Assembly: GCA_023267215.1 (NCBI GenBank)
Contig: JAHFNS010000002.1
Location: 32,149 to 96,148, forward strand
Direction of reading: 5' to 3'
DNA: 64,000 nucleotides
Source: Candidatus Nomurabacteria bacterium
GTDB lineage: Bacteria > Patescibacteriota > Minisyncoccia > Phycocordibacterales > UBA9973
The notes below the pieces were generated by a model, which was not told where the DNA came from, searched no databases, and worked only from the letters and a program-made list of their open reading frames with translations. A program made the position numbers and the translations under genes. Numbering within the stretch: the stretch's first letter is position 1; the number at the start of each line of letters is the position of its first letter. This document shows positions 1 to 64,000 of the stretch, one piece after another.

Positions 1-62
1 TTTCCAGGTTGATATGCGAGTTGCAAGAAAGTATTTAATTTGTGTTTTTTAAAAACTTTAAT

Positions 63-365
63 TTACATACTTCCTTCCATTTTTGGAGCATCTCCCTTCA
101 CACAAGATTCACAAACTCCATCTTTACACTTTCCACATTTACAACCAAAAATCATCATAATAGCCGAAATACCGACTAATACATAAACTATGGCTTCAAG
201 TACAGGGACAGAACCTAAAATCATATTAACAATGTTCCAACCTCCTGCTACGCCTAAAAGCATTCCTAAGCCTACTAAGCCCCAATTTATTCCTCCAATA
301 ACCACAAGAACTTTAGCAATGACAGCTCCTGTGCAACCTCCTTTTTTACAACAATTTTTACACAT
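63..365 (-). CDS. DUF378-family small membrane protein with Cys-rich C-terminal tail
   Basis: INWGLVGLGMLLG motif typical of DUF378 and two TM helices; C-terminal CKCGKCKDGVCESC cluster. Confidence 0.55.
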   Translation of the reverse strand: MCKNCCKKGGCTGAVIAKVLVVIGGINWGLVGLGMLLGVAGGWNIVNMILGSVPVLEAIVYVLVGISAIMMIFGCKCGKCKDGVCESCVKGDAPKMEGSM

Positions 366-457
366 AATATTAATAAAATTAATTTATAATATTTCCACTT
401 AAACGACATTTTAAGTGAAATCCAATGATAACTTAATAAGTATATCACACATACAAA

Positions 458-1657
458 CTAATCAAAGTAATTTTTCAATCTTGCGATTTTTTCATGCTGG
501 CGAAGTTTTTCATGTACTTTCGCTTCAATCTGACGAATGCGTTCACGAGTGACACCAAATTTTTCTCCAACATTTTCAAGTGTATGTTGTATACCATCAA
601 TTAATCCATATCTCATCTCCAAAATTTGTCTTTCTTTATCAGAGAGTTCATTTAAAACTTCACGAATCTGATCGGATAAAATACGCCTAGAAGATTCTTG
701 ATCTGGACGTAAAATTTTGTCATCAGGAATAAAATTTTCAAGAGTCGATTTGTCATCATCGTCCCCCACTGGCTGTTCTAAAGAAACAGTTTCTTGACTA
801 ATATTTTCTATAACATGAATTTTTTCAACGGGAATACCCATCTCTGTAGCTATTTCTTCTGCCAATGGTTCTCGTCCTAAATCTTGGCTAAGTTTTCTAT
901 ATGTTTGTTTATATTTTGAAATAGTCTCTACCATATGCACTGGAATACGAATAGTTCTACTTTGATCTGCAAGTGCTCTGGTGATAGATTGACGAATCCA
1001 CCAAGTGGCATAAGTAGAAAATTTATATCCTTTAGTCCAATCAAATTTTTCAACTGCTTTAAATAATCCCAAATTTCCTTCTTGAATCAAATCAAGAAGA
1101 CTTAAATTAGCACTTCGGCCCACATATTTTTTAGCAATAGAAACCACTAAACGTAAATTGGCGCGAGCTAATAGATTTTTAGCCTCTATATCACCCAACT
1201 CTATGCGTTTCGCTAAATCTTTTTCATCTACCGCATGAATGAGTGAATATTGACCTATTTCTTTTAAATACATTTGGATAGAATCATGAATAGTTGATTT
1301 GTTTAAGTCTTTATCTGAAAGTTCATTATCTAAATTAAGTAAATTTCCACCTTCTAACACATCTATACCAGCAACAGAAAATTTTTCATAAAGTTCATCT
1401 AAAAAGAAAATATTATTCTCAATATCTGGAAAAGTCTTTAATATCTCATCATACGTAATAAATCCTCTTTTTCGTCCTTTTTCTATAAGCTCATTAGATA
1501 AACGAGCAAAAACATCTGCTTTTTTTTCAGTTGTGGCTATTTTTTTTATAACTTTTTTTTCTATCTTCTTTATCTTTTTAACAATCTTCTTTTTCTTAAT
1601 TACCTTTTTTGTAACTTTTTTAGTTGTTTTTTTTATAGCTTTTTTTATTTTTTTCAT
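458..1657 (-). CDS. rpoD: RNA polymerase sigma-70 factor RpoD with Lys-rich N-terminal extension
   Basis: regions 2-4 ([19 protein letters not shown], helix-turn-helix at C-term); located downstream of dnaG (MMS operon order). Confidence 0.9.
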
Positions 1658-1701
1658 ATTTATTTTTACCGCTTTCTGCGGAACCCCGCCATAAACGATG
1701 A

Positions 1702-3480
1702 TTAACGACCACGATTATTTTTAATTTCTTCTCTTTTTTTATCTATTTCTTTTATCTTTTTTAAAATTTCTATTTCTTCTGTTTTATCTTTTATATTTTG
1801 AAGCTCTATGGTCTTTTTAAAACGTTCTTCATTTAGATAATCTTCTTCCAGATTTAATAACATTTCATTTATATCTTTTTGTAAATTTTCACTATTAAAA
1901 TAAAATCTTTCAGCCTCATAAATTAAATCTTCCTTTTTATCTTTATAAACTTCTTTTATTTTTTCTAATCTTTTAAAGATCAATTCTGGGTCTATTATTC
2001 TGTTTTGTATACCCTCTTGCCAAAAGGCTATACCTAAAAGTTTACGTATTATTGGATCTTTTCTTTCTCTTTTTTCAATATTTTCTTTGGCTATTTTTAT
2101 CTCTTCTGTTTCAGATTTTAATAATGATTCCACTTTCTTTAAATCCTCTAAAAGTGCTCCCTCAGTAATACTAGATTTATTACTAATAAGTTTAATAAAG
2201 TGGGATTTTTCTATAGAACTTTCAAGGGCGTCAACATATGGCAACACTTTTTCTTTTATTTCTCTCCCCGCTTTTCGTGTATCTTCTTTATAATTATTTA
2301 AAATTTTATCTAATAAAAATTCTACAATATGCTTAGAATTACGTATTACTAGACGCCATGCATCTGTTCCACTTTTAGCCTCGCCCATTTGACTATGGCC
2401 ACGGGAAATCAAATCTGCTGGATCAAAACCTAGAGGCATAGAAATGACTTTCACATCCATCCCAAAAGAAAGAGCGATCTTAGCAGCCCGCATTGATGCA
2501 TTAAAACCTGCTTTATCAGCATCAAAGGCCAAAAGTATATTGCCAGAAAGTCTACGTAATAAACCTAAATTTGAAACAACATTCTCTTTTGAAACAGTAG
2601 AATCGGCTAATGCTGTCCCAGAGGTCGCTACAGTATTTCTAAAACCTGATTGATGAGACAAAATAAGGTCCATTTGTCCTTCCACTAAAATAGAGAAATT
2701 ATTCTTGCGAATAGAATCTTTAGCTTTATCCAAACCATATAGAACAGCTGATTTACTAAAAATAGGCGTATCTGGGCTATTTAAGTACTTTGGAGCAACA
2801 GGCAAGGCCTGTTTTTTTAACAGGCCTTGCCTGTCGCTCTCTACTTCAAAAATTCTTCCAGAAAAAGCAATGATACGTCCACTTGAATCAGAAATAGGAA
2901 AGATTATTCTACCACGAAAACGATCATACATTCCTTTTTCTGTTTTTTTAGCGAGTCCTGCAAGTTCTATCTCCCCGTCTGTAAAATTTTTATTTCGAAG
3001 ATAAGTATAAAGCAAACGCCAATCATCTCTAATAAAACCAATCCTAAAATCTTTTATGCTTCCGTCTTTCAACCCTCTTTCTTTTAAATAAGCTAACACT
3101 TCTTTATTATCTACCAAATTCTTTTCAAAAAATTTCGTAGCTTCTTCCATGATTCTATATAATCTTTCTTTTTCTCCTTCTTTTTCTTTACTAAAAGTTG
3201 CAAGAGTAACTCCGGCACGTTCTGCTAAAATTTTTAAGGCGCCTTTAAAATCAAGCCCTTCAAATTCTTCCACAAAAGTAAAGATATCTCCTTTAGCTGC
3301 ACAGCCAAAACAATAGTAAGTGCCTCTATCTACCGACACAAAAAAGGACGGCGTTTTCTCGTTATGAAAGGGGCACCTGGCTTTGAAATTTGCACCCGCC
3401 CTGTCTAACTTTATGTAAGAAGAGACTACGTCTTCGATTGAAAGCCTCTCCTTAATTTGTTCTACTGGAGAGTTGTTCAT
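1702..3480 (-). CDS. dnaG: DNA primase DnaG
   Basis: N-terminal Zn-finger [11 protein letters not shown]...CFGC, TOPRIM EGQMDLI; Lys/Glu-rich C-terminus. Confidence 0.9.
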
Positions 3481-3486
3481 AAAGTT

Positions 3487-6400
3487 TTATTCCCCCTCTT
3501 CGGGAGAAGCTATTCTACTTTTAAATCCAGTTCCAGCCGGAATTAATCGTCCAATAATAACATTCTCTTTTAATCCTCTCAAAGAATCTATTCCGCCTTT
3601 GACTGCGTTTTCAATCAAAACACGGTTGGTATTTTGGAAGGAAGCAGCAGAGAGCCAACTCTTAGTACGAAGTGAAACTTCTGTAATACCGAGCACTATT
3701 ATTTCTGCTTTCGCTTCTTTTAAGTTTATTTTAACAACTCTATTATTTTCTTCAATAAAGGCTGTATTTTCAACAATGTCTCCAGCAGAGAAATTGGTTT
3801 CACCAGCATCTTTTATTTTTCTTCGTGAGAACATTTGACGAATAATTATCTCTGTATGTTTTCTGGAAATTGAAGCACTTTGAAGTTCATAAACTTTGTT
3901 TATTTCTCGAATTATATATTCTTCAACCAACTCTTTGCCTCCAAATTTGAATATTTCAGCAATATCAGCAGACCCATCTGTAAGCAATTCCCCTTTCTTT
4001 ACTTTTTGTCCTACCTTGACTATCGGAGTTCTTCTGAATTGCACTAAATATTCTATTTCGTTATCTTTTCCATCAACCTTACTATCAGAAAGTACTCTAA
4101 TTATTTTTTCTTTTCCATCTCTATCTTTTATTTCAAAAACTTCTCCGTCAGTTTCTGAAACTAAGGCTGGATTCTTAGGAATACGTCTTTCAAAAATTTC
4201 TTCAATACGAGGCAAACCAGTAGTGATATCTGTTCCTGCCACACCTCCAGCATGGAATGTTCGAAGAGTAAGCTGGGTACCTGGTTCACCGATAGCTTGA
4301 GCCGCGATAATACCGACAGCTTCTCCTAAATCAACTAGATGGTTTCTACCCAAATCTAATCCATAACACATTTGACAAATACCATGTGTAGTATGACAAG
4401 TTAGAGGAGAGCGAACAAATACTTCTTCAAAACCCATTCCTTCGATATTATAAGCTTCTTCTTTTGTAATTAAAAATCCTTTTTTATAAACAATTTTACC
4501 ATCTTTATCTTTCAAGTCAGCTGCCAATACTCGTCCACGAAGATTTTTAGAAAGAGGGATTTCAATTCCAGAAATATTTTCTCGAGTAACGATTTTTCCT
4601 TCTTTGGTACCACAATCTTCTTCTGTAATGACCACATCTTGTGCCACATCAACCAAACGACGTGTCAAATATCCGGCTTTAGCAGTATTTAAGGCAGTAT
4701 CTGATGCACCCTTACGAGCACCATGAGTCGTCACGAAATATTCTATAGGAGAGAGACCTTCATGATAAGAAGGAATAATTGGAAATTCTAATGTTCTACC
4801 TTGGTTGTTTTGAATAAGCCCTTTCATTCCCGTCATCTGAATTAGTTGCCCCATCGAACCTCTAGCCCCAGAAGTAAGTAAATCAAAAGCTGAACCATTT
4901 TTATCTAAAGACTGAGGTAATATTTTTTCTAACTCTTTTTTAGCTTGAGTCCAAATTTCAATAATCTTTTGATATCTTTCTTCTTCTGATAAAAGACCAT
5001 CACTCCATTCAGAAATTATTTTTTCTTCTTGTTTTTTACCTTCCTCAACTATTTTTGTTTTTTCTTTCGGTACTTTTATATTATCTAATCCCCAAGTCGT
5101 ACCGGAAATAGTTGAATAATAAAAACCGAAATTTTTTATCTTGTCTAAAATGGGAGGAGTTTTGTCCACTCCATAGTGCATGATTAATTCATCTACTAAA
5201 GATGATAATCTCTTAACATTCATTTCATCACTAACATAAGAAAAATCATTTGGTAAGATGCTATTAAAAAGTAGCTTACCAACAGAGGTGTCAAAAACCC
5301 CTTCATTGAATTTTTTATATTTATGAGAATCTGTGGCCAATACTTTTATTTTTGCCCTTAAAGATACAATGCCATATTCATAAGCTGTTATGGCTGTGTT
5401 GGGACTTGAAAAATATTTCCCTTCTCCTTCTTCTCCGTCGACAGATTTCGTCATCCAATAAGAACCAAGGACTATATCTCGGCTGGGATGCACTATTGGT
5501 TCTCCATTTTGAGGTTTTAATAAATTTTTATTAGCTGCCATTAATTCTTTCGCTTCAGATTGTGCTTCTTCTAAGAGAGGTAAATATACAGCCATCTGGT
5601 CTCCATCGAAGTCAGCATTAAATGCGGCACAAACAAGTGGATGCACTTGAATAGCATTTCCTTCAATCAAAATAGGATTGAAAGCTTGAATACCTAGACG
5701 ATGCAAAGTCGGTGCACGGTTCAAGAGAACATATTTCCCTTTTATCACTTCTTCAAGCATTGCCCAAACTTCTGGTGTACGTTCTTCAATAAGTTTATTT
5801 GCTCCACGAATATTAAAAGCAAGTTCTGCTTGTAAAATTTTTGAAATAACAAATGGTCTAAAAAGTTCAAGAGCCATATGTTTTGGCAAACCACATTGAT
5901 TGAGTTTGAGCTCAGGTCCAACAACAATGACAGAACGACCAGAATAGTCTACTCGTTTACCGAGTAAATTCTGACGGAATAAACCTTGCTTTGATTTTAA
6001 ATTATCTGAAAGAGATTTAAGTGGTCGTTTTTGAGATTGACTCATCGCTGCACTATCGTTTTGCTTAGCAATAGAGTTATCTATAAGAGCATCGACAGCT
6101 TCCTGGATTATTCTTTTTTCATTTCTTAAAATAACATCTGGCGCATTTATTTCCTTCAATTTTTTCAAACGGTTATTTCTATTGATTACTCGACGATAAA
6201 GATCATTTAAATCACTGGTAGCATGACGACCTCCATCGAGAGCAACCATCGGACGTAATACTGGAGGAATAACAGGAATAACTGTCAAAAACATCCATTC
6301 TGGTCTTATCCCGGCATAGGTCATAGCACGAATTAAAGAAAGTCTCTTTTGTAATTTTTCTTTTTCGACAATGCTTGTTTTTTCAAGCATTTTTTCAGTA

Positions 6401-7098
6401 TGATTTTTTAGTTTATTTAAATCTAAATTTTTAAAAATAGAATAAATAGCTTCTGCTCCGATATTAGCTTCAAAACAAGTTCCATATCTTAAAGAATAAT
6501 GATGAAAAGAAATTTCATTTAAAACTTTCCCTTCATAAATTTCTAAAATCTCTTTTTTAGTTTCTGAAAACAAATTTTTTAATTTTTCTCGAGTCTCATC
6601 ATCAGCTGCATTTTTTAATTTAGCTTTATATTCTTTTTCCAAATTTTGAGAAATGATATCTTTTTCATCTTCATGTACTTTGGTGACAATATAACCAGCG
6701 AAATAAATGACCTTCTCAAGATCAGAAACAGAAATATTAAGAAGGATACTCATCCTAGAAGGTACTCCACGTAAAAACCAAATGTGAGCAACAGGAGTTC
6801 CTAATTCAATGTGTCCCATTCTTTCTCGTCTCACTATGGAACGTGTCACTTCCACTCCACATTTTTCACAAATAATATCTTTGTAACGAATACGACGATA
6901 TTTTCCACAATAACATTCATAATCTTTCTCCGGTCCAAATATTTTTTCGTCAAAAAGACCTCCACGTTCAGATCTGCCAGTGCGATAATTTATTGTCTCA
7001 GGCTTAGTAACCTCTCCATAAGACCACTCTTTTATTTGCTCAGGAGATGCGAGTTTGAGCGAAATATAATCAAAATCAGTTTTATTTAAAGTTTTCAT
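3487..7098 (-). CDS. rpoC: DNA-directed RNA polymerase beta' subunit
   Basis: NADFDGDQMAVH-type catalytic motif (NADFDGDQMAVY), Zn-binding Cys clusters, full-length 1203 aa. Confidence 0.95.
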   Translation of the reverse strand: MKTLNKTDFDYISLKLASPEQIKEWSYGEVTKPETINYRTGRSERGGLFDEKIFGPEKDYECYCGKYRRIRYKDIICEKCGVEVTRSIVRRERMGHIELGTPVAHIWFLRGVPSRMSILLNISVSDLEKVIYFAGYIVTKVHEDEKDIISQNLEKEYKAKLKNAADDETREKLKNLFSETKKEILEIYEGKVLNEISFHHYSLRYGTCFEANIGAEAIYSIFKNLDLNKLKNHTEKMLEKTSIVEKEKLQKRLSLIRAMTYAGIRPEWMFLTVIPVIPPVLRPMVALDGGRHATSDLNDLYRRVINRNNRLKKLKEINAPDVILRNEKRIIQEAVDALIDNSIAKQNDSAAMSQSQKRPLKSLSDNLKSKQGLFRQNLLGKRVDYSGRSVIVVGPELKLNQCGLPKHMALELFRPFVISKILQAELAFNIRGANKLIEERTPEVWAMLEEVIKGKYVLLNRAPTLHRLGIQAFNPILIEGNAIQVHPLVCAAFNADFDGDQMAVYLPLLEEAQSEAKELMAANKNLLKPQNGEPIVHPSRDIVLGSYWMTKSVDGEEGEGKYFSSPNTAITAYEYGIVSLRAKIKVLATDSHKYKKFNEGVFDTSVGKLLFNSILPNDFSYVSDEMNVKRLSSLVDELIMHYGVDKTPPILDKIKNFGFYYSTISGTTWGLDNIKVPKEKTKIVEEGKKQEEKIISEWSDGLLSEEERYQKIIEIWTQAKKELEKILPQSLDKNGSAFDLLTSGARGSMGQLIQMTGMKGLIQNNQGRTLEFPIIPSYHEGLSPIEYFVTTHGARKGASDTALNTAKAGYLTRRLVDVAQDVVITEEDCGTKEGKIVTRENISGIEIPLSKNLRGRVLAADLKDKDGKIVYKKGFLITKEEAYNIEGMGFEEVFVRSPLTCHTTHGICQMCYGLDLGRNHLVDLGEAVGIIAAQAIGEPGTQLTLRTFHAGGVAGTDITTGLPRIEEIFERRIPKNPALVSETDGEVFEIKDRDGKEKIIRVLSDSKVDGKDNEIEYLVQFRRTPIVKVGQKVKKGELLTDGSADIAEIFKFGGKELVEEYIIREINKVYELQSASISRKHTEIIIRQMFSRRKIKDAGETNFSAGDIVENTAFIEENNRVVKINLKEAKAEIIVLGITEVSLRTKSWLSAASFQNTNRVLIENAVKGGIDSLRGLKENVIIGRLIPAGTGFKSRIASPEEGE

Positions 7099-10000
7099 TG
7101 TATTTTTTTAGATTTACATCAAGCGCAAGTCCTCGTAAATAATTAAGCAACACATTAAACGAAGCAGGAGAATTTGGTGGTCTAATGGTTTCGTTTTTAA
7201 TAATAGAATCAAATGTAGCAGATCGACCTAAAATATCATCAGATTTTATGGTTAACATTTCTCGTAATGTGTAAGCAGCCCCATAACCTTCGAGTGCCCA
7301 AACTTCCATTTCTCCGAATCTTTGTCCTCCACCTTGAGCCTTTCCACCCAAAGGTTGTTGAGTAATAAGAGAATAAGGACCTATCGAACGCATGTGTATC
7401 TTATCTTCCACCATATGATGAAGTTTCAACATATACATATAGCCAACAGCAATATCTTGATCAAAAGGTTCTCCCGTACGTCCGTCAAAAAGTTTTAATT
7501 TACCATTTTCTGGAAGACCAGCTTTTTTTAATTCCTCTTTTATTTCTTCATGACTTGCTCCTAAAAATGGAGGTACAATGGCTTGATATCCTAAAGTATT
7601 AGCCGCCATTCCAAGATGTAATTCTAAAATCTGACCCAAATTCATACGAGAAGGAACACCGAGAGGTGAAAGAATAATATCAACAGGTACACCATCTGCT
7701 CCGTAAGGCATATCTTCTTCTGGTAGAATTCTAGAGATAACTCCTTTATTTCCATGTCTTCCAGAAAGCTTATCTCCAACTGAAATATTTCTGACTTGAG
7801 CTACTTCAATAATAATTTTTTTGATAATTCCTGCTTCAAGGGTATGCCCTAAATCGCGAGAAAAAATCTTGACTCCTATCACACGTCCTCGTTTACCATG
7901 TTCCATTCGAAGAGATGTATCTTTAACATCTCTTGCTTTTTCAGCAAAAATTGAACGAAGAAGTCTTTCCTCTGGAGTAAGCTCAGTTTCACCTTTTGGA
8001 GTAATTTTACCAATTAAGATATCATTTTCTCTGACTTCTGCCCCAATACGAACAACGCCATCTTCATCTAAATCTTTTAATTTTAATTCTCCAACATTTG
8101 GTATATCTCGGGTAGTAATTTCTGGTCCTAGTTTTGTATCACGAACAGTGCAAACAAATTCCTCAACATAAATACTAGTAAATTTACTTTTTTTCACGAG
8201 TCTTTCAGAAATAATTATAGCGTCTTCATAGTTTAAACCAGACCAAGAAAGAAAAGCAATAAATACATTTTGGCCAATAGAAATTTGTCCATCTACTGTA
8301 CTTGTCGTATCTGCAAGTACATCACCTTTTTTTATTTTTTGTCCAACATTTACACTAGGACGTTGATGAAAAGCAGAAAAGTTATTATTTCTCAAAAAAT
8401 TAACGAGTTGGTATGTCTTTTCTTTTTCAGATTTCCCTTTAACTACTACTTTTTTTGAATCTAGGTAAGAAACAGCACCATCTTCTTCTGCAATTACCAT
8501 TCTGCCAGAATCTCTAGAGGCCAGAGCTTCGACACCAGTCGCTACTAATGGCGCTTCAGGAAGCACACAAGGCACAGCTTGTTTCTGCATGTTTGATCCC
8601 ATGAGTGCACGATTTGCATCATCATGTTCTAGGAAAGGAATCATAGAAGTAGCAATAGAGAAAGCCTGATTTGTAGCAACATCAATAAAATCAACTTGTT
8701 CTCGAGAGATCATTCCAGCCTGAGTTTTTATTCTAGCTGCTACTTTCTCTTCTGTTATTTTTCCATTTTCATCATAAGGAATACCTGCATGAGCAATATT
8801 ATATTTTTCTTCTTCAAGTGCATTTAAATATTGAACCTCTCCTGTTATTTTTCCATTTTTCACTTTGATATATGGAGTCTCTATGATTCCAAAATCATTT
8901 ATTTTTGCATAAGTGGAAAGATGTAAAATAAGTCCGATATTGGGACCTTCTGGGGTATGAATCGGACAAACTCTTCCATAGTGAGAAGGATGTACGTCTC
9001 GAACTTCGAGTCCTGCACGTTCACGAGTGAGTCCTCCCGGTCCTAATGCTGAGAGAGTACGCAAATGCTCCATTTCCGCTAAAGTATTTTCTTGAAGCAT
9101 AAATTGCGAAAGTTGGTTGGTAGTGAAAAATTCTTTAATTCGAGCTTGAAGAGGACGTTGATTAATTATATGAATAGGTAAAGCAGTATCAATATCTATA
9201 ATAGACATTCTGTCTTGAATATTTCTTTTGATTTGCATCATTCCTGTTCGTACTTTTTGTTGAAGCATTTCTCCGACAAATCTTACTCGTCTTTGCCCTA
9301 AGTGATCTATATCATCAGATTTAGCACCAACAGTATTGTTTAAAACAATTATATTAAGAACTACCGACATTAAATCTTCCTTAGAAATAGTTCTACGTTC
9401 AAGTTCCTTTTCATCTAAAGATTTTTCAAAACGTTTATTGAATCTATATCGTCCAACAGGAGAAAGATCATATCTCTCAGCGGTAAATAAAGAATTAATA
9501 AATTCTTTAGCATTTTCTGGAGTAGCCATATCTCCGTCTCTTAAACGTTTATATATTTCAATATAAGCATCATTTAATGTTTTGGCCACATCTTTAGCTA
9601 AACAAGTTTCGATGGTTTCTTTACAAAGAGAATTTTTTTCGAATGCTTTTAATATTGCCTCATTATTTTCATAACCCATAACACGTAAAAGTGCCGTCGC
9701 TGGAAATTTTCTCTTTTTATCTATTCTTATATATATTGCTCCGTCAGCTTCTGATTCTATCTCAATCCAAACTCCACGAGCTGGAATGATTTTAGCTCCA
9801 AAACATTTTTTGCCTTTATTTTCAGATTCAGTAAAAAATACCCCGAAAGAACGTGCAAGTTGTGGCACAATAATACGTTCTACACCATTAATGATGAAAG
9901 TCCCGTGATTTGTCATTAAAGGCAACTCAGACATAAAAATTTCTTGTTCTTTTATGGTGCCTAAAATTTTATTTTTTAACTTTACTCGAGTTTTCAAAAG

Positions 10001-10258
10001 TCCCTGATAGGATATTTTGTTTACTTTTGCTTCATTCTCTTCACAATTTGATTCACTAAGAGAAAAAGAAGTAAATTCAAGTTCGAATTTTTTCCCAGAG
10101 TAATCTATGATCGGAGAAAATTCCTTGAAAACTTCTTTGAGTCCTTCTTCAACCAGCCATTTGTAGGACTTGGTCTGAGCCTCGATTAAGTTTGGAAACT
10201 CAATCAACGGTTCTTTGTGTCTCGCAAAATACTTCTTCGGACGCTTTTCTGTTTGCAT
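7082..10258 (-). CDS. rpoB: DNA-directed RNA polymerase beta subunit
   Basis: conserved beta motifs throughout (e.g. GEMEVWALEGYGAAY at C-term); 17-nt overlap with rpoC. Confidence 0.95.
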   Translation of the reverse strand: MQTEKRPKKYFARHKEPLIEFPNLIEAQTKSYKWLVEEGLKEVFKEFSPIIDYSGKKFELEFTSFSLSESNCEENEAKVNKISYQGLLKTRVKLKNKILGTIKEQEIFMSELPLMTNHGTFIINGVERIIVPQLARSFGVFFTESENKGKKCFGAKIIPARGVWIEIESEADGAIYIRIDKKRKFPATALLRVMGYENNEAILKAFEKNSLCKETIETCLAKDVAKTLNDAYIEIYKRLRDGDMATPENAKEFINSLFTAERYDLSPVGRYRFNKRFEKSLDEKELERRTISKEDLMSVVLNIIVLNNTVGAKSDDIDHLGQRRVRFVGEMLQQKVRTGMMQIKRNIQDRMSIIDIDTALPIHIINQRPLQARIKEFFTTNQLSQFMLQENTLAEMEHLRTLSALGPGGLTRERAGLEVRDVHPSHYGRVCPIHTPEGPNIGLILHLSTYAKINDFGIIETPYIKVKNGKITGEVQYLNALEEEKYNIAHAGIPYDENGKITEEKVAARIKTQAGMISREQVDFIDVATNQAFSIATSMIPFLEHDDANRALMGSNMQKQAVPCVLPEAPLVATGVEALASRDSGRMVIAEEDGAVSYLDSKKVVVKGKSEKEKTYQLVNFLRNNNFSAFHQRPSVNVGQKIKKGDVLADTTSTVDGQISIGQNVFIAFLSWSGLNYEDAIIISERLVKKSKFTSIYVEEFVCTVRDTKLGPEITTRDIPNVGELKLKDLDEDGVVRIGAEVRENDILIGKITPKGETELTPEERLLRSIFAEKARDVKDTSLRMEHGKRGRVIGVKIFSRDLGHTLEAGIIKKIIIEVAQVRNISVGDKLSGRHGNKGVISRILPEEDMPYGADGVPVDIILSPLGVPSRMNLGQILELHLGMAANTLGYQAIVPPFLGASHEEIKEELKKAGLPENGKLKLFDGRTGEPFDQDIAVGYMYMLKLHHMVEDKIHMRSIGPYSLITQQPLGGKAQGGGQRFGEMEVWALEGYGAAYTLREMLTIKSDDILGRSATFDSIIKNETIRPPNSPASFNVLLNYLRGLALDVNLKKYNENFK

Positions 10259-10415
10259 GATAATTTTAGTCTAAACAAGACAAGAGAAACGAAAGAAAAA
10301 CAGACAAAAAATGCTTTTCTCTAGCTTCTTTTTAAATTATTTAGATATTTATGATTAAGTCCTATTAATACAAACTAGGAGATACATCCGAAACTCAATC
10401 AATCTCTTGTTTACT

Positions 10416-10465
10416 AGTATACCCCCACACCTATTTTTTGTCAACTAAACATCTAAATAGGTGGG
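10416..10465. terminator. GC-rich hairpin (ACCCCCACACCTATT..AATAGGTGGGGGT, about 14 bp stem) just downstream of NUDIX gene / upstream of rpoB
   Basis: inverted repeat read directly; GC-rich in AT-rich context; weak U-tract so terminator role uncertain. Confidence 0.3.
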
Positions 10466-10486
10466 GGTAAACTTATTTCTAACTTT

Positions 10487-10945
10487 TTATATATACCCCA
10501 TTTGTTCAAAAAATTCCTTACCACCAGGAATTTGTTTTACATTAACTAACTCTTCTTTAGAAAACCACCTAGCCTCAATTAAATCATCATCTAAATGCAA
10601 CTCTATATCATCAGCATTTTTGTCATCAATATGAACTTCAAATCTATTAAATTCCATTTTGCATAAAACTTTTTCACCTATATCTTCTAGTATCTTTTCA
10701 GCTACACCTTCACCAACTGTAGAAATTTGAATTTTACGATAATTAGTTATATCAATCCCAACTTCTTCTAGCACTTCTCTAGTAACAGCTTGCTCCATTG
10801 TTTCGCCTTCATCAATTCCTCCTCCTGGAATATGCCAAGAATCAGAATAAACACCACCTTTTTGAGGATCTTTTTTACCCATCAGAATTTTTCCATCTTT
10901 ACTAAAAATCAAAGCTGAAGCTATTTTTCTTTGAATTGTTCGCAT
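10487..10945 (-). CDS. NUDIX hydrolase
   Basis: Nudix box GGGIDEGETMEQAVTREVLEEVGI. Confidence 0.75.
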   Translation of the reverse strand: MRTIQRKIASALIFSKDGKILMGKKDPQKGGVYSDSWHIPGGGIDEGETMEQAVTREVLEEVGIDITNYRKIQISTVGEGVAEKILEDIGEKVLCKMEFNRFEVHIDDKNADDIELHLDDDLIEARWFSKEELVNVKQIPGGKEFFEQMGYI

Positions 10946-11035
10946 ATATTGAATAATATAACTAAATTTGACTTGTGAATAACTTCGCTTGCATAGATAT
11001 CTGATAATATGATACTATTTAAGTACAAATTGCCG

Positions 11036-11485
11036 TTAGGCACTCGAGGGCCCCGAAAGGGGTCCGTTTTCGTTTGTTTTTATAAGGTTAATAACCTTGT
11101 TTTCTATTTCTTTAAAATTATTTTCATTAATGCGAGCAACACGACGAATTAAACGCTTTCCACTTAATAATCTTAATTGAGATAAAATAACCATAGAAAT
11201 TTTTTCTTCAATTTCATTATTTTCATTTTTCATACGTAATACAAGTTTATGGTGGAAAGAATCATTCTTTTCTTTTGAAGTAAGTGGTAATCCCCAAAAC
11301 ATCCCCTTGTTGAACTTTCTAAAAACTAAAACGGGACGTTCATATTTTTCATTTTTACCATCTTGTTCAAAACCAACATTTTCTCCAAGCGAACACCACC
11401 ATATTTCTCTATCACGAAAAAGAATTTCTTTACCAGAATTTTCAATATCAGATTTTATACCATGCCATTTTAAATAATCTTTCAC
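11036..11485 (-). CDS. MazF/PemK (EndoA)-like toxin-fold protein, no adjacent antitoxin
   Basis: REIWWCSLGENVGFEQDGK..ERPVLVF aligns to [25 protein letters not shown] of EndoA/MazF; C-terminal SQLRLL..RL region matches too; overlaps trmD stop by 4 nt; GC hairpin (CCCCGAAAGGGG) inside 3' end. Confidence 0.5.
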   Translation of the reverse strand: MKDYLKWHGIKSDIENSGKEILFRDREIWWCSLGENVGFEQDGKNEKYERPVLVFRKFNKGMFWGLPLTSKEKNDSFHHKLVLRMKNENNEIEEKISMVILSQLRLLSGKRLIRRVARINENNFKEIENKVINLIKTNENGPLSGPSSA

Positions 11486-12156
11486 TTATTTATTTTATCA
11501 TTCTTCTCATGCTTTTTCCAATCTTCTATCTTTTTGTGGTCCCCGGATAATAATATTTTAGGTACATTGTATTTCTTTCCTTTATAAACTAATTTTTCTG
11601 GTCGTGTATAAACTTCACTTGAAGAGACTCTTTCTTCTTCTCTTGAATCAAAATTACCAAGTACTCCCTCTATCTGACGAGAAACACAATCGACTAAAAT
11701 CATGGCTGGAATTTCTCCACCAGTTAAAACATAATCCCCTATTGAAAGTTTCTTTGTTTTTAGAATTTTATCTACTCGTGCATCTATACCTTCATATCTT
11801 CCACAAATTAAAACCACATCCGTATATTTTTTAGAAATTGTTTTGGCATAAGTCGTTGTAAACTTTTCTGCGCTGGGTATGAAGTTAATAATTAAAATTT
11901 TCTTTTTGTTTTTTATTTTAGAAACTGCTTTTTCAACAGCTTTTAAAAGTGGCTCTGCTTGCATCACCATCCCCGGACCTCCACCATAAGGTTTATCGTC
12001 TACTGGACGATAGTTGTTTTTTGGAGCTTTAATAAAATCTCGTGGATTATAAAACTTCACAGAAATAAGCTTATTTTTTATCGCCCGCCCAATAATAGAT
12101 TCATTTAAGTATGAATCGAAAATATCTGGAAAGATTGTTATTATGTGAAAACGCAT
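11482..12156 (-). CDS. trmD: tRNA (guanine37-N1)-methyltransferase
   Basis: MRFHIITIFPDIF N-terminus, SPOUT knot region GGEIPAMILVD; rpsP-KH-trmD gene order. Confidence 0.9.
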   Translation of the reverse strand: MRFHIITIFPDIFDSYLNESIIGRAIKNKLISVKFYNPRDFIKAPKNNYRPVDDKPYGGGPGMVMQAEPLLKAVEKAVSKIKNKKKILIINFIPSAEKFTTTYAKTISKKYTDVVLICGRYEGIDARVDKILKTKKLSIGDYVLTGGEIPAMILVDCVSRQIEGVLGNFDSREEERVSSSEVYTRPEKLVYKGKKYNVPKILLSGDHKKIEDWKKHEKNDKINK

Positions 12157-12173
12157 ATTTTATATTATAACAA

Positions 12174-12199
12174 AAATCCCCCTTTCGGGGGATTTTTTA
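12174..12199. terminator. perfect hairpin ATCCCCC-TTTC-GGGGGAT flanked by A/T runs between KH gene and trmD
   Basis: read directly; symmetric so could act on either strand; intra-operon attenuator or processing site possible. Confidence 0.4.
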
Positions 12200-12203
12200 G
12201 CTT

Positions 12204-12527
12204 TTAGATTCCTTTCAAATCTTCCATTGCTTGATCAACTGTCTTCATTGAAGACTCTCCACTTATAGGTCTTGTACCTCCTTCTGGTTCGTTAATCTTC
12301 AAATTGACACGAGCATTGTTCTTCATCCCTATAATACGTAGTAAGGTACGAATAGCTTTTGCAGTATTACCCATTCTTCCAATAATTTTACCCATATCGG
12401 CAGGATTTACTGTCAAACTAATAAGCACTCCCATTTCATCAACAGTACGATCGATCTTTACATCGTTCGGATTGTCTACTAATGCTTTAACTACATACTC
12501 TAGAAATACTTTATCTGCGTCTTGCAT
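12204..12527 (-). CDS. KH-domain RNA-binding protein (YlqC/UPF0109 family)
   Basis: GKIIGRMGNTAKAIRTLL KH motif (GxxG); conserved position between rpsP and trmD. Confidence 0.75.
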   Translation of the reverse strand: MQDADKVFLEYVVKALVDNPNDVKIDRTVDEMGVLISLTVNPADMGKIIGRMGNTAKAIRTLLRIIGMKNNARVNLKINEPEGGTRPISGESSMKTVDQAMEDLKGI

Positions 12528-12621
12528 ATCGTTTAGAAATATATTTTATTTTTAATGTTTGTGCAGCGTTACGACCTTAAGAAATTATTTGCACTGCCTA
12601 CAATAAGTATAACTAATTATT

Positions 12622-12650
12622 TTTTAGCTTTCAACCCCGTCGCTCGCGAG
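12622..12650. terminator. GC-rich hairpin CGTCGCTCGCGAGCGACAG downstream of rpsP
   Basis: near-perfect palindrome read directly; U-tract is on the plus strand (TCTTTTCTTTTATTTC) so orientation ambiguous. Confidence 0.3.
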
Positions 12651-12672
12651 CGACAGGGTCAACTCTTTTCTT

Positions 12673-12981
12673 TTATTTCTTTGCTTTTAATTCCTTTCGT
12701 TTTAAAGTTGGTTTTTTCTTTGGCAAAACATTTTTCTTTTTACCTTCTATCACTTTTTGATGCACCATAAAATTGTGCATTGTATCTGAAAGCTGAGCAC
12801 CTTTTGAAACCCAATATTGAATTCTTTCAGTCTTAAAATTTGTCTCCCCTGCTTTTGGATTATAAGTACCGACTATTTCTAAAAATTTACCACTCTTTGT
12901 ACTATTTTTTGAATCAGTCAAAACAGCCCGAAATGATGGATCGTTCTTCCTGCCGATTCTTTGTAATCTTATTTTTAACAT
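12673..12981 (-). CDS. rpsP: 30S ribosomal protein S16 with Lys-rich C-terminal tail
   Basis: MLKIRLQRIGRKNDPSFRAVLTD canonical S16 N-terminus. Confidence 0.9.
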   Translation of the reverse strand: MLKIRLQRIGRKNDPSFRAVLTDSKNSTKSGKFLEIVGTYNPKAGETNFKTERIQYWVSKGAQLSDTMHNFMVHQKVIEGKKKNVLPKKKPTLKRKELKAKK

Positions 12982-13032
12982 AAAGACAGTCTAACATAAT
13001 TCCCCAAAAAGGCAAACTCATTTAATTTATTG

Positions 13033-13929
13033 TTAAGGTAAACAAATATCATATATTGCCGTTATATTAGTTCCATTTATGTCAAAATTAAGTGTGCGCC
13101 AGTCTGTCATCAATTCTACTGGACCACCTATCCTACCTTTTATATCTGATTTTGCTTGAGTTATATTTTTTTGAACATTAGTAATATAATTTACCGCATT
13201 TTGTAAAACATCAGGCTTTTGGTCAGCTCCACAATTATAAGTTTTTGTATCTTTTGTAACTAGAAGATTTCTAATTTTTGTATTTTGATTAACATAAGGC
13301 CCAGAATCATCTCCAGGTACCCATTTGTGATTTATACTTAATAAATCAACCGCCAGTGTCCACTGATTATTACCTTTGGCTGTTATTGATTTTATTGCAC
13401 CTGGTTGCTTATTAAAAATTTCAGAAGAAATATCTTCCATGTTAGGTTCATCACGACTTATAATAAAATCTTGGAATTTAACTGGAAATAATTCTTTAAC
13501 AGAGTCTCTGTATCCTTCTCCGTCTGCAGCCTCATTATAAGAAATAATTTTATATAATGAGTCGTATTTAAATCTTGCAGGAAAACTACCTCCTGTAATT
13601 AATTTTTGATTATTATCAAATTCACTGCATGATGAAAAAGTGTAGGCAAAATTATTTTCATAACCATATAGTGTAATTTTACAAGTAACTTTGTCATTTT
13701 TATTGACTGGTTTATATGGTCCATTTATTAAAAAAGATTCGATATTTGATTTAAGAGTTGAATCAATATTCTGATTTTCTGCTGGTACTGTCTGAGAATT
13801 ATCCACCACTGTATTTTTAGACACAGAAATATTTTTTGTCCCTAAATAATAAGCTCCACCACCAACAGCTAACACTGCAATTATTGCTAATATAAGACCC
13901 AATCCTATAAAACCTTTATTATTTTTCAT
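13033..13929 (-). CDS. hypothetical membrane-anchored/secreted protein
   Basis: N-terminal TM/signal anchor GFIGLGLILAIIAVLAVGGGAYYLG; no recognisable catalytic motif. Confidence 0.4.
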   Translation of the reverse strand: MKNNKGFIGLGLILAIIAVLAVGGGAYYLGTKNISVSKNTVVDNSQTVPAENQNIDSTLKSNIESFLINGPYKPVNKNDKVTCKITLYGYENNFAYTFSSCSEFDNNQKLITGGSFPARFKYDSLYKIISYNEAADGEGYRDSVKELFPVKFQDFIISRDEPNMEDISSEIFNKQPGAIKSITAKGNNQWTLAVDLLSINHKWVPGDDSGPYVNQNTKIRNLLVTKDTKTYNCGADQKPDVLQNAVNYITNVQKNITQAKSDIKGRIGGPVELMTDWRTLNFDINGTNITAIYDICLP

Positions 13930-13986
13930 ATAAACTAATTATGAACTTTTTATAGAAAATGTAAATAATATGCTATATTTAGCTTA

Positions 13987-15942
13987 ATGAGCAATAAAAA
14001 ACACAAAATTAATAAAACACTGCAAGGAATTATCTCTATTTCTGCTAAAGGCACTGGGTATGTAAAGGTATCAGATTTTGAGGAAGACCCAGAAATTGAT
14101 TTTAAGCATTTAAATACAGCTCTCCACGGCGATATGGTTGAGATTATCTTGCATCCCAAGGGCAAAGGACGCCTGACAGCAGAAGTATCAAAAATAATCT
14201 CTCGTGCGAAGATTGGTTTTTCTGGAGTGTTAGAACCCGCCGACGCTAAAGCTATGGCGGGCAAGAAAGGACATGGAATTTATTTTTTAAAGCCAGATGA
14301 TACAAAGATGTATACAGATATTTTGATACCTGAAAAGATGCTCTCTGGTGCTAAAGCTGGGCAAAAAGTTTATGTAGAAATAAATCTTTGGAAAGACCCA
14401 CAAAAAGCTCCCGAAGGAAAAGTAGTAAAAATTTTAGGGAAACCAGGGGAAAACAATGCCGAAATGTATGCCATAGCTATCGAAAAAGGTTTCAATAGTG
14501 ATTTACCTACAAAAGTAGAGGAAGAAGCAAAAAAAATAAAATCTCTTGGTATTAGAACAGAAGATTATAAAAATCGACGTGATTTTAGAAAAACTCTTAC
14601 TTTTACTATAGACCCAGAAGATGCTAAGGATTTTGATGATGCTATCTCTTTTAAAGAATTAAATAAAGATGAATATGAAATAGGTATACATATAGCTGAC
14701 GTGACTCATTATGTAAAAATAGGAAGTGAGCTTGATAAAGAAGCAAAAAGTAGAGGTACTTCTGTATACCTAGTAGATAGAACAATACCTATGCTCCCAG
14801 AAGCTCTTTCAAATGATTTATGTTCACTAGTACCAAACAAAGACAGACTCACTATGAGTGCAGTTTTTGTTATTGATAAAAATGCACAAGTAAAAAAAGA
14901 ATGGTATGGAAAAACCATCATACATTCTCAAAAAAGATTCACTTACGAAGAAGCAGAAAAATCTATTAAAGAGAGTTCGGCACCACTCCATAAAGAACTT
15001 TCTACTTTGAATAATTTAGCAAAAAAATTAACCAAGGAAAGGTTTGAACAAGGAGCTATCTCCCTTGAACAAGAAGAAGTAAAATTTATCTTGGATAAAA
15101 GTGGTTTACCAGTAAAAGTAATAAAAAAAGTACGAGGTGACTCTAATAAATTAATTGAAGAATTTATGCTATTAGCAAATAAGAAAGTTGCAGAAACCAT
15201 TTCTAAGGGTACAAAAAAAGAAGGTGGTGTATTTGTCTATCGTATCCATGATAATCCCAGTAAAGAAAAAATGGAAGATTTGGCTTTCTTCTTGAGAAGC
15301 TTAGGGCACAAAATATCCTTAGTAAATGGGGCAATACCGACATACGAGATAAATAATCTCCTAAAAAGCTTGGAGGGAAAAAACGAAGCGAATACTGTGC
15401 ATCGAGCTGTTATTCGTTCTATGGCCAAAGCGATTTATTCTACAAAAAATGTTGGACATTATGGACTTGCATTTCCATATTACACCCACTTCACCTCCCC
15501 TATCAGGCGCTACCCAGATATAGTGGTCCATAGACTTTTGACTGACTATTTAAAAGGATTGAAAGTCGGCAAGGAGAAATTAAATATTTATGAAGAAATT
15601 TCTAGATATACATCCGAGCGAGAAAAATTTGCTTCTGATGCAGAGAGAGCTTCTGTAAAATATAAACAAGTCGAATACATGTCTTCTCGTATTTCAAAAG
15701 TGTTCAAAGGAGTTATCAGTGGGATAACAGAATGGGGCATCTATGTAGAAGAAGAAGAAACAAAATGCGAAGGGCTTGTGCGCGTGCGAGATATGGCAGA
15801 TGATTTTTATATTTATAACGAGAGAAAATTAGAATTAGTCGGACAAAAAAAGAAGAAGAAATATCGCTTAGGTGATAACGTGAAAATAAAAGTAAAAAGT
15901 GTTGATTTGGAAAGAAAAACAATAGATTATGTATTAGTATGA
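13987..15942 (+). CDS. rnr: ribonuclease R (RNB-family 3'-5' exoribonuclease with C-terminal S1 domain)
   Basis: RNB catalytic motifs DAKDFDDA, HIADVTHYV, DRTIPMLPE; C-terminal S1-like K-rich domain. Confidence 0.85.
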   Translation: MSNKKHKINKTLQGIISISAKGTGYVKVSDFEEDPEIDFKHLNTALHGDMVEIILHPKGKGRLTAEVSKIISRAKIGFSGVLEPADAKAMAGKKGHGIYFLKPDDTKMYTDILIPEKMLSGAKAGQKVYVEINLWKDPQKAPEGKVVKILGKPGENNAEMYAIAIEKGFNSDLPTKVEEEAKKIKSLGIRTEDYKNRRDFRKTLTFTIDPEDAKDFDDAISFKELNKDEYEIGIHIADVTHYVKIGSELDKEAKSRGTSVYLVDRTIPMLPEALSNDLCSLVPNKDRLTMSAVFVIDKNAQVKKEWYGKTIIHSQKRFTYEEAEKSIKESSAPLHKELSTLNNLAKKLTKERFEQGAISLEQEEVKFILDKSGLPVKVIKKVRGDSNKLIEEFMLLANKKVAETISKGTKKEGGVFVYRIHDNPSKEKMEDLAFFLRSLGHKISLVNGAIPTYEINNLLKSLEGKNEANTVHRAVIRSMAKAIYSTKNVGHYGLAFPYYTHFTSPIRRYPDIVVHRLLTDYLKGLKVGKEKLNIYEEISRYTSEREKFASDAERASVKYKQVEYMSSRISKVFKGVISGITEWGIYVEEEETKCEGLVRVRDMADDFYIYNERKLELVGQKKKKKYRLGDNVKIKVKSVDLERKTIDYVLV

Positions 15943-16958
15943 AAAAACTTTTCTATATATTATTTATCTTTTTCGGATTACTCTTCCCTGTTTTGTATTT
16001 AATGGAAGAAAAAGCTCCAATTCCTCCTGTTAAAGAAAAAGAGAGAACCTCTATAACTCTCTCTTTCGGCGGAGACATAATGCTTGATCGTGGAGTCAAA
16101 AATTCTGTAAATAAAAATTTTAATGGAGATTACTCCACACTTTTTAAAAATTTAGGAATATTAAAAAATTCTGATATTACTTTCGCAAATTTAGAAGGAC
16201 CTGTCTCAGACAAAGGTAAAGATATGCACAATCTATATTCATTTAGAATGAATCCTTCTGTACTTCCTTCTATAAAAAATGCTTCATTTGATATCGTTTC
16301 TGTAGCTAACAATCATGTCGGAGATTGGGGACGTAATGCATACGCTGACACTTTGGCACGCTTAAGAGAAAACGGTATTCTCTATGCAGGAGGAGGAATG
16401 AATGAAACTGAAGCAGAGCAACCAGCTATTATTGAAAAATATGGAATAAAAATAGGCTATTTAGGTTTTTCAGATGTCGGGCCAAATTGGATGAGTGCGA
16501 CCGATAAAGATGCTGGACTTCTCCTCGCAAGTAATCCTCGCTTTTCAGAAATAATTACTAACGCTTCAAAGCAAGTCGATTATTTAATAGTGTCCTTCCA
16601 TTTCGGAGATGAATACAAATTAAAACACAACCAAAGACAAGAATATCTAGCACATAAAGCTATAGATGCGGGAGCAAAAATAATTATTGGTAGTCATCCG
16701 CATGTGGTGGAAGACACAGAAGTTTACAGCCCAAAAGATTGCATTCAAAGTTCGTGCATGGGCTTTATCACTTATTCACTCGGTAATTTTATCTTTGATC
16801 AAGGTTTCTCCCCCGAAACAATGCAAGGTATGTTGCTTGAAATTAAATTAGAAAAAGATGGGAATATGTCTATAACAAAAAATATTGTAAAAATAAACAG
16901 CTTTTTTCAGCCGAGTGAAATAATTAAAGGTGTAGAAGAAAAAGTGGAATTTAAATAA
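15939..16958 (+). CDS. CapA/PGA_cap family metallophosphatase-like protein
   Basis: SFGGDIMLDRGV, ANLEGPV, VANNHVGDWG motifs of CapA family; N-terminal TM anchor; 4-nt overlap with rnr. Confidence 0.7.
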   Translation: MKKLFYILFIFFGLLFPVLYLMEEKAPIPPVKEKERTSITLSFGGDIMLDRGVKNSVNKNFNGDYSTLFKNLGILKNSDITFANLEGPVSDKGKDMHNLYSFRMNPSVLPSIKNASFDIVSVANNHVGDWGRNAYADTLARLRENGILYAGGGMNETEAEQPAIIEKYGIKIGYLGFSDVGPNWMSATDKDAGLLLASNPRFSEIITNASKQVDYLIVSFHFGDEYKLKHNQRQEYLAHKAIDAGAKIIIGSHPHVVEDTEVYSPKDCIQSSCMGFITYSLGNFIFDQGFSPETMQGMLLEIKLEKDGNMSITKNIVKINSFFQPSEIIKGVEEKVEFK

Positions 16959-16967
16959 TATTAAAAA

Positions 16968-17003
16968 AGCCGATGGATTGTGTAAATCTATCGGCTTTTT
17001 TTC
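16968..17003 (+). terminator. rho-independent terminator after capA
   Basis: AGCCGAT..ATCGGCT 7-bp stem followed by TTTTTTTC. Confidence 0.6.
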
Positions 17004-17004
17004 T

Positions 17005-17196
17005 TTAACTTCTCGGTTCTCCTATTAGGATTTTTTGATTATTTCTAATAAAAAAAACTATCCATGCAACAGAACAATTAAAAGTCCAAACGAAAGAAGA
17101 TACTTCCCATTGTTCAGTGTAAGAGAAATAAGCCCCAATTATACATCCTATGAATCCCAAAATGAGCAATAGATTTTTTAATAATTTAATTATCAT
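17005..17196 (-). CDS. small hypothetical membrane protein
   Basis: two hydrophobic helices; no homology recognised. Confidence 0.25.
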   Translation of the reverse strand: MIIKLLKNLLLILGFIGCIIGAYFSYTEQWEVSSFVWTFNCSVAWIVFFIRNNQKILIGEPRS

Positions 17197-17295
17197 GACA
17201 TACCCCTTCCTAGTTTAAATTGTGATTTTTGTGCAAATTTCACTAAGGATACTCTCTCTTTACATGTCAAGTTTTACGTGTTTATATCTTTCTAT

Positions 17296-17325
17296 CCCCC
17301 ATATACGCCATGACTGATATGAGGG
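17296..17325. repeat. degenerate copy of CCATGG-family palindrome (CCCCCATATACGCCATG-AC-TGATATGAGGG)
   Basis: left arm identical to arm of perfect 30-mer at 17743; right arm partially complementary. Confidence 0.6.
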
Positions 17326-17337
17326 AATAAAAAATAA

Positions 17338-17784
17338 TTATACTTTTTTATTATTAATGTAAGATTTAGCTAATTTAAATGTCTTAAAGTTATCCCCTAT
17401 TTTTATTTCCTTCAAATAATCTAAAAAATCTTTTGGCAATGGAGAAGGTCCAACCCAAACACTTTTTTGAATCATTATGTAATTAAATTTTATTAGTTGT
17501 CTTCGAAACCAATCTCTCTCTTTTTTCTTGTCAGCTGGAATGTCATACATCACAATTAAATTTTTAGAAGAATCTTTATTAAAAGGAGAAATAAAAGTAA
17601 CATTATAAAAAGTTCTTTTTCTATTCTTGATTTTTGCACGACTTTCCCTACCTTTTGAAAAAATTGGGATGCCAAAAGAACTAACTCTCATCCCTTTATA
17701 ATAAAATATCTTTTGCGAACTCATAGATAAATTATACACCAATTCCCCCATATACGCCATGGCGTATATGGGGGAACATAACAA
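17338..17784 (-). CDS. PaaX-like C-terminal-domain protein (Cas2-like fold), N-terminus probably over-extended through palindrome
   Basis: LIVMYDIPADKKKERDWFRRQLIKFNYIMIQKSVWVGP resembles the ..IFDIPE..R..LR..L...GF..LQKSVWISP signature of PaaX-like regulators common in CPR; annotated start is TTG inside the 30-nt palindrome. Confidence 0.4.
   Translation of the reverse strand: MLCSPIYAMAYMGELVYNLSMSSQKIFYYKGMRVSSFGIPIFSKGRESRAKIKNRKRTFYNVTFISPFNKDSSKNLIVMYDIPADKKKERDWFRRQLIKFNYIMIQKSVWVGPSPLPKDFLDYLKEIKIGDNFKTFKLAKSYINNKKV
17743..17772. repeat. perfect 30-nt palindrome CCCCCATATACGCCATGGCGTATATGGGGG overlapping 5' end of PaaX-like ORF
   Basis: read directly; self-complementary; shares core TACGCCATGGCGTA with palindromes at 35943 and 53761. 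Confidence 0.9.
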
Positions 17785-17819
17785 CTTTCTATTCTAACAC
17801 TTAGAGTAAGATAATATCT

Positions 17820-20093
17820 CTATTTGGCGATAGCGACAGCATCGTCTAATTTGACAGAGAGAAGCTTGGAAGCACCGTCAGAACCGACGGTGACACCATA
17901 TAATATACCTGCACGAGACATCGTTTCTCTGTTGTGAGTGACGACGATAAGTTGAGAATGGTGTGAAAGTTTTTCCAACATATCTCCATATTTACGAGAG
18001 TTTGCTTCATCGAGTGCTGCATCCGTCTCGTCTAAAACTAAAAATGGAGGAGGATTTACCTGTGACATAGCGAAAAGAAGAGCAATAGAAGTAAGAGATC
18101 TTTCCCCTCCTGAGAGCGCATTTAGTTCTTTTACTTTTTTATGTGGCAAAGAGACATTTATTTCAATACCTTGTTCAAAAGTTATTTCTTCCCCTTCTCC
18201 CTCTTCTTCTTCGCCTTTTCTCTTTTTGTTCTCAATCACCACAGAAAGTTCTGCATGTCCTCCCCCAAACATTAATGAAAAGAAATTAGTGAATTCTACA
18301 TTTATTTTTTTCACACCTTCTTTAAACTCTATATCAATTTTTTCTTTCAAATCCGCCATTAATGCACGAAGCGATTCAATGCTTTTCGCTAAATCTTCCA
18401 TTTCTTTCGCCAAAAAGTTATCTCTCTGTGAAACTTCTTCAAATTCTTTCAATATTTCCGATCCTCCATTTGAACCAACATCTTCCAATTTTATTTTAAT
18501 ACGTTCTATTTTTCTTCTTAATTCTTCTTGGCTATTTCTGTCTACTTCCTCGTTCGTTTCAAAATTCTTATAGGACAAAATTTCAGCACCGATTAAGGCT
18601 CCCCCCTCTTTTATCTCGTTCTCAAAGGTTTCTTCTTCTCTCTTTAAGTTTTCTTCTCTTACAGATATCAAATTCAAAGAAGACGTGAATTCTTGATGCT
18701 TAACTCTATAATCAAATTTCTCTTTCTCTTTCAAATGTAGAGCTTCGTTCTCTTTATTTATTTCACTCTTTAAATGCTCTATTTTTTCAAAAATATTTTT
18801 TTCTTCATCTTTTATATTCTCCATTTCAGTAAAAACTTCTTTTTGCCTGTTTTTTAACTCTGAATTCTCTGGAAATATATTTTCTTCATGGTCTGGCTGG
18901 GATAGCGACCCAGGAATCCGAGGACCTGAAGAAATTATATTTCCAGAGAATTTCTGTAAAATCTCTTTTATCCTTAAAAGGATTATCTTTATTTCTGCTA
19001 TATTTTCTTCTATTATCGCTCCTTCTATTTCCAAAGTTATTTCTTCAAATATCGCTTTTATCTCCTCAGGATTTTTTATTACTACCTCCGGAGCTTTATT
19101 GCTTCTCCTTTCTTCCATCTCTATCATTCCTTCTAATCTTCCCAATTTGCGCTCTATTTCGCTTTTGATATTACGAATACCACGAATCTTTTCTTCCAGA
19201 ATTTTTAATTCTCTTTCCTTCTCGCTTTCCACTCTCTCATTCACTCCATCAATGCTAGATATCTTGTGTTTTATATTTTCAAGCTCTCCTTCTATTTTGC
19301 TCTTTTCGTTAAACAAATTAGACTTCTCTCTATTTAAATAAATACTCTCTTTCTTTAAATATTCTTTATATAAAGACAAAAGAGATACTTGCATCTCTTT
19401 TGCTTTTTCAAATTTATCCACTTGTTTTTTTAAGAAATTTAAATGCGGAGCATTTTCACGACGGAGTAAGGAAACTTCCTTCATGTTATTGTTAGTTCTT
19501 TCTAGTTTGCGTCCTGCTTCTTTTATTTTATATTGATAAATTTTGAGCCCAAGAGCATCTTCTACCATCTCTCTCCTGTCTTTCGAAGAAGCATTTAATA
19601 TTCTATCTGCTTCTCCTTGAGAAATAATATGGTGACCAGAAGAACCGATATTTACAGACGACAAAAGATTGTTAATATCTTTTAATCTTACTTCTGTTCC
19701 ATTTAAAATATATTTATTTAACCCATCAGAGTAGACTTCACGGGAAATTGAAATAGTATCGTAATTTAAATTTATGTTTTCACCTCCTTCTTGGAAGAGC
19801 CTAAAAACCTTATCAGAATTATCAAAATATATTGTGACAGAAGCACGAGAACTTTTTGGTAAAGTCTTGGATCCTTTAAAAATCAAATCGGAACCTGAGC
19901 TTCCTCTCATTGACTTTATTGACTGTTCTCCTAAAACGAAACGGAGAGCCTCTACTACATTTGATTTACCAGAGCCATTTGGACCTACAATAGAAATAAT
20001 CGAATTTTGAAATTCTAAAGTTGTTTTTTTAGAAAAAGATTTAAAGCCATTTATTTCAAGATTCTGAAGTCGCATAAGTATTATTCCATCCAA
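17820..20093 (-). CDS. smc: chromosome segregation protein SMC (short form)
   Basis: Walker A GPNGSGKSN, long coiled coils, signature LSGGERSLTSIALLFA and Walker B LVLDETDAALD. Confidence 0.8.
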   Translation of the reverse strand: MDGIILMRLQNLEINGFKSFSKKTTLEFQNSIISIVGPNGSGKSNVVEALRFVLGEQSIKSMRGSSGSDLIFKGSKTLPKSSRASVTIYFDNSDKVFRLFQEGGENINLNYDTISISREVYSDGLNKYILNGTEVRLKDINNLLSSVNIGSSGHHIISQGEADRILNASSKDRREMVEDALGLKIYQYKIKEAGRKLERTNNNMKEVSLLRRENAPHLNFLKKQVDKFEKAKEMQVSLLSLYKEYLKKESIYLNREKSNLFNEKSKIEGELENIKHKISSIDGVNERVESEKERELKILEEKIRGIRNIKSEIERKLGRLEGMIEMEERRSNKAPEVVIKNPEEIKAIFEEITLEIEGAIIEENIAEIKIILLRIKEILQKFSGNIISSGPRIPGSLSQPDHEENIFPENSELKNRQKEVFTEMENIKDEEKNIFEKIEHLKSEINKENEALHLKEKEKFDYRVKHQEFTSSLNLISVREENLKREEETFENEIKEGGALIGAEILSYKNFETNEEVDRNSQEELRRKIERIKIKLEDVGSNGGSEILKEFEEVSQRDNFLAKEMEDLAKSIESLRALMADLKEKIDIEFKEGVKKINVEFTNFFSLMFGGGHAELSVVIENKKRKGEEEEGEGEEITFEQGIEINVSLPHKKVKELNALSGGERSLTSIALLFAMSQVNPPPFLVLDETDAALDEANSRKYGDMLEKLSHHSQLIVVTHNRETMSRAGILYGVTVGSDGASKLLSVKLDDAVAIAK

Positions 20094-20776
20094 TTTTTTA
20101 TTTTTAATGCATTTAGAGCTGCAGACTGTTCTGCTTCTTGTTTTGACTTTCCTTTTCCCTCCGCTATTAAATTAGGTCCAAATAAAATGCCTACTGTAAA
20201 ATGCTTGTCGTGATCCGGACCTGATTCGTGTAAAACTTTATATAAAGGAGTAACTCCTACAAATTCTTGCGCTTTTTCTTGAACCAAACTTTTGGCATCA
20301 CGCCAAAGTTTTTTCAAAACAATTTCTTCTGTATGTGGTAAAAGAGTAGTACTTATAAATTTTTTTACAACATCATAACCTTGATCTAAATAAACCGCTC
20401 CAATATATGCCTCAAAAGTATTGGCTAAAATATACTGTCTAGCTTTTCCATTATCTTTAGATTCACCTTTAGATAAAAGTAAGTAATCATTCATTCCGAC
20501 TCTTAAAGCCACCTCTGAAATAATAATAGCATTAACTAATGCAGAACGAATAGCGGTTAATTCTCCTTCCGTATAGTTAGGATATTTTTTATAAAGAAAA
20601 TCCGTAACGACAAGTTCAAGTACGGCATCTCCTAAAAATTCTAATCTTTCATTATGAGAAAGATGCACACTTCCATTTTCATTAATATAGGAACGATGTA
20701 TAAAAGCTTGTTTTAATAAATTTTTATCTTTAAAAAATATTTTTGTATCTTTTTCAAAATTTGAAAATTGAATCAT
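20081..20776 (-). CDS. rnc: ribonuclease III
   Basis: RNase III signature ERLEFLGDAVLELVV; C-terminal dsRBD (KGKSKQEAEQSAALNAL). Confidence 0.9.
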   Translation of the reverse strand: MIQFSNFEKDTKIFFKDKNLLKQAFIHRSYINENGSVHLSHNERLEFLGDAVLELVVTDFLYKKYPNYTEGELTAIRSALVNAIIISEVALRVGMNDYLLLSKGESKDNGKARQYILANTFEAYIGAVYLDQGYDVVKKFISTTLLPHTEEIVLKKLWRDAKSLVQEKAQEFVGVTPLYKVLHESGPDHDKHFTVGILFGPNLIAEGKGKSKQEAEQSAALNALKIKNWME

Positions 20777-20782
20777 ATTATT

Positions 20783-21754
20783 TTATTTATTATCCCGACC
20801 TTTGTCGAGATTCCGACTTTGGTCGGAACTAATAATTTCGATCGCTTTTGAAATAAGTGGAATAATATCGTTGTAAATGCGAAGCTCTGGAATCTCAGAA
20901 AGTTGAAACCAACGAGCATTATCTAATCCACCAGAAGTACCTAATTGGAGTTCATGATATTCGCTTTCTGCTAAAAAATAAACTACCTTCTTTAAAATTT
21001 TACCATTCTCTGGATGCGACGCGACATATTCATTTTCACCAAGTTTTTCTTTTATAGTAATATCCAATCCAATTTCTTCTTTTATTTCTCTTATAGTTCC
21101 TTCTTCTGTGCTTTCATTGGCAATCTTTTCATTATCTCCAATTCTACCTTTTGATAAAGTCCAATAACCAAAAACATCATGCACTAAAGCAAAAAGGGTA
21201 TTCTCATTTTTTTTAGCATATACTAGTGCTCCCCCTAATTTTTCAATTGGTAATTTGCTAATATCTATTGGCTCTTCAACTTTTTTCTTTTTGCTTATTT
21301 GTTCTTTACCAGGCTCACCTATCTCTTTATAAACTGCTCCCAAAACTCCATTTATAAATTTACCAGAATTTTCTCCACCAAATGTTTTCGCTAATTCTAT
21401 TGCTTCATTAATAGCCACCTTGGGTGGAACTTGATTTCTATCACCAAAAAGAAGTTCAGTTAAACCAATTCTTAAAATGTTTCTGTCAACAATAGAAATC
21501 TTTTGGAGTGGCCAGTCTGGCGCAGCTTTTTTAATTATCTCATCAATAACTTCTGATTTTTTTAAAACTTGTTCTACTAAAGACAACACAAAAACATCAT
21601 CCTCTAATCCTGGAGCAAATTCTTTTAGATTTCTATTTAAAGCCTCTTTTATTTTTTCCCTAGTCCAAAGTCTGCCTTTTTCTTCAGCATTCATAAAATC
21701 CCACTCAAAAAGCGTTTGGAGAACTATTGATCTTGAAAGGTGCCTATTTGCCAT
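20783..21754 (-). CDS. nusB: NusB antitermination factor fused to C-terminal NUDIX hydrolase domain
   Basis: NusB motifs VDRNILRIGLTELLF, AINEAIELAKTFGGENSGKFINGVLG (res 1-135); Nudix box TEEGTIREIKEEIGLD in res 210-260. Confidence 0.8.
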   Translation of the reverse strand: MANRHLSRSIVLQTLFEWDFMNAEEKGRLWTREKIKEALNRNLKEFAPGLEDDVFVLSLVEQVLKKSEVIDEIIKKAAPDWPLQKISIVDRNILRIGLTELLFGDRNQVPPKVAINEAIELAKTFGGENSGKFINGVLGAVYKEIGEPGKEQISKKKKVEEPIDISKLPIEKLGGALVYAKKNENTLFALVHDVFGYWTLSKGRIGDNEKIANESTEEGTIREIKEEIGLDITIKEKLGENEYVASHPENGKILKKVVYFLAESEYHELQLGTSGGLDNARWFQLSEIPELRIYNDIIPLISKAIEIISSDQSRNLDKGRDNK

Positions 21755-21825
21755 AATGTTTGACGCTAAGCTTCAGATTTTAGGCTTTAGTTAAGAAACT
21801 AATTGCCTAGGGTCTAGAGCCTAAT

Positions 21826-22053
21826 TTATTTTGCCTCTGCCTTCTTTGCTTTTTCTTTTTTTTGCTTCTTTTCTATTTTTTTGACCAAATCTAATACTTT
21901 CATTCCGCGGTAAAATCCACAAGATGCACAAACAGTGTGACGCTTTTTAAAATTGCCACAATTTGCGCATTTGGTAAGACCCGTGCTCATCAATGCGTGA
22001 TGAGAACGTCGGTTTGCTGTATGCGATTTTGTATGTCTCATTCGTACTACCAT
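21826..22053 (-). CDS. rpmF: 50S ribosomal protein L32 with Lys-rich C-terminal tail (start trimmed from ORF-track 22158 to Met36)
   Basis: MVVRMRHTKSHTANRRSHHAL..CANCG..CASCG L32 Zn-ribbon; ORF-track N-terminal 35 aa have no L32 counterpart and overlap thrS leader. Confidence 0.75.
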   Translation of the reverse strand: MVVRMRHTKSHTANRRSHHALMSTGLTKCANCGNFKKRHTVCASCGFYRGMKVLDLVKKIEKKQKKEKAKKAEAK

Positions 22054-22096
22054 AATGTATCCTATAGTAGCATATTCTAGTGGAAATGCAAAATTC

Positions 22097-22124
22097 TTGT
22101 ATTTTGTAAAAATAGTGCTATTAT
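22097..22124 (+). promoter_or_regulatory. candidate sigma70 promoter for thrS leader (TTGTAT-16-TATTAT)
   Basis: hexamers read directly with 16-nt spacer; untested. Confidence 0.3.
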
Positions 22125-22131
22125 TTAAGGA

Positions 22132-22291
22132 GTAGAGATTGTTATGGTCACCAACCATAATCCTATCAAATAGGACTGAAAAGCTAATCTACAAAAAATA
22201 AAAAGAGAACAAAGTTGGGTGGAACCGCGAACTAGACTCGCCCCGACAAAAATGAAATGTCGTTCATTTTTGTCGGGGCGATTTTAATTTT
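22132..22291 (+). promoter_or_regulatory. candidate T-box riboswitch leader (Thr, specifier ACC) with intrinsic terminator immediately upstream of thrS
   Basis: T-box consensus GGGTGGAACCGCG at 22217-22229; canonical antiterminator possible (GUUGGG/CCCGAC helix, 7-nt UGGAACC bulge, GCG-loop-CGC); competing 18-bp terminator 22239-22280 followed by ATTTTAATTTT; hairpin UUAUGGU-CACCA-ACCAUAA at 22145-22163 presents ACC+A. Confidence 0.5.
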
Positions 22292-22311
22292 AATAATAAC
22301 TTTAGAAATTT

Positions 22312-24069
22312 ATGGAAAAAGAAGAAAAATTACATAATTTAAGACATACGTTGGCACATTTATTGGCAGCTTCCGTCGGTAAAATATATAAATTTGATAA
22401 AGTCAAACTAACATTAGGACCTTCTATCGAAAATGGATTCTATTATGATATAGATTTTGGTGATAAAAAAATATCTGACAGTGATCTTAAAAAGATTGAA
22501 GATACCATGAAAAAAGAATTGCCAAAATGGACAACATGGGAACAAAAAGAATTAAATAAAGAAGATGCTTTAGACTTTTTCAAAAATGAATACAAAATAG
22601 AGCTCATAAATGAAATATCAGACCGTGGAGAAAAAATAACTACTTATACTTGTGGAGGTTTTACTGATTTGTGTCGAGGTGGCCACTTAGAGAATCCAGC
22701 TCAAAATATTGATCCCCTATCTTTCAAGCTCGATCGTGTGGCTGGAGCATACTGGCGTGGAGATGAAAAAAACAAAATGCTCACACGTATTTATGGGCTC
22801 GCATTTGAAACTAAAGAAGGATTAGAAAAATATTTAAATCAAAGAGAGGAAGCATTAAAAAGAGACCATAAGAAAATCGGCAAAGAAATGGGATTGTTTA
22901 CAGTTTCTGAATTAGTAGGAAAAGGGTTACCAATGTATCTACCAAAGGGTAACATAATTCGAACTCAATTAGAAAATTTTATTAGAAAAGAAAAGGAGGA
23001 TTTAGGTTATTCTTTCGTTACAATTCCACACATAGCAAAAAAAGAACTTTATATAAAAAGTGGCCATATGGGTAAATACGATGCGATGATGCCAGTCATG
23101 ACAGATGAAAACGGTGAAGAATTTGTAATGAAAGCCATGAATTGTCCTCATCATTTTGAAATATACAATGCAGAACCACATAGTTATCGTGATCTACCAT
23201 TACGCATAGCAGAAAATACAACTGTATACCGAAACGAAAAAAGTGGAGAACTAGCTGGACTTTTACGTGTTAAAAACTTAACTCAAGATGACACTCACCA
23301 TTTTATAAGAGCTGATCAAATTGAATCAGAAATCGAAATGATTTTTGGTTTAATGCAAAAAGTTTATAAGATATTTGGATTTGATGATTATAAGGTTGAG
23401 GTTTCTACTCGAGACAAAAAAAATAAAGAAAAATATTTTGGAAGTGATGAAGTATGGGAAAAAGCTGAAGAAATATTAGTAAATTCTGCAAAAAAGATGG
23501 GCCTCAAATATAGCATAGAAGAAGGAGAAGCCGCTTTCTATGGACCTAAAATTGATATAAAAGTAAAAGATTCAATAGGGAGAGAATGGCAATTAACCAC
23601 AGTACAACTTGATTTTAATCAACCAAATAATTTTGAAATGGATTATGTTGGAGAAGACGGCAAGAAACACCGTGTTGTTATTTTACATGTTGCAATATTC
23701 GGATCTTTCGAAAGGTTTATGGGAGTTCTTATTGAGCACTACGCTGGAATCTTCCCTCTTTGGCTCTCGCCTATACAGGTAAAAATTATACCCGTCAGAA
23801 CAAATCATAATGAGTATGCCAAAAAAGTTTATGAACTATTGAAGGAAAATAATATTCGTGCAGTACTAGATGACGAAGAAGCAAATCTCGGTGGAAAAGT
23901 TCGTGATGCTAAAAATAATAAAATTCCTTATTGGATAGTTGTTGGCGACAAAGAAATAGAAGCCGATAAAGTTACCTTAGAATCTCGCGATAAAGGACAG
24001 CTTGGTCAAATTTCAAAAGAAGAACTCGTTGTGAAATTGAAGAAAGAAATTGCAGAAAAAATTTCTTAA
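22312..24069 (+). CDS. thrS: threonyl-tRNA synthetase (lacks N-terminal TGS domain)
   Basis: editing-domain HxxxH (LRHTLAHLLA), class II motifs (YRDLPLRIAE, FERFMGVLIEHY), C-terminal anticodon-binding domain. Confidence 0.95.
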   Translation: MEKEEKLHNLRHTLAHLLAASVGKIYKFDKVKLTLGPSIENGFYYDIDFGDKKISDSDLKKIEDTMKKELPKWTTWEQKELNKEDALDFFKNEYKIELINEISDRGEKITTYTCGGFTDLCRGGHLENPAQNIDPLSFKLDRVAGAYWRGDEKNKMLTRIYGLAFETKEGLEKYLNQREEALKRDHKKIGKEMGLFTVSELVGKGLPMYLPKGNIIRTQLENFIRKEKEDLGYSFVTIPHIAKKELYIKSGHMGKYDAMMPVMTDENGEEFVMKAMNCPHHFEIYNAEPHSYRDLPLRIAENTTVYRNEKSGELAGLLRVKNLTQDDTHHFIRADQIESEIEMIFGLMQKVYKIFGFDDYKVEVSTRDKKNKEKYFGSDEVWEKAEEILVNSAKKMGLKYSIEEGEAAFYGPKIDIKVKDSIGREWQLTTVQLDFNQPNNFEMDYVGEDGKKHRVVILHVAIFGSFERFMGVLIEHYAGIFPLWLSPIQVKIIPVRTNHNEYAKKVYELLKENNIRAVLDDEEANLGGKVRDAKNNKIPYWIVVGDKEIEADKVTLESRDKGQLGQISKEELVVKLKKEIAEKIS

Positions 24070-24072
24070 GCT

Positions 24073-24648
24073 ATGGATAAAAATGAAGAGCTCAAAAAAA
24101 TACATGAAAAGTGGTTTAAAGACTGTGAGTGCGAATTAAAAAGTACAGCCACTCAGCCTGTCCCCGGAGATGGCAACCCTGCTTCCGAGATTGTTTTTAT
24201 TGGCGAAGCTCCAGGAAAAAGTGAAGATACACAAGGTATACCTTTCGTAGGAGCTGCGGGAAAATTCTTGGCAGAAATGCTGGAAGCGATAAAAATGAAG
24301 CGAGAAGAAATTTATATCACCAATATTGTGAAATATCGCCCGCCCAACAATCGCGATCCACTTCCAGAAGAAAAAGATGCCTGCAGAGAATGGCTCATAG
24401 AAGAACTCAACTTTATAAATCCAAAATTGATAGTGTTTTTAGGCAGACATTCAATGAATGATTTCTTTCCTACTGAAAAAATTTCTGATGTCCACGGCAA
24501 ACTTTTAATAAAAAAATTTAATCACATAAACACGAAACACTTTCTTCCTCTCTATCATCCAGCCGCTGCGCTTTATAATGGCGGAATGCGAGAAACTCTA
24601 ATAGAAGATTTCAAAAAAATCCCCAAAATTCTAGAGAAAATAAAATAA
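24073..24648 (+). CDS. uracil-DNA glycosylase, family 4
   Basis: FIGEAPGKSED motif, GIPFVGAAGKFL, HPAAALYN; Cys-containing N-terminus. Confidence 0.75.
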   Translation: MDKNEELKKIHEKWFKDCECELKSTATQPVPGDGNPASEIVFIGEAPGKSEDTQGIPFVGAAGKFLAEMLEAIKMKREEIYITNIVKYRPPNNRDPLPEEKDACREWLIEELNFINPKLIVFLGRHSMNDFFPTEKISDVHGKLLIKKFNHINTKHFLPLYHPAAALYNGGMRETLIEDFKKIPKILEKIK

Positions 24649-24649
24649 A

Positions 24650-25240
24650 TTATTTATCCTTAAAATTTAAAAATGGATTTTCGTCACCAAAAATTAGTTT
24701 AGGGAACTTATTATTTATAACTTCTTCCGGAATTCCATACTTTAGAGCAAGGACTTTACCAGCTGAACCAAAAACAGCCTGACTATAATCAAAACCAAGT
24801 TTTTTACTAACTTCTTTTACTTTTTCTTCTGATTTGCCTTCCACTTCGATATAAGGCTCTAAAAAAGGCCATTCATCAATGGTTATTTCCACATCTTCCA
24901 ACATCCAAAGTTCTCTTTTGCTCTCTTGATACGATTTTTCTACACAGCCTATATCTCTCAATATCTGGCAAGTTTTATCAAAATCATCCACAACAACTTG
25001 AATTTCTCTTTGATTATGTATCTCCTCTCCATCAATTATTTTGAATGACAAAGTAATTTTGTCTCCTTCGTCACGAACTCTTAACCAAGTATTATGTTTT
25101 GCTCTTCCTTCAGGCAAATTAAAAGGCACCCGACGTTGCATATATTCTGGTCGAATTAATTTAGCTCCAGCTTTTTCTAAACGTGTACGAATTTCGTCTT
25201 TATCCACGTTTATAAATTTTGCCTCGTATTCTATTTCCAT
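24650..25240 (-). CDS. CYTH-domain protein (CyaB/ThTPase-like triphosphate tunnel metalloenzyme)
   Basis: N-terminal EIEYEAKF (ExExK) signature and overall length/charge pattern. Confidence 0.65.
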   Translation of the reverse strand: MEIEYEAKFINVDKDEIRTRLEKAGAKLIRPEYMQRRVPFNLPEGRAKHNTWLRVRDEGDKITLSFKIIDGEEIHNQREIQVVVDDFDKTCQILRDIGCVEKSYQESKRELWMLEDVEITIDEWPFLEPYIEVEGKSEEKVKEVSKKLGFDYSQAVFGSAGKVLALKYGIPEEVINNKFPKLIFGDENPFLNFKDK

Positions 25241-25246
25241 AGATTT

Positions 25247-27325
25247 TTAGATATCAATCTCTGCTAATTTGGCATTGGATTGGATGAATGATTTTCTTGG
25301 AGGAACTTCGGAGCCCATTAAGATTTCAAATATTTTATCAGCTTCTTCGGCATCTTCTATATTAACTTTTTTGAGAATACGATGAGCTGGATCCATTGTT
25401 GTCTCCCAAAGTTCTTCTGGATTCATTTCTCCGAGACCTTTATAGCGTTGAATGTGTATTTTATTTGATTTCGTTTTTACCTCTTCTTCTAACCCTTCGA
25501 CTAGCTCAGGACCTTCGACATCTGTCTCTTCCACTGTTTGTATTTCACTAACATCTGTTTCTTTACCAATTAATTTAGTTTTTTCTTCATCAGAATAAGC
25601 ATAACTAATCTCTTTACCTTTCTTTATTTTATAAAGTGGGGGTTGGGCAATATAAATATATCCTGCATCCACAACTTGTCTGAAATATCTGTAAAACAAA
25701 GTGAGGAGAAGTGTGCGGATATGTGCACCGTCCACGTCGGCATCTGTCGCAATAATTATTTTGTGATAACGCATTTTTTCAAGATCAAAAGTATCTCCAA
25801 TAGAAGTACCAAGAGCAATGACCAACGATCTTATTTCTTTAGAGGCAAGCATTTTATCAATTCTTGCTCTTTCAACATTTAAAATTTTTCCTTTCAAAGG
25901 AAGTATCGCTTGGGTGCGTCTGTCTCTTCCTTGTTTTGCCGAACCTCCTGCAGAATCTCCCTCCACTAAAAACAATTCAGATTCTTCTGCACTTTTGCTT
26001 TGACAATCTGCAAGTTTTCCAGGAAGAGTCATCCCTTCAAGAGCACCTTTGCGAAGTACAGAATCTTTAGCTGCCTTGGCTGCTTTGCGTGCCTTTAACG
26101 CCAAAATAGACTTATTGATTATAGCCTTAGCATTATCTGGGTTTTCTTCCAAGAAACTAGTAAAAGCTTCTCCAAACACTGTTCCCACAGCTCCTTGAGC
26201 CTCCATTGAACCTAGTTTTGCTTTTGTCTGTCCTTCAAATTGAATTTCTCTTAACTTAACTGAGATCACTGCGGTCAATCCTTCCAATACATCATCTCCC
26301 GTAAAACCTCCCTCGGAATCTTTCATCATTTCATTTTTCTTGCAGTAAGTATTAAGAGTGCGAGTAAGAGCAGTTTTAAAACCAGTCACATGTGTACCAC
26401 CTTCTCCAGTATAAATATTATTTGCAAATGGAATAATTTTGTCTACAATGTCATCAACATATTGCAAAGCTATTTCAACTACTACACCATCTAATTCTTT
26501 CTCCACATAAAAAATATTATCTTGGATTGATTTCTGAAATTTATTATAATATTTAATAAGTGAAATCAACCCTCCTTCAAAATAAAAAGAAGTGGACGGT
26601 AATTCTAGATTTAAATCCTTGAAATAAAAAACATCATTATCGTCTAGTCCTTTTTTATTGTTCCATTCTCTTGCATCAATTATTGAAACTTTTAATTTCT
26701 TTACTAAATATGCTTGTTGACGAATATGACTGACAACAGTATTCCAGTCAAATTTAATGTCTTTAAAGATCTCCTGGTCTGGCTCAAAAGTAATAATGGT
26801 TCCATTTAACTTAGAAGAACCAATTTTTTTTACTGCAGATTTTTTCTTACCTTGAGAGTACTCTTGAATATATTTACCTCCATCTTTATGGACTTCTGCT
26901 TTACAATAAATAGAAAGTGCATTTACAACAGACGCACCTACTCCGTGCAAACCTCCAGAAACTTTATAACCTTCACCTCCAAATTTTCCTCCAGCGTGTA
27001 ATGTGGTCATTACAGTTTCAAGTGCTGAAACTTTAGTTTTCTTGTGTATATCAACAGGAATACCACGGCCATTGTCTGCAACACGAATACGATTATTAGG
27101 TAATAATACAACCTCTATGTCAGTACAAAAACCACCCATCGCTTCATCGCGTGAGTTATCAAAAATTTCCCAAATTAAATGATGAAGTCCGTCTATGCCA
27201 GTGGTACCTATATACATTCCTGGACGACGTCTGACAGGCTCGAGACCTTCTAAGACCGAAATGTCCGAAGCATCATAATGGTGCCCATTTCCGCTTGTTT
27301 TTTTAGTGTCTTTTTCTTTAGCCAT
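25247..27325 (-). CDS. gyrB: DNA gyrase subunit B
   Basis: GHKL ATPase motifs (DNGRGIPVD, GLHGVGASVVNALS), TOPRIM (EGDSAGGSAKQGRDR), PLKGKILNVE. Confidence 0.9.
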   Translation of the reverse strand: MAKEKDTKKTSGNGHHYDASDISVLEGLEPVRRRPGMYIGTTGIDGLHHLIWEIFDNSRDEAMGGFCTDIEVVLLPNNRIRVADNGRGIPVDIHKKTKVSALETVMTTLHAGGKFGGEGYKVSGGLHGVGASVVNALSIYCKAEVHKDGGKYIQEYSQGKKKSAVKKIGSSKLNGTIITFEPDQEIFKDIKFDWNTVVSHIRQQAYLVKKLKVSIIDAREWNNKKGLDDNDVFYFKDLNLELPSTSFYFEGGLISLIKYYNKFQKSIQDNIFYVEKELDGVVVEIALQYVDDIVDKIIPFANNIYTGEGGTHVTGFKTALTRTLNTYCKKNEMMKDSEGGFTGDDVLEGLTAVISVKLREIQFEGQTKAKLGSMEAQGAVGTVFGEAFTSFLEENPDNAKAIINKSILALKARKAAKAAKDSVLRKGALEGMTLPGKLADCQSKSAEESELFLVEGDSAGGSAKQGRDRRTQAILPLKGKILNVERARIDKMLASKEIRSLVIALGTSIGDTFDLEKMRYHKIIIATDADVDGAHIRTLLLTLFYRYFRQVVDAGYIYIAQPPLYKIKKGKEISYAYSDEEKTKLIGKETDVSEIQTVEETDVEGPELVEGLEEEVKTKSNKIHIQRYKGLGEMNPEELWETTMDPAHRILKKVNIEDAEEADKIFEILMGSEVPPRKSFIQSNAKLAEIDI

Positions 27326-27408
27326 TTTATATTAAATAAAGTCAAAAAATAAAAGCAAAATAGAATTTTGCTTAACGCATTATAACAAAAAATAACATAA
27401 AAAACTAG

Positions 27409-28602
27409 TTAATTTATTCTTTTAAAACTCAGACCATCTAAGGGATTCGTTCCATCTAATACCTCCTGTTTATCATTATAACCATCTCCATCAGAATCAG
27501 CTTTGAACATGTTTGTATGCCAAGCATTACTCTCTGCGCTATCAGATAAACCATCTCCATCCTCATCCCCATTTTGATATACATAATTATAGCCAAAATA
27601 TTGATAACATTTTTCAATTTGTTTGTATCCATTAAATTTATCCATTCGTTCACAATCATTAATTTTATTGTTTACAGCAATCGCTAATTCACAATTACTA
27701 AAAGTGTCTGATTCTTTTATTGCCTTACAAATATTCATATCATTTAAATTAACAGCTTTATTAAGAATATCAGCATTACTCATGCCCACTGTTTGTTTTT
27801 TTGCGTTGTAAACATTAATTACCATAGAACACTGATCAAAGGAACTTTTATCTTTTATAACTTCTTTCATTAAATTACAGATTCCATTGTCCCCTGTATT
27901 CATAGCTACCTTATATAGACATTCAAATCTTGGACTCTCTCTAGAATCACTAGTATCAGGTAGTTCTCTGCATAACTTTGTATCGTTGGTTTTTATTGCT
28001 ATCTCTTTCTTGCAGATATCGCTATTTTGGGTTGTTTCACAACCTAGAACATTTAAACTTGATATTGTGCTTTCCAAGGTAGAATATTTCCTATCCGCAT
28101 TAAATCTAGAAAAATCATCAGGCATATATAACACAGTGTACATCACCAACAGTATTATGGAAAAAGCAAGAAAAATAAAAATTTTTCTTGCTAAATATAT
28201 ATTCTTTTTTACTAGACTGAAATGATATAAATTTAGAATTAAAATTAACAAAATAAAAAATATCATCGGCAGTTCCGTAAAGGCAATCACCCTATATTGT
28301 TCATAGGAAAGATTAAAATATAAAAAGAAGAAAAATATTTTATATAGAAAACAAGCAAAACCAGAAACTAAAAAATAAATACTATATTTTCTCTGAGAGC
28401 CAAAGTCCGGCTCAGTTGGTAAATGTTTAAATTCATATACCATAAGGACAACTATGTCTAGTATTCCAAGAAAAAACCAATAAGGAATAAATACAAGACC
28501 TGCCATCTCCCAACCTCCAGATGGTTCAAATATGATACCAGGTAAATATCCTACCAAAAAAGAAATTATTAATAAAACCAAATAAAATTTAAATCTTTTC
28601 AT
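27409..28602 (-). CDS. hypothetical membrane protein with Cys-rich repeats and C-terminal TSP3-like Ca-binding Asp repeats
   Basis: 4-5 N-terminal TM helices; repeated C..C units; DGDGLSDSAE / DSDGDGYNDKQE motifs. Confidence 0.4.
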   Translation of the reverse strand: MKRFKFYLVLLIISFLVGYLPGIIFEPSGGWEMAGLVFIPYWFFLGILDIVVLMVYEFKHLPTEPDFGSQRKYSIYFLVSGFACFLYKIFFFFLYFNLSYEQYRVIAFTELPMIFFILLILILNLYHFSLVKKNIYLARKIFIFLAFSIILLVMYTVLYMPDDFSRFNADRKYSTLESTISSLNVLGCETTQNSDICKKEIAIKTNDTKLCRELPDTSDSRESPRFECLYKVAMNTGDNGICNLMKEVIKDKSSFDQCSMVINVYNAKKQTVGMSNADILNKAVNLNDMNICKAIKESDTFSNCELAIAVNNKINDCERMDKFNGYKQIEKCYQYFGYNYVYQNGDEDGDGLSDSAESNAWHTNMFKADSDGDGYNDKQEVLDGTNPLDGLSFKRIN

Positions 28603-28632
28603 GTGATTAATAATAACACAAAAACTAATTGA

Positions 28633-30414
28633 CTAGCGTATTTGCCAACTTGAATTTTCGCTTATTTTATGGCTTATTTTGGCCATAATTTCACTTACTT
28701 CTTCGTCTTTTAGTGTTCTTTCGTATGATTGGAAAATGAGTCTAAAAGCATATGATGTTTTACCGTCTTTTGTGAACGAATCGAATACGTAAGGTTCCTT
28801 AATCAGAAGATCTGTTCCATTTTCTATGAGTATCTTTTTTAACTTTTCAGGATCTTCCCTTTCTGCCATCCACACAGCGACATCACGAGAGATGAATGGA
28901 TAGATGGACCAAGGCTTAAACATAGGCGTTAGGCCATAGGCTTTAGGCTCTAGTTTAAAATCTAAATCCATATCTTTAGAAAAATCATCTAATGTGACTT
29001 CAATAATATTTTTCTTCTCATTATAAGCAACGTGCATTTCTTCTCCACTTTTTTTAAACACAGTTCCAATTTCAAAAATCTTTATCTCGTTCATTTCAAG
29101 CAGTGGCATGTTGAGTTGATTTAATTTCAAACTCTCTTTTAACCCATCACTCAAATTTGTTCTTAAAAACTTTTTATCAGAAGCAGAAGCAAGTACCTCC
29201 ACTTCCCCTTTATCTCTAAAAGCATAAGTCATCACTTCGCTATATCCATCGTTTAAAAGTTTATTACGAGCCCAAAGCATTTTGGAAAAATTTTCATTTA
29301 TTTTTGAACTCCAATTTATTTCTGGAAGTTTTTCTTCTAATTTTTCATATCCCAAAATTCTTCCAATTTCTTCTACCATATCTTCTTCTATCGCTAGATC
29401 AAAACGCATCGGCGGTAAAATAATTTCAAAATTATTGTCACTTTGTGTATATTCAAAATTATATCTACTTAAAATATCTTTTATTTCATCTAATGAAATA
29501 TTTATACCTAAAACTTTTGACATTTTATCAGCAGAAAAAGAAAGTTTTCTTGTTTCTTGTTTCTTTGGGTAGATATCAATAATTTCCTCAAATTCCATTC
29601 CACCATATTCAACCAAAAGTCCTGATAGTTCTCTCATTGCATATGAAGCAAGTTCTGAAGATAAATTATTTTCAAATCTTTTTGATGAATCAGTAAAAAC
29701 ATTTACTCTCTTTGAGGTCTTACGCACAGAAATGGGATCAAAGTTGGCAACTTCTATTAAAATATTTTTTGTATTCTCATCTACCTCAGCCATTTTTCCA
29801 CCTTTGACTCCAGCAATAGCAAGAACATTTTTACTATCTGCAATTACCATATCTGCAACTGAAAGTTTTATTTCTTTTCCATCCAAGGTTATAATGTTTT
29901 CTCCTTCTTTGGCTGACCTAATGATTATTATTTCGTCTGCCAGTTTATCTAAATCAAAAGCATGACATGGCTGACCAGAGTCATACATTACTATATTTGT
30001 CGCATCAACTATGTTATTAATGCTTCTCTGCCCAATAGACTCTAGATGTTTTTTAACCCAATCTGGCGAAGGACCAATTTTCACATTCCTCACAATTCTA
30101 CCCATATAACGACGGCATTTATCTGTCTCTATTTTAATCTTTAGTTTAGTCGGTTTTGTTTCTGGAATTTTATAAAAAGATGTAGGATCATTAAATTTAA
30201 CTCCTAACTGACTAGCAACTTCACGAGCTATTCCCTGATGAGAAAGTAAATCATGGGCTCGGTTTGGCAAAATATTTAAATCGAAAATAGTATCGTCTAC
30301 TATTTTTTCTGTTCCCTCTACTTCACAAAGATGAAAAGTCAAAATATCAGATAATTTATCTTCACTTGGAATTTCCGGAATATATGATTTTAACCAGTTG
30401 TAAGAAATTTTCAT
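28633..30414 (-). CDS. pheT: phenylalanyl-tRNA synthetase beta subunit (short form)
   Basis: B3/4 and B5 domain pattern, adjacent to pheS; 593 aa CPR-type. Confidence 0.85.
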   Translation of the reverse strand: MKISYNWLKSYIPEIPSEDKLSDILTFHLCEVEGTEKIVDDTIFDLNILPNRAHDLLSHQGIAREVASQLGVKFNDPTSFYKIPETKPTKLKIKIETDKCRRYMGRIVRNVKIGPSPDWVKKHLESIGQRSINNIVDATNIVMYDSGQPCHAFDLDKLADEIIIIRSAKEGENIITLDGKEIKLSVADMVIADSKNVLAIAGVKGGKMAEVDENTKNILIEVANFDPISVRKTSKRVNVFTDSSKRFENNLSSELASYAMRELSGLLVEYGGMEFEEIIDIYPKKQETRKLSFSADKMSKVLGINISLDEIKDILSRYNFEYTQSDNNFEIILPPMRFDLAIEEDMVEEIGRILGYEKLEEKLPEINWSSKINENFSKMLWARNKLLNDGYSEVMTYAFRDKGEVEVLASASDKKFLRTNLSDGLKESLKLNQLNMPLLEMNEIKIFEIGTVFKKSGEEMHVAYNEKKNIIEVTLDDFSKDMDLDFKLEPKAYGLTPMFKPWSIYPFISRDVAVWMAEREDPEKLKKILIENGTDLLIKEPYVFDSFTKDGKTSYAFRLIFQSYERTLKDEEVSEIMAKISHKISENSSWQIR

Positions 30415-30417
30415 ATT

Positions 30418-31164
30418 TTAAAATTGATTAAATCTTAGATCACCTTGATAAGCTGGGCGAATGTCTGGCATACCATATTTAATAATCATTAATCTTTCAA
30501 GTCCTGGACCAAAAGCAAAACCTTGATATTTTGTAGAATCAATTCCACAATTTTTTAAAACATCTGGATGCACCATACCAGCCCCACCCATTTCGAGCCA
30601 TTTGCCATTGAACTTCATATCAAATTCTATAGATGGTTCAGTAAAAGGAAAAAAACTTGGACGAAATCTAATTTCAATATTTTCACCTAACATTTTTTTA
30701 CAAAAATAAGAAAGTGTCGCTTTAAGATTGGACATATTTATATTTTCTCCTATTACTAAACCTTCGATTTGATAAAATTGCATTTCATGAGTTGCGTCTG
30801 TTGCTTCATTACGAAAACATTTTCCAGGAGCAATAATGGCAAACGGTGGTTTACCTCCAGATTTAACTAAATTTTCCATATATCTAATTTGCACATTTGA
30901 AGTATGTGTTCTCAATACCTCTCCTTCCTTTCCTTTGATATAAAAAGTGTCTTGCATGTCACGAGCGGGATGATCTTTAGGAACATTTAATGCATCGAAA
31001 TTGTGCCAAACATCTTCAAGTTCAGGCCCTGTAGCCACTTCAAAACCAAGCTCGGTAAAAATCTTTACCGCGTCATTTATTACTATAGAAAGTGGGTGTT
31101 CCCTGCCAGCGCAGGCAGGCCTACCTTTTTTTATCTCTTCACTCATTAGAAAAATATAGCACAA
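30418..31164 (-). CDS. pheS: phenylalanyl-tRNA synthetase alpha subunit (catalytic core only)
   Basis: [11 protein letters not shown] motif 1 region, class II motifs 2/3 (FRNE..., GAGMVHP); true start possibly Met7. Confidence 0.9.
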
Positions 31165-31188
31165 AAAGAGCTTTTCTAAAAGATTTAA

Positions 31189-34125
31189 CTACTTATAAAT
31201 CTCTGCCATTTTGCAATACTCACATTCAGTATTTTTACCGTAAGAATTATAATTACAAGGTCTGTTGATCCATCCGCCTTCTCTTAAAAGAGAATCATAG
31301 TCTTTAATATCTTCTACTAGTAAAACGATTTGCTCTGGTTGTATTTTTGTATTATAAAAAGCATCTTTTTTATCTTTAGCCTCCAAAAATTCCAATCTAG
31401 ATTCAGAAACTTTTACTTTCCATTTAGGACTTTGTTCTAAAAGATAAGAATACATGGAAAGCTGGCGCATTAAGTTGCTCATTCTACCCTCTTCATTCAT
31501 TTTTTCTATTTCGCTTTTCTTTTTAGCACTACCAGTTTTAAAATCTGTCACTCTTATATTTTCTTTATCCAATTTTTCTATTAAATCAATTTTTCCATAA
31601 ATATTCAAATGTGGAAAACGGTCATCTGTTATAGACACCGGCTGTTCATTTTCTCTATCTTTATTTATATCTCCTAAACGATCATCCATCCATTTCAAAA
31701 CAATTTGTAATGCTTCTTTATCTTCTCCTACAATATCAGTTATTTCTTTTTTTGTTATTTTCTTGTTTTGTTTTAAGATATAGTCGATGGCTTTATGCAC
31801 TCTATCACCCACCTCTAAGCTTTCACTCTTCGCTTCTGGTAATTGAAGTAAATTTCTGAAATACCATTTCCAAGGACATTCAAAAAAATTATTAAGCAAA
31901 GATACTGAGACTTTACGTTCCTCATATTCATTACTTACTAATTTTACTAATTCTTTCAAACCCATACTTTCATGTTTCCAGTCTTTCTTTTCTATATATG
32001 CTTTAGGATTGTGGGCAAGAATTATTTTTTCTGTTTCATCAGCATTTTGTTTAGAAAATATTTCATCGGGAAGATCCCTAATAATGTAAGCTAGTTCTAG
32101 CTCTGCCCCAGTATAAGAGTGCAGAGCGTACGAAATTATACAAAATCTTTTCGCCCGAGTAATAGCGACATACAATTCTCTCTTGGCTGTCTCAATATCT
32201 TTCTTTTCAATCTTTTCTAAAATAGACTCGGGCAATGTGAAGGCTTGTTTCTTGCCAGACATCAACGATTTCTCATTCATGTGAGCAATAAAAACTGTAT
32301 CAAATTCTAAACCTTTAGAGCCATGCAAGGTAAGAACCTTTACTCCTTCATCAGCAGAAAACACAGCAAGTGGTATATGTTCTCCATAAGCTTCTAAGCG
32401 TTCAATAAAATTTACAAAACTCTTAAGGGTAAGTTTTTTATTTCTTTCACTTTGAGATAAAGCTAGATGTAAAAATGTTCTTACGACTTCCACTCTCTCC
32501 ACAAGCTCCTCGTGATTTTTCACATTAGTAAGAAAAAAGTCGTCTGCTATTTTTTGAACGATACTGTAGACTTTCATATCTTTAGATAGAAGAAGCCAAG
32601 AACGTAATTTGTTAAACCAATTTTCGACAGGAGAATCAATTTCAAAAAGACTTTGTTTGTTATCTTTTGCTTCTAAAGAAATACTTCTCATATTATTTTC
32701 TCTGGCAAATTTATGCGCTAAGATCGGAGGAATATTTGAAAATTTATCAAATATGGATTCTGCTATAGTAACACTATCATAAGGATCAGAAATGATTTTA
32801 AAAATTCGTAATAGTGCTATAGTTTCTTCTTTCTCAAAAAAATCTATTGAAATATTGGCAGATATAGGAACACCCATATCTCGTAAAATAGAAATTGCAC
32901 TGCGTACCTGCTTGTTTTTTGGCACCAATATAGCAATATGATTTGGGTCTATGCCAGATTTTATTTTTTCTTTGATTTCAATACCACAAGAAATAATCTC
33001 ATCTCTTTCATACGAAGCTTCAACGAGACGAATAGGATACTCTTCCTTACTCTGACTTTTTAATTTCTCGGAATTTACTTTACTCTCTAGTAATACATGT
33101 GAAGCGTCCAGAATGACTTGGGTAGATCTATAATTGTCTATCAAGGTAATCAATTTTGCTTTACCAAAATAATTTTTAAAACCTTCAAAATAAGCAAGAG
33201 ATGCACCTCCAAAACCATAAATGAGCTGACGATCATCCCCTACCACAAATATATTCGGCATATCGACATCACCCCAGACAACCTTTAAAAATTCATTTTG
33301 TACACCACTCGAATCTTGATGTTCGTCAATTAAAACATATAAATATTGCTCTTTGATGTTAGCCTTTACATCTTCCGATATTTCTACTATACGTACCAAA
33401 TTTTCTAGGATATCATCATAGTCTAAAAATTCTTGTTCTTTTTTTGCCTTCTCATAAAGTTCATAAAACTTTACAACTTCCAGTGTTCTGTTTAATCCTT
33501 CTATTTTTTTAATTATATCTTTCTTCAGTTCTCCTTTTGTCTCTCCCCTTGAAGAAATACTATTAGGATCATTTTCCAATTTTTTTATTTCTTCATTTAT
33601 TTGATCTCTAAAAAACTGAGGAGTCATACGTTCACGCTTCAAAAGAGAAATTAGTGATTTTAAATCAAAAAAATACTTTGAGGAATCGCCTCTAGGACGA
33701 ATATATTGCCAGTCGTTTTCTTCTAAAATGCTATCGCAAAGTGTAATGGCATCTTTTTCGTCAAGCAATTTGGGTGGAGAAATGAAATCTAAAATAGCAT
33801 AATTCTCTTCGAGAATTTTCATCCCAAAACTATGGAAAGTAGAGATGTTTACCTTTGAACTTTCTTTGCCAATATAGGTACGCAATCTCTTTTTCATGGC
33901 AGTTACACCTGCGTTCGTAAAAGTAAGACACAAAATACCATCAGATTCAGTAGTACCTTTTTTTAGAATATTACCTATTCTTAAAGCTAATATTTGAGTT
34001 TTACCTGTGCCTGGACCTGCTACAACCATCACTGGACCGTCTATAGTATCCACAGCTTCTTTTTGGGCCTTATTAAGCTTCTTGTATTCTTCTTCAAATA
34101 TATTATTATCTTTAGTCATTAACAT
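31189..34125 (-). CDS. UvrD/AddA-like SF1 helicase fused to C-terminal PD-(D/E)XK RecB/Cas4-like nuclease with Cys cluster
   Basis: Walker A AGPGTGKTQ, UvrD motifs; C-terminal D..DFKTG..QLSMYSYLL (QxxxY) and CNYNSYGKNTECEYC; no adjacent addB-like partner. Confidence 0.7.
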   Translation of the reverse strand: MLMTKDNNIFEEEYKKLNKAQKEAVDTIDGPVMVVAGPGTGKTQILALRIGNILKKGTTESDGILCLTFTNAGVTAMKKRLRTYIGKESSKVNISTFHSFGMKILEENYAILDFISPPKLLDEKDAITLCDSILEENDWQYIRPRGDSSKYFFDLKSLISLLKRERMTPQFFRDQINEEIKKLENDPNSISSRGETKGELKKDIIKKIEGLNRTLEVVKFYELYEKAKKEQEFLDYDDILENLVRIVEISEDVKANIKEQYLYVLIDEHQDSSGVQNEFLKVVWGDVDMPNIFVVGDDRQLIYGFGGASLAYFEGFKNYFGKAKLITLIDNYRSTQVILDASHVLLESKVNSEKLKSQSKEEYPIRLVEASYERDEIISCGIEIKEKIKSGIDPNHIAILVPKNKQVRSAISILRDMGVPISANISIDFFEKEETIALLRIFKIISDPYDSVTIAESIFDKFSNIPPILAHKFARENNMRSISLEAKDNKQSLFEIDSPVENWFNKLRSWLLLSKDMKVYSIVQKIADDFFLTNVKNHEELVERVEVVRTFLHLALSQSERNKKLTLKSFVNFIERLEAYGEHIPLAVFSADEGVKVLTLHGSKGLEFDTVFIAHMNEKSLMSGKKQAFTLPESILEKIEKKDIETAKRELYVAITRAKRFCIISYALHSYTGAELELAYIIRDLPDEIFSKQNADETEKIILAHNPKAYIEKKDWKHESMGLKELVKLVSNEYEERKVSVSLLNNFFECPWKWYFRNLLQLPEAKSESLEVGDRVHKAIDYILKQNKKITKKEITDIVGEDKEALQIVLKWMDDRLGDINKDRENEQPVSITDDRFPHLNIYGKIDLIEKLDKENIRVTDFKTGSAKKKSEIEKMNEEGRMSNLMRQLSMYSYLLEQSPKWKVKVSESRLEFLEAKDKKDAFYNTKIQPEQIVLLVEDIKDYDSLLREGGWINRPCNYNSYGKNTECEYCKMAEIYK

Positions 34126-34129
34126 TATT

Positions 34130-35050
34130 TTATATCTTTTTAGGAAAAATAACAGATAAAATCATTGACGAACAAAGTGCAAACATTATAACTCCAAACG
34201 AAATAAAAGAAGACAAATGAATTCCGAAAATGGGGAAAAACATTTTTAACCCTATAAAAACTAAGATAATCGCAAGACCTTTTTGTAAATAGTGAAAATG
34301 ATGTAATACATTTTCAATTAGGAAAAACAAGGCTCGTAAACCCATAATCGCAAAAATATTTGAAGTAAATACAACAAATGAATTTTGGGAAATAGCAAAT
34401 ACTGCTGGTATAGAATCAACAGCAAAAATAATGTCAGTTACTTCTACTAATAGAACAACCATAAATAGTAAAGTAAAGTAAAATTTTCCATTCTCTCTAA
34501 AAAAGAATCTGCCACCATGAGGACTAGAAGTAAAAGGTAAAATTTTATGTGCAAGTTTTATTACTTTATTATTTTTAAAATCAATATGTTCTTCTTTTTT
34601 ATCTAGTAACAATTTTATACCTGTATAAAGCAATATTGCTCCAAAAATATACAAAACCCAAAAAAACTGATGTACAAGATAAGCACCAGCTGCAATAAAA
34701 ATAGCACGAAAAATAATAGCCCCGAAAATACCCCAAAACAAAACTTTATGATGATAAATTTCTTCTAATTTGAAATAACTAAAAATTAAAATAATAACAA
34801 AAAGATTATCTACAGAAAGCATTTTCTCTGTAACATATGCACTAAAAAATTCAATAGCTGTTTCTTTATTAAGAAATTGAAAAATCAAAAGACCAAAAAC
34901 CAGAGAAATTAATACCCAAAAAAGTGATTGATATAATGCTTCCTTATATCCAATCTTATGACTTTTCCTATTTAAAAAACCAAGGTCCACGATTAAAAAA
35001 CCAACGACTATAACACCAAAAAGTATTGTTAATTTTGTTTGAATGTCCAT
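34130..35050 (-). CDS. TerC-family integral membrane protein
   Basis: multiple TM helices with DNLFVIILIF-type TerC motif. Confidence 0.6.
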   Translation of the reverse strand: MDIQTKLTILFGVIVVGFLIVDLGFLNRKSHKIGYKEALYQSLFWVLISLVFGLLIFQFLNKETAIEFFSAYVTEKMLSVDNLFVIILIFSYFKLEEIYHHKVLFWGIFGAIIFRAIFIAAGAYLVHQFFWVLYIFGAILLYTGIKLLLDKKEEHIDFKNNKVIKLAHKILPFTSSPHGGRFFFRENGKFYFTLLFMVVLLVEVTDIIFAVDSIPAVFAISQNSFVVFTSNIFAIMGLRALFFLIENVLHHFHYLQKGLAIILVFIGLKMFFPIFGIHLSSFISFGVIMFALCSSMILSVIFPKKI

Positions 35051-35057
35051 TTAAATT

Positions 35058-35456
35058 TTATTCCGTTGTTATACCATCAAACTCTGGACCGTCAGCTTCT
35101 GCTTCCGCTTTAGTTGCCCGCACTATCCCATCTTTATGATGAGCTGGAGAATAGATAGTATAAAGTTTCAAATCTTCTGTGCTAGAAGTATTAATGATAT
35201 TATGTTCTGCACCAGATGGAACAATAATGACAGAACCATCACCTAAAACATATTCATTGCCATCAATAATACATTTCCCTTCTCCTTTTTCAAAACGGAA
35301 AAATTGATCATTCTCAGTGTGTACCTCCATACCTATCTCCTCATTTGGCTTTAAACTCATCAAAACCAATTGACTATGTTTGCCGGTGTATAAAACTTTA
35401 CGAAAATTTGTATTCTCTATTGTTTCTTTCTCTATGTTTGTATTAAATCCTTTCAT
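35058..35456 (-). CDS. cupin-domain protein
   Basis: two-His cupin motif region (GMEVHTENDQFFRFEKGEG ... PSGAEHNIIN). Confidence 0.55.
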   Translation of the reverse strand: MKGFNTNIEKETIENTNFRKVLYTGKHSQLVLMSLKPNEEIGMEVHTENDQFFRFEKGEGKCIIDGNEYVLGDGSVIIVPSGAEHNIINTSSTEDLKLYTIYSPAHHKDGIVRATKAEAEADGPEFDGITTE

Positions 35457-35500
35457 ATAATTTTTTTATTAATTAATAAACTATCCGACTTATATTAATT

Positions 35501-36283
35501 TTACCATATTTTGGTTCTTTTTATTGAAAAAGCTAAAGACGGTATTTTGAGCTTATTTCCTAATGTGTTTGCAATAGTCCTCACATACGTACCACTACTA
35601 CATTTAGTCTTAAATTTAGCTACTAAGAATTCTCTTTTATTTTCTGTTTGTAATTCTTTCTTCCAAATCTTTAAAATTTCATCCTGCCTGAAATTCCCTT
35701 TCACTTTTTTAATCCTCTTTTCTATATTTTCAAACAATTTCTTGTTGTCTGTGCTTCTTATTTTCTCTAATTTTAATTTTTTAATAAAAATTTTTCTTTC
35801 TGGAACTTCCACCTCTTCCCCATTTCTGGCATAAGCAAACAATGGTTTGCCTTTTACTGTCTTCGAAGAATACATGGGGTACTTCTGCACACTTTCACCT
35901 AAAAAACTTTTTAAATTCTTTTTTATTTCCCCTTCTAAATTTTTTACATCTACGCCATGGCGTAGATTGGTTTTTGTTATATTCTGTTTATTTATCACCT
36001 TCCCTAAAATGTCATAAGTATCAGTACTAAAACCAAAAAGTACTTCGAATTCATATTCTTTCTCTTTCATCAAATATTTTTCTTTGTTTTTTGTTTCCTC
36101 TTCTGTAAGAATTAATAAAACCCCGCTTGCCATAGGATCCAGTCTACCAGCATAAGTCATGGGCACATCTAAATACTTAGGATTTTTCTTGCGAAAATTC
36201 TCCATCGCTTCAAGTGGAGTTTCTCCTTCTTTTTTATTTAAAGTAATTACTTTTTTCACAAGATAATAAATTTCAGAAACCAA
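35501..36283 (-). CDS. truB: tRNA pseudouridine55 synthase TruB carrying in-frame palindrome insertion
   Basis: catalytic GRLDPMASGVLLI motif; insertion encodes LRHGVDV. Confidence 0.85.
   Translation of the reverse strand: MVSEIYYLVKKVITLNKKEGETPLEAMENFRKKNPKYLDVPMTYAGRLDPMASGVLLILTEEETKNKEKYLMKEKEYEFEVLFGFSTDTYDILGKVINKQNITKTNLRHGVDVKNLEGEIKKNLKSFLGESVQKYPMYSSKTVKGKPLFAYARNGEEVEVPERKIFIKKLKLEKIRSTDNKKLFENIEKRIKKVKGNFRQDEILKIWKKELQTENKREFLVAKFKTKCSSGTYVRTIANTLGNKLKIPSLAFSIKRTKIW
35943..35962. repeat. 20-nt perfect palindrome ATCTACGCCATGGCGTAGAT inside truB
   Basis: read directly; identical 20-mer inside comF (53768-53787). Confidence 0.9.
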
Positions 36284-37019
36284 ACAAAAGTTTTACACCT
36301 AATATGGTACCAATAATTACAAACATTATTTTAATAAATTTATTACCTTTATACTTTGCATATCGCGAACCTATATATCCCCCAATGAGAGATCCAATTA
36401 TAGTAGGTATCATAATTTCTAAACTAAAATATCCTTTAGAAAGAAACATTACTATAGCAAGAACTTCCCATGGAAAGACTACTGAATAGTAATAACCGAG
36501 AGCATCAACAAAATCAAAACCTTTTGTTTCTAAAGTTACTATTGAAAATAGTATTCCATTACCAGAGCCAAAAAATCCTTCATAAAACCCTAAAATTAAT
36601 CCAAAAAAATAAGCGACAGATTGTTTGAGTTTTGAATAAACTTTCTTTTCTGATAAACCAACATCTTTTTTAAGAAGCACATATATTACCAAACTTAATA
36701 TCAATATTCCTACAATTATCCCAGCAGTTCTCTGATTAATAGAAAATACGATTAATGTTCCAAAATAAACACCTATTAATCCAATAAGACTAAAAATAGA
36801 TAAAAACTTCCAATCAATTTTCCTATCCTTAAGATAATTACGAGAAGCTGGTAAAACCCAAAAAATTGAACTTATTTTTTGTGCTGCTGTCGCTAAAGGA
36901 AAAGATATACCCAACGAGAGCAACACTGGAATATTTATTACAGATGCTCCACCACCAGACATCGAACTCAATGAAGTAGCAATAATGGATACCACTAAAA
37001 TAATAAAAAAGGTTAACAT
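36273..37019 (-). CDS. TauE/SafE-family (sulfite exporter-like) membrane protein
   Basis: 8 predicted TM helices, internal duplication, Gly-rich helices typical of TauE/SafE (DUF81). Confidence 0.6.
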   Translation of the reverse strand: MLTFFIILVVSIIATSLSSMSGGGASVINIPVLLSLGISFPLATAAQKISSIFWVLPASRNYLKDRKIDWKFLSIFSLIGLIGVYFGTLIVFSINQRTAGIIVGILILSLVIYVLLKKDVGLSEKKVYSKLKQSVAYFFGLILGFYEGFFGSGNGILFSIVTLETKGFDFVDALGYYYSVVFPWEVLAIVMFLSKGYFSLEIMIPTIIGSLIGGYIGSRYAKYKGNKFIKIMFVIIGTILGVKLLFGF

Positions 37020-37067
37020 TAACTTATATTATACTTTTTTATTAAAATAAGGTAAATTAGAGTGTGA

Positions 37068-37152
37068 GGAGGCGTCGCATAGCGGTCTAGTGCGCAGACC
37101 TGGAAAGTCTGTGTGGGGAAACCCACCGAGAGTTCGAATCTCTCCGCCTCCG
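37068..37152 (+). tRNA. tRNA-Ser (anticodon GGA), long variable arm, no encoded CCA
   Basis: acceptor GGAGGCG/CGCCUCC, anticodon stem CAGAC/GUCUG with loop CUGGAAA, T-arm GAGAGUUCGAAUCUCUC. Confidence 0.85.
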
Positions 37153-37173
37153 CAGTAAGTATTTAGTATCGGC

Positions 37174-37728
37174 ATGGCTCACGTGCCTAAAATCATGAAT
37201 AATCAACAAACAACAGTAATTTTATTCAGAGGTCGTCCTGGTGTTGGAAAGACGACTATTTCAAATGCTTTTGCCACTGAAAGAGAAATTCCCATTCTAC
37301 GAAAAGATGATATTTATGATATCTCTGCACTTTATATTAGTGACCATAAAACTCGAAATAAAATAAGTTATGATTCAATGTTTAAAATACTTGAGACTAA
37401 TTCTTTGTTTAATACTCAAATAGTGCTTGATTTTCCTTTTAATAAAGAAGGGGAAATAAAAAATTTATATGATTGGTGTAATAACCACAACATGAGATTG
37501 ATTTCAGCATTGGTTATTTGTTCTGATAGAAAAATTTGGGAGTCTCGTTTTAATAAAAGATCTGAAAATCCTACACCGAATCAATTAATTACAAATCTGA
37601 ACGAATTAGAAAAACATTATGGCGATTTAAATGTTACTTCTTTAAAAGACGAAATTGTTCTAGACACAATCAATTCTACTGAAGATATTTTAAAACAACT
37701 TGAAACTCACATACCTAAATTCCAGTAG
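37174..37728 (+). CDS. P-loop NTPase, putative small-molecule/nucleotide kinase (AAA_33-like)
   Basis: Walker A GRPGVGKTT near N-terminus; 184 aa single domain. Confidence 0.45.
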   Translation: MAHVPKIMNNQQTTVILFRGRPGVGKTTISNAFATEREIPILRKDDIYDISALYISDHKTRNKISYDSMFKILETNSLFNTQIVLDFPFNKEGEIKNLYDWCNNHNMRLISALVICSDRKIWESRFNKRSENPTPNQLITNLNELEKHYGDLNVTSLKDEIVLDTINSTEDILKQLETHIPKFQ

Positions 37729-37796
37729 TCAAAATATACTAGAATACCCTTAATGGGGCTTGTACCTCTGGGTACTGAACTCACCAACACCGCCAA

Positions 37797-38327
37797 TTAA
37801 ATTTTGGCTAATTCTTGTTTAGAATAATTAAGTGAAAAAAATTCTTTAGACACGAGCCACTTATTTATAAGTGGACTTAATGTAAGAGCAAAACCAATAT
37901 TCCCTGCTAAATGAAGAGCAGTAAAAGGAATCTGCATAACAAGAGCATTTAATATTGTCTGTCCCCACATTGGAGCAAATAAAACTCCAGTTATTAAGTC
38001 AAAGAAAATTGTCGCAAAGAATGCAAATACTGCAAAATTTAATATAGATGATTTAAATCTATTAAAATAAAAAAATGAAGCAAGACCAACAAATCCATAA
38101 GTAATACCTGCTGTCCAACTCCAAGCTCCAAAATGAGTTAAAACGTCATAAAGAAAGATACTTAAAAACCCAAAAGCAAAGCCCGATAGAGCCCCAAATC
38201 TACGTCCTAGAGGCATAATAGAAGCCATTATAGGTTCAACATTAGGTGCTCTTAAAGGAATTAATCTAAAAAGTAGACATCCAGTAAATACTATAAAAAT
38301 TTTAAATTTATTTTTCATATTTCCCAT
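37797..38327 (-). CDS. membrane protein, possibly ECF-transporter S-component-like
   Basis: 5-6 TM helices, aromatic-rich; assignment by general resemblance only. Confidence 0.3.
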   Translation of the reverse strand: MGNMKNKFKIFIVFTGCLLFRLIPLRAPNVEPIMASIMPLGRRFGALSGFAFGFLSIFLYDVLTHFGAWSWTAGITYGFVGLASFFYFNRFKSSILNFAVFAFFATIFFDLITGVLFAPMWGQTILNALVMQIPFTALHLAGNIGFALTLSPLINKWLVSKEFFSLNYSKQELAKI

Positions 38328-38333
38328 GGAATT

Positions 38334-40979
<2,646 letters not shown>

Positions 40980-40992
<13 letters not shown>

Positions 40993-41459
40993 TTAAATAA
41001 AACTTCTGACAAAGTTATATTATAAGACCTGCCTATTTGATTCCAAGAAACAGTCGAGGAAATTTTCACTTCATTACTATTTATAATAGTTTTTTCCATC
41101 GTACGAGTAAAATTATTATTGTTGTTAAAAGGCATTGGATTAACATTTTCTATATCAGCCATACTAGCATCCCTAAAAGAAGACCAAGTGCGTCCGGTAG
41201 TGTTTGTAAATAAAACGTAGTTATCACGCATATTTCTAAGATATTCAACTCCCTCTTGGGCTAAATAAATAGCTGCTATTCTATTTTTAGCATATTGTGT
41301 ATTAGGAATATTCTGAGACATAAATGACATTACGGCTATAATAGATAAAGAAAAAATAGAAATAGAAACAAGAGTTTCGACTAGAGTAAAACCCCTACTT
41401 TGTCTTAACTTCGCAGAGCGAGCATTATTTTTTTGTTTAAAAAAATTTTTCATTTTCAT
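40980..41459 (-). CDS. type IV pseudopilin (prepilin-type N-terminal cleavage/methylation domain)
   Basis: RGFTLVETLVSISIFSL prepilin motif. Confidence 0.65.
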
Positions 41460-42058
41460 TAAAGTGAATTGTCTATTAATCGTTCCGAAACTGAAGTTTG
41501 TAAAGAAAAAGGAGTGACTACATTATTTTCTGAAGTTATCGTACCTGACAATCTAATAGTTACAAAAGGTTGTTCAAAATCATCCGGCTGTTTCAATGCA
41601 CCAAATACTGAAAAGCTAGAAGAAACTGAATCAATTTTAATTTCCGGAGTAGTAAGAGTTATAAAAGTACCATCTGTCCCAGCATCAGAAGATTTTTGGA
41701 TACTGCCATCGGGAAAAATTGCATATACTAATTGATTGCCAAAAGAAGATTTGAAAGAAATACCGCTCCCGCCAGTGGTGCAATTATGAAGAGAAATAGC
41801 AGTAAGATTTCCGTCATCTATACAATGATAATCGTATCCCGTTCGTAAGTTTCTAGAAATATCTTCCATCACAAAACTTAAACTATCCATAATAGAACGC
41901 ATATCTTGAGATTTTTTATGAATCAAACTAGAATTTAACAACGAACCCATTCCAAACATAACCACCACTAAAAAAAGAGAAATAGCAATCATCGTTTCTA
42001 TAATCGTATATCCTGTATTTATCCGCCTAAATTTTTTTAATTTATATTTTTTTATCAT
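41459..42058 (-). CDS. type IV pseudopilin
   Basis: TGYTIIETMIAISLFLVVV prepilin motif. Confidence 0.65.
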   Translation of the reverse strand: MIKKYKLKKFRRINTGYTIIETMIAISLFLVVVMFGMGSLLNSSLIHKKSQDMRSIMDSLSFVMEDISRNLRTGYDYHCIDDGNLTAISLHNCTTGGSGISFKSSFGNQLVYAIFPDGSIQKSSDAGTDGTFITLTTPEIKIDSVSSSFSVFGALKQPDDFEQPFVTIRLSGTITSENNVVTPFSLQTSVSERLIDNSL

Positions 42059-42091
42059 TATATTTTATATTATTTAAAAAATTTTGGCAGA

Positions 42092-42679
42092 TTAATTAAT
42101 TTGGATTCTACCTGAAGGGTATACTTTTATTTTAGCATTAAGTAACTGTGGAGAAGAAATGCTTATTTGAACATAAAAAATATTACATAATAAAGCCGGA
42201 TCAGAAGTAATGATAGCAGAAGAATTCGGACGTTTAAAAACTATATTTAAATTATTTACAGTCGCTGGACATCCATCTCCGATAATTCCTAACTCTGACA
42301 CATAATCCCCTTTGGTAATAGAAATTCTATCTAAACATTCTCCAGAACAACTAAGATCTCTGTAATAAGCATCAGCATTAAGATCAGTAAAATAAATAAA
42401 ATTTTTCTTATTAGTATCATTAGAAGTATTAAAATTGATACCATAAGATGGTTTCCAATCGAGAGGTGCATTAGTATTCCACAGCCCAGCCATAGAAGAT
42501 TTTTGAGCTTCCACTATTTTTAAAGCAATATCATTTGCTAAAACCTTTATATTTACTTTTTCTTCAAATTTTCCATAATTAAAAATCACAATAGAGGTCA
42601 TAACCGAAAAAATACTGAGAACTACTATCAGTTCCACATAGGTCATTCCTGCCTGATAATTACGAAATTTTTTAACCAT
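42092..42679 (-). CDS. type IV pseudopilin
   Basis: AGMTYVELIVVLSIFSV prepilin motif. Confidence 0.65.
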   Translation of the reverse strand: MVKKFRNYQAGMTYVELIVVLSIFSVMTSIVIFNYGKFEEKVNIKVLANDIALKIVEAQKSSMAGLWNTNAPLDWKPSYGINFNTSNDTNKKNFIYFTDLNADAYYRDLSCSGECLDRISITKGDYVSELGIIGDGCPATVNNLNIVFKRPNSSAIITSDPALLCNIFYVQISISSPQLLNAKIKVYPSGRIQIN

Positions 42680-42685
42680 TTTTTA

Positions 42686-43477
42686 TTAGAAACTAACTGA
42701 AAAAAGACTTAATTCGAAAAAGAAAGCCAGTAATACTCCTAAAACTAAAAACGGAGCAAAAGGAATCTCACTTTTCATTTTATGCTTTTTAGAAAAAATT
42801 ATAAGAATAATTCCAATTAATGCCCCTGACCAAAAAGCTAAAACGACTCCAGAAAATAATCGCGTATATCCAAGCAACCATCCTAGGCCTAAGGCTAATT
42901 TTCCATCTCCTAAGCCCATCCAAGTACCTTTAGATACAAGCCATAAAAGGACAAAAGGTAAAGCTAGTAATACTCCTGATAAAAATTCAGAAATAGGCGG
43001 AATATGTGGATAAAATAAATAATTACTGAAAAAGAATAAACCTATAAAAGCTATAACACCAAAAACGATAGAAAATGTATCGGGTATTATTTTATGCTTG
43101 TAGTCATAAACAGCAATTACTAACAGAAGTGAAAATAGTGTTGCATAATAGGCATAAGAAATAGAAAAAACAAGAGTATTGATATAAAAAACATCTTGAA
43201 ATTTCAAAAACAATCCAGCAAAAATGATACCTGAAATTATTTCTACTATGGGATATTGAAGTGAGATTTTCGTTTTACATTTTAAACATTTACCACCAAG
43301 TACTAGAAAACTAATCAAAGGTATAAGTTCGTAGAAGCGGAGTTCTTTTTTGCAAGTCAAACATCCACTTCTCCCTCCAAAATTACGTCCAGTATTGAAC
43401 CTAAAAATAACGACATTCAAAAAGCTGCCAATGATAAGCCCTAGGACAAAAAAAACTATCGTTAAAAAAAGATTCAT
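42686..43477 (-). CDS. pilD: prepilin peptidase (A24 family)
   Basis: N-terminal Zn-binding CxxC..CxxC pairs; catalytic D (VYDYKHKIIPD) and GLGDGKL second Asp motif. Confidence 0.85.
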   Translation of the reverse strand: MNLFLTIVFFVLGLIIGSFLNVVIFRFNTGRNFGGRSGCLTCKKELRFYELIPLISFLVLGGKCLKCKTKISLQYPIVEIISGIIFAGLFLKFQDVFYINTLVFSISYAYYATLFSLLLVIAVYDYKHKIIPDTFSIVFGVIAFIGLFFFSNYLFYPHIPPISEFLSGVLLALPFVLLWLVSKGTWMGLGDGKLALGLGWLLGYTRLFSGVVLAFWSGALIGIILIIFSKKHKMKSEIPFAPFLVLGVLLAFFFELSLFSVSF

Positions 43478-43483
43478 AACTAA

Positions 43484-43987
43484 TTATGGGCATTGTGTAA
43501 CATTTGATCCAAGACTTGTAGATTCTTTTGAAGCACCTGACGAATCAACACACCATCCACCACCAGTTAAACCTCCATTTGTAGTAGCAGTAGGATCTTT
43601 CAAAGATACAATCGCTGCCCAACCAGTTGTACTATCGTGACAAACTGCTGCTCCTGTCCCCCCTGAAGCACTATAAGTAAAACCTATAGTATCTCCACCA
43701 ACTGCTTGGCCTGGAGCAAGTTTTGCAGCTGAACTTGTTATCATTGGAGCAATATTGTTAGTTCCAGAAGTACATACATTGTCATAAGATGCAGCTAAAT
43801 CAAAAAACAATTCTGCTTGAGCTCGGGCATTACTTAAACCTGCCTTTATGGCGGTATCTGTACCTTTTGTTCTAGCAGTGTTTAAAGATGCCAAAACAAC
43901 TGAAGCCAAAACTCCAATAATAGCAACCACAACCAAAAGTTCAATCAACGTAAAACCTCTTTTAAAATTTTTCATATTACATTCCAT
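43484..43987 (-). CDS. pilA: major type IV pilin (PilA/ComGC-like)
   Basis: KRGFTLIELLVVVAIIGVLASVVL class III signal; C-terminal Cys pair. Confidence 0.8.
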   Translation of the reverse strand: MECNMKNFKRGFTLIELLVVVAIIGVLASVVLASLNTARTKGTDTAIKAGLSNARAQAELFFDLAASYDNVCTSGTNNIAPMITSSAAKLAPGQAVGGDTIGFTYSASGGTGAAVCHDSTTGWAAIVSLKDPTATTNGGLTGGGWCVDSSGASKESTSLGSNVTQCP

Positions 43988-44097
43988 ATCCTATTTTTTT
44001 AGGATAAATTAATTAATAAAATAATAATTTCGACTTATTTTTTATATCCTTATATTATAACTTCTCCAATCATCTAAAAGCAATAAGGTTATCCACA

Positions 44098-45306
44098 CTA
44101 CTGTATATTGCCAGCTAGGTTGTAAATAGGCATCAAAATAGAAACTAAGAGCAAACCCACTCCTAAACCTAAAACCACTATCATTATTGGCTCGATCAAA
44201 CCCACTAGAGTGTCGATAGCATCATCCACTTCTTTTTTGTAAAAATCTGCTAGGGTTTTTAAAATCTCTCCCAGAGAACCTGTTTCTTCACCTACTTTTA
44301 TCATTTGAATTAAAATACCTGGGACTTGTTCTCCATGTTTTTCAAAGGCAACAGAGAAAGATAGACCAGACTTCACTCCATCTGCTACATCTTTTAAAAT
44401 TTCTTTATAAACTCTACTACCTACAACTTCTGAGGTTATGTCTATCGCTCGAACTATCGGAATACCTGAGGTAAGCATCGTATCCATATTGTCTGCAATT
44501 CTGGAAAGATAAAGTTTCGTATAAAGATTACCAACTGCGGGAATAGAAAGACGAACTTTATCAAGATATGTTTTCCCTTTTTCTGTCTTAGAAAGTCTCC
44601 AAAGCCACAAACCAAGAAGAATCATAAAGATAATAAAAATAAAACCATAATTCACAAAAAAGTTTGAAACAGCAATAACTATTTTTGTATAAACTGGAGC
44701 TTCTTGTCCGGAATCTAAAATAATAGCTGATAATTTTGGGATAACAACGACAAACATAAGCCCCATAACTACAAAAAAAGTACAGATGACAAATATTGGA
44801 TAAATAAGTGCATTTTTTGTTTTAGAAGTAAGAGAGTATTGTCGATTTAAATAATTTGCTAAGTGGTCGAAAGTTTCATTCAACTTACCAGTCTCTTCAC
44901 CCACTTTGACCATATTGACATAAAAATTAGAAAATACATCCGGATGTTTTGCTAAAGCACCTGAAATAGAGATCCCGGCTTGGATATCATCACCTATTTC
45001 TGTAAGTTTTCTAGATAAAATTTTATTCTCTGTGTTGGTAGCAAGCATTGTAAAAGCTTTCAAGGCAGAAACTTGTGCTCCGAATAAAGTAGAGATTTGT
45101 CTAGAAAGAATCACAATATCTTTCATTGGCACTTTTTCAAAAAAAGAAAAAGAAAGAAAGTTTTTACTTTTTGATTCCTCTTTAATGGAAACAATAATGA
45201 GATTCCTTCGTTGAAGACCACTGATAGCTAGATCTTGACTCGGTGCATCAATTTCTCCTATTTTCTCTATTCCTTTATCATCTACTGCTTTATATTTGAA
45301 TAACAT
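44098..45306 (-). CDS. pilC: type IV pilus platform protein PilC (GspF family)
   Basis: two GspF repeats, 3 TM helices, 402 aa. Confidence 0.85.
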   Translation of the reverse strand: MLFKYKAVDDKGIEKIGEIDAPSQDLAISGLQRRNLIIVSIKEESKSKNFLSFSFFEKVPMKDIVILSRQISTLFGAQVSALKAFTMLATNTENKILSRKLTEIGDDIQAGISISGALAKHPDVFSNFYVNMVKVGEETGKLNETFDHLANYLNRQYSLTSKTKNALIYPIFVICTFFVVMGLMFVVVIPKLSAIILDSGQEAPVYTKIVIAVSNFFVNYGFIFIIFMILLGLWLWRLSKTEKGKTYLDKVRLSIPAVGNLYTKLYLSRIADNMDTMLTSGIPIVRAIDITSEVVGSRVYKEILKDVADGVKSGLSFSVAFEKHGEQVPGILIQMIKVGEETGSLGEILKTLADFYKKEVDDAIDTLVGLIEPIMIVVLGLGVGLLLVSILMPIYNLAGNIQ

Positions 45307-45323
45307 AATTTTTTGTCTTTGAT

Positions 45324-45373
45324 TTCCCCTAAGCTGGGCTTAAGGAAACTTCCCCTAAGCCCAGCTTAGGGGA
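45324..45373. repeat. double GC hairpin / 21-bp inverted repeat between pilT and pilC (TTCCCCTAAGCTGGGCTTAAGGA-AAC-TTCCCCTAAGCCCAGCTTAGGGGAA)
   Basis: read directly; each half is itself a 9-bp-stem hairpin; alternative long duplex is an RNase III-type substrate. Confidence 0.8.
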
Positions 45374-45380
45374 AAAATTA

Positions 45381-46439
45381 TTAAATTAAACGTTCTAAAC
45401 CTCTTGGATTTAAAGAAAATTGATAAGCATTCTCTATGGTAATTTCTCCTGCACGAACTAACTCTATTAATGAATGGTTTAAATCTATCATACCAGATTC
45501 CATTCCTGTTTCTATAATCACATCAATTTCTTTCGTGCGTTTTTCGCGAATCAAATTAGAAACTGCATCGTTATTTAATAACAATTCATAAGCAGGAACG
45601 AGTCCACCAGAAATTCTTGGTATAAGTCTTTGAGAAAAAATACCAAGTAAACTTGAAGCAAGTTCAGTACGAATTTGTTCTTGTTGATCACCTGGAAAAG
45701 AATCAATAATTCTATCTATTGTCTGAGAAGCATTATTTGTGTGCAAGGTCGATAAAACAAGATGCCCTGTTTCGGCTGCTGTTACGGCTGTAGCAATCGT
45801 TTCTGGATTACGCATTTCACCCACCATTATAACATTCACATCTTCCCGAAAAACTGATCTCAAAGCTGTATAAAAATCTTTGGTATCAATACCAATCTCT
45901 CGTTGATCGATAATGGATTTATTAGGGGTAAAAACATATTCAATCGGATCTTCAATCGTTATAATATGGCGAGCTTGTTCGTTATTAATTAAATTTACCA
46001 TGGATGACAAAGTAGTTGATTTGCCTTGTCCGACAGGGCCAACCACCAAGAAAAATCCTTGTTTTTTACGAGCCAACTCTCCGATAATTGGCGGTAAATG
46101 TAATTCTTCAAAAGATTTCACTTTCGGTACTAATCGAAGAGCAATACTAATCAATCCTTTTTGAAAGAAAGCATTACCACGAAGACGAGCCTCCCCACGG
46201 AAATCATAAGAAAAATCTACTTCTTGATCTTCTAAAAATTTTTTTAATTTTGTTTCTCCTAAAATTTGACTCAAAATACCAACCATATCTTCTTTAGTTA
46301 AGATTGCTTCTTTTACAAGAAAGATAAGTTCACCCATCACACGAATAGCAGGCACCTTCCCTACCCCTAGATGTAAATCCGAACCATTCTGGTTCATCAC
46401 TGTCTCAATAAATTCTTCTAGTTTTTGTTTATAATCCAT
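45381..46439 (-). CDS. pilT: type IV pilus retraction ATPase PilT
   Basis: 352 aa, Walker A GPVGQGKST, Asp box, His box (LVLSTLHTN), AIRNLIRE-like motif (AVSNLIRE). Confidence 0.85.
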   Translation of the reverse strand: MDYKQKLEEFIETVMNQNGSDLHLGVGKVPAIRVMGELIFLVKEAILTKEDMVGILSQILGETKLKKFLEDQEVDFSYDFRGEARLRGNAFFQKGLISIALRLVPKVKSFEELHLPPIIGELARKKQGFFLVVGPVGQGKSTTLSSMVNLINNEQARHIITIEDPIEYVFTPNKSIIDQREIGIDTKDFYTALRSVFREDVNVIMVGEMRNPETIATAVTAAETGHLVLSTLHTNNASQTIDRIIDSFPGDQQEQIRTELASSLLGIFSQRLIPRISGGLVPAYELLLNNDAVSNLIREKRTKEIDVIIETGMESGMIDLNHSLIELVRAGEITIENAYQFSLNPRGLERLI

Positions 46440-46495
46440 AATTAGTTAATTATACTACAAAACAAACTACAATTAAATGGCTTGTGGACAACTTT

Positions 46496-46828
46496 TTAGT
46501 AATAAAATATTTCATTTAGTGAAAAGAAAATTTCTTTCAATTGTTCACCCGTAATTTCTCCAATTTTTTTAAACATTCTTTCTTTAGCAATAGTACGTAT
46601 CTGAAAAGTAATAATCTCAGAGTCTTTGCTTAATTTATTTATTTTATTTTTATCAAGTTTTACACAACCAGCATAATTTTTAATCTTGCTTGAAATAGGA
46701 CAAATAATGAAAACACCTAAATTTTTATTCATTGTGTTTCCAGAGATAATAACCACTGGTCTCTTCCCTTTTTGTTCTTTGCCTCTAGCTGGATTAAGAT
46801 TCGCCAAATAAATATCTTTTTGCAACAT
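46496..46828 (-). CDS. mazF: MazF/PemK-family endoribonuclease toxin
   Basis: DIYLANLNPARGKEQKGKRPVVIIS canonical PemK N-terminus. Confidence 0.75.
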   Translation of the reverse strand: MLQKDIYLANLNPARGKEQKGKRPVVIISGNTMNKNLGVFIICPISSKIKNYAGCVKLDKNKINKLSKDSEIITFQIRTIAKERMFKKIGEITGEQLKEIFFSLNEIFYY

Positions 46829-46830
46829 AA

Positions 46831-47079
46831 TTATTTTTCAAGGTTTATAAGTTCCTTAAAATAATCCCCCATTCCATCTTCTGCCATATTTTTTATTTCT
46901 AAATCTAAAGATGCTTTTTTAAAAGAATGAGCATATTCATTTTGACGAACCGATTTTCTAAAATCATTTAAGGCTTTTTCTAAAACAGCTCGTCTAGTTA
47001 ATTTTTGACGAGTAGAATAAGTTTCCATCCATTCCATTAATTCAGAAGATAAATTGTTTGTGAAAGTTATAGATTTCAT
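46831..47079 (-). CDS. putative antitoxin (ribbon-helix-helix-like) paired with mazF
   Basis: 82 aa, 3-nt gap to mazF, N-terminal ITFTN.LSSELMEWMETYS..RRAVLEKAL RHH-like pattern. Confidence 0.5.
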   Translation of the reverse strand: MKSITFTNNLSSELMEWMETYSTRQKLTRRAVLEKALNDFRKSVRQNEYAHSFKKASLDLEIKNMAEDGMGDYFKELINLEK

Positions 47080-47167
47080 ATGTTTTTATTATATTTATAA
47101 TATATATGTATTATACATAAATATCAATTTAATGCAAATACTTATCAAATGTGGATTAAATATAAGA

Positions 47168-48625
47168 CTATTTAATAGTAAAATTAGAAACAAAAATTTT
47201 ACCATAAGGTTTCCACGGATCCATCCCCTTTTCTTCATAAAATCCATATCTATCACTATTCCAACTTAAATTAAAGTCTATAAATTTTTCTTCATTCAAT
47301 GGTTCAATTTTTATTTTTTTTCCAATTAATGATTCATCAAGCTTATGAAGATTAATAGGGTAAATTATTTTTCCATCATCAAGTAGTATTGAATAATTCA
47401 AAGCATTAATTTTTTTAACAATATATTCTCTATTAAATTCGTTCTTAGTCTTAGAATAAATCTGTTTTAAAACCTCGCGATCGGTGAAATCAAAATTATA
47501 AGCATCAGAATAGTTAAATGCTCTTATCTTTCTATTTAATAATTCATCTGAAAGAAAAATTTTAACGTTATTTATTTTGGAAATATTAGAAAGATTATAT
47601 TTACTCTTTAATCCATAACCTTGCTTAGTGAAGTATATTACTGACGGCAAAGAAACTTTCACATAATTATTTAATACATTCTTATCAAGAAAATTTTGCA
47701 TTGACTTATAATCCAAAGTCTCGTCGTTTTTATCTAAAGAATAAAATCCATTCAAATAAACCTCTCTGCCATCATCTAAAGTCAAAATTACAGACCCACT
47801 AAAACTAATAGCTTTTATTACTTTTCTAGATTCTTGAAAATATTGTTCAACTGTTTTATAAAAATTTTTTGAAAAATCACTTATTTTCCCAGTAGAATCC
47901 TCAAATAATGCTTTCTCCTTAGCAAGATATTTAGATTCTGTTGATTTGATTAATTCAACTGATTTTTTAGATTTATCTACCTTTAAATATACAGGTAGAT
48001 AAGTACTTTTATCTTCACCATAACCATAAGCTGAAACAATTATTTCATATTCAATATCACTATATGGAAAAATAGTAATTGCACTATTTCCTTTTCCACC
48101 CCCATATGATCCTGCTAGTGAGTGCAAACCTAAAGTTTTTTTATCAAAATAAGAAAGTACTTTTGTTTTTTGACTATCTTCAAAAACTGAAATAGTAAAA
48201 TCAACTGTTTTAGACATTCCCCCGTCTGGAAATGTACAGATACCTACAGGCATTCTGTATTTTTCTACTGCTTCAACAGGATAAAAATCTTCTATTTTCC
48301 CAGAGTGAAAAGATTCATCTATGTGAGCAGCTTCGATATCTGCGACCTCATTTCTAATAGTATTTTCATGACAAAAAGGTATTTTTGATAATACAAAATA
48401 TGATAATACTATTATACTGAAAAAAATAATCCATTTTTTATAATGTATTTTATTTTTGAATAAAAATTCAAATTTATTCTTTTCTAAAGATAAAACTTTC
48501 TTAAACCCTTCTTCAATATCTTGTGCATTCCAGCCGTTGGCTAAAAGTTCACTAGTTATTTTTTCTTTTGTTAAACCCGACTGTAATTGTTGTTTAATAA
48601 AATCTAACAATGGTTGATTAATCAT
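47168..48625 (-). CDS. hypothetical pilus-operon protein, N-terminal soluble domain then TM anchor and large extracytoplasmic domain
   Basis: TM helix WIIFFSIIVLSYFVL; no motif recognised; embedded between pilB and mazE. Confidence 0.3.
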   Translation of the reverse strand: MINQPLLDFIKQQLQSGLTKEKITSELLANGWNAQDIEEGFKKVLSLEKNKFEFLFKNKIHYKKWIIFFSIIVLSYFVLSKIPFCHENTIRNEVADIEAAHIDESFHSGKIEDFYPVEAVEKYRMPVGICTFPDGGMSKTVDFTISVFEDSQKTKVLSYFDKKTLGLHSLAGSYGGGKGNSAITIFPYSDIEYEIIVSAYGYGEDKSTYLPVYLKVDKSKKSVELIKSTESKYLAKEKALFEDSTGKISDFSKNFYKTVEQYFQESRKVIKAISFSGSVILTLDDGREVYLNGFYSLDKNDETLDYKSMQNFLDKNVLNNYVKVSLPSVIYFTKQGYGLKSKYNLSNISKINNVKIFLSDELLNRKIRAFNYSDAYNFDFTDREVLKQIYSKTKNEFNREYIVKKINALNYSILLDDGKIIYPINLHKLDESLIGKKIKIEPLNEEKFIDFNLSWNSDRYGFYEEKGMDPWKPYGKIFVSNFTIK

Positions 48626-48661
48626 ATAGATATTTAATTATAAATAAAAAACAATGAAAAA

Positions 48662-50410
48662 TTACTCATTCTCATTCACGAAACCGTAAACCTCTTTATA
48701 TGGAATAATTCCATTTATCGCTTTTAACATCGCATCTTCTCGCATCATCAACATTCCATTTTTGCGAGCCACTTTATAAATTTCTGAATCAACTGGATTT
48801 TTTAAAATTACCACTTGCATTTCTTTATCTATTTTGAACATTTCAAAAATAGCAATACGACCGCGAGTGCCAGAAGGACAGTCTGGAGTCGGTACAGTAT
48901 CATACATTTCATTTTTAATTTCAATTTCTTTTTTAAATTCGTCTCCCAAATCTTTTATCTCATCTTCTATTTGGAGTTTGATACTTGGATCCATCGGTAC
49001 AAGTTTTCTACAAGCCGGAAATGTCGTTCGAGCTAGACGTTGAGCAATGGACAAAATAAGTGTTGGAGCGATAAGGTATGGATCCACACCCATATCAATT
49101 AAACGAGGAATAGCTCCGATAGCATTATTGGTGTGTAAAGTAGATAAAACAAGATGCCCTGTCAAAGCAGCTTGAATAGCCAATTGAGCTGTTTCTTTAT
49201 CACGAATTTCTCCAACCATTATTATGTCTGGATCTTGACGAAGAATAGAACGCAGCCCCGAAGCAAAGGTGTATCCTATTTCAGGCATCATTTGAGATTG
49301 ATTGATGTCCGGCATATGATATTCGACTGGATCTTCTAGTGAAACAATGTTACTTGTTTCTTTATCAAGCTCATTCATCATTGAATATAAAGTGGTGGAT
49401 TTTCCAGAACCTGTCGGACCAGTGATCAAAATAAGTCCATAAGGTTTGGTAATAGCATCTCGAAGCATTTCAAGATTTCTTTTTGAGAGTCCTAACTGAT
49501 CAAGAGGTTTTACTCCTTTTTCTGAGTCCAAAATACGAATAACTACTTTCTCACCATAATAAGCAGGCATAGTAGAAACACGAAAATCAATCTTGTGTCC
49601 ATCGAGGCTAGTACTGAAAGATCCATCTTGAGGTTTTCTTTTTTCATCTAAACGCAACCTAGCTAAAATTTTTACTCTTGCCACTACCCCATTATAAACA
49701 TTTGGTGGTAAAACTGTTGTTGTATGTAAAAGACCATCTATTCGAAAACGGACTTTTACTTTTTGTCCAGTATTTTCTATATGTATATCAGAGGCATTGC
49801 TTTCTATGGCATTACGTAAAATAACAGCCACTATCTTAATAATTGGAGCATCTTCCACTATTTTTACTTCTTCGTTTGGCTTTACATTTTTCAGTTCTTG
49901 GTTTAGGTTTTTCGATTCACTTAAACTTTTTTCACTAATTGTTTCCTCATTAATTTCATTTAAGGCTTCTTCAACTTCTACTGATATTCCTCTATACCCT
50001 TCCATTATATTTTTATAATCACTATTGGAAATAAGAAAAATTTTAAAAGGAATACCTAATTTAGCTGAAATAAATTGTAAAGCATCGACAGCCTGAGTGT
50101 TGTCTCCATCCAGTATACCTATCTCAAGTATTCCTTCTTTAAATTCAATTGGAACAAAATGATAATAAGTAGCTGCATCCTCCGGAATATATTTAAAAAC
50201 TTCAAATGGAATTTCTTTAGCGTTTACTTTTTTTATAGGCATTTGAAGGTATTCTCCCTTCATTTCTAGAATTCTCTCTTCTCTAATACCAAATTCGATT
50301 AAAGCTTCATCGATATTACCTTCGTGCTTTTCTTTAGCAAGATTTTTTATTTCATCTATTTGGCCCTTGTTGATTACGCCCTTTTTTTCTAATTCTTCTA
50401 AAAAACTCAT
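48662..50410 (-). CDS. pilB: type IV pilus assembly ATPase PilB (GspE family)
   Basis: N-terminal GSPII_E_N domain, Walker A GPTGSGKST, tetracysteine-like region, His box LVLSTLHTN. Confidence 0.9.
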   Translation of the reverse strand: MSFLEELEKKGVINKGQIDEIKNLAKEKHEGNIDEALIEFGIREERILEMKGEYLQMPIKKVNAKEIPFEVFKYIPEDAATYYHFVPIEFKEGILEIGILDGDNTQAVDALQFISAKLGIPFKIFLISNSDYKNIMEGYRGISVEVEEALNEINEETISEKSLSESKNLNQELKNVKPNEEVKIVEDAPIIKIVAVILRNAIESNASDIHIENTGQKVKVRFRIDGLLHTTTVLPPNVYNGVVARVKILARLRLDEKRKPQDGSFSTSLDGHKIDFRVSTMPAYYGEKVVIRILDSEKGVKPLDQLGLSKRNLEMLRDAITKPYGLILITGPTGSGKSTTLYSMMNELDKETSNIVSLEDPVEYHMPDINQSQMMPEIGYTFASGLRSILRQDPDIIMVGEIRDKETAQLAIQAALTGHLVLSTLHTNNAIGAIPRLIDMGVDPYLIAPTLILSIAQRLARTTFPACRKLVPMDPSIKLQIEDEIKDLGDEFKKEIEIKNEMYDTVPTPDCPSGTRGRIAIFEMFKIDKEMQVVILKNPVDSEIYKVARKNGMLMMREDAMLKAINGIIPYKEVYGFVNENE

Positions 50411-50416
50411 AATTAA

Positions 50417-50959
50417 TTAAGGTGTCTTTGGATTTTTAGTTGGTGTTTTTGTTGTTTTTTCCGAACCTGCTGGAGAAGTAATTTTTGTAGTTGTTGATGG
50501 TACTATGGGCAAGAGTGAAGAGTTGTCTGGTGTCACAACAGTAGAAGGAATAATAGATATTGGTGATGTTGTTGGTAATGCAGTCATTTTTTCAAAACCA
50601 ATCGGAGCAAAAGGATTAGCCCTTCCTTCATCGTTTGGCGCATTGAGTAAGATACTAGAATCATGCAGATTAACAAAAACTTCATCTGAAAAGATCGCAT
50701 CATCTAACTTTATATTTTTTACACTCAAAAGCACAGAAAGAAGATCTTTAGTTATTAAAGAATTTTGACCTGAAGTATTAGAGGTAGAAGTGTTTGTGCC
50801 AGAAACTATTCCACTCGTATTTGAAGAAATTAAATTACCTTGATCTGGGGCTTTCTTAATAAAAAAAATGTATATCAAGATTAAAGCTGCTGCTATTACT
50901 GTAAATATGATTATATTTTTTATTTTTGACATATTATTATTTTTTAATTCTTTAGCCAA
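50417..50959 (-). CDS. hypothetical single-pass membrane protein, Ser/Thr/Pro-rich (possible PilP-like component)
   Basis: TM anchor then low-complexity S/T-rich region; position after pilO. Confidence 0.3.
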   Translation of the reverse strand: MAKELKNNNMSKIKNIIIFTVIAAALILIYIFFIKKAPDQGNLISSNTSGIVSGTNTSTSNTSGQNSLITKDLLSVLLSVKNIKLDDAIFSDEVFVNLHDSSILLNAPNDEGRANPFAPIGFEKMTALPTTSPISIIPSTVVTPDNSSLLPIVPSTTTKITSPAGSEKTTKTPTKNPKTP

Positions 50960-51540
50960 TAAGTTTTTATTTTAAAATCATATCTGTAAGATTCAGCAAG
51001 TGATGAATTTAATCCTTGAGTTGTATCTGAAGAAAATTGAACTGAAGAGATATCAACAATCCTAAGATTATTTTCTAAATCTTTTACAAAATTAATGAAA
51101 TTGCTATAAGTCCCTTGGGTAGAAAATTCTAGATTCCAAATACCATAATTTTTTTGTGCAATATTCTCTCCTCCTGTGTTGCCAGATTGAGTTGGCACAA
51201 CACCCGCCGTACTATCTGTATCATATTTTACGTTCTTGAGAGCCATACCGTAAGGTGTTGCAATCTTTTCCACTTCTAAAATTAAACGAATATTATCAAC
51301 ATTATCAGGCAAAAGCTTTTGTAGCTTAGATAAACTTTCTACATCAAAAGAATTATATTTTTGAGTCAACTTGTCTCTCTCAGCTTCAAGGGCTTTAGAA
51401 TTATCTAAGGCTTCATTGTAAGAAGATATTTTTTCTCTTTTTAAAGATATGTCCTTGTAAATAGGATCAGTCCATATGAAAAATCCTGCAACAGCAACTC
51501 CTATTAAAATGGTCGGCAAAATATATTTAAACATAATCAA
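50944..51540 (-). CDS. pilO: PilO-like pilus assembly protein
   Basis: N-terminal TM, coiled coil, size and position after pilN. Confidence 0.45.
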   Translation of the reverse strand: MIMFKYILPTILIGVAVAGFFIWTDPIYKDISLKREKISSYNEALDNSKALEAERDKLTQKYNSFDVESLSKLQKLLPDNVDNIRLILEVEKIATPYGMALKNVKYDTDSTAGVVPTQSGNTGGENIAQKNYGIWNLEFSTQGTYSNFINFVKDLENNLRIVDISSVQFSSDTTQGLNSSLAESYRYDFKIKTYWLKN

Positions 51541-52175
51541 TTTATTGTTTGTCCATTATTTAAAATACCTGAAAGATTCTCGTTCTTTGTCTTGAGCATA
51601 TTCTTATAATCAACAAAAGTCGGATCAACTGAAAAATCCAAATCAAAAAGTACATTACCTTTATCGTCGAGTGAAAGATTAGAAAAAACAGGATCAATTA
51701 AATTTTTATTTTTTGAAAAAAGATCTGATTGAAGTGCGATAGATTGATACCCCAATGCCGTTCCACTCATTTTTACTAATATTTTTGAATTTTTGCCATT
51801 ATTTAATTCGTAGTCAAATTTATTATAACTAACAGTCTTCATCGTAAGTGCTTGAAGCGCTTGGAAAATAGGTGAAATGGTAACATGTTTTGATAAAATT
51901 TGACTTGCTGCACGTAGACGTTTGTCTAAAACTTGAAGCTGAAGAACTTTTGATGGTTCAAAACGATTCTGTGCTAAATTTAAATCATTTTCCATCTGAA
52001 CAATATTTCTTTCTAAATATCCATTATAAAAATAAAGGCCGAGAGTTATGATAACTACTATAAAAAAAATAAAAATAGCAACAATAGTAAATAAACCAAT
52101 CGGCTCTCTTGAAATAGCCGTTTTTTCAATCATCGGCTTTTTGGGTATAAAAGATGTTTGAAAATTTTGATCCAT
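51537..52175 (-). CDS. pilN: PilN-like pilus assembly protein
   Basis: short cytoplasmic N-terminus, TM (IFIFFIVVIITLGLYFY), coiled coil; follows pilM with 4-nt overlap. Confidence 0.5.
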   Translation of the reverse strand: MDQNFQTSFIPKKPMIEKTAISREPIGLFTIVAIFIFFIVVIITLGLYFYNGYLERNIVQMENDLNLAQNRFEPSKVLQLQVLDKRLRAASQILSKHVTISPIFQALQALTMKTVSYNKFDYELNNGKNSKILVKMSGTALGYQSIALQSDLFSKNKNLIDPVFSNLSLDDKGNVLFDLDFSVDPTFVDYKNMLKTKNENLSGILNNGQTIN

Positions 52176-52198
52176 TTTGTTTATTATATTATCTCAAT

Positions 52199-53326
52199 TT
52201 ATTGCAATTTTCGCAAGGCTAATCCTAATGCAACAGCGAATTCTGGACCAGTAGTTTCAAGAACTTTTTCTAAAAACTCTGGAGCTCCAACTTTAGAAAA
52301 AGGAACACCTATCTCTATTTCCGCTCGAAAGTTGTCTGAAGCCACTTCTTTTAATCCTTTGAGTAATGATCCGCCTCCAGTAAATATGACCTTACTGATA
52401 GTTTTATCATATTTCTTTTCATACCCTAATAATACATTATTAGTTTCTGAAAAGATATAATCGATGTGAGTTTTTATTATATCCGCTAAGTTTTTTTCAG
52501 TGGGACTTTCAAAAAGGCCAAATTCTTTTTTTATTTCTTCTGCTTTAGAAAATGAAACGCCGAGGGATTGGGCAATGGAAGCAGAAATGTCTGCTCCACC
52601 ACGATTTACCGTGTGGTGACTTTTAATCATACCAAATTCTACTAAAGAAAGTTTGGTGCCAGACGCTCCAAAATCCATCAAAAGAATCAAGGAAAGTTCA
52701 TGCTCAAAATTGGATCGAATGGAAGAAAAAATTTCAATTTCAAAAAATCCAGCATCTAATTCACACTGAGAAACAATAGAACGGTATTTTGAAATTGCAT
52801 CGTTTTGGATAGCTACGACAAGAACTTCTGTTTTTTCTGGTAAAATAGAAGTCAAATCTGGATTGTTTGCTTCTTCAAAAGAAAGTTCTTTTTGAGGTAA
52901 AATAAAATAATCAAGAGAAACTTCTGTAATCGGCAATGGAATATATTTTCGAGCTTCGGTCGGAATAATAGACGCAACATCCCCTTTTTTAACTTGAGAA
53001 GGAAGTGAAATAGTAAAAATCAAACTTGACTGCACTGGGATAGAAAAAGCAGAAGAAGTGGTCGTGACTCCAGCTTGTTTAAAAACTTCTTTTAGGGCCT
53101 CCACTATTTTCTCAATAGAAAGATTGGTCACTCGTCCTGCATCAGTCAGAGCATAAGAACCGAGAGATATTGCTCCATAAGTTTCCAACATTGCTTTGCC
53201 TTTTCTTTTTTTTATTTCCACTACTTTTATAGCTGAAGAACCAATGTCTATACCAACAGCGCTACTCGTATCACCTCCTTTAAAAAGATTTAAATTGGAA
53301 AAAAATTTTATAATTGGATTATCCAT
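52199..53326 (-). CDS. pilM: type IV pilus assembly protein PilM (actin-like ATPase fold)
   Basis: GIDIGSSAIKVVE phosphate-1 motif, DFGASGTKLSLV, GGGS motif FTGGGSLLKGL. Confidence 0.8.
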   Translation of the reverse strand: MDNPIIKFFSNLNLFKGGDTSSAVGIDIGSSAIKVVEIKKRKGKAMLETYGAISLGSYALTDAGRVTNLSIEKIVEALKEVFKQAGVTTTSSAFSIPVQSSLIFTISLPSQVKKGDVASIIPTEARKYIPLPITEVSLDYFILPQKELSFEEANNPDLTSILPEKTEVLVVAIQNDAISKYRSIVSQCELDAGFFEIEIFSSIRSNFEHELSLILLMDFGASGTKLSLVEFGMIKSHHTVNRGGADISASIAQSLGVSFSKAEEIKKEFGLFESPTEKNLADIIKTHIDYIFSETNNVLLGYEKKYDKTISKVIFTGGGSLLKGLKEVASDNFRAEIEIGVPFSKVGAPEFLEKVLETTGPEFAVALGLALRKLQ

Positions 53327-53358
53327 TTTCTTAAAATATAGTTATAATTATAGCATAT

Positions 53359-54054
53359 ATGGAAATATTAAACACCATACTAAACATAGTTTTTCCTGTG
53401 AATTGCGTTTCTTGTGATAAAAGAGGTTCAGATTTGTGTACAAAATGCCTTTCAGAATCTCCCACTGCCGAAAGAGAAAGCGCTAATTGGATATTTCCCT
53501 TTTTTGACTATCGCCATATACCCATTAAAAAATCCATTTGGCTTTTAAAATATAAAGGTAAAAAAAGACTGGCAAGTATTTTTGCTGAAGTTATGTATGG
53601 TAGAATTATAGAAGAATTGTCTGATTTAAGTGTTTTAAATAATTTTCGAGAACCCATTTTAATTCCTATTCCCCTCTCCAAAAAGAGATACAGAGAACGT
53701 GGCTACAATCAAGCTGAACTAATTTGTAAAGAATTAATAAAAATAGATAAAAATAATAAAGCTGCACATCTACGCCATGGCGTAGATGTGCAGCTTGTGA
53801 ATAATTTTATTTTTAAAAAAAATGTTCTAGCAAAAATAAAAGAGACAGAGCATCAAGCCAATATTAAAGAGCGACATAATAGATTAAAAAATTTGATTGA
53901 TTCTTTCGCCATAAAAAATCCTGAATTAATAAAAAACAAAAATATAATTTTAATAGATGATGTGACAACCACCGGCACCACTTTGACTGAAGCAAAAAAA
54001 ATATTAAAACAAAATGGTGCCAGAAAAGTAATCGCTTTCACAATCGCACATTAG
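53359..54054 (+). CDS. comF: ComF-family protein (ComFC-like phosphoribosyltransferase-domain competence protein) carrying palindrome insertion
   Basis: N-terminal CVSCD..CTKC Zn-finger, PRTase motif IILIDDVTTTGTTL; divergent from pilM. Confidence 0.8.
   Translation: MEILNTILNIVFPVNCVSCDKRGSDLCTKCLSESPTAERESANWIFPFFDYRHIPIKKSIWLLKYKGKKRLASIFAEVMYGRIIEELSDLSVLNNFREPILIPIPLSKKRYRERGYNQAELICKELIKIDKNNKAAHLRHGVDVQLVNNFIFKKNVLAKIKETEHQANIKERHNRLKNLIDSFAIKNPELIKNKNIILIDDVTTTGTTLTEAKKILKQNGARKVIAFTIAH
53761..53794. repeat. 34-nt perfect palindrome GCTGCACATCTACGCCATGGCGTAGATGTGCAGC inside comF
   Basis: read directly; inner 20 nt identical to truB palindrome; encodes AAHLRHGVDVQL. Confidence 0.9.
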
Positions 54055-54073
54055 ATGTGATAGTATATTTATC

Positions 54074-54751
54074 ATGCAACTAGTTTCATTTTTTCAGACT
54101 TATACATATTTGTTATGGGTATGTTTCCTTACTATCCCTTGGATTTTTATCTTTTTTAATAAAGAAACAAATAAAAGAGAAATGCTTTCCATAGGTACCT
54201 TATTTGGTATATTAGCCGTAATGATAGGAAAAAGATATTCTCTGCTTGATTATTGGCATCCTAATTATATTTTATTTCCTTTAGAAGATTTCCTGTATGC
54301 TTTTTTATTCAGTGGAATAATAACAGAATGGTATAAATTTTTCTTTTCTTTTTCAAAAAATAAACCAGGACAGAAACATTACATATTTGCATGGATGTCT
54401 TTATTTATAACAGTAATAAGTTTTATTCTCATTACAGATATTTTAGGATTTAATTCTTTTTTTTCCTACATAATGGCACCAATTTTAATTGGTATTTTTA
54501 TAGCCATCAAAAAACCACAAATATTTAAAATACAAGTTTTGAGTGCTTTATTTGCAACCATATTAACTTTTATTATTTTTCAAATACTTTTATTAGTTAA
54601 TCCAGATTTTGTAATGACAACCTGGAAGATTGAAAAATTAAGTGGAATATTATTTTTAAGTATTCCCATAGAAGAATATATATTCGCCTTTTCTTTAGGC
54701 TTTGGTCTTTCACTTTTTTATAAATTTATTTCTGGCAGAGAATTAGAATAA
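54074..54751 (+). CDS. hypothetical polytopic membrane protein
   Basis: 6-7 TM helices; no motif recognised. Confidence 0.3.
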   Translation: MQLVSFFQTYTYLLWVCFLTIPWIFIFFNKETNKREMLSIGTLFGILAVMIGKRYSLLDYWHPNYILFPLEDFLYAFLFSGIITEWYKFFFSFSKNKPGQKHYIFAWMSLFITVISFILITDILGFNSFFSYIMAPILIGIFIAIKKPQIFKIQVLSALFATILTFIIFQILLLVNPDFVMTTWKIEKLSGILFLSIPIEEYIFAFSLGFGLSLFYKFISGRELE

Positions 54752-54790
54752 AAACTGCTCAACAATTTTGCTGAGCAGAAATTTTATTTT

Positions 54791-55087
54791 TTAATTCTTT
54801 TCATAGTACATTCCTATTGGATGTACTTTGGAAGAGTTCCTAAATTTCTCGAAATACTCTTCTTTTTCTTGTTCTTGTTTTTGTTCCTTTTGTTGTTTTT
54901 CTTTTTCACTTTTCTTTTTTTCTCTTCTTAGTCTTATCTCATAAGAAAGAAAAATCATGAAAGTAAAGAAAACAACGAAAGAAAGTATAGCTACTACCAA
55001 AAACCAAGGAATATTTTCCATAGCAGTTCCTCTATATGTTGACAAATTTAGTTTTAAATTACTACTTACTAAACCTTTTGTCAACAT
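54791..55087 (-). CDS. small membrane protein with K/E/Q-rich C-terminal tail
   Basis: single TM WFLVVAILSFVVFFTFMIFL; likely starts at internal Met (MENIPW). Confidence 0.3.
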   Translation of the reverse strand: MLTKGLVSSNLKLNLSTYRGTAMENIPWFLVVAILSFVVFFTFMIFLSYEIRLRREKKKSEKEKQQKEQKQEQEKEEYFEKFRNSSKVHPIGMYYEKN

Positions 55088-55121
55088 TTCAATATCCTCT
55101 CAAGTAATATAAGATGAAATT

Positions 55122-55901
55122 ATGAGAATAGTTATAAAAGTTGGAACTCAGGTCATAGCGAGTAAAAATGGACTTGATCAAAAAAAGATAGCGAAACTTA
55201 CCAAGGAAATTTCTTTTTTGATAAAAAAAGGGCACCAAGTGGTTTTGGTTTCCTCTGGCGCTATCGGCGCAGGATTGCCAAGTGTCCCCTTCACCAACCC
55301 ACATAGGAAAAAAATTGCTGCCGCTATCGGACAACCTATTTTAATACATGATTATTACCGCGAAGCTAAAAAATATAAAATCTCTATTGGTCAAATTTTA
55401 ATTTTAAGTAATGATTTCACCAACCCTGAACGTTTCAAAAATTTAGTTTCCAATATGGAAGCAATGCTCTCTCATAAAATTTTGCCGATTATTAATGAAA
55501 ACGATGTGATGAAGGGAGAAGACTTAACTATCGGAGACAATGATATATTGGGCGCCAAAGTCGCTGTCGGCCTTAAGGCAGATAAACTCATAATTTTGAC
55601 CAATCAAAATGGATTACATACTTGCAACCCTGATCATAATGAAAATGCTAAACTTATTAAAGAAGTTAAAAATATCAATTCTAAGATCGAAAATCTCTGT
55701 TCGGTAGATAAATCAGATTTGGGATTAGGAGGAATGATTTCAAAAGTTTCTGCTGCTAAATATGCCACAAGTCACGGAGTGGAAACATTGGTAGGCAATG
55801 GGAAAGAAAAAGATATAATCATTAAAGCCTTGGGAAAAGATTTTCCAGGCACAAGGTTTATAGCTCCTGCTTCGCTAAAGCCACGCAGGACAGAAAAATA
55901 A
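55122..55901 (+). CDS. proB: glutamate 5-kinase (no PUA domain)
   Basis: amino-acid-kinase fold VIKVGT..VVLVSSGAIGAG, GDNDILGA motif. Confidence 0.8.
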   Translation: MRIVIKVGTQVIASKNGLDQKKIAKLTKEISFLIKKGHQVVLVSSGAIGAGLPSVPFTNPHRKKIAAAIGQPILIHDYYREAKKYKISIGQILILSNDFTNPERFKNLVSNMEAMLSHKILPIINENDVMKGEDLTIGDNDILGAKVAVGLKADKLIILTNQNGLHTCNPDHNENAKLIKEVKNINSKIENLCSVDKSDLGLGGMISKVSAAKYATSHGVETLVGNGKEKDIIIKALGKDFPGTRFIAPASLKPRRTEK

Positions 55902-55902
55902 T

Positions 55903-56652
55903 ATGAATATAACAATTATAGGTTACGGAATAATGGGTAAAGCCATAGCTAAAAATCTTTCAAACGATTCTTCAATCAAAATTTTTACTGTTGATGTAGA
56001 TAAAAAAGATTTGAGTGGAATAAAAAAATCTGATTTTATAATTTTAGCAGTCAAGCCTCAAGACGCACCCAAGACAATAAAAGAATTGAAGGATTATGGA
56101 ATAAATAAAAACACCATAATAATTTCAATTATGGCAGGTTTTCCAATCAAAAAAATAATTAATCTTTCTGATTGTAAAAAAGTAATAAGAATGATGCCAA
56201 ATTTAGGATTATCGGTAGGGGTAGGCATAGCGGCTTGGAAACAATTAAATTTATCAAAACTAGAAATAAAAAAATCTACAAATTTTATAAACAAAATTAC
56301 AGAAAATTTTGAAGTACAAAATGAAGATGTATTAAATAAAATAACAGCCCTCTCTGGTAGCGGACCTGCATATTTTTTTCTTCTAGCAGAATACTTAACA
56401 AAAGCCGGAGAAAAAATAGGACTGACAAAAGAACAAAGTAAAAAATTGGTAGGAAAAACATTTTTAGCTTCTGCCCTACTTAGTAAAGATGCTGATTATT
56501 CTATGTTAATAGAGAAAATCGCTTCCAAGGGTGGCACTACAGAGGCTGCTTTAAAAGTTTTCAAAAATAAAAATTTAGAGAAAACTGTGTTAGAAGCTGT
56601 CACTTCCGCTTATAAAAGAGCAAAAAAACTTTCAAAAGCTCCGCTTAAGTAA
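55903..56652 (+). CDS. proC: pyrroline-5-carboxylate reductase
   Basis: N-terminal Rossmann IIGYGIMGKAIAKNL, C-terminal P5CR dimerisation region (GGTTEAALKV). Confidence 0.8.
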   Translation: MNITIIGYGIMGKAIAKNLSNDSSIKIFTVDVDKKDLSGIKKSDFIILAVKPQDAPKTIKELKDYGINKNTIIISIMAGFPIKKIINLSDCKKVIRMMPNLGLSVGVGIAAWKQLNLSKLEIKKSTNFINKITENFEVQNEDVLNKITALSGSGPAYFFLLAEYLTKAGEKIGLTKEQSKKLVGKTFLASALLSKDADYSMLIEKIASKGGTTEAALKVFKNKNLEKTVLEAVTSAYKRAKKLSKAPLK

Positions 56653-56668
56653 TTCCCTAAGCGGAGCT

Positions 56669-57940
56669 TTGGGGAAAATAACAATGAATAAAAAGATTCA
56701 AAAACAACTACATAATGTAAAAGAAGCATCCAAGTCATTTGGACTTTTAACACACACAAAAAGAAATTTGATTCTAAAAAATCTGAAAGTAGAATTGTTA
56801 AAAAACAAAAAAGAAATCATAAAAACTAACGCAAAAGACTTAAAAAAAATTAATAAAGAAAGCCCCCTGTACGACCGTCTTCTCTTGGATGAGACACGCA
56901 TAGAAGGTATGGCAAAAGAAATTGAAAGTTTAATAAAAATGAAAGACCCAGTCGGTGAGATTTTTGATTGTAGAGAAAATCTAGGTTTAAAAATCTGCAA
57001 AAAGAAAGTACCGCTCGGAGTCATCGGTATTATCTATGAATCAAGACCAAATGTGACGACAGATGTATCTGCTATTTGCATCAAATCAGGGAACGCTATT
57101 ATTCTGAAAGGTGGCAAAGAAGCGAGAGAAAGTAATTTGCTACTTTGTAAACTTATAAAAAATGCTCTGGTCAAAGCTCATGTAAGTCCAGAAATAATTC
57201 AATTTATTGATCCAAAAATAAAAAATAGTGTTTTAGATATAATCTCTGCTAATGGTTTGATAGATGTTGTCATCCCTCGTGGAAGTGCAAATTTAATAAA
57301 TTTCATAAGAGAAAATACTACAGTCCCTCTCATAGAAACTGGTGCTGGAGTTTGTCATACATATGTGGATGAAAGTGCAAAACTTTCAGAATCAGCTGAA
57401 ATTATTTTTAATGCAAAGACACAACGCCCAAGCGTCTGTAATGCACTCGACACACTGCTCGTACATAAGAAAATAGCAAAAGAATTTTTACCAAAAGTAG
57501 CCAAACTTTTAGTAGAAAAAAATGTAGAAATATTTGCCGATCCTGAAAGCCATAAAATTTTAGAAAATATTTATCCAGAAAATCTTTTGCAAATTGCCAA
57601 AGCAACAGATTTCGGACGAGAATTTTTAAGCCAGAAAATGTCTATCAAAATAGTTCCAAATATTGATGAGGCTATAAAATTTATTCAAAAATATTCTTCC
57701 AAACATTCTGAAGCAATACTGACAGAAAATAGAAACAATGCTGAAAAGTTTTTGAATGAAATAGATTCAGCTGTTGTTTATACCAATGCTTCCACCCGCT
57801 TCTCTGATGGTGCTGTTTTTGGTCTCGGTTCGGAAATAGGTATCTCAACTCAAAAAATCCATGCCCGTGGCCCGATGGGTCCATCCGAAATGACAACTTA
57901 TAAATGGATCGTCACCGGAAACTACAATACTAGAAAATAA
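56669..57940 (+). CDS. proA: gamma-glutamyl phosphate reductase
   Basis: ALDH-fold with catalytic Cys region (RPSVCNALDTLLVH), 423 aa. Confidence 0.9.
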   Translation: MGKITMNKKIQKQLHNVKEASKSFGLLTHTKRNLILKNLKVELLKNKKEIIKTNAKDLKKINKESPLYDRLLLDETRIEGMAKEIESLIKMKDPVGEIFDCRENLGLKICKKKVPLGVIGIIYESRPNVTTDVSAICIKSGNAIILKGGKEARESNLLLCKLIKNALVKAHVSPEIIQFIDPKIKNSVLDIISANGLIDVVIPRGSANLINFIRENTTVPLIETGAGVCHTYVDESAKLSESAEIIFNAKTQRPSVCNALDTLLVHKKIAKEFLPKVAKLLVEKNVEIFADPESHKILENIYPENLLQIAKATDFGREFLSQKMSIKIVPNIDEAIKFIQKYSSKHSEAILTENRNNAEKFLNEIDSAVVYTNASTRFSDGAVFGLGSEIGISTQKIHARGPMGPSEMTTYKWIVTGNYNTRK

Positions 57941-57954
57941 ACAGGCAAGGCCTG

Positions 57955-59001
57955 TTAAATTTTGTTTTCTTTTATTTTTCTTTTCAATTTATACGCATTC
58001 CCATGACTAAGCATCCCCAAATAAGATTGTATAGTATTTGGTTTGGGATTTTTGTTAATATTCCTAAACATCCTTCTTTTTGTAGCAGTGCGTAATACTC
58101 TATGCTTCGGAAAATGCACCCAACCAAGAAAATCTACACCGGAGTAGATTGTTTTAATAAATACTTTATCTGGGTGCATATTTAACTTTAGTTTAGTCTC
58201 TAAAAATTCTTTCATTACTTTCAGTGTGTTTTCTAAATATTCTTTATCGTCTGAAAGAACAACAAAATCATCTGCATATCTAATGTAATATTTTACTTTC
58301 AGTTTATGTTTTATATATTGATCAAATTCATTCATATAGATATTTACTAAAAGTTGAGAAGTTAAATTACCAAGTGGTAAACCTTTCAATGACACATTCT
58401 CTGCCATGGCAGAAAGTGTGTCATTTTGTATATATACACTATCACTGATATCTGTATTTGTGTGGAAGCTATTTATTATTTGTTCTAATAACCAGATAAT
58501 GTCTTCATCTTTTACATGCTTTGTCAGAATATCTTTCAAAATATTGTGATCTATGTTTGCAAAGAATTTTCTAATATCGCATTTTAATACAAAACAAGTT
58601 TTAGCGCTGTTTTTAGAAACAATTCTTATCATTTGCCTAAATCTGTTTATAGATCTATGAGTTCCTTTTTCTATTCTGCAAGAATATGAATCATAAATAA
58701 ATTTACTATCAAAATAACCATAGAATTCTTGATAAATTAAGTGATGAAGTAATCTATCTCGCACCATCGCCTTATGAATTTGTCTCGGTTTTGGGTCAGA
58801 AATATTAAAAGCTTTATAACCACCATGCACATAAGTTTTGTTTTTTAAATCAATATATAAATCAAAAATATTATCCATCAATTTAGATTGAAACAATATC
58901 ACATCATTTTTCTTTTTCTTGTCATGTAAAAACTCCTGCCAAGCTTGAAGTAATTTTTCTATAGTTATGATATTATCGTATGTATGAATAAATCGTCTCA
59001 T
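57955..59001 (-). CDS. diversity-generating retroelement reverse transcriptase
   Basis: RT motifs incl. YADDFVV; DGR-specific LPLGNLTSQLLVNIYMNEFD motif; C-terminal SYLGMLSHGN. Confidence 0.9.
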   Translation of the reverse strand: MRRFIHTYDNIITIEKLLQAWQEFLHDKKKKNDVILFQSKLMDNIFDLYIDLKNKTYVHGGYKAFNISDPKPRQIHKAMVRDRLLHHLIYQEFYGYFDSKFIYDSYSCRIEKGTHRSINRFRQMIRIVSKNSAKTCFVLKCDIRKFFANIDHNILKDILTKHVKDEDIIWLLEQIINSFHTNTDISDSVYIQNDTLSAMAENVSLKGLPLGNLTSQLLVNIYMNEFDQYIKHKLKVKYYIRYADDFVVLSDDKEYLENTLKVMKEFLETKLKLNMHPDKVFIKTIYSGVDFLGWVHFPKHRVLRTATKRRMFRNINKNPKPNTIQSYLGMLSHGNAYKLKRKIKENKI

Positions 59002-59002
59002 A

Positions 59003-59374
59003 TTGGTATCACCCCCCCCCGCAGCGCCTTCAGCGCTTCTAAAAGCAAAAATCGCTTACTCTTTTTGGTTTAAAATATATAATGATTTTCCAAAGGCACA
59101 TCGCTATATTTTAGGTGAAAAAATTGGAGATTATTTTCTGGCTCTTTTAGAAAACATTTTTATTTCAATATATCTACCACCAGAACAAAAAATACAGAGG
59201 CTCACAATAGCTATTTCTAAACTAGATGGTGTAAAGTTCTTCTTACAAATTGCTTGGGAAAACAAATGTATTCCTAGTGAAAAATATTCTACTCTTTCAG
59301 AACTTTTAAATGAAATCGGCAGAATGCTGGGTGGTTGGAAAAAAGGACTTGAAAAGAAAACCCCTCAGAAATAA
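59003..59374 (+). CDS. avd: Avd-like accessory variability determinant (TIGR02436 four-helix-bundle family), opposite strand to RT/TR/VR; TTG start 1 nt from RT start codon
   Basis: KIYNDFPKAHRYILGEKI..LLENI and IPSEKYSTLSELLNEIGRMLGGW match the four-helix-bundle family pattern (..fPkeEky.l.sQi.. / yiseeeYeel.eel.eisrMLngL). Confidence 0.65.
   Translation: MVSPPPAAPSALLKAKIAYSFWFKIYNDFPKAHRYILGEKIGDYFLALLENIFISIYLPPEQKIQRLTIAISKLDGVKFFLQIAWENKCIPSEKYSTLSELLNEIGRMLGGWKKGLEKKTPQK
59012..59020. repeat. C9 homopolymer tract at 5' end of avd ORF / RT-avd divergent junction
   Basis: read directly (ACCCCCCCCCG); encodes PPP after TTG start. Confidence 0.9.
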
Positions 59375-59390
59375 TCCAAGGAGAAAGATA

Positions 59391-59508
59391 TTGTTTCTGA
59401 AGCAGACACCATTGCCAGCATTCCACTCATTGTCGGGATTGACCTTGTTCACGTTGACGTTGAGCTGACCATCATCGTTGCGATACGCGTTAAAGCGGTA
59501 CAAATTGT
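59391..59508 (-). repeat. DGR template repeat (TR), sense on minus strand
   Basis: 118-nt repeat vs 59820-59937 at constant offset 429; all 15 mismatches have A on the minus strand in this copy. Confidence 0.85.
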
Positions 59509-59818
59509 GGAAATAATCATCTTTTTCACTGCCAGCCTAAGCGCAATTAAATGCCAGAGACTGTGCTGTATTTTATTTGGGACATAAAAGTCCACCAATT
59601 ATTTCCACCAACATTTTCTTTTTTGTTTTAGAAATATAACTGCCCTCTTATGTAAGCCTTGGCCGACACAACTCTCACAAATTATTTTTCTAGAATCCCC
59701 ACTCTCAAGCCGTGACCGAAGAGTTATTAAGAATTCCTTCTTTATTATATATTAAAAAAAGAAAAAGGGCCTAAGACACAAAGTATCTAAGGACCCTTTT
59801 TTATTAAGAAACATAGTT

Positions 59819-60496
59819 TCAGTTGCTGAAGCAGACACCATTGCCAGCACTCCACTCATAGTCGGGATTGACCCTGCCCACGTCGACGTAGAGCTGACCA
59901 CCATCGATGCGATACGCGCGAAAGCGGTACAAAGTGTCAACACCATCAACTTTAAAGTAGACGATGACACCTGTTCCTTTTATATCAACTTCACCGAAGA
60001 GAATAACTTTACAGATTATAGAAAGTCCTTCAAGATAAGAATAGACTTTTTTAATTCCAGTATTTTCAGCTTCTTCAAGAATCTGTTTGTGAGTTAAGTT
60101 GGGAATAAACCGATACACTACAGTAATAAAGCCTTTAGGTATATCAAGAACCGTTTTTCCGTTAAAGTAATTCCAAAGATCTTTATCAATGAACGGAACG
60201 ACATTTTTTAATCTAGCTTCTCTTTCGAGAACTGATTTTAGAAAAGTCATCACTGTATCTTCACTGACTGTAAATAACTCTGGACTTTTAGGAATAGTAA
60301 GGGTTTTTGTTTTTTGAAAAAGTTTTGAAACAAATTCTTTGACTCCCAAAAATTCAAGAAGTTCAGGTTTTGTAAAGTGATTAACCTTGTTATGCGCCCT
60401 GAAACGCAAGTCATTATTTGCAACATTCTGACGAATTCTCTTTATGAGACTGTCAACGCGCTTGTTGCCACGTGCGGTGTTGTTTTTGTTTGGCAT
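59819..60496 (-). CDS. DGR target protein (225 aa, basic N-terminus, no signal peptide) with C-terminal VR
   Basis: last ~38 codons lie in VR (..YRFRAYRIDGGQLYVDVGRVNPDYEWSAGNGVCFSN); imperfect hairpin plus T-run immediately downstream (59765-59802). Confidence 0.8.
   Translation of the reverse strand: MPNKNNTARGNKRVDSLIKRIRQNVANNDLRFRAHNKVNHFTKPELLEFLGVKEFVSKLFQKTKTLTIPKSPELFTVSEDTVMTFLKSVLEREARLKNVVPFIDKDLWNYFNGKTVLDIPKGFITVVYRFIPNLTHKQILEEAENTGIKKVYSYLEGLSIICKVILFGEVDIKGTGVIVYFKVDGVDTLYRFRAYRIDGGQLYVDVGRVNPDYEWSAGNGVCFSN
59820..59937 (-). repeat. DGR variable repeat (VR) at 3' end of target gene
   Basis: cognate of TR; substitutions only at TR-adenine positions (N->R/I/Y/D/G/S, D->G, K->R at protein level). 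Confidence 0.85.
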
Positions 60497-60646
60497 TTTG
60501 CACCATCCTATAGTTTTTTAAGAACTTGAGCCGATTTTTCTGTGTTTTTTACAGAACGGAACGGTTTCTAACCTTTGTTATATTATATACCTTTTTAACA
60601 AAAAGTCAAGAGGAAAAATATTTCATAACAAGCTATAATAAAAAAC

Positions 60647-61834
60647 ATGAAATATTGTAAAGATTGCGAACCAGCACAAGAAAATCATTTTGTAGCCTAT
60701 TTATCAGTTGTTTTGGATTATATTAGCCAACCACTTTTTAATATCATGGAATTGCTTTTTAAAAGCACAGCGGAAGCAATCTCTTCTAGGGTTTCTATTC
60801 CATTCATGCAATTAATGGTTTTTTTAGGGTTTGCTCATTTTTCAGAACGACCTGACAGTAAAGACACATTGCGTACAAAATGTTTTTGGGAAGAAGCAGA
60901 GAGACGCGGAATAAAAATGCGAGAATTTAAAATGGGTTTAATTAAAGATTCTTTTATTGCCGAATACAAAGGAAAAAGAATAAGTTTTGATGGTCTACCT
61001 CGAGGAGAAGAGGGAGAATCTGGAGCTATTGATTGGATGGACAATAAAGGTATCATGAAAATAAAATTTCTAAAAGAAGATTTGCCTGTTGCTCGTGGCG
61101 GAGTGGCTTTTACAAAAAAGAAGGCACTTAAAATTTTTAATGAAATTACTAAACCCGTGATCACGAAACCAAATTTGGGTTCACGTTCTCGTCATACTTT
61201 GATACATATAGATACACCTGAAAAATTAATCTATGGTTTTGAAAAAGCAAAAAAGCTTTCTCCTCTCGTCGTGATAGAAGAAGAATTGCGAGGATATCTT
61301 TTTAGAGCAACTTTAGTAAATAGTAAATTAGTCGGCGTTGTGAGACGCGACCAACCAGAAGTGACAGGTGACGGAATCCATACTTTGCAAGAATTGATGG
61401 ATAAAGAAAATGAGCGCGCCGAAAGAAAAGGACCTATATTCCATAAAATAATTATTGACCCCGATGCAGAAGTAGAATTAAAACGCGAAGGAATTAAAAT
61501 GGAAGATATTCCAGCCGCCCACAAGGTCATCACTTTTTCTCAAAAGACTAGTCGTGGCATTGGTGGGACAACGACAGAAGTAACAGATTTAATCCATCCG
61601 GAAAATGTTAAGATGTTAGAAAAATTAGGAGCCTATTTGAAAGATCCACTCGTTGGCGTTGATCTCATAATAGAAAAGATAGAAGAACCTTGGTACACCG
61701 AACAACATTGCGGAATAATAGAATGCAACAGTCTGCCATTTATAGATTTGCATCACTACCCTCTTTTCGGAAAACCAAACAATGTAGCCGGTAAACTCTG
61801 GGACTTTGCAATGCCTGAATCTAAAGGGAAATAA
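60647..61834 (+). CDS. ATP-grasp domain protein (cyanophycin-synthetase/RimK-like ligase)
   Basis: ATP-grasp pattern: ITKPNLGSRSRHTLI, EEELRGYLFRATLV, GIIECNSLPFIDLHHYP (Mg/ATP-binding E-x-N near C-term). Confidence 0.55.
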   Translation: MKYCKDCEPAQENHFVAYLSVVLDYISQPLFNIMELLFKSTAEAISSRVSIPFMQLMVFLGFAHFSERPDSKDTLRTKCFWEEAERRGIKMREFKMGLIKDSFIAEYKGKRISFDGLPRGEEGESGAIDWMDNKGIMKIKFLKEDLPVARGGVAFTKKKALKIFNEITKPVITKPNLGSRSRHTLIHIDTPEKLIYGFEKAKKLSPLVVIEEELRGYLFRATLVNSKLVGVVRRDQPEVTGDGIHTLQELMDKENERAERKGPIFHKIIIDPDAEVELKREGIKMEDIPAAHKVITFSQKTSRGIGGTTTEVTDLIHPENVKMLEKLGAYLKDPLVGVDLIIEKIEEPWYTEQHCGIIECNSLPFIDLHHYPLFGKPNNVAGKLWDFAMPESKGK

Positions 61835-61838
61835 AAAA

Positions 61839-61854
61839 GGCCAGAAAACTGGCC
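61839..61854. terminator. bidirectional hairpin GGCCAG-AAAA-CTGGCC between convergent genes
   Basis: A-run upstream and T-rich downstream on both strands. Confidence 0.45.
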
Positions 61855-61869
61855 CTTGTAAACTTTTCA

Positions 61870-62190
61870 TTAAATCTTTGAGATACTAAATGTCCCAAAA
61901 AAATTTTTCCTTTTTTTAAATAACAAAGAAATAGAGTACTTACTTCCTTCTGCGATAACTACTACAATAAAACCTGTGTTTGATACATTGAGGTCTTTCG
62001 GTTTTGTAATAATAGAACCAAGAATTCCAGCCTCAGTATAAAATTTTATTTTAAAATCTTCTTCATTTTTTTCATAAGAAAAAATCTCTTCTAATGAAAA
62101 ACTCGAAGTAAACTCTTTTTCTATTGGCTTATTCGCACAATCAAAATCTGTTATTTCCAATAGCTTCTGTTGATCTAATAATACTTGCAT
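61870..62190 (-). CDS. hypothetical protein
   Basis: ORF only; no motif. Confidence 0.25.
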   Translation of the reverse strand: MQVLLDQQKLLEITDFDCANKPIEKEFTSSFSLEEIFSYEKNEEDFKIKFYTEAGILGSIITKPKDLNVSNTGFIVVVIAEGSKYSISLLFKKRKNFFGTFSISKI

Positions 62191-62293
62191 ATTATCCTCT
62201 ATTTATGATGAATTTTCTACTCTTATTCTAAACTAAAAAAATCATTCTGTCAACTACAATACAACCCCCTATCCCCCTTGTCAGGGAAGGAAC

Positions 62294-62393
62294 ACCTCAC
62301 CCCTAACCCCTCTCCAAAATTTTAATTTTGGAGAGGGGAAAATCTGCTTAATAGCAGATTGGGGTGAGGTAAAGTCCCCCTGATAAGGGGGAT
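62294..62393 (+). repeat. 100-nt GC-rich multi-stem structured element, copy 1 (additionally enclosed by 11-bp outer stem ACAACCCCCTA/TAGGGGGTTGT at 62262-62405)
   Basis: P1 ACCTCACCCC/GGGGTGAGGT encloses 15-bp hairpin CCCCTCTCCAAAATT/AATTTTGGAGAGGGG and 7-bp hairpin AATCTGC/GCAGATT; 3' hairpin TCCCCC-TGATAA-GGGGGA. Confidence 0.85.
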
Positions 62394-62446
62394 TTAGGGG
62401 GTTGTATTAAAATACAGCTTTGTTAATATATATGTAATAAAATTTT

Positions 62447-63070
62447 ATGACTTTCATATCTTTAATTTTAACTATTCTAAGTTCTCTTATATTTTTAGGA
62501 TTTTTTATTTTATATAATAAAAATATTTTAAATGGTTCTATAAAACCAAACATTGTCACTTGGAGTCTTTTTGCTTTAATTACTCTTATCAATTCACTCA
62601 CCTATATTTCTTTTACTCATGACATTTTTAAAGGGGCACTCGCTTTTACAGATTGTTTCACTTGTATTATCATTACTTCTTTAATTCTTTTTAAAAATCA
62701 AAATTTTAAAATAAACACTTCAGAAAAAGTAATAATTCTTCTATCTATTTTATCTTTGATAATTTGGTATATATTACATTCAGCAGTATATGCAAATCTA
62801 TTATTACAACCAGCTTATATTTTAGCTTTTATTCCAACTCTTAAAAATGTATGGAAAAATCCAAAGGATGAAAGCACATTGGTATGGCTTATGTGGGCAG
62901 TTTCTTTTATTTTAACCATCATGGTAATAATAATCCGTTGGGAAAACAATTGGGCAGATTTAATTAACCCATTAATTGCATTAATTCTTCACACGAGTGT
63001 CGGTTTACTTGCATTACGTAAAATTAAAATCCAAAATACAACCTCACCCCTAACCCCTCTCCAAAATTAA
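62447..63070 (+). CDS. hypothetical 6-TM membrane protein bracketed by structured repeats (C-terminus runs into copy 2)
   Basis: hydrophobicity pattern; last 9 codons encoded by repeat. Confidence 0.4.
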   Translation: MTFISLILTILSSLIFLGFFILYNKNILNGSIKPNIVTWSLFALITLINSLTYISFTHDIFKGALAFTDCFTCIIITSLILFKNQNFKINTSEKVIILLSILSLIIWYILHSAVYANLLLQPAYILAFIPTLKNVWKNPKDESTLVWLMWAVSFILTIMVIIIRWENNWADLINPLIALILHTSVGLLALRKIKIQNTTSPLTPLQN

Positions 63071-63140
63071 AATTTTGGAGAGGGGAAAATCTGCTTAATA
63101 GCAGATTGGGGTGAGGTAAAGTCCCCCTGATAAGGGGGAT
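63041..63140 (+). repeat. 100-nt structured element, copy 2 (99/100 identical to copy 1)
   Basis: single substitution (T->A in hairpin loop) vs copy 1; flanks differ. Confidence 0.85.
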
Positions 63141-63153
63141 CTAGGGAGTTTAT

Positions 63154-63690
63154 TTAATTTATTTTTCCTATCGTAACTTCTGACTTCGGGTCGAAAGCAT
63201 CAGGGTCAAGTTTTAAATGTGAAATATATTTTCTCTGTACTACGAAACCCCCTAAGAATTTCAAAAAATCTTCTGTTTTATCTTGCTCCCCTTTTTCTTC
63301 CATATGTTCGAGTGGGTGTGCTTCGGGAGTATATTCAAAATGCCCACAAATTTCTCCGTCTTTATAAACTCGCAAATGATATTGGTCTTCAAAATCTGTC
63401 AGTTTTCTCCAACTCAAAACCTGATCTTCATCTATCCAAGCAATGAAATGATTACCAAAGCCCCATTTTTCAAAAAGATGTTTCTTTAATCCTTCTAGGG
63501 TCTTATGAGGTGCGAGCCAGCCGATGTGATATTTTTGCCTACCCTTTTTATGCCAAATAACACCTATTTTCAATAGAAATTTACGAACTGGTAAAAAGAA
63601 AGAGTATATAAAACCCCACGTTTTTTGTTTAATTTCATCCATTATTGTCATATGAGATATGATAGCATAATTTTCAAATTGACAGAACAT
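63154..63690 (-). CDS. hypothetical protein
   Basis: 178 aa, His/aromatic-rich; no confident family assignment. Confidence 0.3.
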   Translation of the reverse strand: MFCQFENYAIISHMTIMDEIKQKTWGFIYSFFLPVRKFLLKIGVIWHKKGRQKYHIGWLAPHKTLEGLKKHLFEKWGFGNHFIAWIDEDQVLSWRKLTDFEDQYHLRVYKDGEICGHFEYTPEAHPLEHMEEKGEQDKTEDFLKFLGGFVVQRKYISHLKLDPDAFDPKSEVTIGKIN

Positions 63691-63771
63691 GTTAACAATC
63701 TATGTTTTTGCTAAAAATTTCACTACAGAGTATACTTAAAAGATTATAAATACGTAAAAAACTATAAAAAT

Positions 63772-64000
63772 ATGGAAATAGATGTAAACACAAAACAAAA
63801 TAAATTATCAATGCCTATGGCTATAATCATCGCTGGAGTATTGATAGCTGGAGCAATATATTTTTCTTCAATCAAAAAAAATGAAACAAATCCAATAAAT
63901 GGTAACGGAGAAAAAATAACAAACATAGCTCCAATCGGAGCCATGGATAGAATTCTTGGTGATTCAAAAGCAAAAGTGGTGATTGTTATGTATGAAGATT
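63772..64000 (+). CDS. DsbA-like thioredoxin-fold protein, N-terminal fragment running off window
   Basis: signal anchor MPMAIIIAGVLIAGAIYF then ..ILGDSKAKVVIVMYED, the typical lead-in to the DsbA CxxC motif; not in ORF track because open at window end. Confidence 0.45.
   Translation, partial: MEIDVNTKQNKLSMPMAIIIAGVLIAGAIYFSSIKKNETNPINGNGEKITNIAPIGAMDRILGDSKAKVVIVMYED

Follow-up and report, generated by a model that had tools for sequence, protein, structure and literature searches.

Short GC-rich palindromes centred on CCATGG recur in the window, a 64,000-nt stretch of a Paceibacteria/Nomurabacteria chromosome whose GC content is 32%. Two of them bracket a small gene that an earlier note had called PaaX-like, and others lie in frame inside truB and comF. 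What ties the palindromes to that gene, and how did copies come to rest within unrelated enzymes?

Palindromes of the window and the gene they bracket

Four related elements with a common core had been described, and all four are present. The core TACGCCATGGCGTA gives three exact matches in the window and one with three mismatches, compared with 0.34 matches expected from shuffles; 0/100 shuffles reached four or more, which rules out a chance origin of the repeats. The window holds eight CCATGG sites, four of which are centres of long palindromes, and its perfect palindromes centred on this hexamer number three (34, 20 and 38 nt). The features are, by position:

17296..17325, no strand: downstream copy, starting 12 nt past the stop codon of the Cas2-like gene
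17338..17724, minus strand: orphan Cas2-like gene, 128 aa, with a PaaX_M/Cas2 domain (residues 56-119) after a conserved basic N-terminal arm
17731..17736, minus strand: -10 box TATAAT of the Cas2-like gene, 6 nt before the ATG
17743..17776, no strand: promoter-side copy, perfect 34-nt palindrome TTCCCCCATATACGCCATGGCGTATATGGGGGAA, its centre 23 nt 5' of the -10 box, at about -35
35501-36283, minus strand: truB, host of the 20-nt solo copy
35948..35967, no strand: solo copy ATCTACGCCATGGCGTAGAT in truB, encoding NLRHGVD in frame in a length-variable loop
53359-54054, plus strand: comF, host of the 38-nt solo copy
53759..53796, no strand: solo copy in comF, perfect 38-nt palindrome, in frame, encoding AAHLRHGVDVQL
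58388..58425, no strand: fifth palindrome, imperfect, 38 nt, CCATGG-centred, in frame in a DGR reverse-transcriptase gene

Some coordinates had to be revised. The 30-mer placed at 17743-17772 is a genuine palindrome that lies at 17745-17774, within a perfect stretch of 34 nt (17743-17776), and the truB 20-mer put at 35943-35962 is present at 35948-35967; the comF 34-mer was correctly located at 53761-53794, its perfect symmetry running on to 38 nt. The copy beyond the stop codon combines an exact and a degenerate half: its distal half, CCCCCATATACGCCATG, is the exact 17-nt left half of the promoter copy, and its gene-proximal half, ACTGATATGAGGG, resembles a CAGC-type half-site. The truB and comF copies do share a reading frame and both add LRHGVDV; the base at ±8 is C in these two, in contrast to A at the unit, whose protein has Thr38. 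The fifth palindrome, overlooked by the earlier note, has the core TCTGCCATGGCAGA / CTCTGCCATGGCAGA and represents a related second type. As single strands, the perfect copies of 34, 20 and 38 nt fold at -17, -6.8 and -21 kcal/mol (z-scores -7.8, -4.9 and -9.5), and the downstream copy folds weakly (-3.8 kcal/mol). An Rfam scan of the window returned one tRNA and no RNA family matching the palindromes.

The bracketed gene had been given as 480 bp and as overlapped by the palindrome at its start. The likely gene is instead 387 bp, from the ATG at 17724 to the stop at 17338, and the overlap concerns only the start of a mechanical TTG ORF. Pfam analysis of the 128-aa protein revealed PaaX_M (PF20803, E=5.3e-13, 49 bits against a cut-off of 24) and CRISPR_Cas2 (PF09827, E=3e-7), and matched neither PaaX_C nor an N-terminal winged helix, the first 55 residues being the basic arm. 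No match to Y1_Tnp (HUH/Y1 transposase) was found, and Pfam, profile and fold all identify the protein as Cas2-like. In profile comparison the YDIP motif, which carries the Asp ending beta1 and is invariant in 41 family sequences, aligns with FDLP of type II Cas2, as does the QKSVW strand with its type II counterpart; Asp, Glu and Arg residues are also invariant in the family, a pattern that would fit a nuclease too. The AF2 model, of moderate quality (overall pLDDT 62, N-terminal arm below 50), has a core (residues 54-118, pLDDT 66-81) of Cas2 ferredoxin-like topology, for which Foldseek returned Cas2 chains as top PDB matches, with Cas2, PaaX and VapD among the best fold matches. The description as PaaX-like therefore stands for the Cas2-like middle domain and fails for a PaaX regulator in the strict sense, the other PaaX domains being undetected.

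The family comprises 1809 clusters, publicly annotated as Cas2. Residues 35-55 of the short proteins match the linker of a longer paralogue combining a winged helix-turn-helix (wHTH) with the Cas2-like domain. Distant paralogues of that longer kind carry palindromes of their own, on both sides (L086), upstream (L008) or downstream (L061), and the one in L008 is a second-type palindrome, as at 58388-58425, about 40 nt 5' of the start codon. A CRISPR system in the window was rejected, as it contains no CRISPR array and Pfam found no Cas1 among the 60 window ORFs scanned. Neither paa/phenylacetate genes in the window nor, among window ORFs, restriction or methylase genes near the Cas2-like gene were found. 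A literature search covering the sequences, PaaX with Cas2-like domains, orphan Cas2 and CPR palindromes returned no description of such a system.

Placement of the palindromes at the gene

The search beyond the window found further genomic copies of a family spread through a whole lineage of tiny uncultured bacteria: the 20-nt core occurs in at least 119 genome stretches, and among the matches listed every pair of palindromes 406-501 bp apart brackets a Cas2-like homologue. As an unbiased test of this association, 80 loci were picked by protein similarity alone; a site lies upstream of essentially all of these genes and downstream of most. Family genes encode about 125 aa, the elements span 20-46 nt, and in nearly every member the upstream copy falls at -35 in the promoter of that gene. 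Of 102 homologous units, 93% have a -10-like hexamer (TAnnnT) that begins at a distance of 22-23 nt from the centre of the palindrome, compared with 1-3% of 224 solo-site sides, and the distance from centre to ATG is 34-36 nt in 51/61 units. A generic promoter scan misses the TATAAT promoter of the window because the palindrome fills the -35 position. With its -10 box so close to the ATG, the gene is predicted to give a leaderless or near-leaderless mRNA.

The downstream site, present in 58/72 unbiased units, is often asymmetric, and the stop codon is often part of the site itself (GCC ATG GCG TAA). Hybrid sites made asymmetric by two mismatches are frequent beside the gene, and asymmetric flanking sites are mostly in direct rather than inverted orientation relative to each other. 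The order smc - gene - PGA_cap holds through a whole clade, in which SMC is 65-80% identical; the location of the unit differs from clade to clade, and its neighbours in other genomes are housekeeping genes. In L027 the smc-PGA_cap interval offers no usable empty site, since a foreign GC-rich insert occupies the gap. The proposal that 17296-17775 is a miniature mobile unit bounded by terminal inverted repeats is contradicted by the clade-wide synteny, by sites that form part of the promoter and of the stop codon and by their mostly direct orientation, and a mobile gene cassette with inverted-repeat ends was ruled out on the same synteny and orientation. Phage origin was also rejected, as neither palindrome nor gene was found in IMG/VR. 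The alternative offered for the bracketing pair, an operator function for the PaaX-like protein, gains strong support as a prediction from this promoter geometry and from the covariation described below.

Covariation of protein and site

The residue directly after the Cas2 YDIP motif (residue 64) covaries with the palindrome centre (position ±2). Proteins beside CCATGG centres (60 tips) have His (45), Ser (6), Thr (4), Tyr (2), Gln (1), Phe (1) or Asp (1) at this position, and those beside CTATAG centres have Glu (22) or Asp (3); the mutual information is 0.84 bit, and 84/85 tree tips obey the rule. On a tree built with the covarying columns left out, the site changed 11 times, and the residue class and the combined character changed 12 times each; because the tree rests on 125-aa proteins, the figure of 11 switches is an approximate one, and conservative grouping still gives about 6. 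L133 (Glu, TATA) and L140 (His, CATG) differ in this way with proteins 86% identical. A second link joins the N-terminal arm to position ±8: Arg at column 61 occurs in 20/23 cases with C:G at ±8 and in 0/57 with A/T. In the window protein the covarying positions are Ala64 and Thr38. Two paralogues on one contig (L036) each have their own cognate site.

Across copies, position ±8 is symmetric in 99% and ±2 in 90%. The residue changes agree with simple chemistry, in which hydrogen-bond donors face G and acceptors face A. Methylation-driven deamination was rejected as the cause of the change from CCATGG to CTATAG, because it leaves the matched His-to-Glu change of the protein unexplained. The covariation indicates that the protein very probably reads the palindrome as a symmetric dimer and autoregulates, with binding, geometry and autoregulation all predicted from sequence comparison.

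From the family, its placement, its covariation with the protein and the insertion of the dispersed copies treated below, we consider it probable that the orphan Cas2-like protein has its cognate DNA site in the palindrome beside its gene, and that the solo copies are dispersed palindromes of operator type. The ancestors of the protein would be PaaX-type regulators, of which it would retain the Cas2-like dimerisation domain, with a short basic arm in place of the winged helix. A symmetric homodimer would sit with its two-fold axis at the CCATGG centre, the residue after the beta1 YDIP reading base pair ±2 and a residue of the N-terminal arm reading base pair ±8. Since one site lies at -35 of the gene's own, apparently leaderless promoter, the protein would control its own synthesis, more likely by repression; a second site would lie on or just past the stop codon. 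Sequence-specific DNA reading is, to our knowledge, not a property of Cas2; as this short protein lacks the DNA-binding winged helix of PaaX, the task would fall to its Cas2-like domain, for which there would be no precedent.

Dispersed copies, rival readings and known systems

Alignment with orthologues bore out the claim that the copies in truB and comF are insertions specific to the lineage, in frame and in length-variable loops. Thermotoga maritima TruB has an 11-residue gap at the palindrome position, and most of 120 close TruB homologues are without the palindrome-coded residues; likewise, the palindrome is absent from 17 ComF homologues whose loop has the minimal length of 16 aa, and the window comF differs from empty-site ComF DNA by a 42-nt insertion holding the entire 38-nt palindrome. 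Both loops are repeated insertion spots for several hairpin families, the ComF loop showing tandem, split and decayed copies, and the repeated insertions include tandem and nested copies. The insertions relative to empty ComF sites, of 42 nt and 24 nt, lie at AAT repeats, where a target-site duplication is illegible; the element is itself a palindrome.

Of the non-flanking copies, 30/86 lie inside ORFs, and 42/50 ORF-covered copies are in one frame; we take the hosts of intragenic copies to be TruB, ComF, Dus, Fmt, DHFR, RsmI, the CCA enzyme, MnmA, RecR, IscS and TsaD. Solo copies are about 19-fold enriched between genes, with 25% between convergent genes compared with a background of 13%, and many fill tiny gaps between same-strand genes. 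Their density is low (7 in 416 kb, about 1 per 60 kb), and an estimate from partial genome data gives about 10 copies per genome. A regulon of promoter operators was rejected, as solo sites are without a -10 box at the gene's fixed spacing.

Solo copies in one genome have no arms in common and are often unmatched to the unit's specificity, and ComF copies do not track the specificity of the unit that accompanies them in their genome. Solo copies and unit agree in centre type in about 11 cases and disagree in about 5, so some solo copies may still be bound and functional. Palindrome-coded residues are conserved to the same degree as their flanks in one ComF clade, a pattern compatible both with selection on the DNA and with its absence. 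Past ±10 the arms are unconserved, yet they pair in about 50% of copies compared with a background of about 30%, and one ComF copy carries a symmetric A>G / T>C change; the arms are apparently kept or made symmetric by a process at the DNA level, probably hairpin-templated correction or extension. The solo copies, truB and comF included, would have entered by insertion and persisted in permissive places, either intergenic or in frame within variable loops, mostly as relics rather than regulatory sites.

The same repeats could also be read as the products of an enzyme. Here the Cas2-like protein would be an active, site-specific nuclease that nicks or cuts the palindrome, whether in duplex, cruciform or hairpin form, and so mobilises or copies it, the gene-flanking copies being ends or master copies, as in REP/RAYT systems; we regard this as unlikely. 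The flanking of the gene by cognate palindromes recalls RAYT genes beside REPs, the beta1 Asp and several charged residues are invariant, and the specificity residue adjoins that Asp. Repeated insertion into the same loops with tandem and nested copies, the varying location of the unit between clades and the tendency of site type to agree within one genome point the same way. Against a nuclease stand the low copy number, the mismatched specificities and unshared arms of solo copies of one genome, the stable synteny of the unit, the locking of the upstream site to the promoter, the illegible target-site duplication at the AAT repeats and the lack of an integrase or transposase partner among the window ORFs. 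That a Cas2-fold dimer recognises and cuts or nicks its own palindrome, driving repeat spread and homogenisation as a functional analogue of RAYT/REP, seems to us rather improbable.

RAYT genes are always flanked by REPs (PMC2817692), and the RAYT gene is single-copy and vertically inherited, with compensatory stem changes and lineage-specific variants of REPs (PMC2817692; PMC3116915). Our gene, likewise single-copy and vertically inherited, lies between two copies of a short palindrome dispersed in the genome, whose stems are also preserved by compensatory changes and whose variants are also specific to lineages. The systems differ in that the protein has a Cas2 fold instead of HUH/Y1 (IS200/IS605-like), that copies number about 10 per genome (partial data) instead of hundreds (>100) of extragenic ones, that a third of the non-flanking copies are intragenic and that the flanking site also serves as part of a promoter. 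A conserved GTAG/CGTC head beyond the stem is missing, and GTAG is confined to the C variant, where it belongs to the palindrome itself.

A role at the RNA level is quite doubtful. The palindromes would be RNA hairpins, and the Cas2/VapD-like protein an endoribonuclease or RNA binder processing or stabilising mRNAs, its own included. Some Cas2 and VapD proteins are endoribonucleases, and VapD is among the fold matches; the many solo copies in tiny gaps between same-strand genes and the downstream copy overlapping the gene's stop codon would also suit such a role. However, the upstream copy sits 5' of the -10 box and is therefore left untranscribed by the gene's own promoter. The covarying ±2 bases would lie in the loop of the hairpin, which gives no cause for a symmetric double change, two-mismatch asymmetric hybrid sites are common at the gene, and a two-fold symmetric reader suits duplex DNA and not a hairpin.

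Generic structural signals at gene ends (bidirectional terminators, supercoiling or replication elements) without a specific protein link are highly improbable: the intergenic and convergent-gap enrichment and the stable hairpins fit them, but the near-universal, position-locked link to one gene family, the in-frame copies inside genes and the protein-site covariation contradict them, and intrinsic terminators were rejected as no T tract follows the stems (no T bias beside the arms of 144 copies, no terminator-like site called at the window copies).

With the palindrome as cognate site of a Cas2-like DNA reader, the nearest regulator is E. coli PaaX (PDB 8A39: wHTH, Cas2-like middle and C-terminal domain), which has the Cas2-like domain in common with our protein and likewise a palindromic site at its own promoter; the longer paralogues of related genomes retain the wHTH, with palindromes adjoining. 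PaaX differs in having about 300 aa against 128 aa, with wHTH and C-terminal domains that are undetected here. In our family, moreover, the residues that set specificity are located in the Cas2-like domain and the basic arm, the neighbourhood has no phenylacetate genes, and site copies are dispersed, some within genes. The closest Cas2 proteins, those of type II, share the ferredoxin-like fold, the beta1 Asp, the QKSVW strand and an association with palindromic repeats, whereas here there is no cas1 or CRISPR array, an N-terminal extension is present, and the repeats stand 406-501 bp apart with the gene in between. Controller (C) proteins of restriction-modification systems are small dimers that bind palindromic C-boxes at their own promoter and rapidly switch between orthogonal specificities; unlike them, our protein is not of HTH fold, its gene has neither restriction nor methylase genes as neighbours, and its site copies are dispersed.

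The likeness to Rickettsia palindromic elements (RPEs) was aptly drawn for the in-frame insertion. RPEs are palindromic repeats in frame in unrelated housekeeping genes, in apparently tolerant regions (PMC10969869). Both kinds enter unrelated protein genes in frame with no transposase known; the present elements are set apart by size and host (20-46 nt in Patescibacteria, about 100-150 bp in Rickettsia), by a cognate protein gene and by being mostly intergenic.

These minimal genomes carry several small GC-rich hairpin families that enter core enzymes in frame, as in Rickettsia. Such insertions affect gene calling, with starts set on the ATG of CCATGG, as well as protein alignment and quality control of MAGs. 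Patescibacteria are mostly without CRISPR, and our reading, if true, would give a concrete role to their stand-alone 'Cas2' genes, annotated there in more than 1,800 protein clusters. If the protein were an enzyme, its closest relatives being type II Cas2 and its partners palindromic repeats, it could be a relic or offshoot informing the tie between Cas2 and CRISPR repeats. If it is a regulator, residue 64 to ±2 and residue 38 to ±8 would constitute a two-position recognition code, the first case known to us of base-specific DNA recognition by a Cas2-fold domain. With its repeated fast switching of specificity and its orthogonal paralogues in one genome, it would offer a compact natural model for the co-evolution of protein and DNA.

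Palindromes and an orphan Cas2-like gene in the window

Judged by the names given to its TruB homologues, the window belongs to a Patescibacteria (Paceibacteria/Nomurabacteria-like) chromosome; it is AT-rich, at about 32% GC, and carries the core genes rpoD, dnaG, rpoC, rpoB, RNase R, rnc-smc, gyrB, pheST, truB and ligA, a type IV pilus cluster, comF and a diversity-generating retroelement (DGR). There are three exact matches to the core TACGCCATGGCGTA and one further match with three mismatches, where shuffles predict 0.34. All four palindromic elements described in the earlier note are present, although the truB copy had been placed 5 nt off its true position. The palindrome finding is real and larger than first reported, and takes in a fifth palindrome, also centred on CCATGG but differing in its core.

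Features of the window
11036-11485: PemK/MazF-like toxin gene, between trmD and a NUDIX gene
12639-12654: isolated perfect 16-nt palindrome GTCGCTCGCGAGCGAC (75% GC), unrelated in sequence to the CCATGG family, between KhpA-like and S16 genes
17296-17325: degenerate copy, one 17-nt half identical to that of the 34-mer, the other degenerate
17338-17724, minus: orphan Cas2-like (PaaX_M) gene
17736-17731, minus: -10 box TATAAT, 6 nt before the ATG
17743-17776: perfect palindrome, 34 nt
35948-35967: perfect palindrome, 20 nt, in truB
46496-46828: second PemK/MazF-like toxin gene, within the type IV pilus cluster
53759-53796: perfect palindrome, 38 nt, in comF
57955-60496: complete DGR
57955-59001, minus: DGR reverse transcriptase
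58388-58425: fifth palindrome, within the reverse-transcriptase gene
59003-59374, plus: DGR bAvd-like ORF
59393-59524: DGR template repeat
59822-59953: DGR variable repeat, at the 3' end of ORF 59819-60496 (minus, no Pfam match)
62294-62410 and 63041-63157: two copies, 94% identical, of a GC-rich multi-hairpin element

The DGR repeats are 86% identical, with 15 of 19 mismatches at plus-strand T (minus-strand A), and the orientation of Avd looks unusual. The multi-hairpin element (~115 nt; ACCTCACCCC..CCCCTCTCC-loop-GGAGAGGGG..GGGGTGAGGT plus further hairpins) had no match in Rfam; its two copies flank a 207-aa membrane ORF, and elements of its type are inserted, with the frame kept, in the ComF gene at L206 (10442-10466 plus flanks), from a different genome, and in a PaaX-like gene (L061).

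Scanning one genome per species with ATMTACGCYATRGCGTAKAT matched at least 119 stretches, which makes the family lineage-wide; among the matches listed, almost all are Nomurabacteria/Paceibacterota MAGs, and about 17 stretches hold two copies 406-501 bp apart, every such pair bracketing a homologue of the window's small ORF (52-86% identity). This ORF (128 aa from the ATG at 17724) matches only PaaX_M and CRISPR_Cas2 in Pfam, and its family comprises 1809 protein clusters, named Cas2 or PaaX by their sources; the motifs YDIP, KERDW.RR and MIQKSVWVGPSPLP of the ORF are invariant. An AF2 model of moderate confidence (pLDDT 62) has Cas2 topology and is matched best by Cas2 chains, then by PaaX and VapD, and a profile search aligned the beta1 Asp to that of type II Cas2. 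No cas1, CRISPR array or transposase was found in the window, and neither gene nor palindrome is present in IMG/VR.

In more distant paralogues (185-215 aa), the Cas2-like domain is preceded by an N-terminal winged helix. One (L086) has palindromes of its own on both sides, a perfect one of 42 nt that stops 6 nt short of the ATG and, past the stop codon, a half-degenerate copy; another (L008) has a CTCTGCTATAGCAGAG-type palindrome about 40 nt upstream of the ATG, a type shared with the window's fifth palindrome; a third (L061) has a window-family copy immediately 3' of its stop. One winged-helix paralogue has a linker matching residues 35-55 of the short family, indicating that the short proteins are PaaX-type proteins which have lost the winged helix.

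Position of the sites and covariation with the protein

In an unbiased sample of 80 metagenomic loci, picked by protein similarity only, a CCATGG- or CTATAG-centred site lies upstream of essentially every gene, and most genes have another at their 3' end. Of 102 upstream sites, 93% have a -10-like hexamer whose first base is 22 or 23 nt from their centre, and the centre lies 34-36 nt from the ATG; given this fixed spacing, the upstream site stands at -35 in a promoter that is leaderless or nearly so. A generic promoter scan misses the window promoter because it has no -35 match. The downstream site often includes the last codons and stop (..S A M A stop, TCA GCC ATG GCG TAA) and is then asymmetric, ATATCAGCCATGGCGTAAAT. 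Public gene calls begin the window protein (P0121) at the palindrome ATG, 17760-17762 (140 aa, MAYMGE...), and several homologues are likewise extended N- or C-terminally into palindromes (..SAMA); the conserved -10 box favours the downstream ATG as the start.

The order smc, gene, PGA_cap is kept across one clade, in which SMC identity is only 65-80%, and in other clades the unit (gene plus flanking palindromes) lies elsewhere, for example beside HtpX/LemA or GatC/GatA. At one locus (L027, 3490-4960) the smc to PGA_cap interval lacks the gene and instead holds a GC-rich stretch of ~1.4 kb with an AbrB/SpoVT-like ORF; direct repeats of ~40 nt (GTATATACCAATC..CCCTAGGGA) bracket its 3' ~0.75 kb, the AbrB-like ORF lying just outside, and a solo palindrome (4915-4934) is directly beside the stretch.

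We grouped the units according to what the upstream site has at its centre, and set this against the residue directly following YDIP (column 87 of the alignment; the window has Ala64). Among 60 tips with CCATGG this residue is His in 45, Ser in 6, Thr in 4, Tyr in 2 and Gln, Phe and Asp in one each; among 25 with CTATAG it is Glu in 22 and Asp in 3 (mutual information 0.84 bit), and the rule holds in 84 of 85 tips. Hydrogen-bond donors opposite G and acceptors opposite A are chemically sensible. On the protein tree the two states intermingle, and for a tree built without the tested columns parsimony gave 11 changes of the site and 12 each of residue class and combined character, indicating that site and residue switch on the same branches. 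The protein at L133 (Glu, TATA) is 86% identical to that at L140 (His, CATG) and at most 66% to other TATA-type proteins. Likewise, Arg at column 61 (Thr38 in the window) accompanies C:G at ±8 from the centre in 20 of 23 cases and A/T in 0 of 57, including scattered lineages, and one 3.2-kb contig (L036) carries two paralogues, each with its own cognate site type.

Overlapping coding cannot explain this covariation, since the tested residues lie ~190 nt or more from either site. We conclude that direct reading of the palindrome by the Cas2-like protein is very probable. The two beta1 Asp residues of a Cas2 dimer are opposed at the interface, so that residue 64 would sit over the palindrome dyad. 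The symmetric double change at ±2, together with a site left untranscribed by the gene's own promoter, favours duplex DNA over an RNA hairpin as the target. The operator role which the earlier note had offered as an alternative is thus strongly supported for the pair around the gene, the upstream site being locked to the gene's promoter and covarying with the protein, and autoregulation of either sign appears reasonably likely.

Solo copies and their symmetry

We classified 146 strict copies: 53 flank the gene, 30 lie within ORFs, 56 between genes and 7 at a locus end. Solo copies are ~19-fold enriched between genes (the sequence is 91% coding) and show neither a -10 box at the unit's spacing nor a T tract; their density is 7 in 416 kb of sequence not selected for palindromes, roughly ten per genome. 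Of 50 copies covered by an ORF of at least 60 aa, 42 have the LRHGVD/LRYSVD frame, in host genes that include, by eye, Dus, Fmt, DHFR, RsmI, CCA enzyme, MnmA, RecR, IscS, TsaD, TruB and ComF. Translation bears out the earlier claim that the window's truB and comF copies share one frame relative to the palindrome and both encode LRHGVDV.

Alignment with orthologues places both copies as insertions in variable loops. At this point T. maritima TruB shows a gap of 11 residues, and the loop, usually 16-17 aa among 120 close homologues, reaches 23-26 aa in the three palindrome carriers. The same spot holds a CTATAG version in a relative (L001), a ATATACGCC version in L002 and unrelated hairpins in others (L004; an 'RQDL' hairpin). 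Among TruB genes of other lineages (L001, 156-941; L004, 1870-2664; further homologues) we noted in the loop a hairpin with a 9-bp stem and 7-nt loop encoding the recurrent 'RQDL' motif (TTGTGTTAG-GCAAGAT-CTAACACAA) and one with a 15-bp stem (ACCCCACTACGGAGG-AAACG-CCTCCGTAGTGGGGT); several homologues (P0059, P0043, P0087) carry long TruB insertions, seen as protein, with many GC-rich codons.

In ComF, 17 homologues have a minimal 16-aa loop and no site, 46 of 120 have the exact LR[HY][GS]VD motif, others have it decayed, in tandem (P0343) or centrally split (P0267, P0322), and nine have a different GC-rich multi-hairpin element. Against empty-site DNA (L207, L209), window comF has a 42-nt insertion holding the entire 38-nt palindrome, and L208 ComF has a 24-nt insertion at the same point; the junctions lie in AAT repeats, where no target duplication is readable. 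In one ComF (L205, 10398-10417) an in-frame insertion of 18 nt places a different GC-rich perfect palindrome, GCCTGCCTGCGCAGGCAGGC, at the centre of a decayed copy of the CCATGG palindrome, so that one palindrome sits within another. A gene at L208 (1211-1678) with a weak match to Pfam Y1_Tnp (IS200/IS605-type) adjoins the palindrome-carrying ComF there; DNA hairpins are what Y1 transposases act on.

Across assemblies, the centre types of solo copies and units agree in ~11 cases and disagree in ~5. The window unit has A at ±8 and Thr38, whereas both window solo copies have C at ±8. ComF copies do not follow the specificity of the unit on their own contig or in their own genome (match inferred): in L210 a CATG-centred copy accompanies a Glu/TATA unit, and in L211 a TATA-centred copy accompanies a CATG unit. 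We read most solo copies as insertion relics, an origin we consider probable; that the Cas2-like protein catalyses their spread is unlikely. The low-copy dispersed set behaves like REP/RPE-type insertions, in keeping with the likeness to Rickettsia palindromic elements first proposed.

Copies are symmetric at ±8 in 99% and at ±2 in 90%, whereas independent halves would give 64% and 50% (computed from base frequencies). Beyond ±10 the sequence is unconserved, yet as far out as ±17 roughly half of the copies have pairing arms (background ~30%). The longest perfect palindromes measure 46 nt, each locus having arms of its own; copies within genes nearly all consist of the 20-nt core only. At ±6 one ComF copy, itself at odds with the unit of its genome, has changed symmetrically (A>G / T>C). 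From these data we infer that some process acting on the DNA itself makes the copies symmetric, for instance template switching or correction templated by the hairpin, in addition to any selection by the Cas2-like protein.

We found no description of this system in the searchable literature. It is best described as a putative cognate pair of an orphan, PaaX-derived Cas2-like protein and a palindrome in its own promoter and 3' end. Contigs in which this Paceibacteria palindrome or gene occurs also turn up in MAGs named Francisella, Actinomycetota, Gammaproteobacteria, Oscillospiraceae and Burkholderiales (L009, L019, L021, L091, L094, L123), and many other carriers are labelled Saccharibacteria; such names probably stem from errors in binning or labelling, and as a lineage marker the palindrome could be of use.

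Follow-up and report, generated by a model that had tools for sequence, protein, structure and literature searches.

A probable threonine-specific T-box riboswitch with a non-canonical 5′ domain in the thrS leader of Candidatus Nomurabacteria and related CPR bacteria

Introduction

Canonical transcriptional T-boxes (RF00230) have a conserved core, a 7-nt UGGN-ACC bulge between helices A1 and A2 and a terminator formed in part by the 3′ strands of these helices. Their specifier matches the aaRS gene, has C at the third position and is followed by a purine; the N of the bulge matches the discriminator base. The specifier is carried by an internal loop with an S-turn, and a K-turn/GA motif, a long Stem I, an AG bulge and a distal loop (elbow platform) are found. 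The glyQS type has neither Stem II nor the IIA/B pseudoknot. Ultrashort Stem I T-boxes of ileS were reportedly described in Actinobacteria by Sherwood, Grundy and Henkin in 2015, with structures from M. tuberculosis and N. farcinica. These leaders precede ileS only and are translational (sequestrator/anti-sequestrator); Stem I is very short, the specifier is in its terminal loop, the elbow-binding double T-loop is lacking, and the tRNA is held via its anticodon and its NCCA end. The translational operator of E. coli thrS mimics the anticodon arm and is bound by ThrRS.

Three rules are given in reviews: transcriptional T-boxes require a long Stem I with an elbow-binding double T-loop; a short Stem I with the apical-loop arrangement occurs only in ileS leaders that act on translation and depend on a K-turn and Stem II; the discriminator cannot do without Stem III (PMC7583486; bioRxiv 10.1101/2023.02.28.530422). 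[quoted passage not shown]

The leader described here precedes thrS (threonyl-tRNA synthetase). It can be read with high confidence as a threonine-specific T-box riboswitch controlling thrS by transcription attenuation, because of its sequence, structure, covariation, gene association and discriminator match. A probable Thr-specific T-box with terminator/antiterminator competition had been proposed in a sequence-only reading of this DNA; related leaders, covariation and an invariant ACC codon support it.

The thrS locus

The window is the whole stretch of DNA analysed (64,000 nt); its G+C content is 32%. Besides an unlabelled self-match (100%), the window ThrRS is closest to proteins labelled Candidatus Nomurabacteria or Paceibacterota (at most 89% identity), and the host is therefore a CPR/Patescibacteria bacterium. 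The leader (22132-22291, +) is promoter-proximal and lies between the divergent genes rpmF and thrS, which are separated by 260-270 nt. The features are as follows.

21826-22041 or 22053 (−): rpmF.
22097-22124 (+): thrS promoter; −35 TTGTAT 22097-22102, 16-nt spacer, −10 TATTAT 22119-22124. Evidence: sequence and relatives.
22132-22136 (+): 5′ strand of P1, GUAGA; pairs with 22188-22192 and closes the 5′ domain (5 bp). Outer pair covaries.
22137-22141 (+): junction strand J1/2, GAUUG. Invariant in the 14-sequence seed alignment A1; invariant by construction in the metagenome set, where it is part of the search pattern.
22142-22160 (+): P2, specifier hairpin; 6-bp stem (22142-22147 with 22155-22160), loop UCACCAA (22148-22154). 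Evidence: covariation, RNAalifold.
22161-22175 (+): P3, variable hairpin UCCUAU-CAA-AUAGGA, optional in the family. A hairpin is predicted there in most members.
22176-22183 (+): P4 (tentative), mini-hairpin CU-GAAA-AG. One supported pair.
22184-22192 (+): junction strand J4/1, CUAA (invariant), and 3′ strand of P1, UCUAC (22188-22192).
22193-22213 (+): A-rich linker, ending in the conserved purine string GAGAACAAA (22205-22213).
22214-22247 (+): antiterminator; A1, 22214-22219 with 22242-22247; bulge, 22220-22226; A2, 22227-22230 with 22238-22241; loop, 22231-22237.
22238-22291 (+): intrinsic terminator; 19-bp hairpin 22238-22281 and U-tract 22282-22291. Evidence: fold, covariation.
22312-24069 (+): thrS, regulated gene (585 aa).

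The sequence features described earlier are each present, with coordinates that differ by 1 nt at most.

The pair TTGTAT-16-TATTAT, previously proposed as the promoter of the leader, is present, and most of the 110 relatives with enough upstream sequence have an equivalent −35/−10 pair at an equal, fixed distance from P1 (TTGNNN at 16-17 nt from the −10 hexamer). TATTAT ends 7 nt 5′ of the first paired base (P1) in the window; a −10-like hexamer ends 6-7 nt 5′ of P1 in 79 of these 110 members and is TATTAT in 57. In a generic promoter scan of the window, the thrS promoter was under the cut-off. Transcription would start at ~22131-22132, about 7 nt past TATTAT. The RNA thus probably starts at P1, so that there is no room for a hidden canonical Stem I.

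The N-terminal extension of rpmF in the ORF track had been considered non-coding, and it is indeed not conserved in relatives without the leader. The long ORF reaches 22158; relatives are conserved only as far as the MVVRMRHTKS start, and the leader-less ones are unrelated beyond it. Judged from this comparison, the long ORF to 22158 is an artefact. A candidate rpmF promoter (TTGCAT, 16-nt spacer, TACTAT) is found at ~22063-22090 (−), back to back with the thrS promoter, and relatives share the block CATTCGTACTACCATAATG at the start of rpmF with almost no change in the DNA. According to Pfam, the window ThrRS has tRNA_SAD, core and anticodon-binding domains and no N-terminal TGS domain; the same holds for relatives. 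The only other aaRS genes identified in the window are pheT (28633-31164, −) and a probable pheS upstream of it; these lie directly against the upstream helicase gene, and neither a leader nor a T-box motif precedes them.

Distribution of the leader

The thrS loci from 80 species-level genomes of related CPR bacteria (Paceibacterota/Nomurabacteria) were compared. A homologous leader is found upstream of thrS in 15 of them. The exact 13-mer is present about 90 nt (once 195 nt) 5′ of thrS in 13 of the 15; the L034 leader is a diverged version and that of L031 is truncated by the end of its contig. When 1.39 Mb around thrS in the 80 genomes was searched with a covariance model of 14 leaders, all matches were upstream of thrS and there were no others. 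Metagenomes were scanned with a pattern that fixed only AGAGAUUG, CUAAUCUA and GGUGGNACC, whose invariance in this set is thus partly by construction. The scan gave 115 contigs, in which 100 different leader sequences are represented. In 106 of them the leader is followed by thrS, and 8 of the remaining 9 loci are truncated at a contig end. In the ninth, L116, the first gene after the leader is a MazG-like ORF, and thrS starts only a little ahead of the contig end. This ORF of ~130 aa, MazG-like by eye, lies between leader and thrS in L103 (~5670-6080) and L116 (minus strand); in this lineage the T-box would control a two-gene operon.

The closest relatives of the window (L001, L003-L005, L007, L008, L079; 82-89% ThrRS identity) have no leader. 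In leader-less sisters the rpmF-thrS spacer is cleanly shorter and no T-box remnant is visible in the 100 nt upstream of thrS. Since relatives with a ThrRS as close as 89% identity do without it, the leader is dispensable. In the ThrRS tree, leader-bearing genomes are scattered over the Paceibacterota part, and their sister is often a leader-less genome. The simplest reading of this pattern is an old element that would have been lost many times.

Several other arrangements were observed at these loci. The −10 hexamer lies only about 8-12 nt from the thrS ATG in L001, L003-L005, L007, L008, L014, L033 and L079; a near-leaderless thrS mRNA is implied for the leader-less sisters. In L152 (~2430-3400), L169 and L193, ThrRS starts at about residue 183 of the window protein, without the N-terminal editing-domain region, and the T-box leader is kept. 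In L006 (9780-10000), what seems to be a shortened duplicate of the thrS 5′ end, with GC-rich hairpins after it, lies upstream of the intact thrS. In L006 and L009 (9890-9990), a hairpin with a GUCCCGU stem arm lies between the promoter or terminator and the thrS start; its partner is ACGGGAC in L006 and AACGGAAC in L009.

Antiterminator and terminator

The conserved T-box sequence (AAnnnGGGUGGNACCGCG) is represented in the window by GGGUGGAACCGCG (= GGGTGGAACCGCG) at 22217-22229. As first noted from the sequence, the match in the thrS leader is exact; it is also unique. GGGTGGAACCGCG is the sole match in the window even when 2 mismatches are allowed, and ~2e-4 exact matches are expected from base composition in 64 kb, both strands. 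The GGG and GCG flanking GGUGGNACC are conserved beyond the search pattern in most metagenome members.

The canonical antiterminator that had been drawn around this core (GUUGGG/CCCGAC, UGGAACC bulge, GCG/CGC helix) is the minimum free energy fold of 22210-22250 (−11.1 kcal/mol). A1 is GUUGGG/CCCGAC (6 bp), A2 is GCGA/UCGC (4 bp) and the bulge is UGGAACC (7 nt). The 5′ strand of the terminator is the 3′ strand of the antiterminator (A1/A2), and the two folds are mutually exclusive. The terminator hairpin has a free energy of −32.5 kcal/mol (z = −9.8). The U-tract TTTTAATTTT (= UUUUAAUUUU, 22282-22291) ends 20 nt 5′ of the thrS ATG at 22312. The earlier description of a competing hairpin with a U-tract 20 nt before the ATG thus stands; its extent, given as 18 bp at 22239-22280, is corrected to 19 bp at 22238-22281.

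Every ultrashort Stem I T-box described so far is translational (bioRxiv 10.1101/2023.02.28.530422; PMC7583486), and tRNA binding could by analogy control ribosome access here, alone or together with transcription, as in actinobacterial ileS leaders. This is very unlikely: the competing helix is a 19-bp GC-rich hairpin directly before a conserved U-tract, and the terminator ends 20 nt (window) to more than 100 nt (L009) before the ATG and overlaps no Shine-Dalgarno-like sequence or start codon.

Two parts of the discriminator of these Thr leaders depart from the canonical form. The published discriminator signature is RRRxG-Stem III-AA (PMC7583486). A true Stem III with GAGNG and AA(A) flanks is found in 26 of 109 distinct members. 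The window has GAG-AAC-AAA before A1 and no Stem III hairpin, as do 83 of the 109; in these 83, the 9 nt 5′ of A1 are R-A-G-A-A-C-A-A-A, each at 80% or more. By sequence, Stem III is in effect collapsed to AAC in about 77% of members, the window's included. The other part is the A2 pair beside the T-box bulge (window 22227/22241; columns 129/176 of alignment A3), which is G-C in 79 of 100 sequences and A.C in 17. In canonical T-boxes, a conserved G.U at the base of A2 is described as a 'steric sensor' of the aminoacyl group. With G-C or A.C instead of G.U, the sensing of charging may work somewhat differently.

The 5′ domain and its covariation

The first 61 nt of the leader form a small multi-helix junction, in which P1 encloses P2, P3 and perhaps P4. 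The sequence-only reading had placed an ACC-bearing hairpin upstream of the core. That hairpin is present (22142-22160), as one arm of the junction closed by the 5-bp P1, which refines the view of an isolated hairpin. The 5-nt loop CACCA assigned to it was not retained: the family loop has 7 nt, because the extra U-A pair of the window is C.A in most members. Sequence and loops of P3 are unconserved, and P3 is absent from 'UUUACC' variants (e.g. L045). For P4, a stem of 2-4 bp is possible in 97 of 100 members; its loop is of the GNRA type in 32 of 111, and 58 of 111 have at least 3 A there. Its closing pair covaries (C-G 74, U-A 7; 0 of 2000 shuffles as high) and its second pair is not significant; P4 is weakly supported and kept as tentative.

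By inspection of the 61-nt 5′ domain, no K-turn/GA motif and no conserved AGUA/GAA S-turn was seen. No elbow-binding double T-loop platform, long Stem I or Stem II/pseudoknot is found in the family, and no conserved segment is long enough for Stem II or the pseudoknot. P1 could on paper also pair in another register (AGAUUG/UAAUCU), every position of which is invariant; RUAGA/UCUAY is favoured by the outer pair, which covaries.

Covariation among related thrS leaders, suggested earlier as a check, was found in A1, the terminator and P2, the homologues coming from 15 of the 80 genomes and from the 115 metagenome contigs. An alignment of 100 sequences was fitted to the P1, P2 and terminator helices; A1 was outside the model used. 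Compensatory changes affect all 6 pairs of P2 (97.7% of cells paired), 3 pairs of A1 (97.6% paired) and 14 of the 19 pairs of the terminator (97.5% of cells paired). The P2 helix is also recovered by RNAalifold on an independent MAFFT alignment. The outer pair of P1 is A-U in 61, G-C in 19, U-A in 8, G.U in 9 and other in 3 of the 100 sequences; the remaining four show no variation, or variation in one sequence only. In 500 shuffles, the score, the paired fraction and the count of double changes all stayed below the observed values, and sliding the partners by 1-3 columns lowers the paired fraction from 97% to 33-46%.

The missing canonical parts and the repeated loss in close relatives would also be expected of a decaying remnant, that is a canonical T-box that has lost its tRNA-recognition domains and is now a constitutive attenuator or terminator en route to deletion. 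Against this, the 5′ domain is more conserved than ThrRS, the GAUUG/CUAA junction strands and ACC being invariant down to ~44% ThrRS identity, and P2, P1 and A1 are kept by compensatory changes. Such changes and invariant strands point to purifying selection on structure, not decay. A constitutive terminator of −32 kcal/mol before an essential gene would, moreover, be harmful. Decay is slightly less credible than translational control.

Specifier and tRNA

The P2 loop of the window contains the Thr codon ACC (22150-22152), followed by A22153. A specifier ACC + A in a short apical hairpin had been the basis for calling the leader Thr-specific; in the family, ACC is invariant, the stem below it covaries and thrS is downstream wherever this is assessable. 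ACC occupies loop positions 3-5 in 115/115 metagenome and 14/14 genome members, and the following base is A (G in 2 members). The loop is CUACCAA in 91 of the 115 metagenome members, on a stem that varies freely. Although the metagenome pattern left the codon free, only ACC was found; the family has one specificity, and no other was met. The other matches to GGTGGNACC in the loci are in coding sequence and have no terminator. With 67 of the 492 Thr codons (14%), ACC is a minor codon of this genome, so that its invariance in the loop agrees with the preference of T-boxes for a third-position C in the specifier (PMC7583486) rather than with codon bias.

The window and 195 loci (2.1 Mb) were searched with ARAGORN. 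Three tRNA-Thr genes were found, all in leader-less relatives: tRNA-Thr(GGU) in L039, and tRNA-Thr(UGU) in L017 and in L066. All three have U73; among the other 16 of the 19 tRNAs found, U73 is present in tRNA-Cys only. The UGGA of the bulge is complementary to the U73 end of these tRNA-Thr, which come from related, leader-less Paceibacterota loci. It is conserved in all lineages but one, which has UGGG, still compatible with U73 through G.U. The GGU anticodon of tRNA-Thr likely pairs with ACC, loop against loop. The genes around the L039 tRNA-Thr(GGU) are unconserved hypotheticals. In L054 (13895-13968, −), ARAGORN also reported, flanked by two tRNA-Ala genes, a tRNA whose anticodon has four bases (gaaa); this may be an artefact or a tRNA of the frameshift type.

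The layout of the P2 loop resembles that of an anticodon loop: 7 nt, a pyrimidine-rich 5′ side, a triplet and purines (Y-N-A-C-C-A-A). In size and loop length, too, P2 matches an anticodon arm, and thrS is also the gene under control in the E. coli case. ThrRS could on this ground be supposed to bind P2 as an anticodon-arm mimic and to regulate its own synthesis, the downstream hairpin being an ordinary attenuator or stabiliser. The triplet, however, is the codon ACC and not an anticodon (GGU/UGU/CGU): the loop complements the anticodon loop of tRNA-Thr and does not mimic it. Autoregulation would also leave unexplained the T-box core with a UGGA that matches U73 and the covarying antiterminator and terminator, and its likelihood is smaller again than that of decay. 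The least probable alternative, which was rejected, is a purely RNA-internal or other-ligand switch in which the ACC loop pairs within the leader: CCAAC (22151-22155) is complementary to GUUGG of A1 (22214-22218) in the window, but the loop stays CUACCAA in 18 members in which the 5′ strand of A1 is ACUAGG instead of GUUGGG, so that the loop does not covary with A1, which covaries with its own 3′ partner.

Detection by the Rfam model

A scan with RF00230, the standard check, had been proposed for the T-box assignment; the leader is far below threshold and would have been missed by it. No match was found in the window at the gathering threshold. In a permissive local scan, the window leader scores 24.5 bits against a threshold of 93 (E = 0.0015). 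The alignment is sensible over the T-box/antiterminator only, and promoter DNA is forced into 'Stem I'. Members with Stem III reach 28-40 bits, with Stem III and its AAGNG...AA flanks aligned well. The scores are below threshold because the whole 5′ half is non-canonical and the model depends on a canonical Stem I; a low score is thus not evidence of absence. Refutation had been tied to a low Infernal score together with absence of the arrangement in related genomes. The score is far below threshold, the leader is present in relatives, and the T-box reading is not refuted. TBDB was built with the Rfam model and an actinobacterial model (PMC7778990); judged from these models alone, it would probably miss the Thr leader family.

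Comparison with known T-box classes

The Thr leaders share with canonical transcriptional T-boxes the core, the 7-nt bulge between A1 and A2, the terminator formed with the A1/A2 3′ strands, the match of specifier to aaRS gene, the third-position C with a purine next, and a bulge N that matches the discriminator. The RRRxG...AA flanks around Stem III are common to canonical T-boxes and the 26 Stem III-bearing members (of 109). As in the glyQS type, Stem II is absent.

The differences concern mainly the 5′ half. The specifier is in the 7-nt apical loop of a 6-bp hairpin, whereas it is in an internal loop with an S-turn in canonical T-boxes; the K-turn/GA motif, long Stem I, AG bulge and distal loop are all lacking, and the hairpin is set in a P1-closed junction with invariant GAUUG/CUAA strands. 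About 77% of members have AAC in place of Stem III, and the closing pair of A2 is G-C or A.C instead of G.U. Rfam scores are 24-40 bits against 93, and the hosts are CPR/Patescibacteria.

The resemblance to the ultrashort Stem I of actinobacterial ileS T-boxes, which had been remarked on before, is borne out: in both, Stem I is very short and ends in a loop that carries the specifier, an elbow platform or double T-loop is absent, and the tRNA would be held by its anticodon and its NCCA end. The Thr leaders differ from them by the terminator and U-tract, the gene (thrS) and the codon (ACC). [quoted passage not shown] The E. coli thrS operator is likewise part of a thrS leader and has a hairpin of anticodon-arm size; it mimics the anticodon and binds a protein, whereas the loop of the Thr leaders is a codon, joined to a T-box discriminator.

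The Thr leaders, present in over 100 sequences from related CPR bacteria, are thus very likely a new structural variant of the transcriptional T-box, as far as sequence comparison can tell. The full-text literature, in a coverage that includes few subscription papers, yielded no paper that connects T-boxes to CPR, Patescibacteria, Parcubacteria or Saccharibacteria.

Proposed mode of action

Under the T-box reading, transcription would start ~7 nt past TATTAT and the first 61 nt of the RNA would fold into the junction. The P2 loop would display ACC and the following purine, with which the GGU anticodon of tRNA-Thr would pair. About 60 nt downstream, the UGGA of the bulge would pair with U73-C-C-A of the same tRNA, and only if the tRNA 3′ end carries no amino acid, as in the mechanism of the T-box family. 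The tRNA end would stabilise the weak antiterminator (−11 kcal/mol) against the stronger terminator (−32.5 kcal/mol), and the polymerase would read into thrS. When tRNA-Thr is charged, the terminator would form and transcription would stop at the U-tract.

Lateral support may matter less for the G-C-rich ACC/GGU helix, an argument already made for glycine T-boxes without Stem II (PMC7583486). The invariant GAUUG/CUAA junction strands and the P4 loop are candidate replacement contacts.

Significance

The Thr leader family, with more than 100 distinct natural sequences and clear structural selection, breaks all three rules given in reviews. It is slightly more likely than not that these leaders are a distinct minimal class of transcriptional T-box, in which the tRNA is held by two paired contacts only, the kissing of specifier and anticodon loops and the NCCA/bulge helix, without K-turn, elbow platform, Stem II and mostly without Stem III. 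If this is true, parts thought essential for co-transcriptional tRNA sensing would be dispensable, or replaced by an unrecognised junction motif, for which the invariant GAUUG/CUAA strands and the A-rich P4 loop are candidates; the leaders would also be the first T-box class in CPR bacteria.

The Thr leaders provide a natural minimal scaffold (~150 nt) for the requirements of tRNA decoding and charging sensing, and a compact part for engineering. They are evidence of T-box regulation in Patescibacteria/CPR that is missed by standard Rfam/TBDB-style scans. Their repeated clean loss among near-identical relatives is a natural experiment on the dispensability of T-box control in reduced genomes.

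Follow-up and report, generated by a model that had tools for sequence, protein, structure and literature searches.

A complete diversity-generating retroelement with reversed avd in a Nomurabacteria chromosome, and a covarying region 5' of its template repeat

Introduction

The first survey of diversity-generating retroelements (DGRs) in CPR bacteria is said to be that of Paul et al. in 2017. Among CPR DGRs, 90% have architecture B3, defined as TR-(avd)-RT with avd reversed (Wu et al. 2018, NAR 46:11, PMC5758913). The target proteins of CPR DGRs are typically without transmembrane (TM) segments or known domains, and the question whether they are truly non-membrane-bound has been left open (Roux et al. 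2021, Nat Commun 12:3076). A further reference system is the DGR of Bordetella phage BPP-1 (mtd-avd-TR-brt), in which the transcript has the order avd-TR-Sp-brt.

Here we describe a DGR from Candidatus Nomurabacteria, contained in a 64-kb stretch of DNA (the window; 64,000 nt, 32% GC). The element is complete: reverse transcriptase (RT), accessory variability determinant (Avd), template repeat (TR), variable repeat (VR) and target are all present, together with the adenine signature. It is a further example of a DGR type already known as abundant among the ultra-small bacteria of the CPR. We consider it very probable that the locus is an intact chromosomal CPR/Patescibacteria DGR of the Nomurabacteria/Paceibacterota type with architecture B3, operating by the TR RNA/RT-Avd mechanism proposed below.

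Results

Locus order and genomic setting

The cassette is arranged as target(VR)-TR-(avd, opposite strand)-RT (Table 1), and this B3 order was present in 13 of 13 cassettes compared (the window and 12 relatives). The initial annotation had described a complete DGR with an adenine-specific TR/VR signature; all five parts were indeed found, with every mismatch at a TR adenine. It had also called the orientation of avd, opposite to RT, TR and VR, unusual. The strand is correct, yet this arrangement is the CPR norm (Wu et al. 2018), and no architectural difference from the CPR set (B3, Wu et al. 2018; DGR clade 2, Roux et al. 2021) was seen. With CPR DGRs the locus shares the reversed-avd order, host lineage, chromosomal location, C-terminal VR and a small target without TM segment, signal peptide or known domain.

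The genes proB-proC-proA adjoin the cassette on one side, and the setting is chromosomal. Homologues that carry names, including those of the RT, belong to Nomurabacteria, Paceibacterota or Parcubacteria. There is no second VR in the 64-kb window, and PADLOC returned only generic RT matches.

Table 1. Features of the DGR cassette, in window coordinates.
Feature	Position	Strand	Remarks
Promoter-like site of target, TTGACT-16-TATAAT	60582..60609	-	11/12 consensus matches; consensus match only
Target gene, 225 aa	59819..60496	-	residues 1-51 basic helical module; residues 52-225 compact α/β domain with VR
Variable repeat (VR)	59820..59937	-	last 38 codons of target; GCAAC at 59826-59822, proposed 3' limit
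VR 3' flank	59767..59818	-	conserved A[AG]CTTTG-type motif just past stop codon, then hairpin 59796-59767 and T-run
TATAAT-like box, putative -10 of TR RNA promoter	59744..59749	-	TATAAT/TATACT/TATATT conserved at this position in alignments
Structured TR RNA leader, ~235 nt	59509..59745	-	directly 5' of TR; covariation
Template repeat (TR)	59391..59508	-	homology proper 59393 to 59508; 3' end GAAAC at 59397-59393, invariant
9-bp hairpin (59383-59361) then UUUUCUUUUC	59351..59383	-	starts 8 nt past TR; overlaps last avd codons
avd, accessory variability determinant, 123 aa	59003..59374	+	from TTG at 59003; opposite RT/TR/VR
Junction hairpin AGCGC-TGAAG-GCGCT (RT strand)	59023..59037	.	adjoins homopolymer
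Poly-C(+)/poly-G(-) tract, 9 nt	59012..59020	.	between RT ATG and avd body; PPP in avd ORF
DGR reverse transcriptase, 348 aa	57955..59001	-	LGNLTSQ (motif 4) and YADD; ATG at 59001

TR and VR differ at template adenines

TR and VR align in register with a 429-nt offset and differ at 15 of 118 nt. The pair had been placed at 59391-59508 and 59820-59937, with A in the RT-proximal copy at each of the 15 differences, and VR in the last ~38 codons of ORF 59819..60496; coordinates, counts, strand and the 38 codons were all confirmed. Counted by TR base on the minus strand, 15 of 15 mismatches fall at A (A>G 8, A>T 4, A>C 3), which, with A at 36 of the 118 TR bases, has a chance probability of ~2e-8. 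The claim that all 15 differences reflect adenine mutagenesis holds for 12 of them (chance ~4e-7), but not for the remaining three. Position 59396 (AGA vs AGC) is a fixed difference between GAAAC in TR and GCAAC in VR, shared by 11 of 13 related elements in differing reading frames. The mismatches at 59391 and 59392 fall outside the homology end.

The adenine bias was retained when more copies were compared, with TR adenines accounting for 232 of 235 TR/VR mismatches over 13 related elements. Read in frame, the TR contains 6 AAC and 5 AAT codons (11 AAY), and codon positions 1 or 2 hold 32 of the 33 As in frame. In the family alignment, the columns that vary coincide exactly with these AAY codons. 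Downstream, the flanks of TR and VR diverge from each other and each is conserved, that of VR even among elements whose targets come from different families; an orphan target (L006) retains it as well. Judged from sequence, GAAAC/GCAAC and the distinct flanks are compatible with an IMH/IMH* pair.

The RT and Avd belong to DGR families

The DGR-specific motif and YADD previously ascribed to the RT were both read directly in the ORF. The RT matched Pfam RVT_1 (E 4.5e-22), and its best solved relative was 8ub7_A (328 aa, GIPIGSLTSQ; E 4.6e-36, 128 bits), which we take to be the bRT of Bordetella phage. In contrast, no group II intron or retron RT scored above 51 bits, which places the enzyme with DGR RTs. 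The top NCBIfam model was group_II_RT_mat (124.6 bits, cut-off 300), which covered only RT positions 28-288 of 353. More than 8000 RT homologues were found at E<1e-30. In their source records, RT homologues are annotated as 'retron-type' or 'group II intron RT'.

An Avd-like gene on the opposite strand was borne out on the plus strand by Pfam bAvd (PF22296; 57 bits, cut-off 40). The NCBIfam model DivGenRetAVD gave 64.8, below its cut-off of 80.

A covarying leader directly 5' of the TR

The ~235 nt preceding the TR comprise two hairpins (one of them two-level), an A-rich linker and a three-way domain of 110 nt, which is closed by a 12-bp helix abutting the TR 5' boundary. RNAalifold on 10 elements predicted 67 pairs, and compensatory changes were seen in 39 of these. 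In the alignment 95.4% of cells were paired, compared to 42-48% when the partners were slid, and double changes occurred at 38 of 59 pairs, compared to 10-16 with slid partners; none of 500 shuffles reached the observed values. Immediately upstream of the TR, the RNA pairs with other parts of the leader rather than with sequence downstream, and this pairing covaries strongly. The single-sequence fold of the TR RNA was not more stable than shuffles (z -1.2); the support for the leader structure is covariation only.

A model of the leader domain (R1) located it directly 5' of the TR in three held-out elements (E 1e-14 to 5e-22). It detected no leader beside the orphan targets L006, L009 and L014-L016, nor in L013. 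A weak R1 match elsewhere in the window (32650-32756, E 0.07) was taken as chance. The leader had no match in Rfam, and neither RT-10 nor another RT motif of Rfam was found, even at E up to 5. A leader 17-mer, CAAATAAWATACAGCAC, had 29 matches in IMG/VR viral contigs, none with RT, Avd or more leader similarity; these were dismissed because a rough estimate gives that number by chance.

The TATAAT-like box near 59749 is the putative -10 element of the TR RNA, judged by its conserved position. Another promoter-like site (59708-59681) was not adopted as the TR promoter; it lies inside a covarying leader hairpin.

A hairpin follows the TR

The hairpin just past the TR was flagged by a terminator scan. 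Its stem covaries over 13 elements, and the GUUUU after it is invariant despite a differing avd reading frame. By analogy, the hairpin could be the counterpart of the Avd-binding stem-loop of BPP-1. A covarying hairpin and U-run directly after the TR argue that much of the TR transcript would end there.

A conserved repeat at the avd/RT junction

The C9 tract at the junction is the only G or C run of at least 7 nt in the window. A C/G run of 7-11 nt occupies the same junction position in 12 of 13 related elements, and one element (L054) has (TG/CA)12 in its place. The adjoining hairpin is kept in 12 of 13 elements (absent from L022). Its stem covaries (AGCGC/GCGCT, AGCACC/GGTGCT, AGTACC/GGTACT), and the Avd residues encoded there vary along with it. 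A general role of the poly-G run as RT ribosome-binding site was rejected: the spacing between run and ATG varies from 6 to 30 nt, and in L054 (TG)12 stands in place of the run.

The only in-frame canonical start of avd is the TTG, from which reading passes through the C9 tract; no obvious ribosome-binding site is present. The initial annotation had noted start codons 1 nt apart, a distance that is true for this TTG (59003, plus strand) and the RT ATG (59001, minus strand), but the TTG is not conserved in relatives. The placement of the avd start codon is uncertain. In six elements, including that of the window, an upstream ATG lies exactly one nucleotide out of the Avd frame, and in all six the distance from this ATG to the repeat end equals 1 mod 3 despite differing spacers and tract lengths. 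To yield Avd, translation from the upstream ATG would need either a +1 shift of the ribosome on CCC-C or a transcript that has lost one C. The junction hairpin and the poly-C/G tract may form a gate on Avd synthesis; alternatively, the tract could be an ordinary on/off contingency switch.

The target is a small protein without export signal

The basic N-terminus attributed to the target corresponds to its helical module, which is swapped between relatives. The maximal Kyte-Doolittle value over 19 residues was 1.45, with -0.55 at the N-terminus, and an N-terminal hydrophobic segment is absent in 79 of 85 target family members, a few having one. The size of 225 aa and the lack of signal peptide and TM segment stand as described, but not the view that they are unusual, as they are the CPR norm (Roux et al. 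2021).

Neither the target nor its 85 relatives matched Pfam domains, including FGE-sulfatase (PF03781) and DUF1566. A profile search against PDB sequences returned nothing below E 0.18, and Foldseek of the confident target model against the PDB nothing with E<0.1. The target had no sequence-profile match to the variable proteins of C-type-lectin/FGE fold (Mtd, TvpA 2y3c, AvpA, TaqVP).

Sequence variation among close relatives

Over 4 kb the cassette is 100% identical, VR included, in three assemblies (the window, L001 and L002). Two near-identical proteins, P0008 and P0270, have two residue differences only, both in the VR, a pattern that indirectly favors ongoing VR diversification in the family; another pair of loci (L017 and L018) differs by 1 nt, which is not in the VR. 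P0274, with 10 differences from P0022, was rejected as a VR variant. It is an assembly chimera jumping from VR to TR, as its Asn residues are those encoded by the TR and its sequence continues into the TR flank.

Discussion

Alternative explanations

That the locus is no DGR at all, and instead combines an ordinary duplication with a group II intron or retron RT, could be argued from the top rank of group_II_RT_mat in NCBIfam and from the annotations of the homologues. However, that model covers the RT only partly and scores far under its cut-off, 8ub7_A outscores all group II and retron RTs, the locus includes a bAvd gene, and no group II intron RNA was found at the Rfam gathering score. Moreover, adenine-only mismatches are repeated in 12 other elements. 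We consider this explanation extremely improbable and, as far as sequence analysis permits, already refuted. A recently silenced or rarely active relic, its parts intact and its VR frozen, would fit the identical VR in three assemblies and the dependence of avd on a TTG that reads through a slippery C9; in addition, a 5.8-billion-protein collection contained no close VR variant, and the target's cluster there has one member. Yet assemblies are consensus sequences in which minority variants are hidden, all ORFs are intact with catalytic motifs present, the non-coding elements agree with those of relatives, and the TR/VR differences are all of adenine type, with no sign of the other changes expected from drift. 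A relic is thus unlikely.

The same DGR could also work with a longer RNA, modeled on the BPP-1 transcript, in which the TR transcript runs through antisense avd to the RT and the hairpin serves as Avd-binding stem-loop. GUUUU would then pair with AAAC of GAAAC as a template:primer duplex, and the pyrimidine tract CCUUUUUUCC (~59340-59349) with the poly-G before the RT, looping out antisense avd. Stem-loops of ~9 bp occur just downstream of the TR in 207 DGRs of a survey that covered CPR among other lineages (Handa et al., bioRxiv 10.1101/2023.10.23.563531), AAAC and GUUUU, both invariant, flank the hairpin, and the tract:G-run pairing was proposed by RNAalifold. The window also shows no evident promoter of the RT's own, and the RT ATG lies directly beside the avd start. 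On the other hand, covariation from TR to RT is small (-1.9 kcal/mol vs -12.9 for the leader), the proposed long-range pairs are invariant and draw no support from covariation, the (TG)12 of L054 would not pair with the pyrimidine tract, and the sequence adjoining the TR 5' end pairs with leader sequence, with strong covariation, rather than downstream. We regard read-through as possible but clearly the less probable course, and favor a discrete TR RNA that would end after the hairpin.

Proposed mechanism

For an element with such a discrete TR RNA we propose the following sequence of steps. A minus-strand RNA of ~400 nt would start from the TATAAT-like box and comprise the ~235-nt structured leader, the 118-nt template, the invariant GAAAC and the 9-bp hairpin followed by GUUUUCUUUU. 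The RT, together with Avd, would copy the template to cDNA and misincorporate opposite adenines, nearly all at positions 1 and 2 of the 11 AAY codons and a few other codons. The cDNA would then take the place of the last 38 codons of the 225-aa target. GCAAC in the VR as opposed to GAAAC in the TR, together with the conserved VR flank, would set the 3' limit of transfer. The 5' limit would be the base of the leader's 12-bp closing helix, which plausibly blocks the RT like the 'cPRT Stop' duplex of BPP-1. The variable residues would be displayed on C-terminal strands of a minimal FGE/C-type-lectin-like domain, and the target probably binds a changing ligand.

More generally, CPR B3 DGRs might use a rearranged DGR RNA, in which the 5' ~235-nt leader would serve as scaffold for protein binding and for stopping the cDNA, in contrast to the 3' spacer of BPP-1. 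A slippery or hypermutable repeat (poly-C 7-11 or (CA)12), situated where avd begins and adjoining the divergent RT start, might gate Avd synthesis. This extension to the whole type is speculative, and we hold it only tentatively.

Comparison with BPP-1 and significance

The element shares with the BPP-1 DGR the RT motifs IGxxxSQ and YxDD, Avd, adenine-specific mutagenesis at AAY codons, and a VR at the 3' end of the target. Both have a stem-loop right after the TR (9 bp and 8 nt past the TR here, ~9-11 bp in the BPP-1 type), with Avd binding putative in the present case, and a duplex at the TR 5' edge that could stop cDNA synthesis. In contrast to BPP-1 (Handa et al. 2018; bioRxiv 2023.10.23.563531), the covarying ~235-nt structure lies on the 5' side of the TR, and the helix abutting the TR 5' end uses leader sequence, not the downstream Sp. 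A structured Sp of the BPP-1 type is absent here, the TR-to-RT interval being antisense avd with little covariation. Furthermore, the element is chromosomal, not phage-borne, and its target is no tail fibre.

As one more example among thousands of known lineage members, the element will not surprise specialists. More value lies in the comparison, which maps the non-coding features of the most common type of CPR DGR: a covarying leader RNA absent from Rfam, a one-base GAAAC/GCAAC rule marking the 3' limit of transfer, a helix marking its 5' limit, and, where avd meets the RT gene, a slippery repeat that is conserved. In the DGR literature compared, we found neither the leader RNA nor the GAAAC/GCAAC rule nor the junction repeat described, and the structured leader and slippery repeat may be previously undescribed. 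For the cellular location of such targets, at the membrane or elsewhere (Roux et al. 2021), the confident model of a target without export signal provides a starting point. Should the mapped non-coding features hold up, they would show that the scaffold of a DGR ribonucleoprotein can lie on the opposite side of the template, and that recoding or phase variation can throttle a hypermutation machine.

Adenine-specific differences between TR and VR

The initial annotation had proposed a complete diversity-generating retroelement (DGR), based on a 118-nt repeat pair differing only at adenines. Aligning the template repeat (TR) with the variable repeat (VR) confirmed this pair. Offset by 429 nt, the copies align in register and differ at 15 of 118 positions. 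The TR carries A on the minus strand at 15 of 15, where the VR has G in eight cases, T in four and C in three. With 36 adenines among the 118 TR bases, such a result would arise by chance with a probability of ~2e-8. Note that the mismatches at 59391 and 59392 are beyond the end of the TR/VR homology, and that the one at 59396 (TR AGA, VR AGC) belongs to a fixed difference, GAAAC in the TR versus GCAAC in the VR. Removal of these three positions left 12 genuine A-to-N changes (chance ~4e-7). The adenine bias held when more copies were compared: 232 of 235 mismatches fell at TR adenines in 13 pooled elements (the window and 12 related cassettes). No second VR was found within the 64-kb window.

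In the frame of the 225-aa target protein (ORF 59819-60496), the TR contains 6 AAC and 5 AAT codons, with 32 of 33 in-frame adenines at codon position 1 or 2. The TR- and VR-encoded peptides differ at 10 residues, all within 188-216, and the hypervariable columns of the family alignment are exactly the TR AAY codon columns. The GAAAC/GCAAC difference was found in 11 of the 13 elements, irrespective of reading frame or encoded residue. Such recurrence is compatible with an IMH/IMH*-like mark of direction, rather than with random mutagenesis. An A[AG]CTTTG-type motif (59806-59818) directly 3' of the VR stop codon is kept even between unrelated target families.

Features of the cassette and its flanks (window positions)
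Feature	Position	Strand	Description
Proline biosynthesis cluster	55122-57940		AA_kinase, P5CR and Aldedh genes, proB-proC-proA-like; one flank of cassette
RT	57955-59001	minus	LGNLTSQ and YADD motifs
avd	59003-59374	plus	Pfam bAvd, 57 bits (cut-off of 40 passed)
G9 tract	59020-59012	minus (RT strand)	Poly-C on avd strand; 3' of hairpin, RT ATG 10 nt further
Junction hairpin	59037-59023	minus (RT strand)	Stem covaries
TR	59391-59508	minus	118 nt, RT-proximal
GAAAC (TR) vs GCAAC (VR)	59393-59397 vs 59822-59826		One-base fixed difference, from comparison of related elements
TR RNA leader	59509-59745	minus	~235 nt, structured, covarying
VR	59820-59937	minus	118 nt, distal
395-aa ORF	60647-61834		No Pfam match; other flank of cassette

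The reverse transcriptase and the lineage of the cassette

Among solved structures, the RT best matched the 328-aa RT of entries 8ub7-8ube (E 4.6e-36, 128 bits), a chain that contains GIPIGSLTSQ and that we take to be Bordetella phage bRT. Matches to group II intron and retron RTs reached at most 51 bits, and the NCBIfam group II model scored 124.6 bits, far short of its cut-off of 300. Thus, as initially proposed, this is a DGR RT rather than a group II intron or retron RT.

More than 8000 RT homologues were found at E<1e-30, the best 120 of them at least 64% identical; those with names belong to Nomurabacteria, Paceibacterota or Parcubacteria. For the target, 26 close homologues were identified, including one in a Candidatus Nomurabacteria MAG, and almost all of the 124 representatives (at 50% identity) returned by a profile search are ~90-300 aa long. 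We fetched 12 further independent cassettes, three via the target (L003, L008, L012) and the others via the RT (L017, L019-L023, L053-L055). Every one had the order target(+), TR, avd(-), RT(+), and in the first ten elements VR-to-TR spacing was 313-377 nt and TR-to-RT spacing 391-411 nt. The neighboring genes vary by element (proline biosynthesis in the window, elsewhere ribosomal proteins, PNPase, murB and others), and the cassettes are therefore chromosomal, in varied sites.

The reversed avd and the lack of a transmembrane segment or signal peptide in the target had both been flagged as unusual. However, TR-(avd)-RT, with parentheses denoting the reverse strand, is architecture B3 of Wu et al. 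2018 (PMC5758913), and targets of DGRs in the CPR (Patescibacteria) are typically without transmembrane or known domains (Roux et al. 2021, Nat Commun 12:3076). Both features therefore follow the rule of the lineage. The DGR assignment itself was correct, and the cassette is a typical CPR B3/clade-2 DGR, not an unusual variant.

L006 (5001-5800), L009 and L014-L016 have a target-family gene without TR, avd or RT within the fetched 3.5-5 kb per side. The GCAAC motif is still retained in L006, as are the hairpin and the conserved flank; a DGR located elsewhere in the genome may diversify this target in trans, or the cassette may have been lost. In L013 (4163-4986), leader-like sequence begins downstream of the target, and the contig ends without a match to the TR or the 110-nt leader domain; truncation or rearrangement of the cassette may explain this, as may a misassembly.

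The target protein and its variants

The target had no match in Pfam, NCBIfam or PADLOC. A full-length structural model was mediocre (pLDDT 73.9), with the first 50 residues poorly defined. Modeling residues 52-225 with an 84-sequence alignment gave a very confident structure (pLDDT 97.1, pTM 0.92) with the element order β, α, α, short α, β, α, α, β, β, β, β, in which the VR forms the final three strands plus loops. Foldseek against the PDB returned no match below E 0.1 for this model. Structural comparison gave matches to FGE-like domains (scores: SenA 4.9, PvdO 4.8, SUMF2 4.5, EgtB 4.4, OvoA 4.2), the DGR variable protein TvpA (4.8 across 118 residues) and dozens of animal C-type lectin-like domains. 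Judging from the model, the target fold is probably a minimal, very divergent member of the FGE/CLec class; the family is uncharacterized and without a Pfam entry.

The N-terminal ~50 residues vary between target subfamilies, which exchange this module for unrelated ones. In the window it is basic (60335-60484, residues 4-53) and 82% identical to the N-terminus of P0025/P0275 (also P0026), members of another small CPR protein family (~220 aa) whose C-terminal half differs from that of the target. An N-terminal hydrophobic segment is absent in 79 of 85 relatives and in the window's target. A few family members, such as P0066 and P0082, have a hydrophobic, TM-like segment there, and the domain may be membrane-tethered in some organisms.

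With all ORFs and motifs intact and zero non-adenine TR/VR differences, the element is regarded as predicted functional. Three assemblies, the window plus two others, share the cassette with 100% identity over 4 kb, and the protein collection contained no close VR variant of the window's target. At the family level, the only hint of recent diversification is the pair P0008 and P0270, proteins identical except for two VR residues. P0274 (313 aa, P0022 cluster) was rejected as a VR variant: its contig jumps from VR to TR and continues into the TR flank, an assembly chimera. Such chimeras can pass for VR diversity.

Structured RNA on either side of the TR

Within the cassette, conservation is highest in the 310-nt 'spacer' from VR to TR, above that of the protein genes, and this spacer remains alignable even among elements with unrelated targets and TRs. 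The leader is ~235 nt long in all elements and comprises two hairpins (one of them two-level), an A-rich linker and a three-way domain of 110 nt with a 12-bp closing helix. On 10 elements, RNAalifold predicted 67 pairs, of which 39 show compensatory changes. Among the 59 local pairs, paired cells made up 95.4%, compared to 42-48% after sliding the partners by 1-3 columns, and two-sided changes occurred in 38 pairs, compared to 10-16 when slid. None of 500 shuffles reached the observed pairing values. Built on 10 elements, a covariance model of this 110-nt domain recovered it in three held-out elements (E 4.5e-22, 1.6e-17 and 1.5e-14), each time ending at most 6 nt from the TR start; within the window its sole match was 59503-59613. 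The leader matched no Rfam family, even at E up to 5, including motifs RT-1 to RT-19, of which RT-10 is the spacer of BPP-1.

TR/VR homology starts exactly at the base of the 12-bp closing helix. The 'cPRT Stop' of BPP-1 is a duplex immediately 5' of the TR; by analogy, the closing helix would limit cDNA synthesis.

A 9-bp hairpin with a covarying stem lies 8 nt past the TR, followed by GUUUU and further Us. The GUUUU is invariant despite avd being read in different frames across it. This arrangement looks like an intrinsic terminator. The hairpin could also correspond to the Avd-binding stem-loop that a survey of CPR and other lineages found just after the TR in 207 DGRs (Handa et al., 10.1101/2023.10.23.563531); the two putative roles are not exclusive. 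The remaining TR-to-RT interval, antisense avd, showed little covariation.

A repeat tract at the avd/RT junction

The G9 tract is the sole G or C run of at least 7 nt in the 64-kb window (32% GC). A 7-11 nt run occupies the same junction site in 12 of 13 elements, with (TG)12 instead in L054. A hairpin plus poly-C/G tract (or (CA/TG)12) lies directly upstream of the RT ATG in the window, L003, L008, L012, L017-L023 and L053-L055, the hairpin being absent from L022. On the avd strand, the tract falls at the very beginning of avd, next to the divergently oriented RT start. Three elements have a canonical avd start 3' of the tract. In four, the window (TTG 59003), L008, L023 and L054, an in-frame canonical start precedes the tract, which is then translated (PPP in the window, HTHTHTHT in L054). 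The other six have no in-frame canonical start whatsoever. In six elements including the window, a frame that begins with an ATG 24-31 nt upstream stays open as far as the tract. It is always one nucleotide out of frame, with ATG-to-tract plus tract lengths of 28+9, 24+10, 28+9, 28+9, 27+10 and 31+9, each sum being 1 mod 3.

This pattern suggests, as a hypothesis, either programmed slippage or recoding, or a contingency switch (phase variation). Slippage could take the form of a +1 shift on CCC-C, or of an RNA polymerase product shorter by one C. Tract length is invariant among all assemblies of a given element, which counts against an active switch. Our literature search found no publication tying DGRs to homopolymers or phase variation.

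In conclusion, three parts of this cassette merit following up: its conserved leader RNA, the GAAAC/GCAAC difference between TR and VR, and the repeat tract where avd meets the RT gene.
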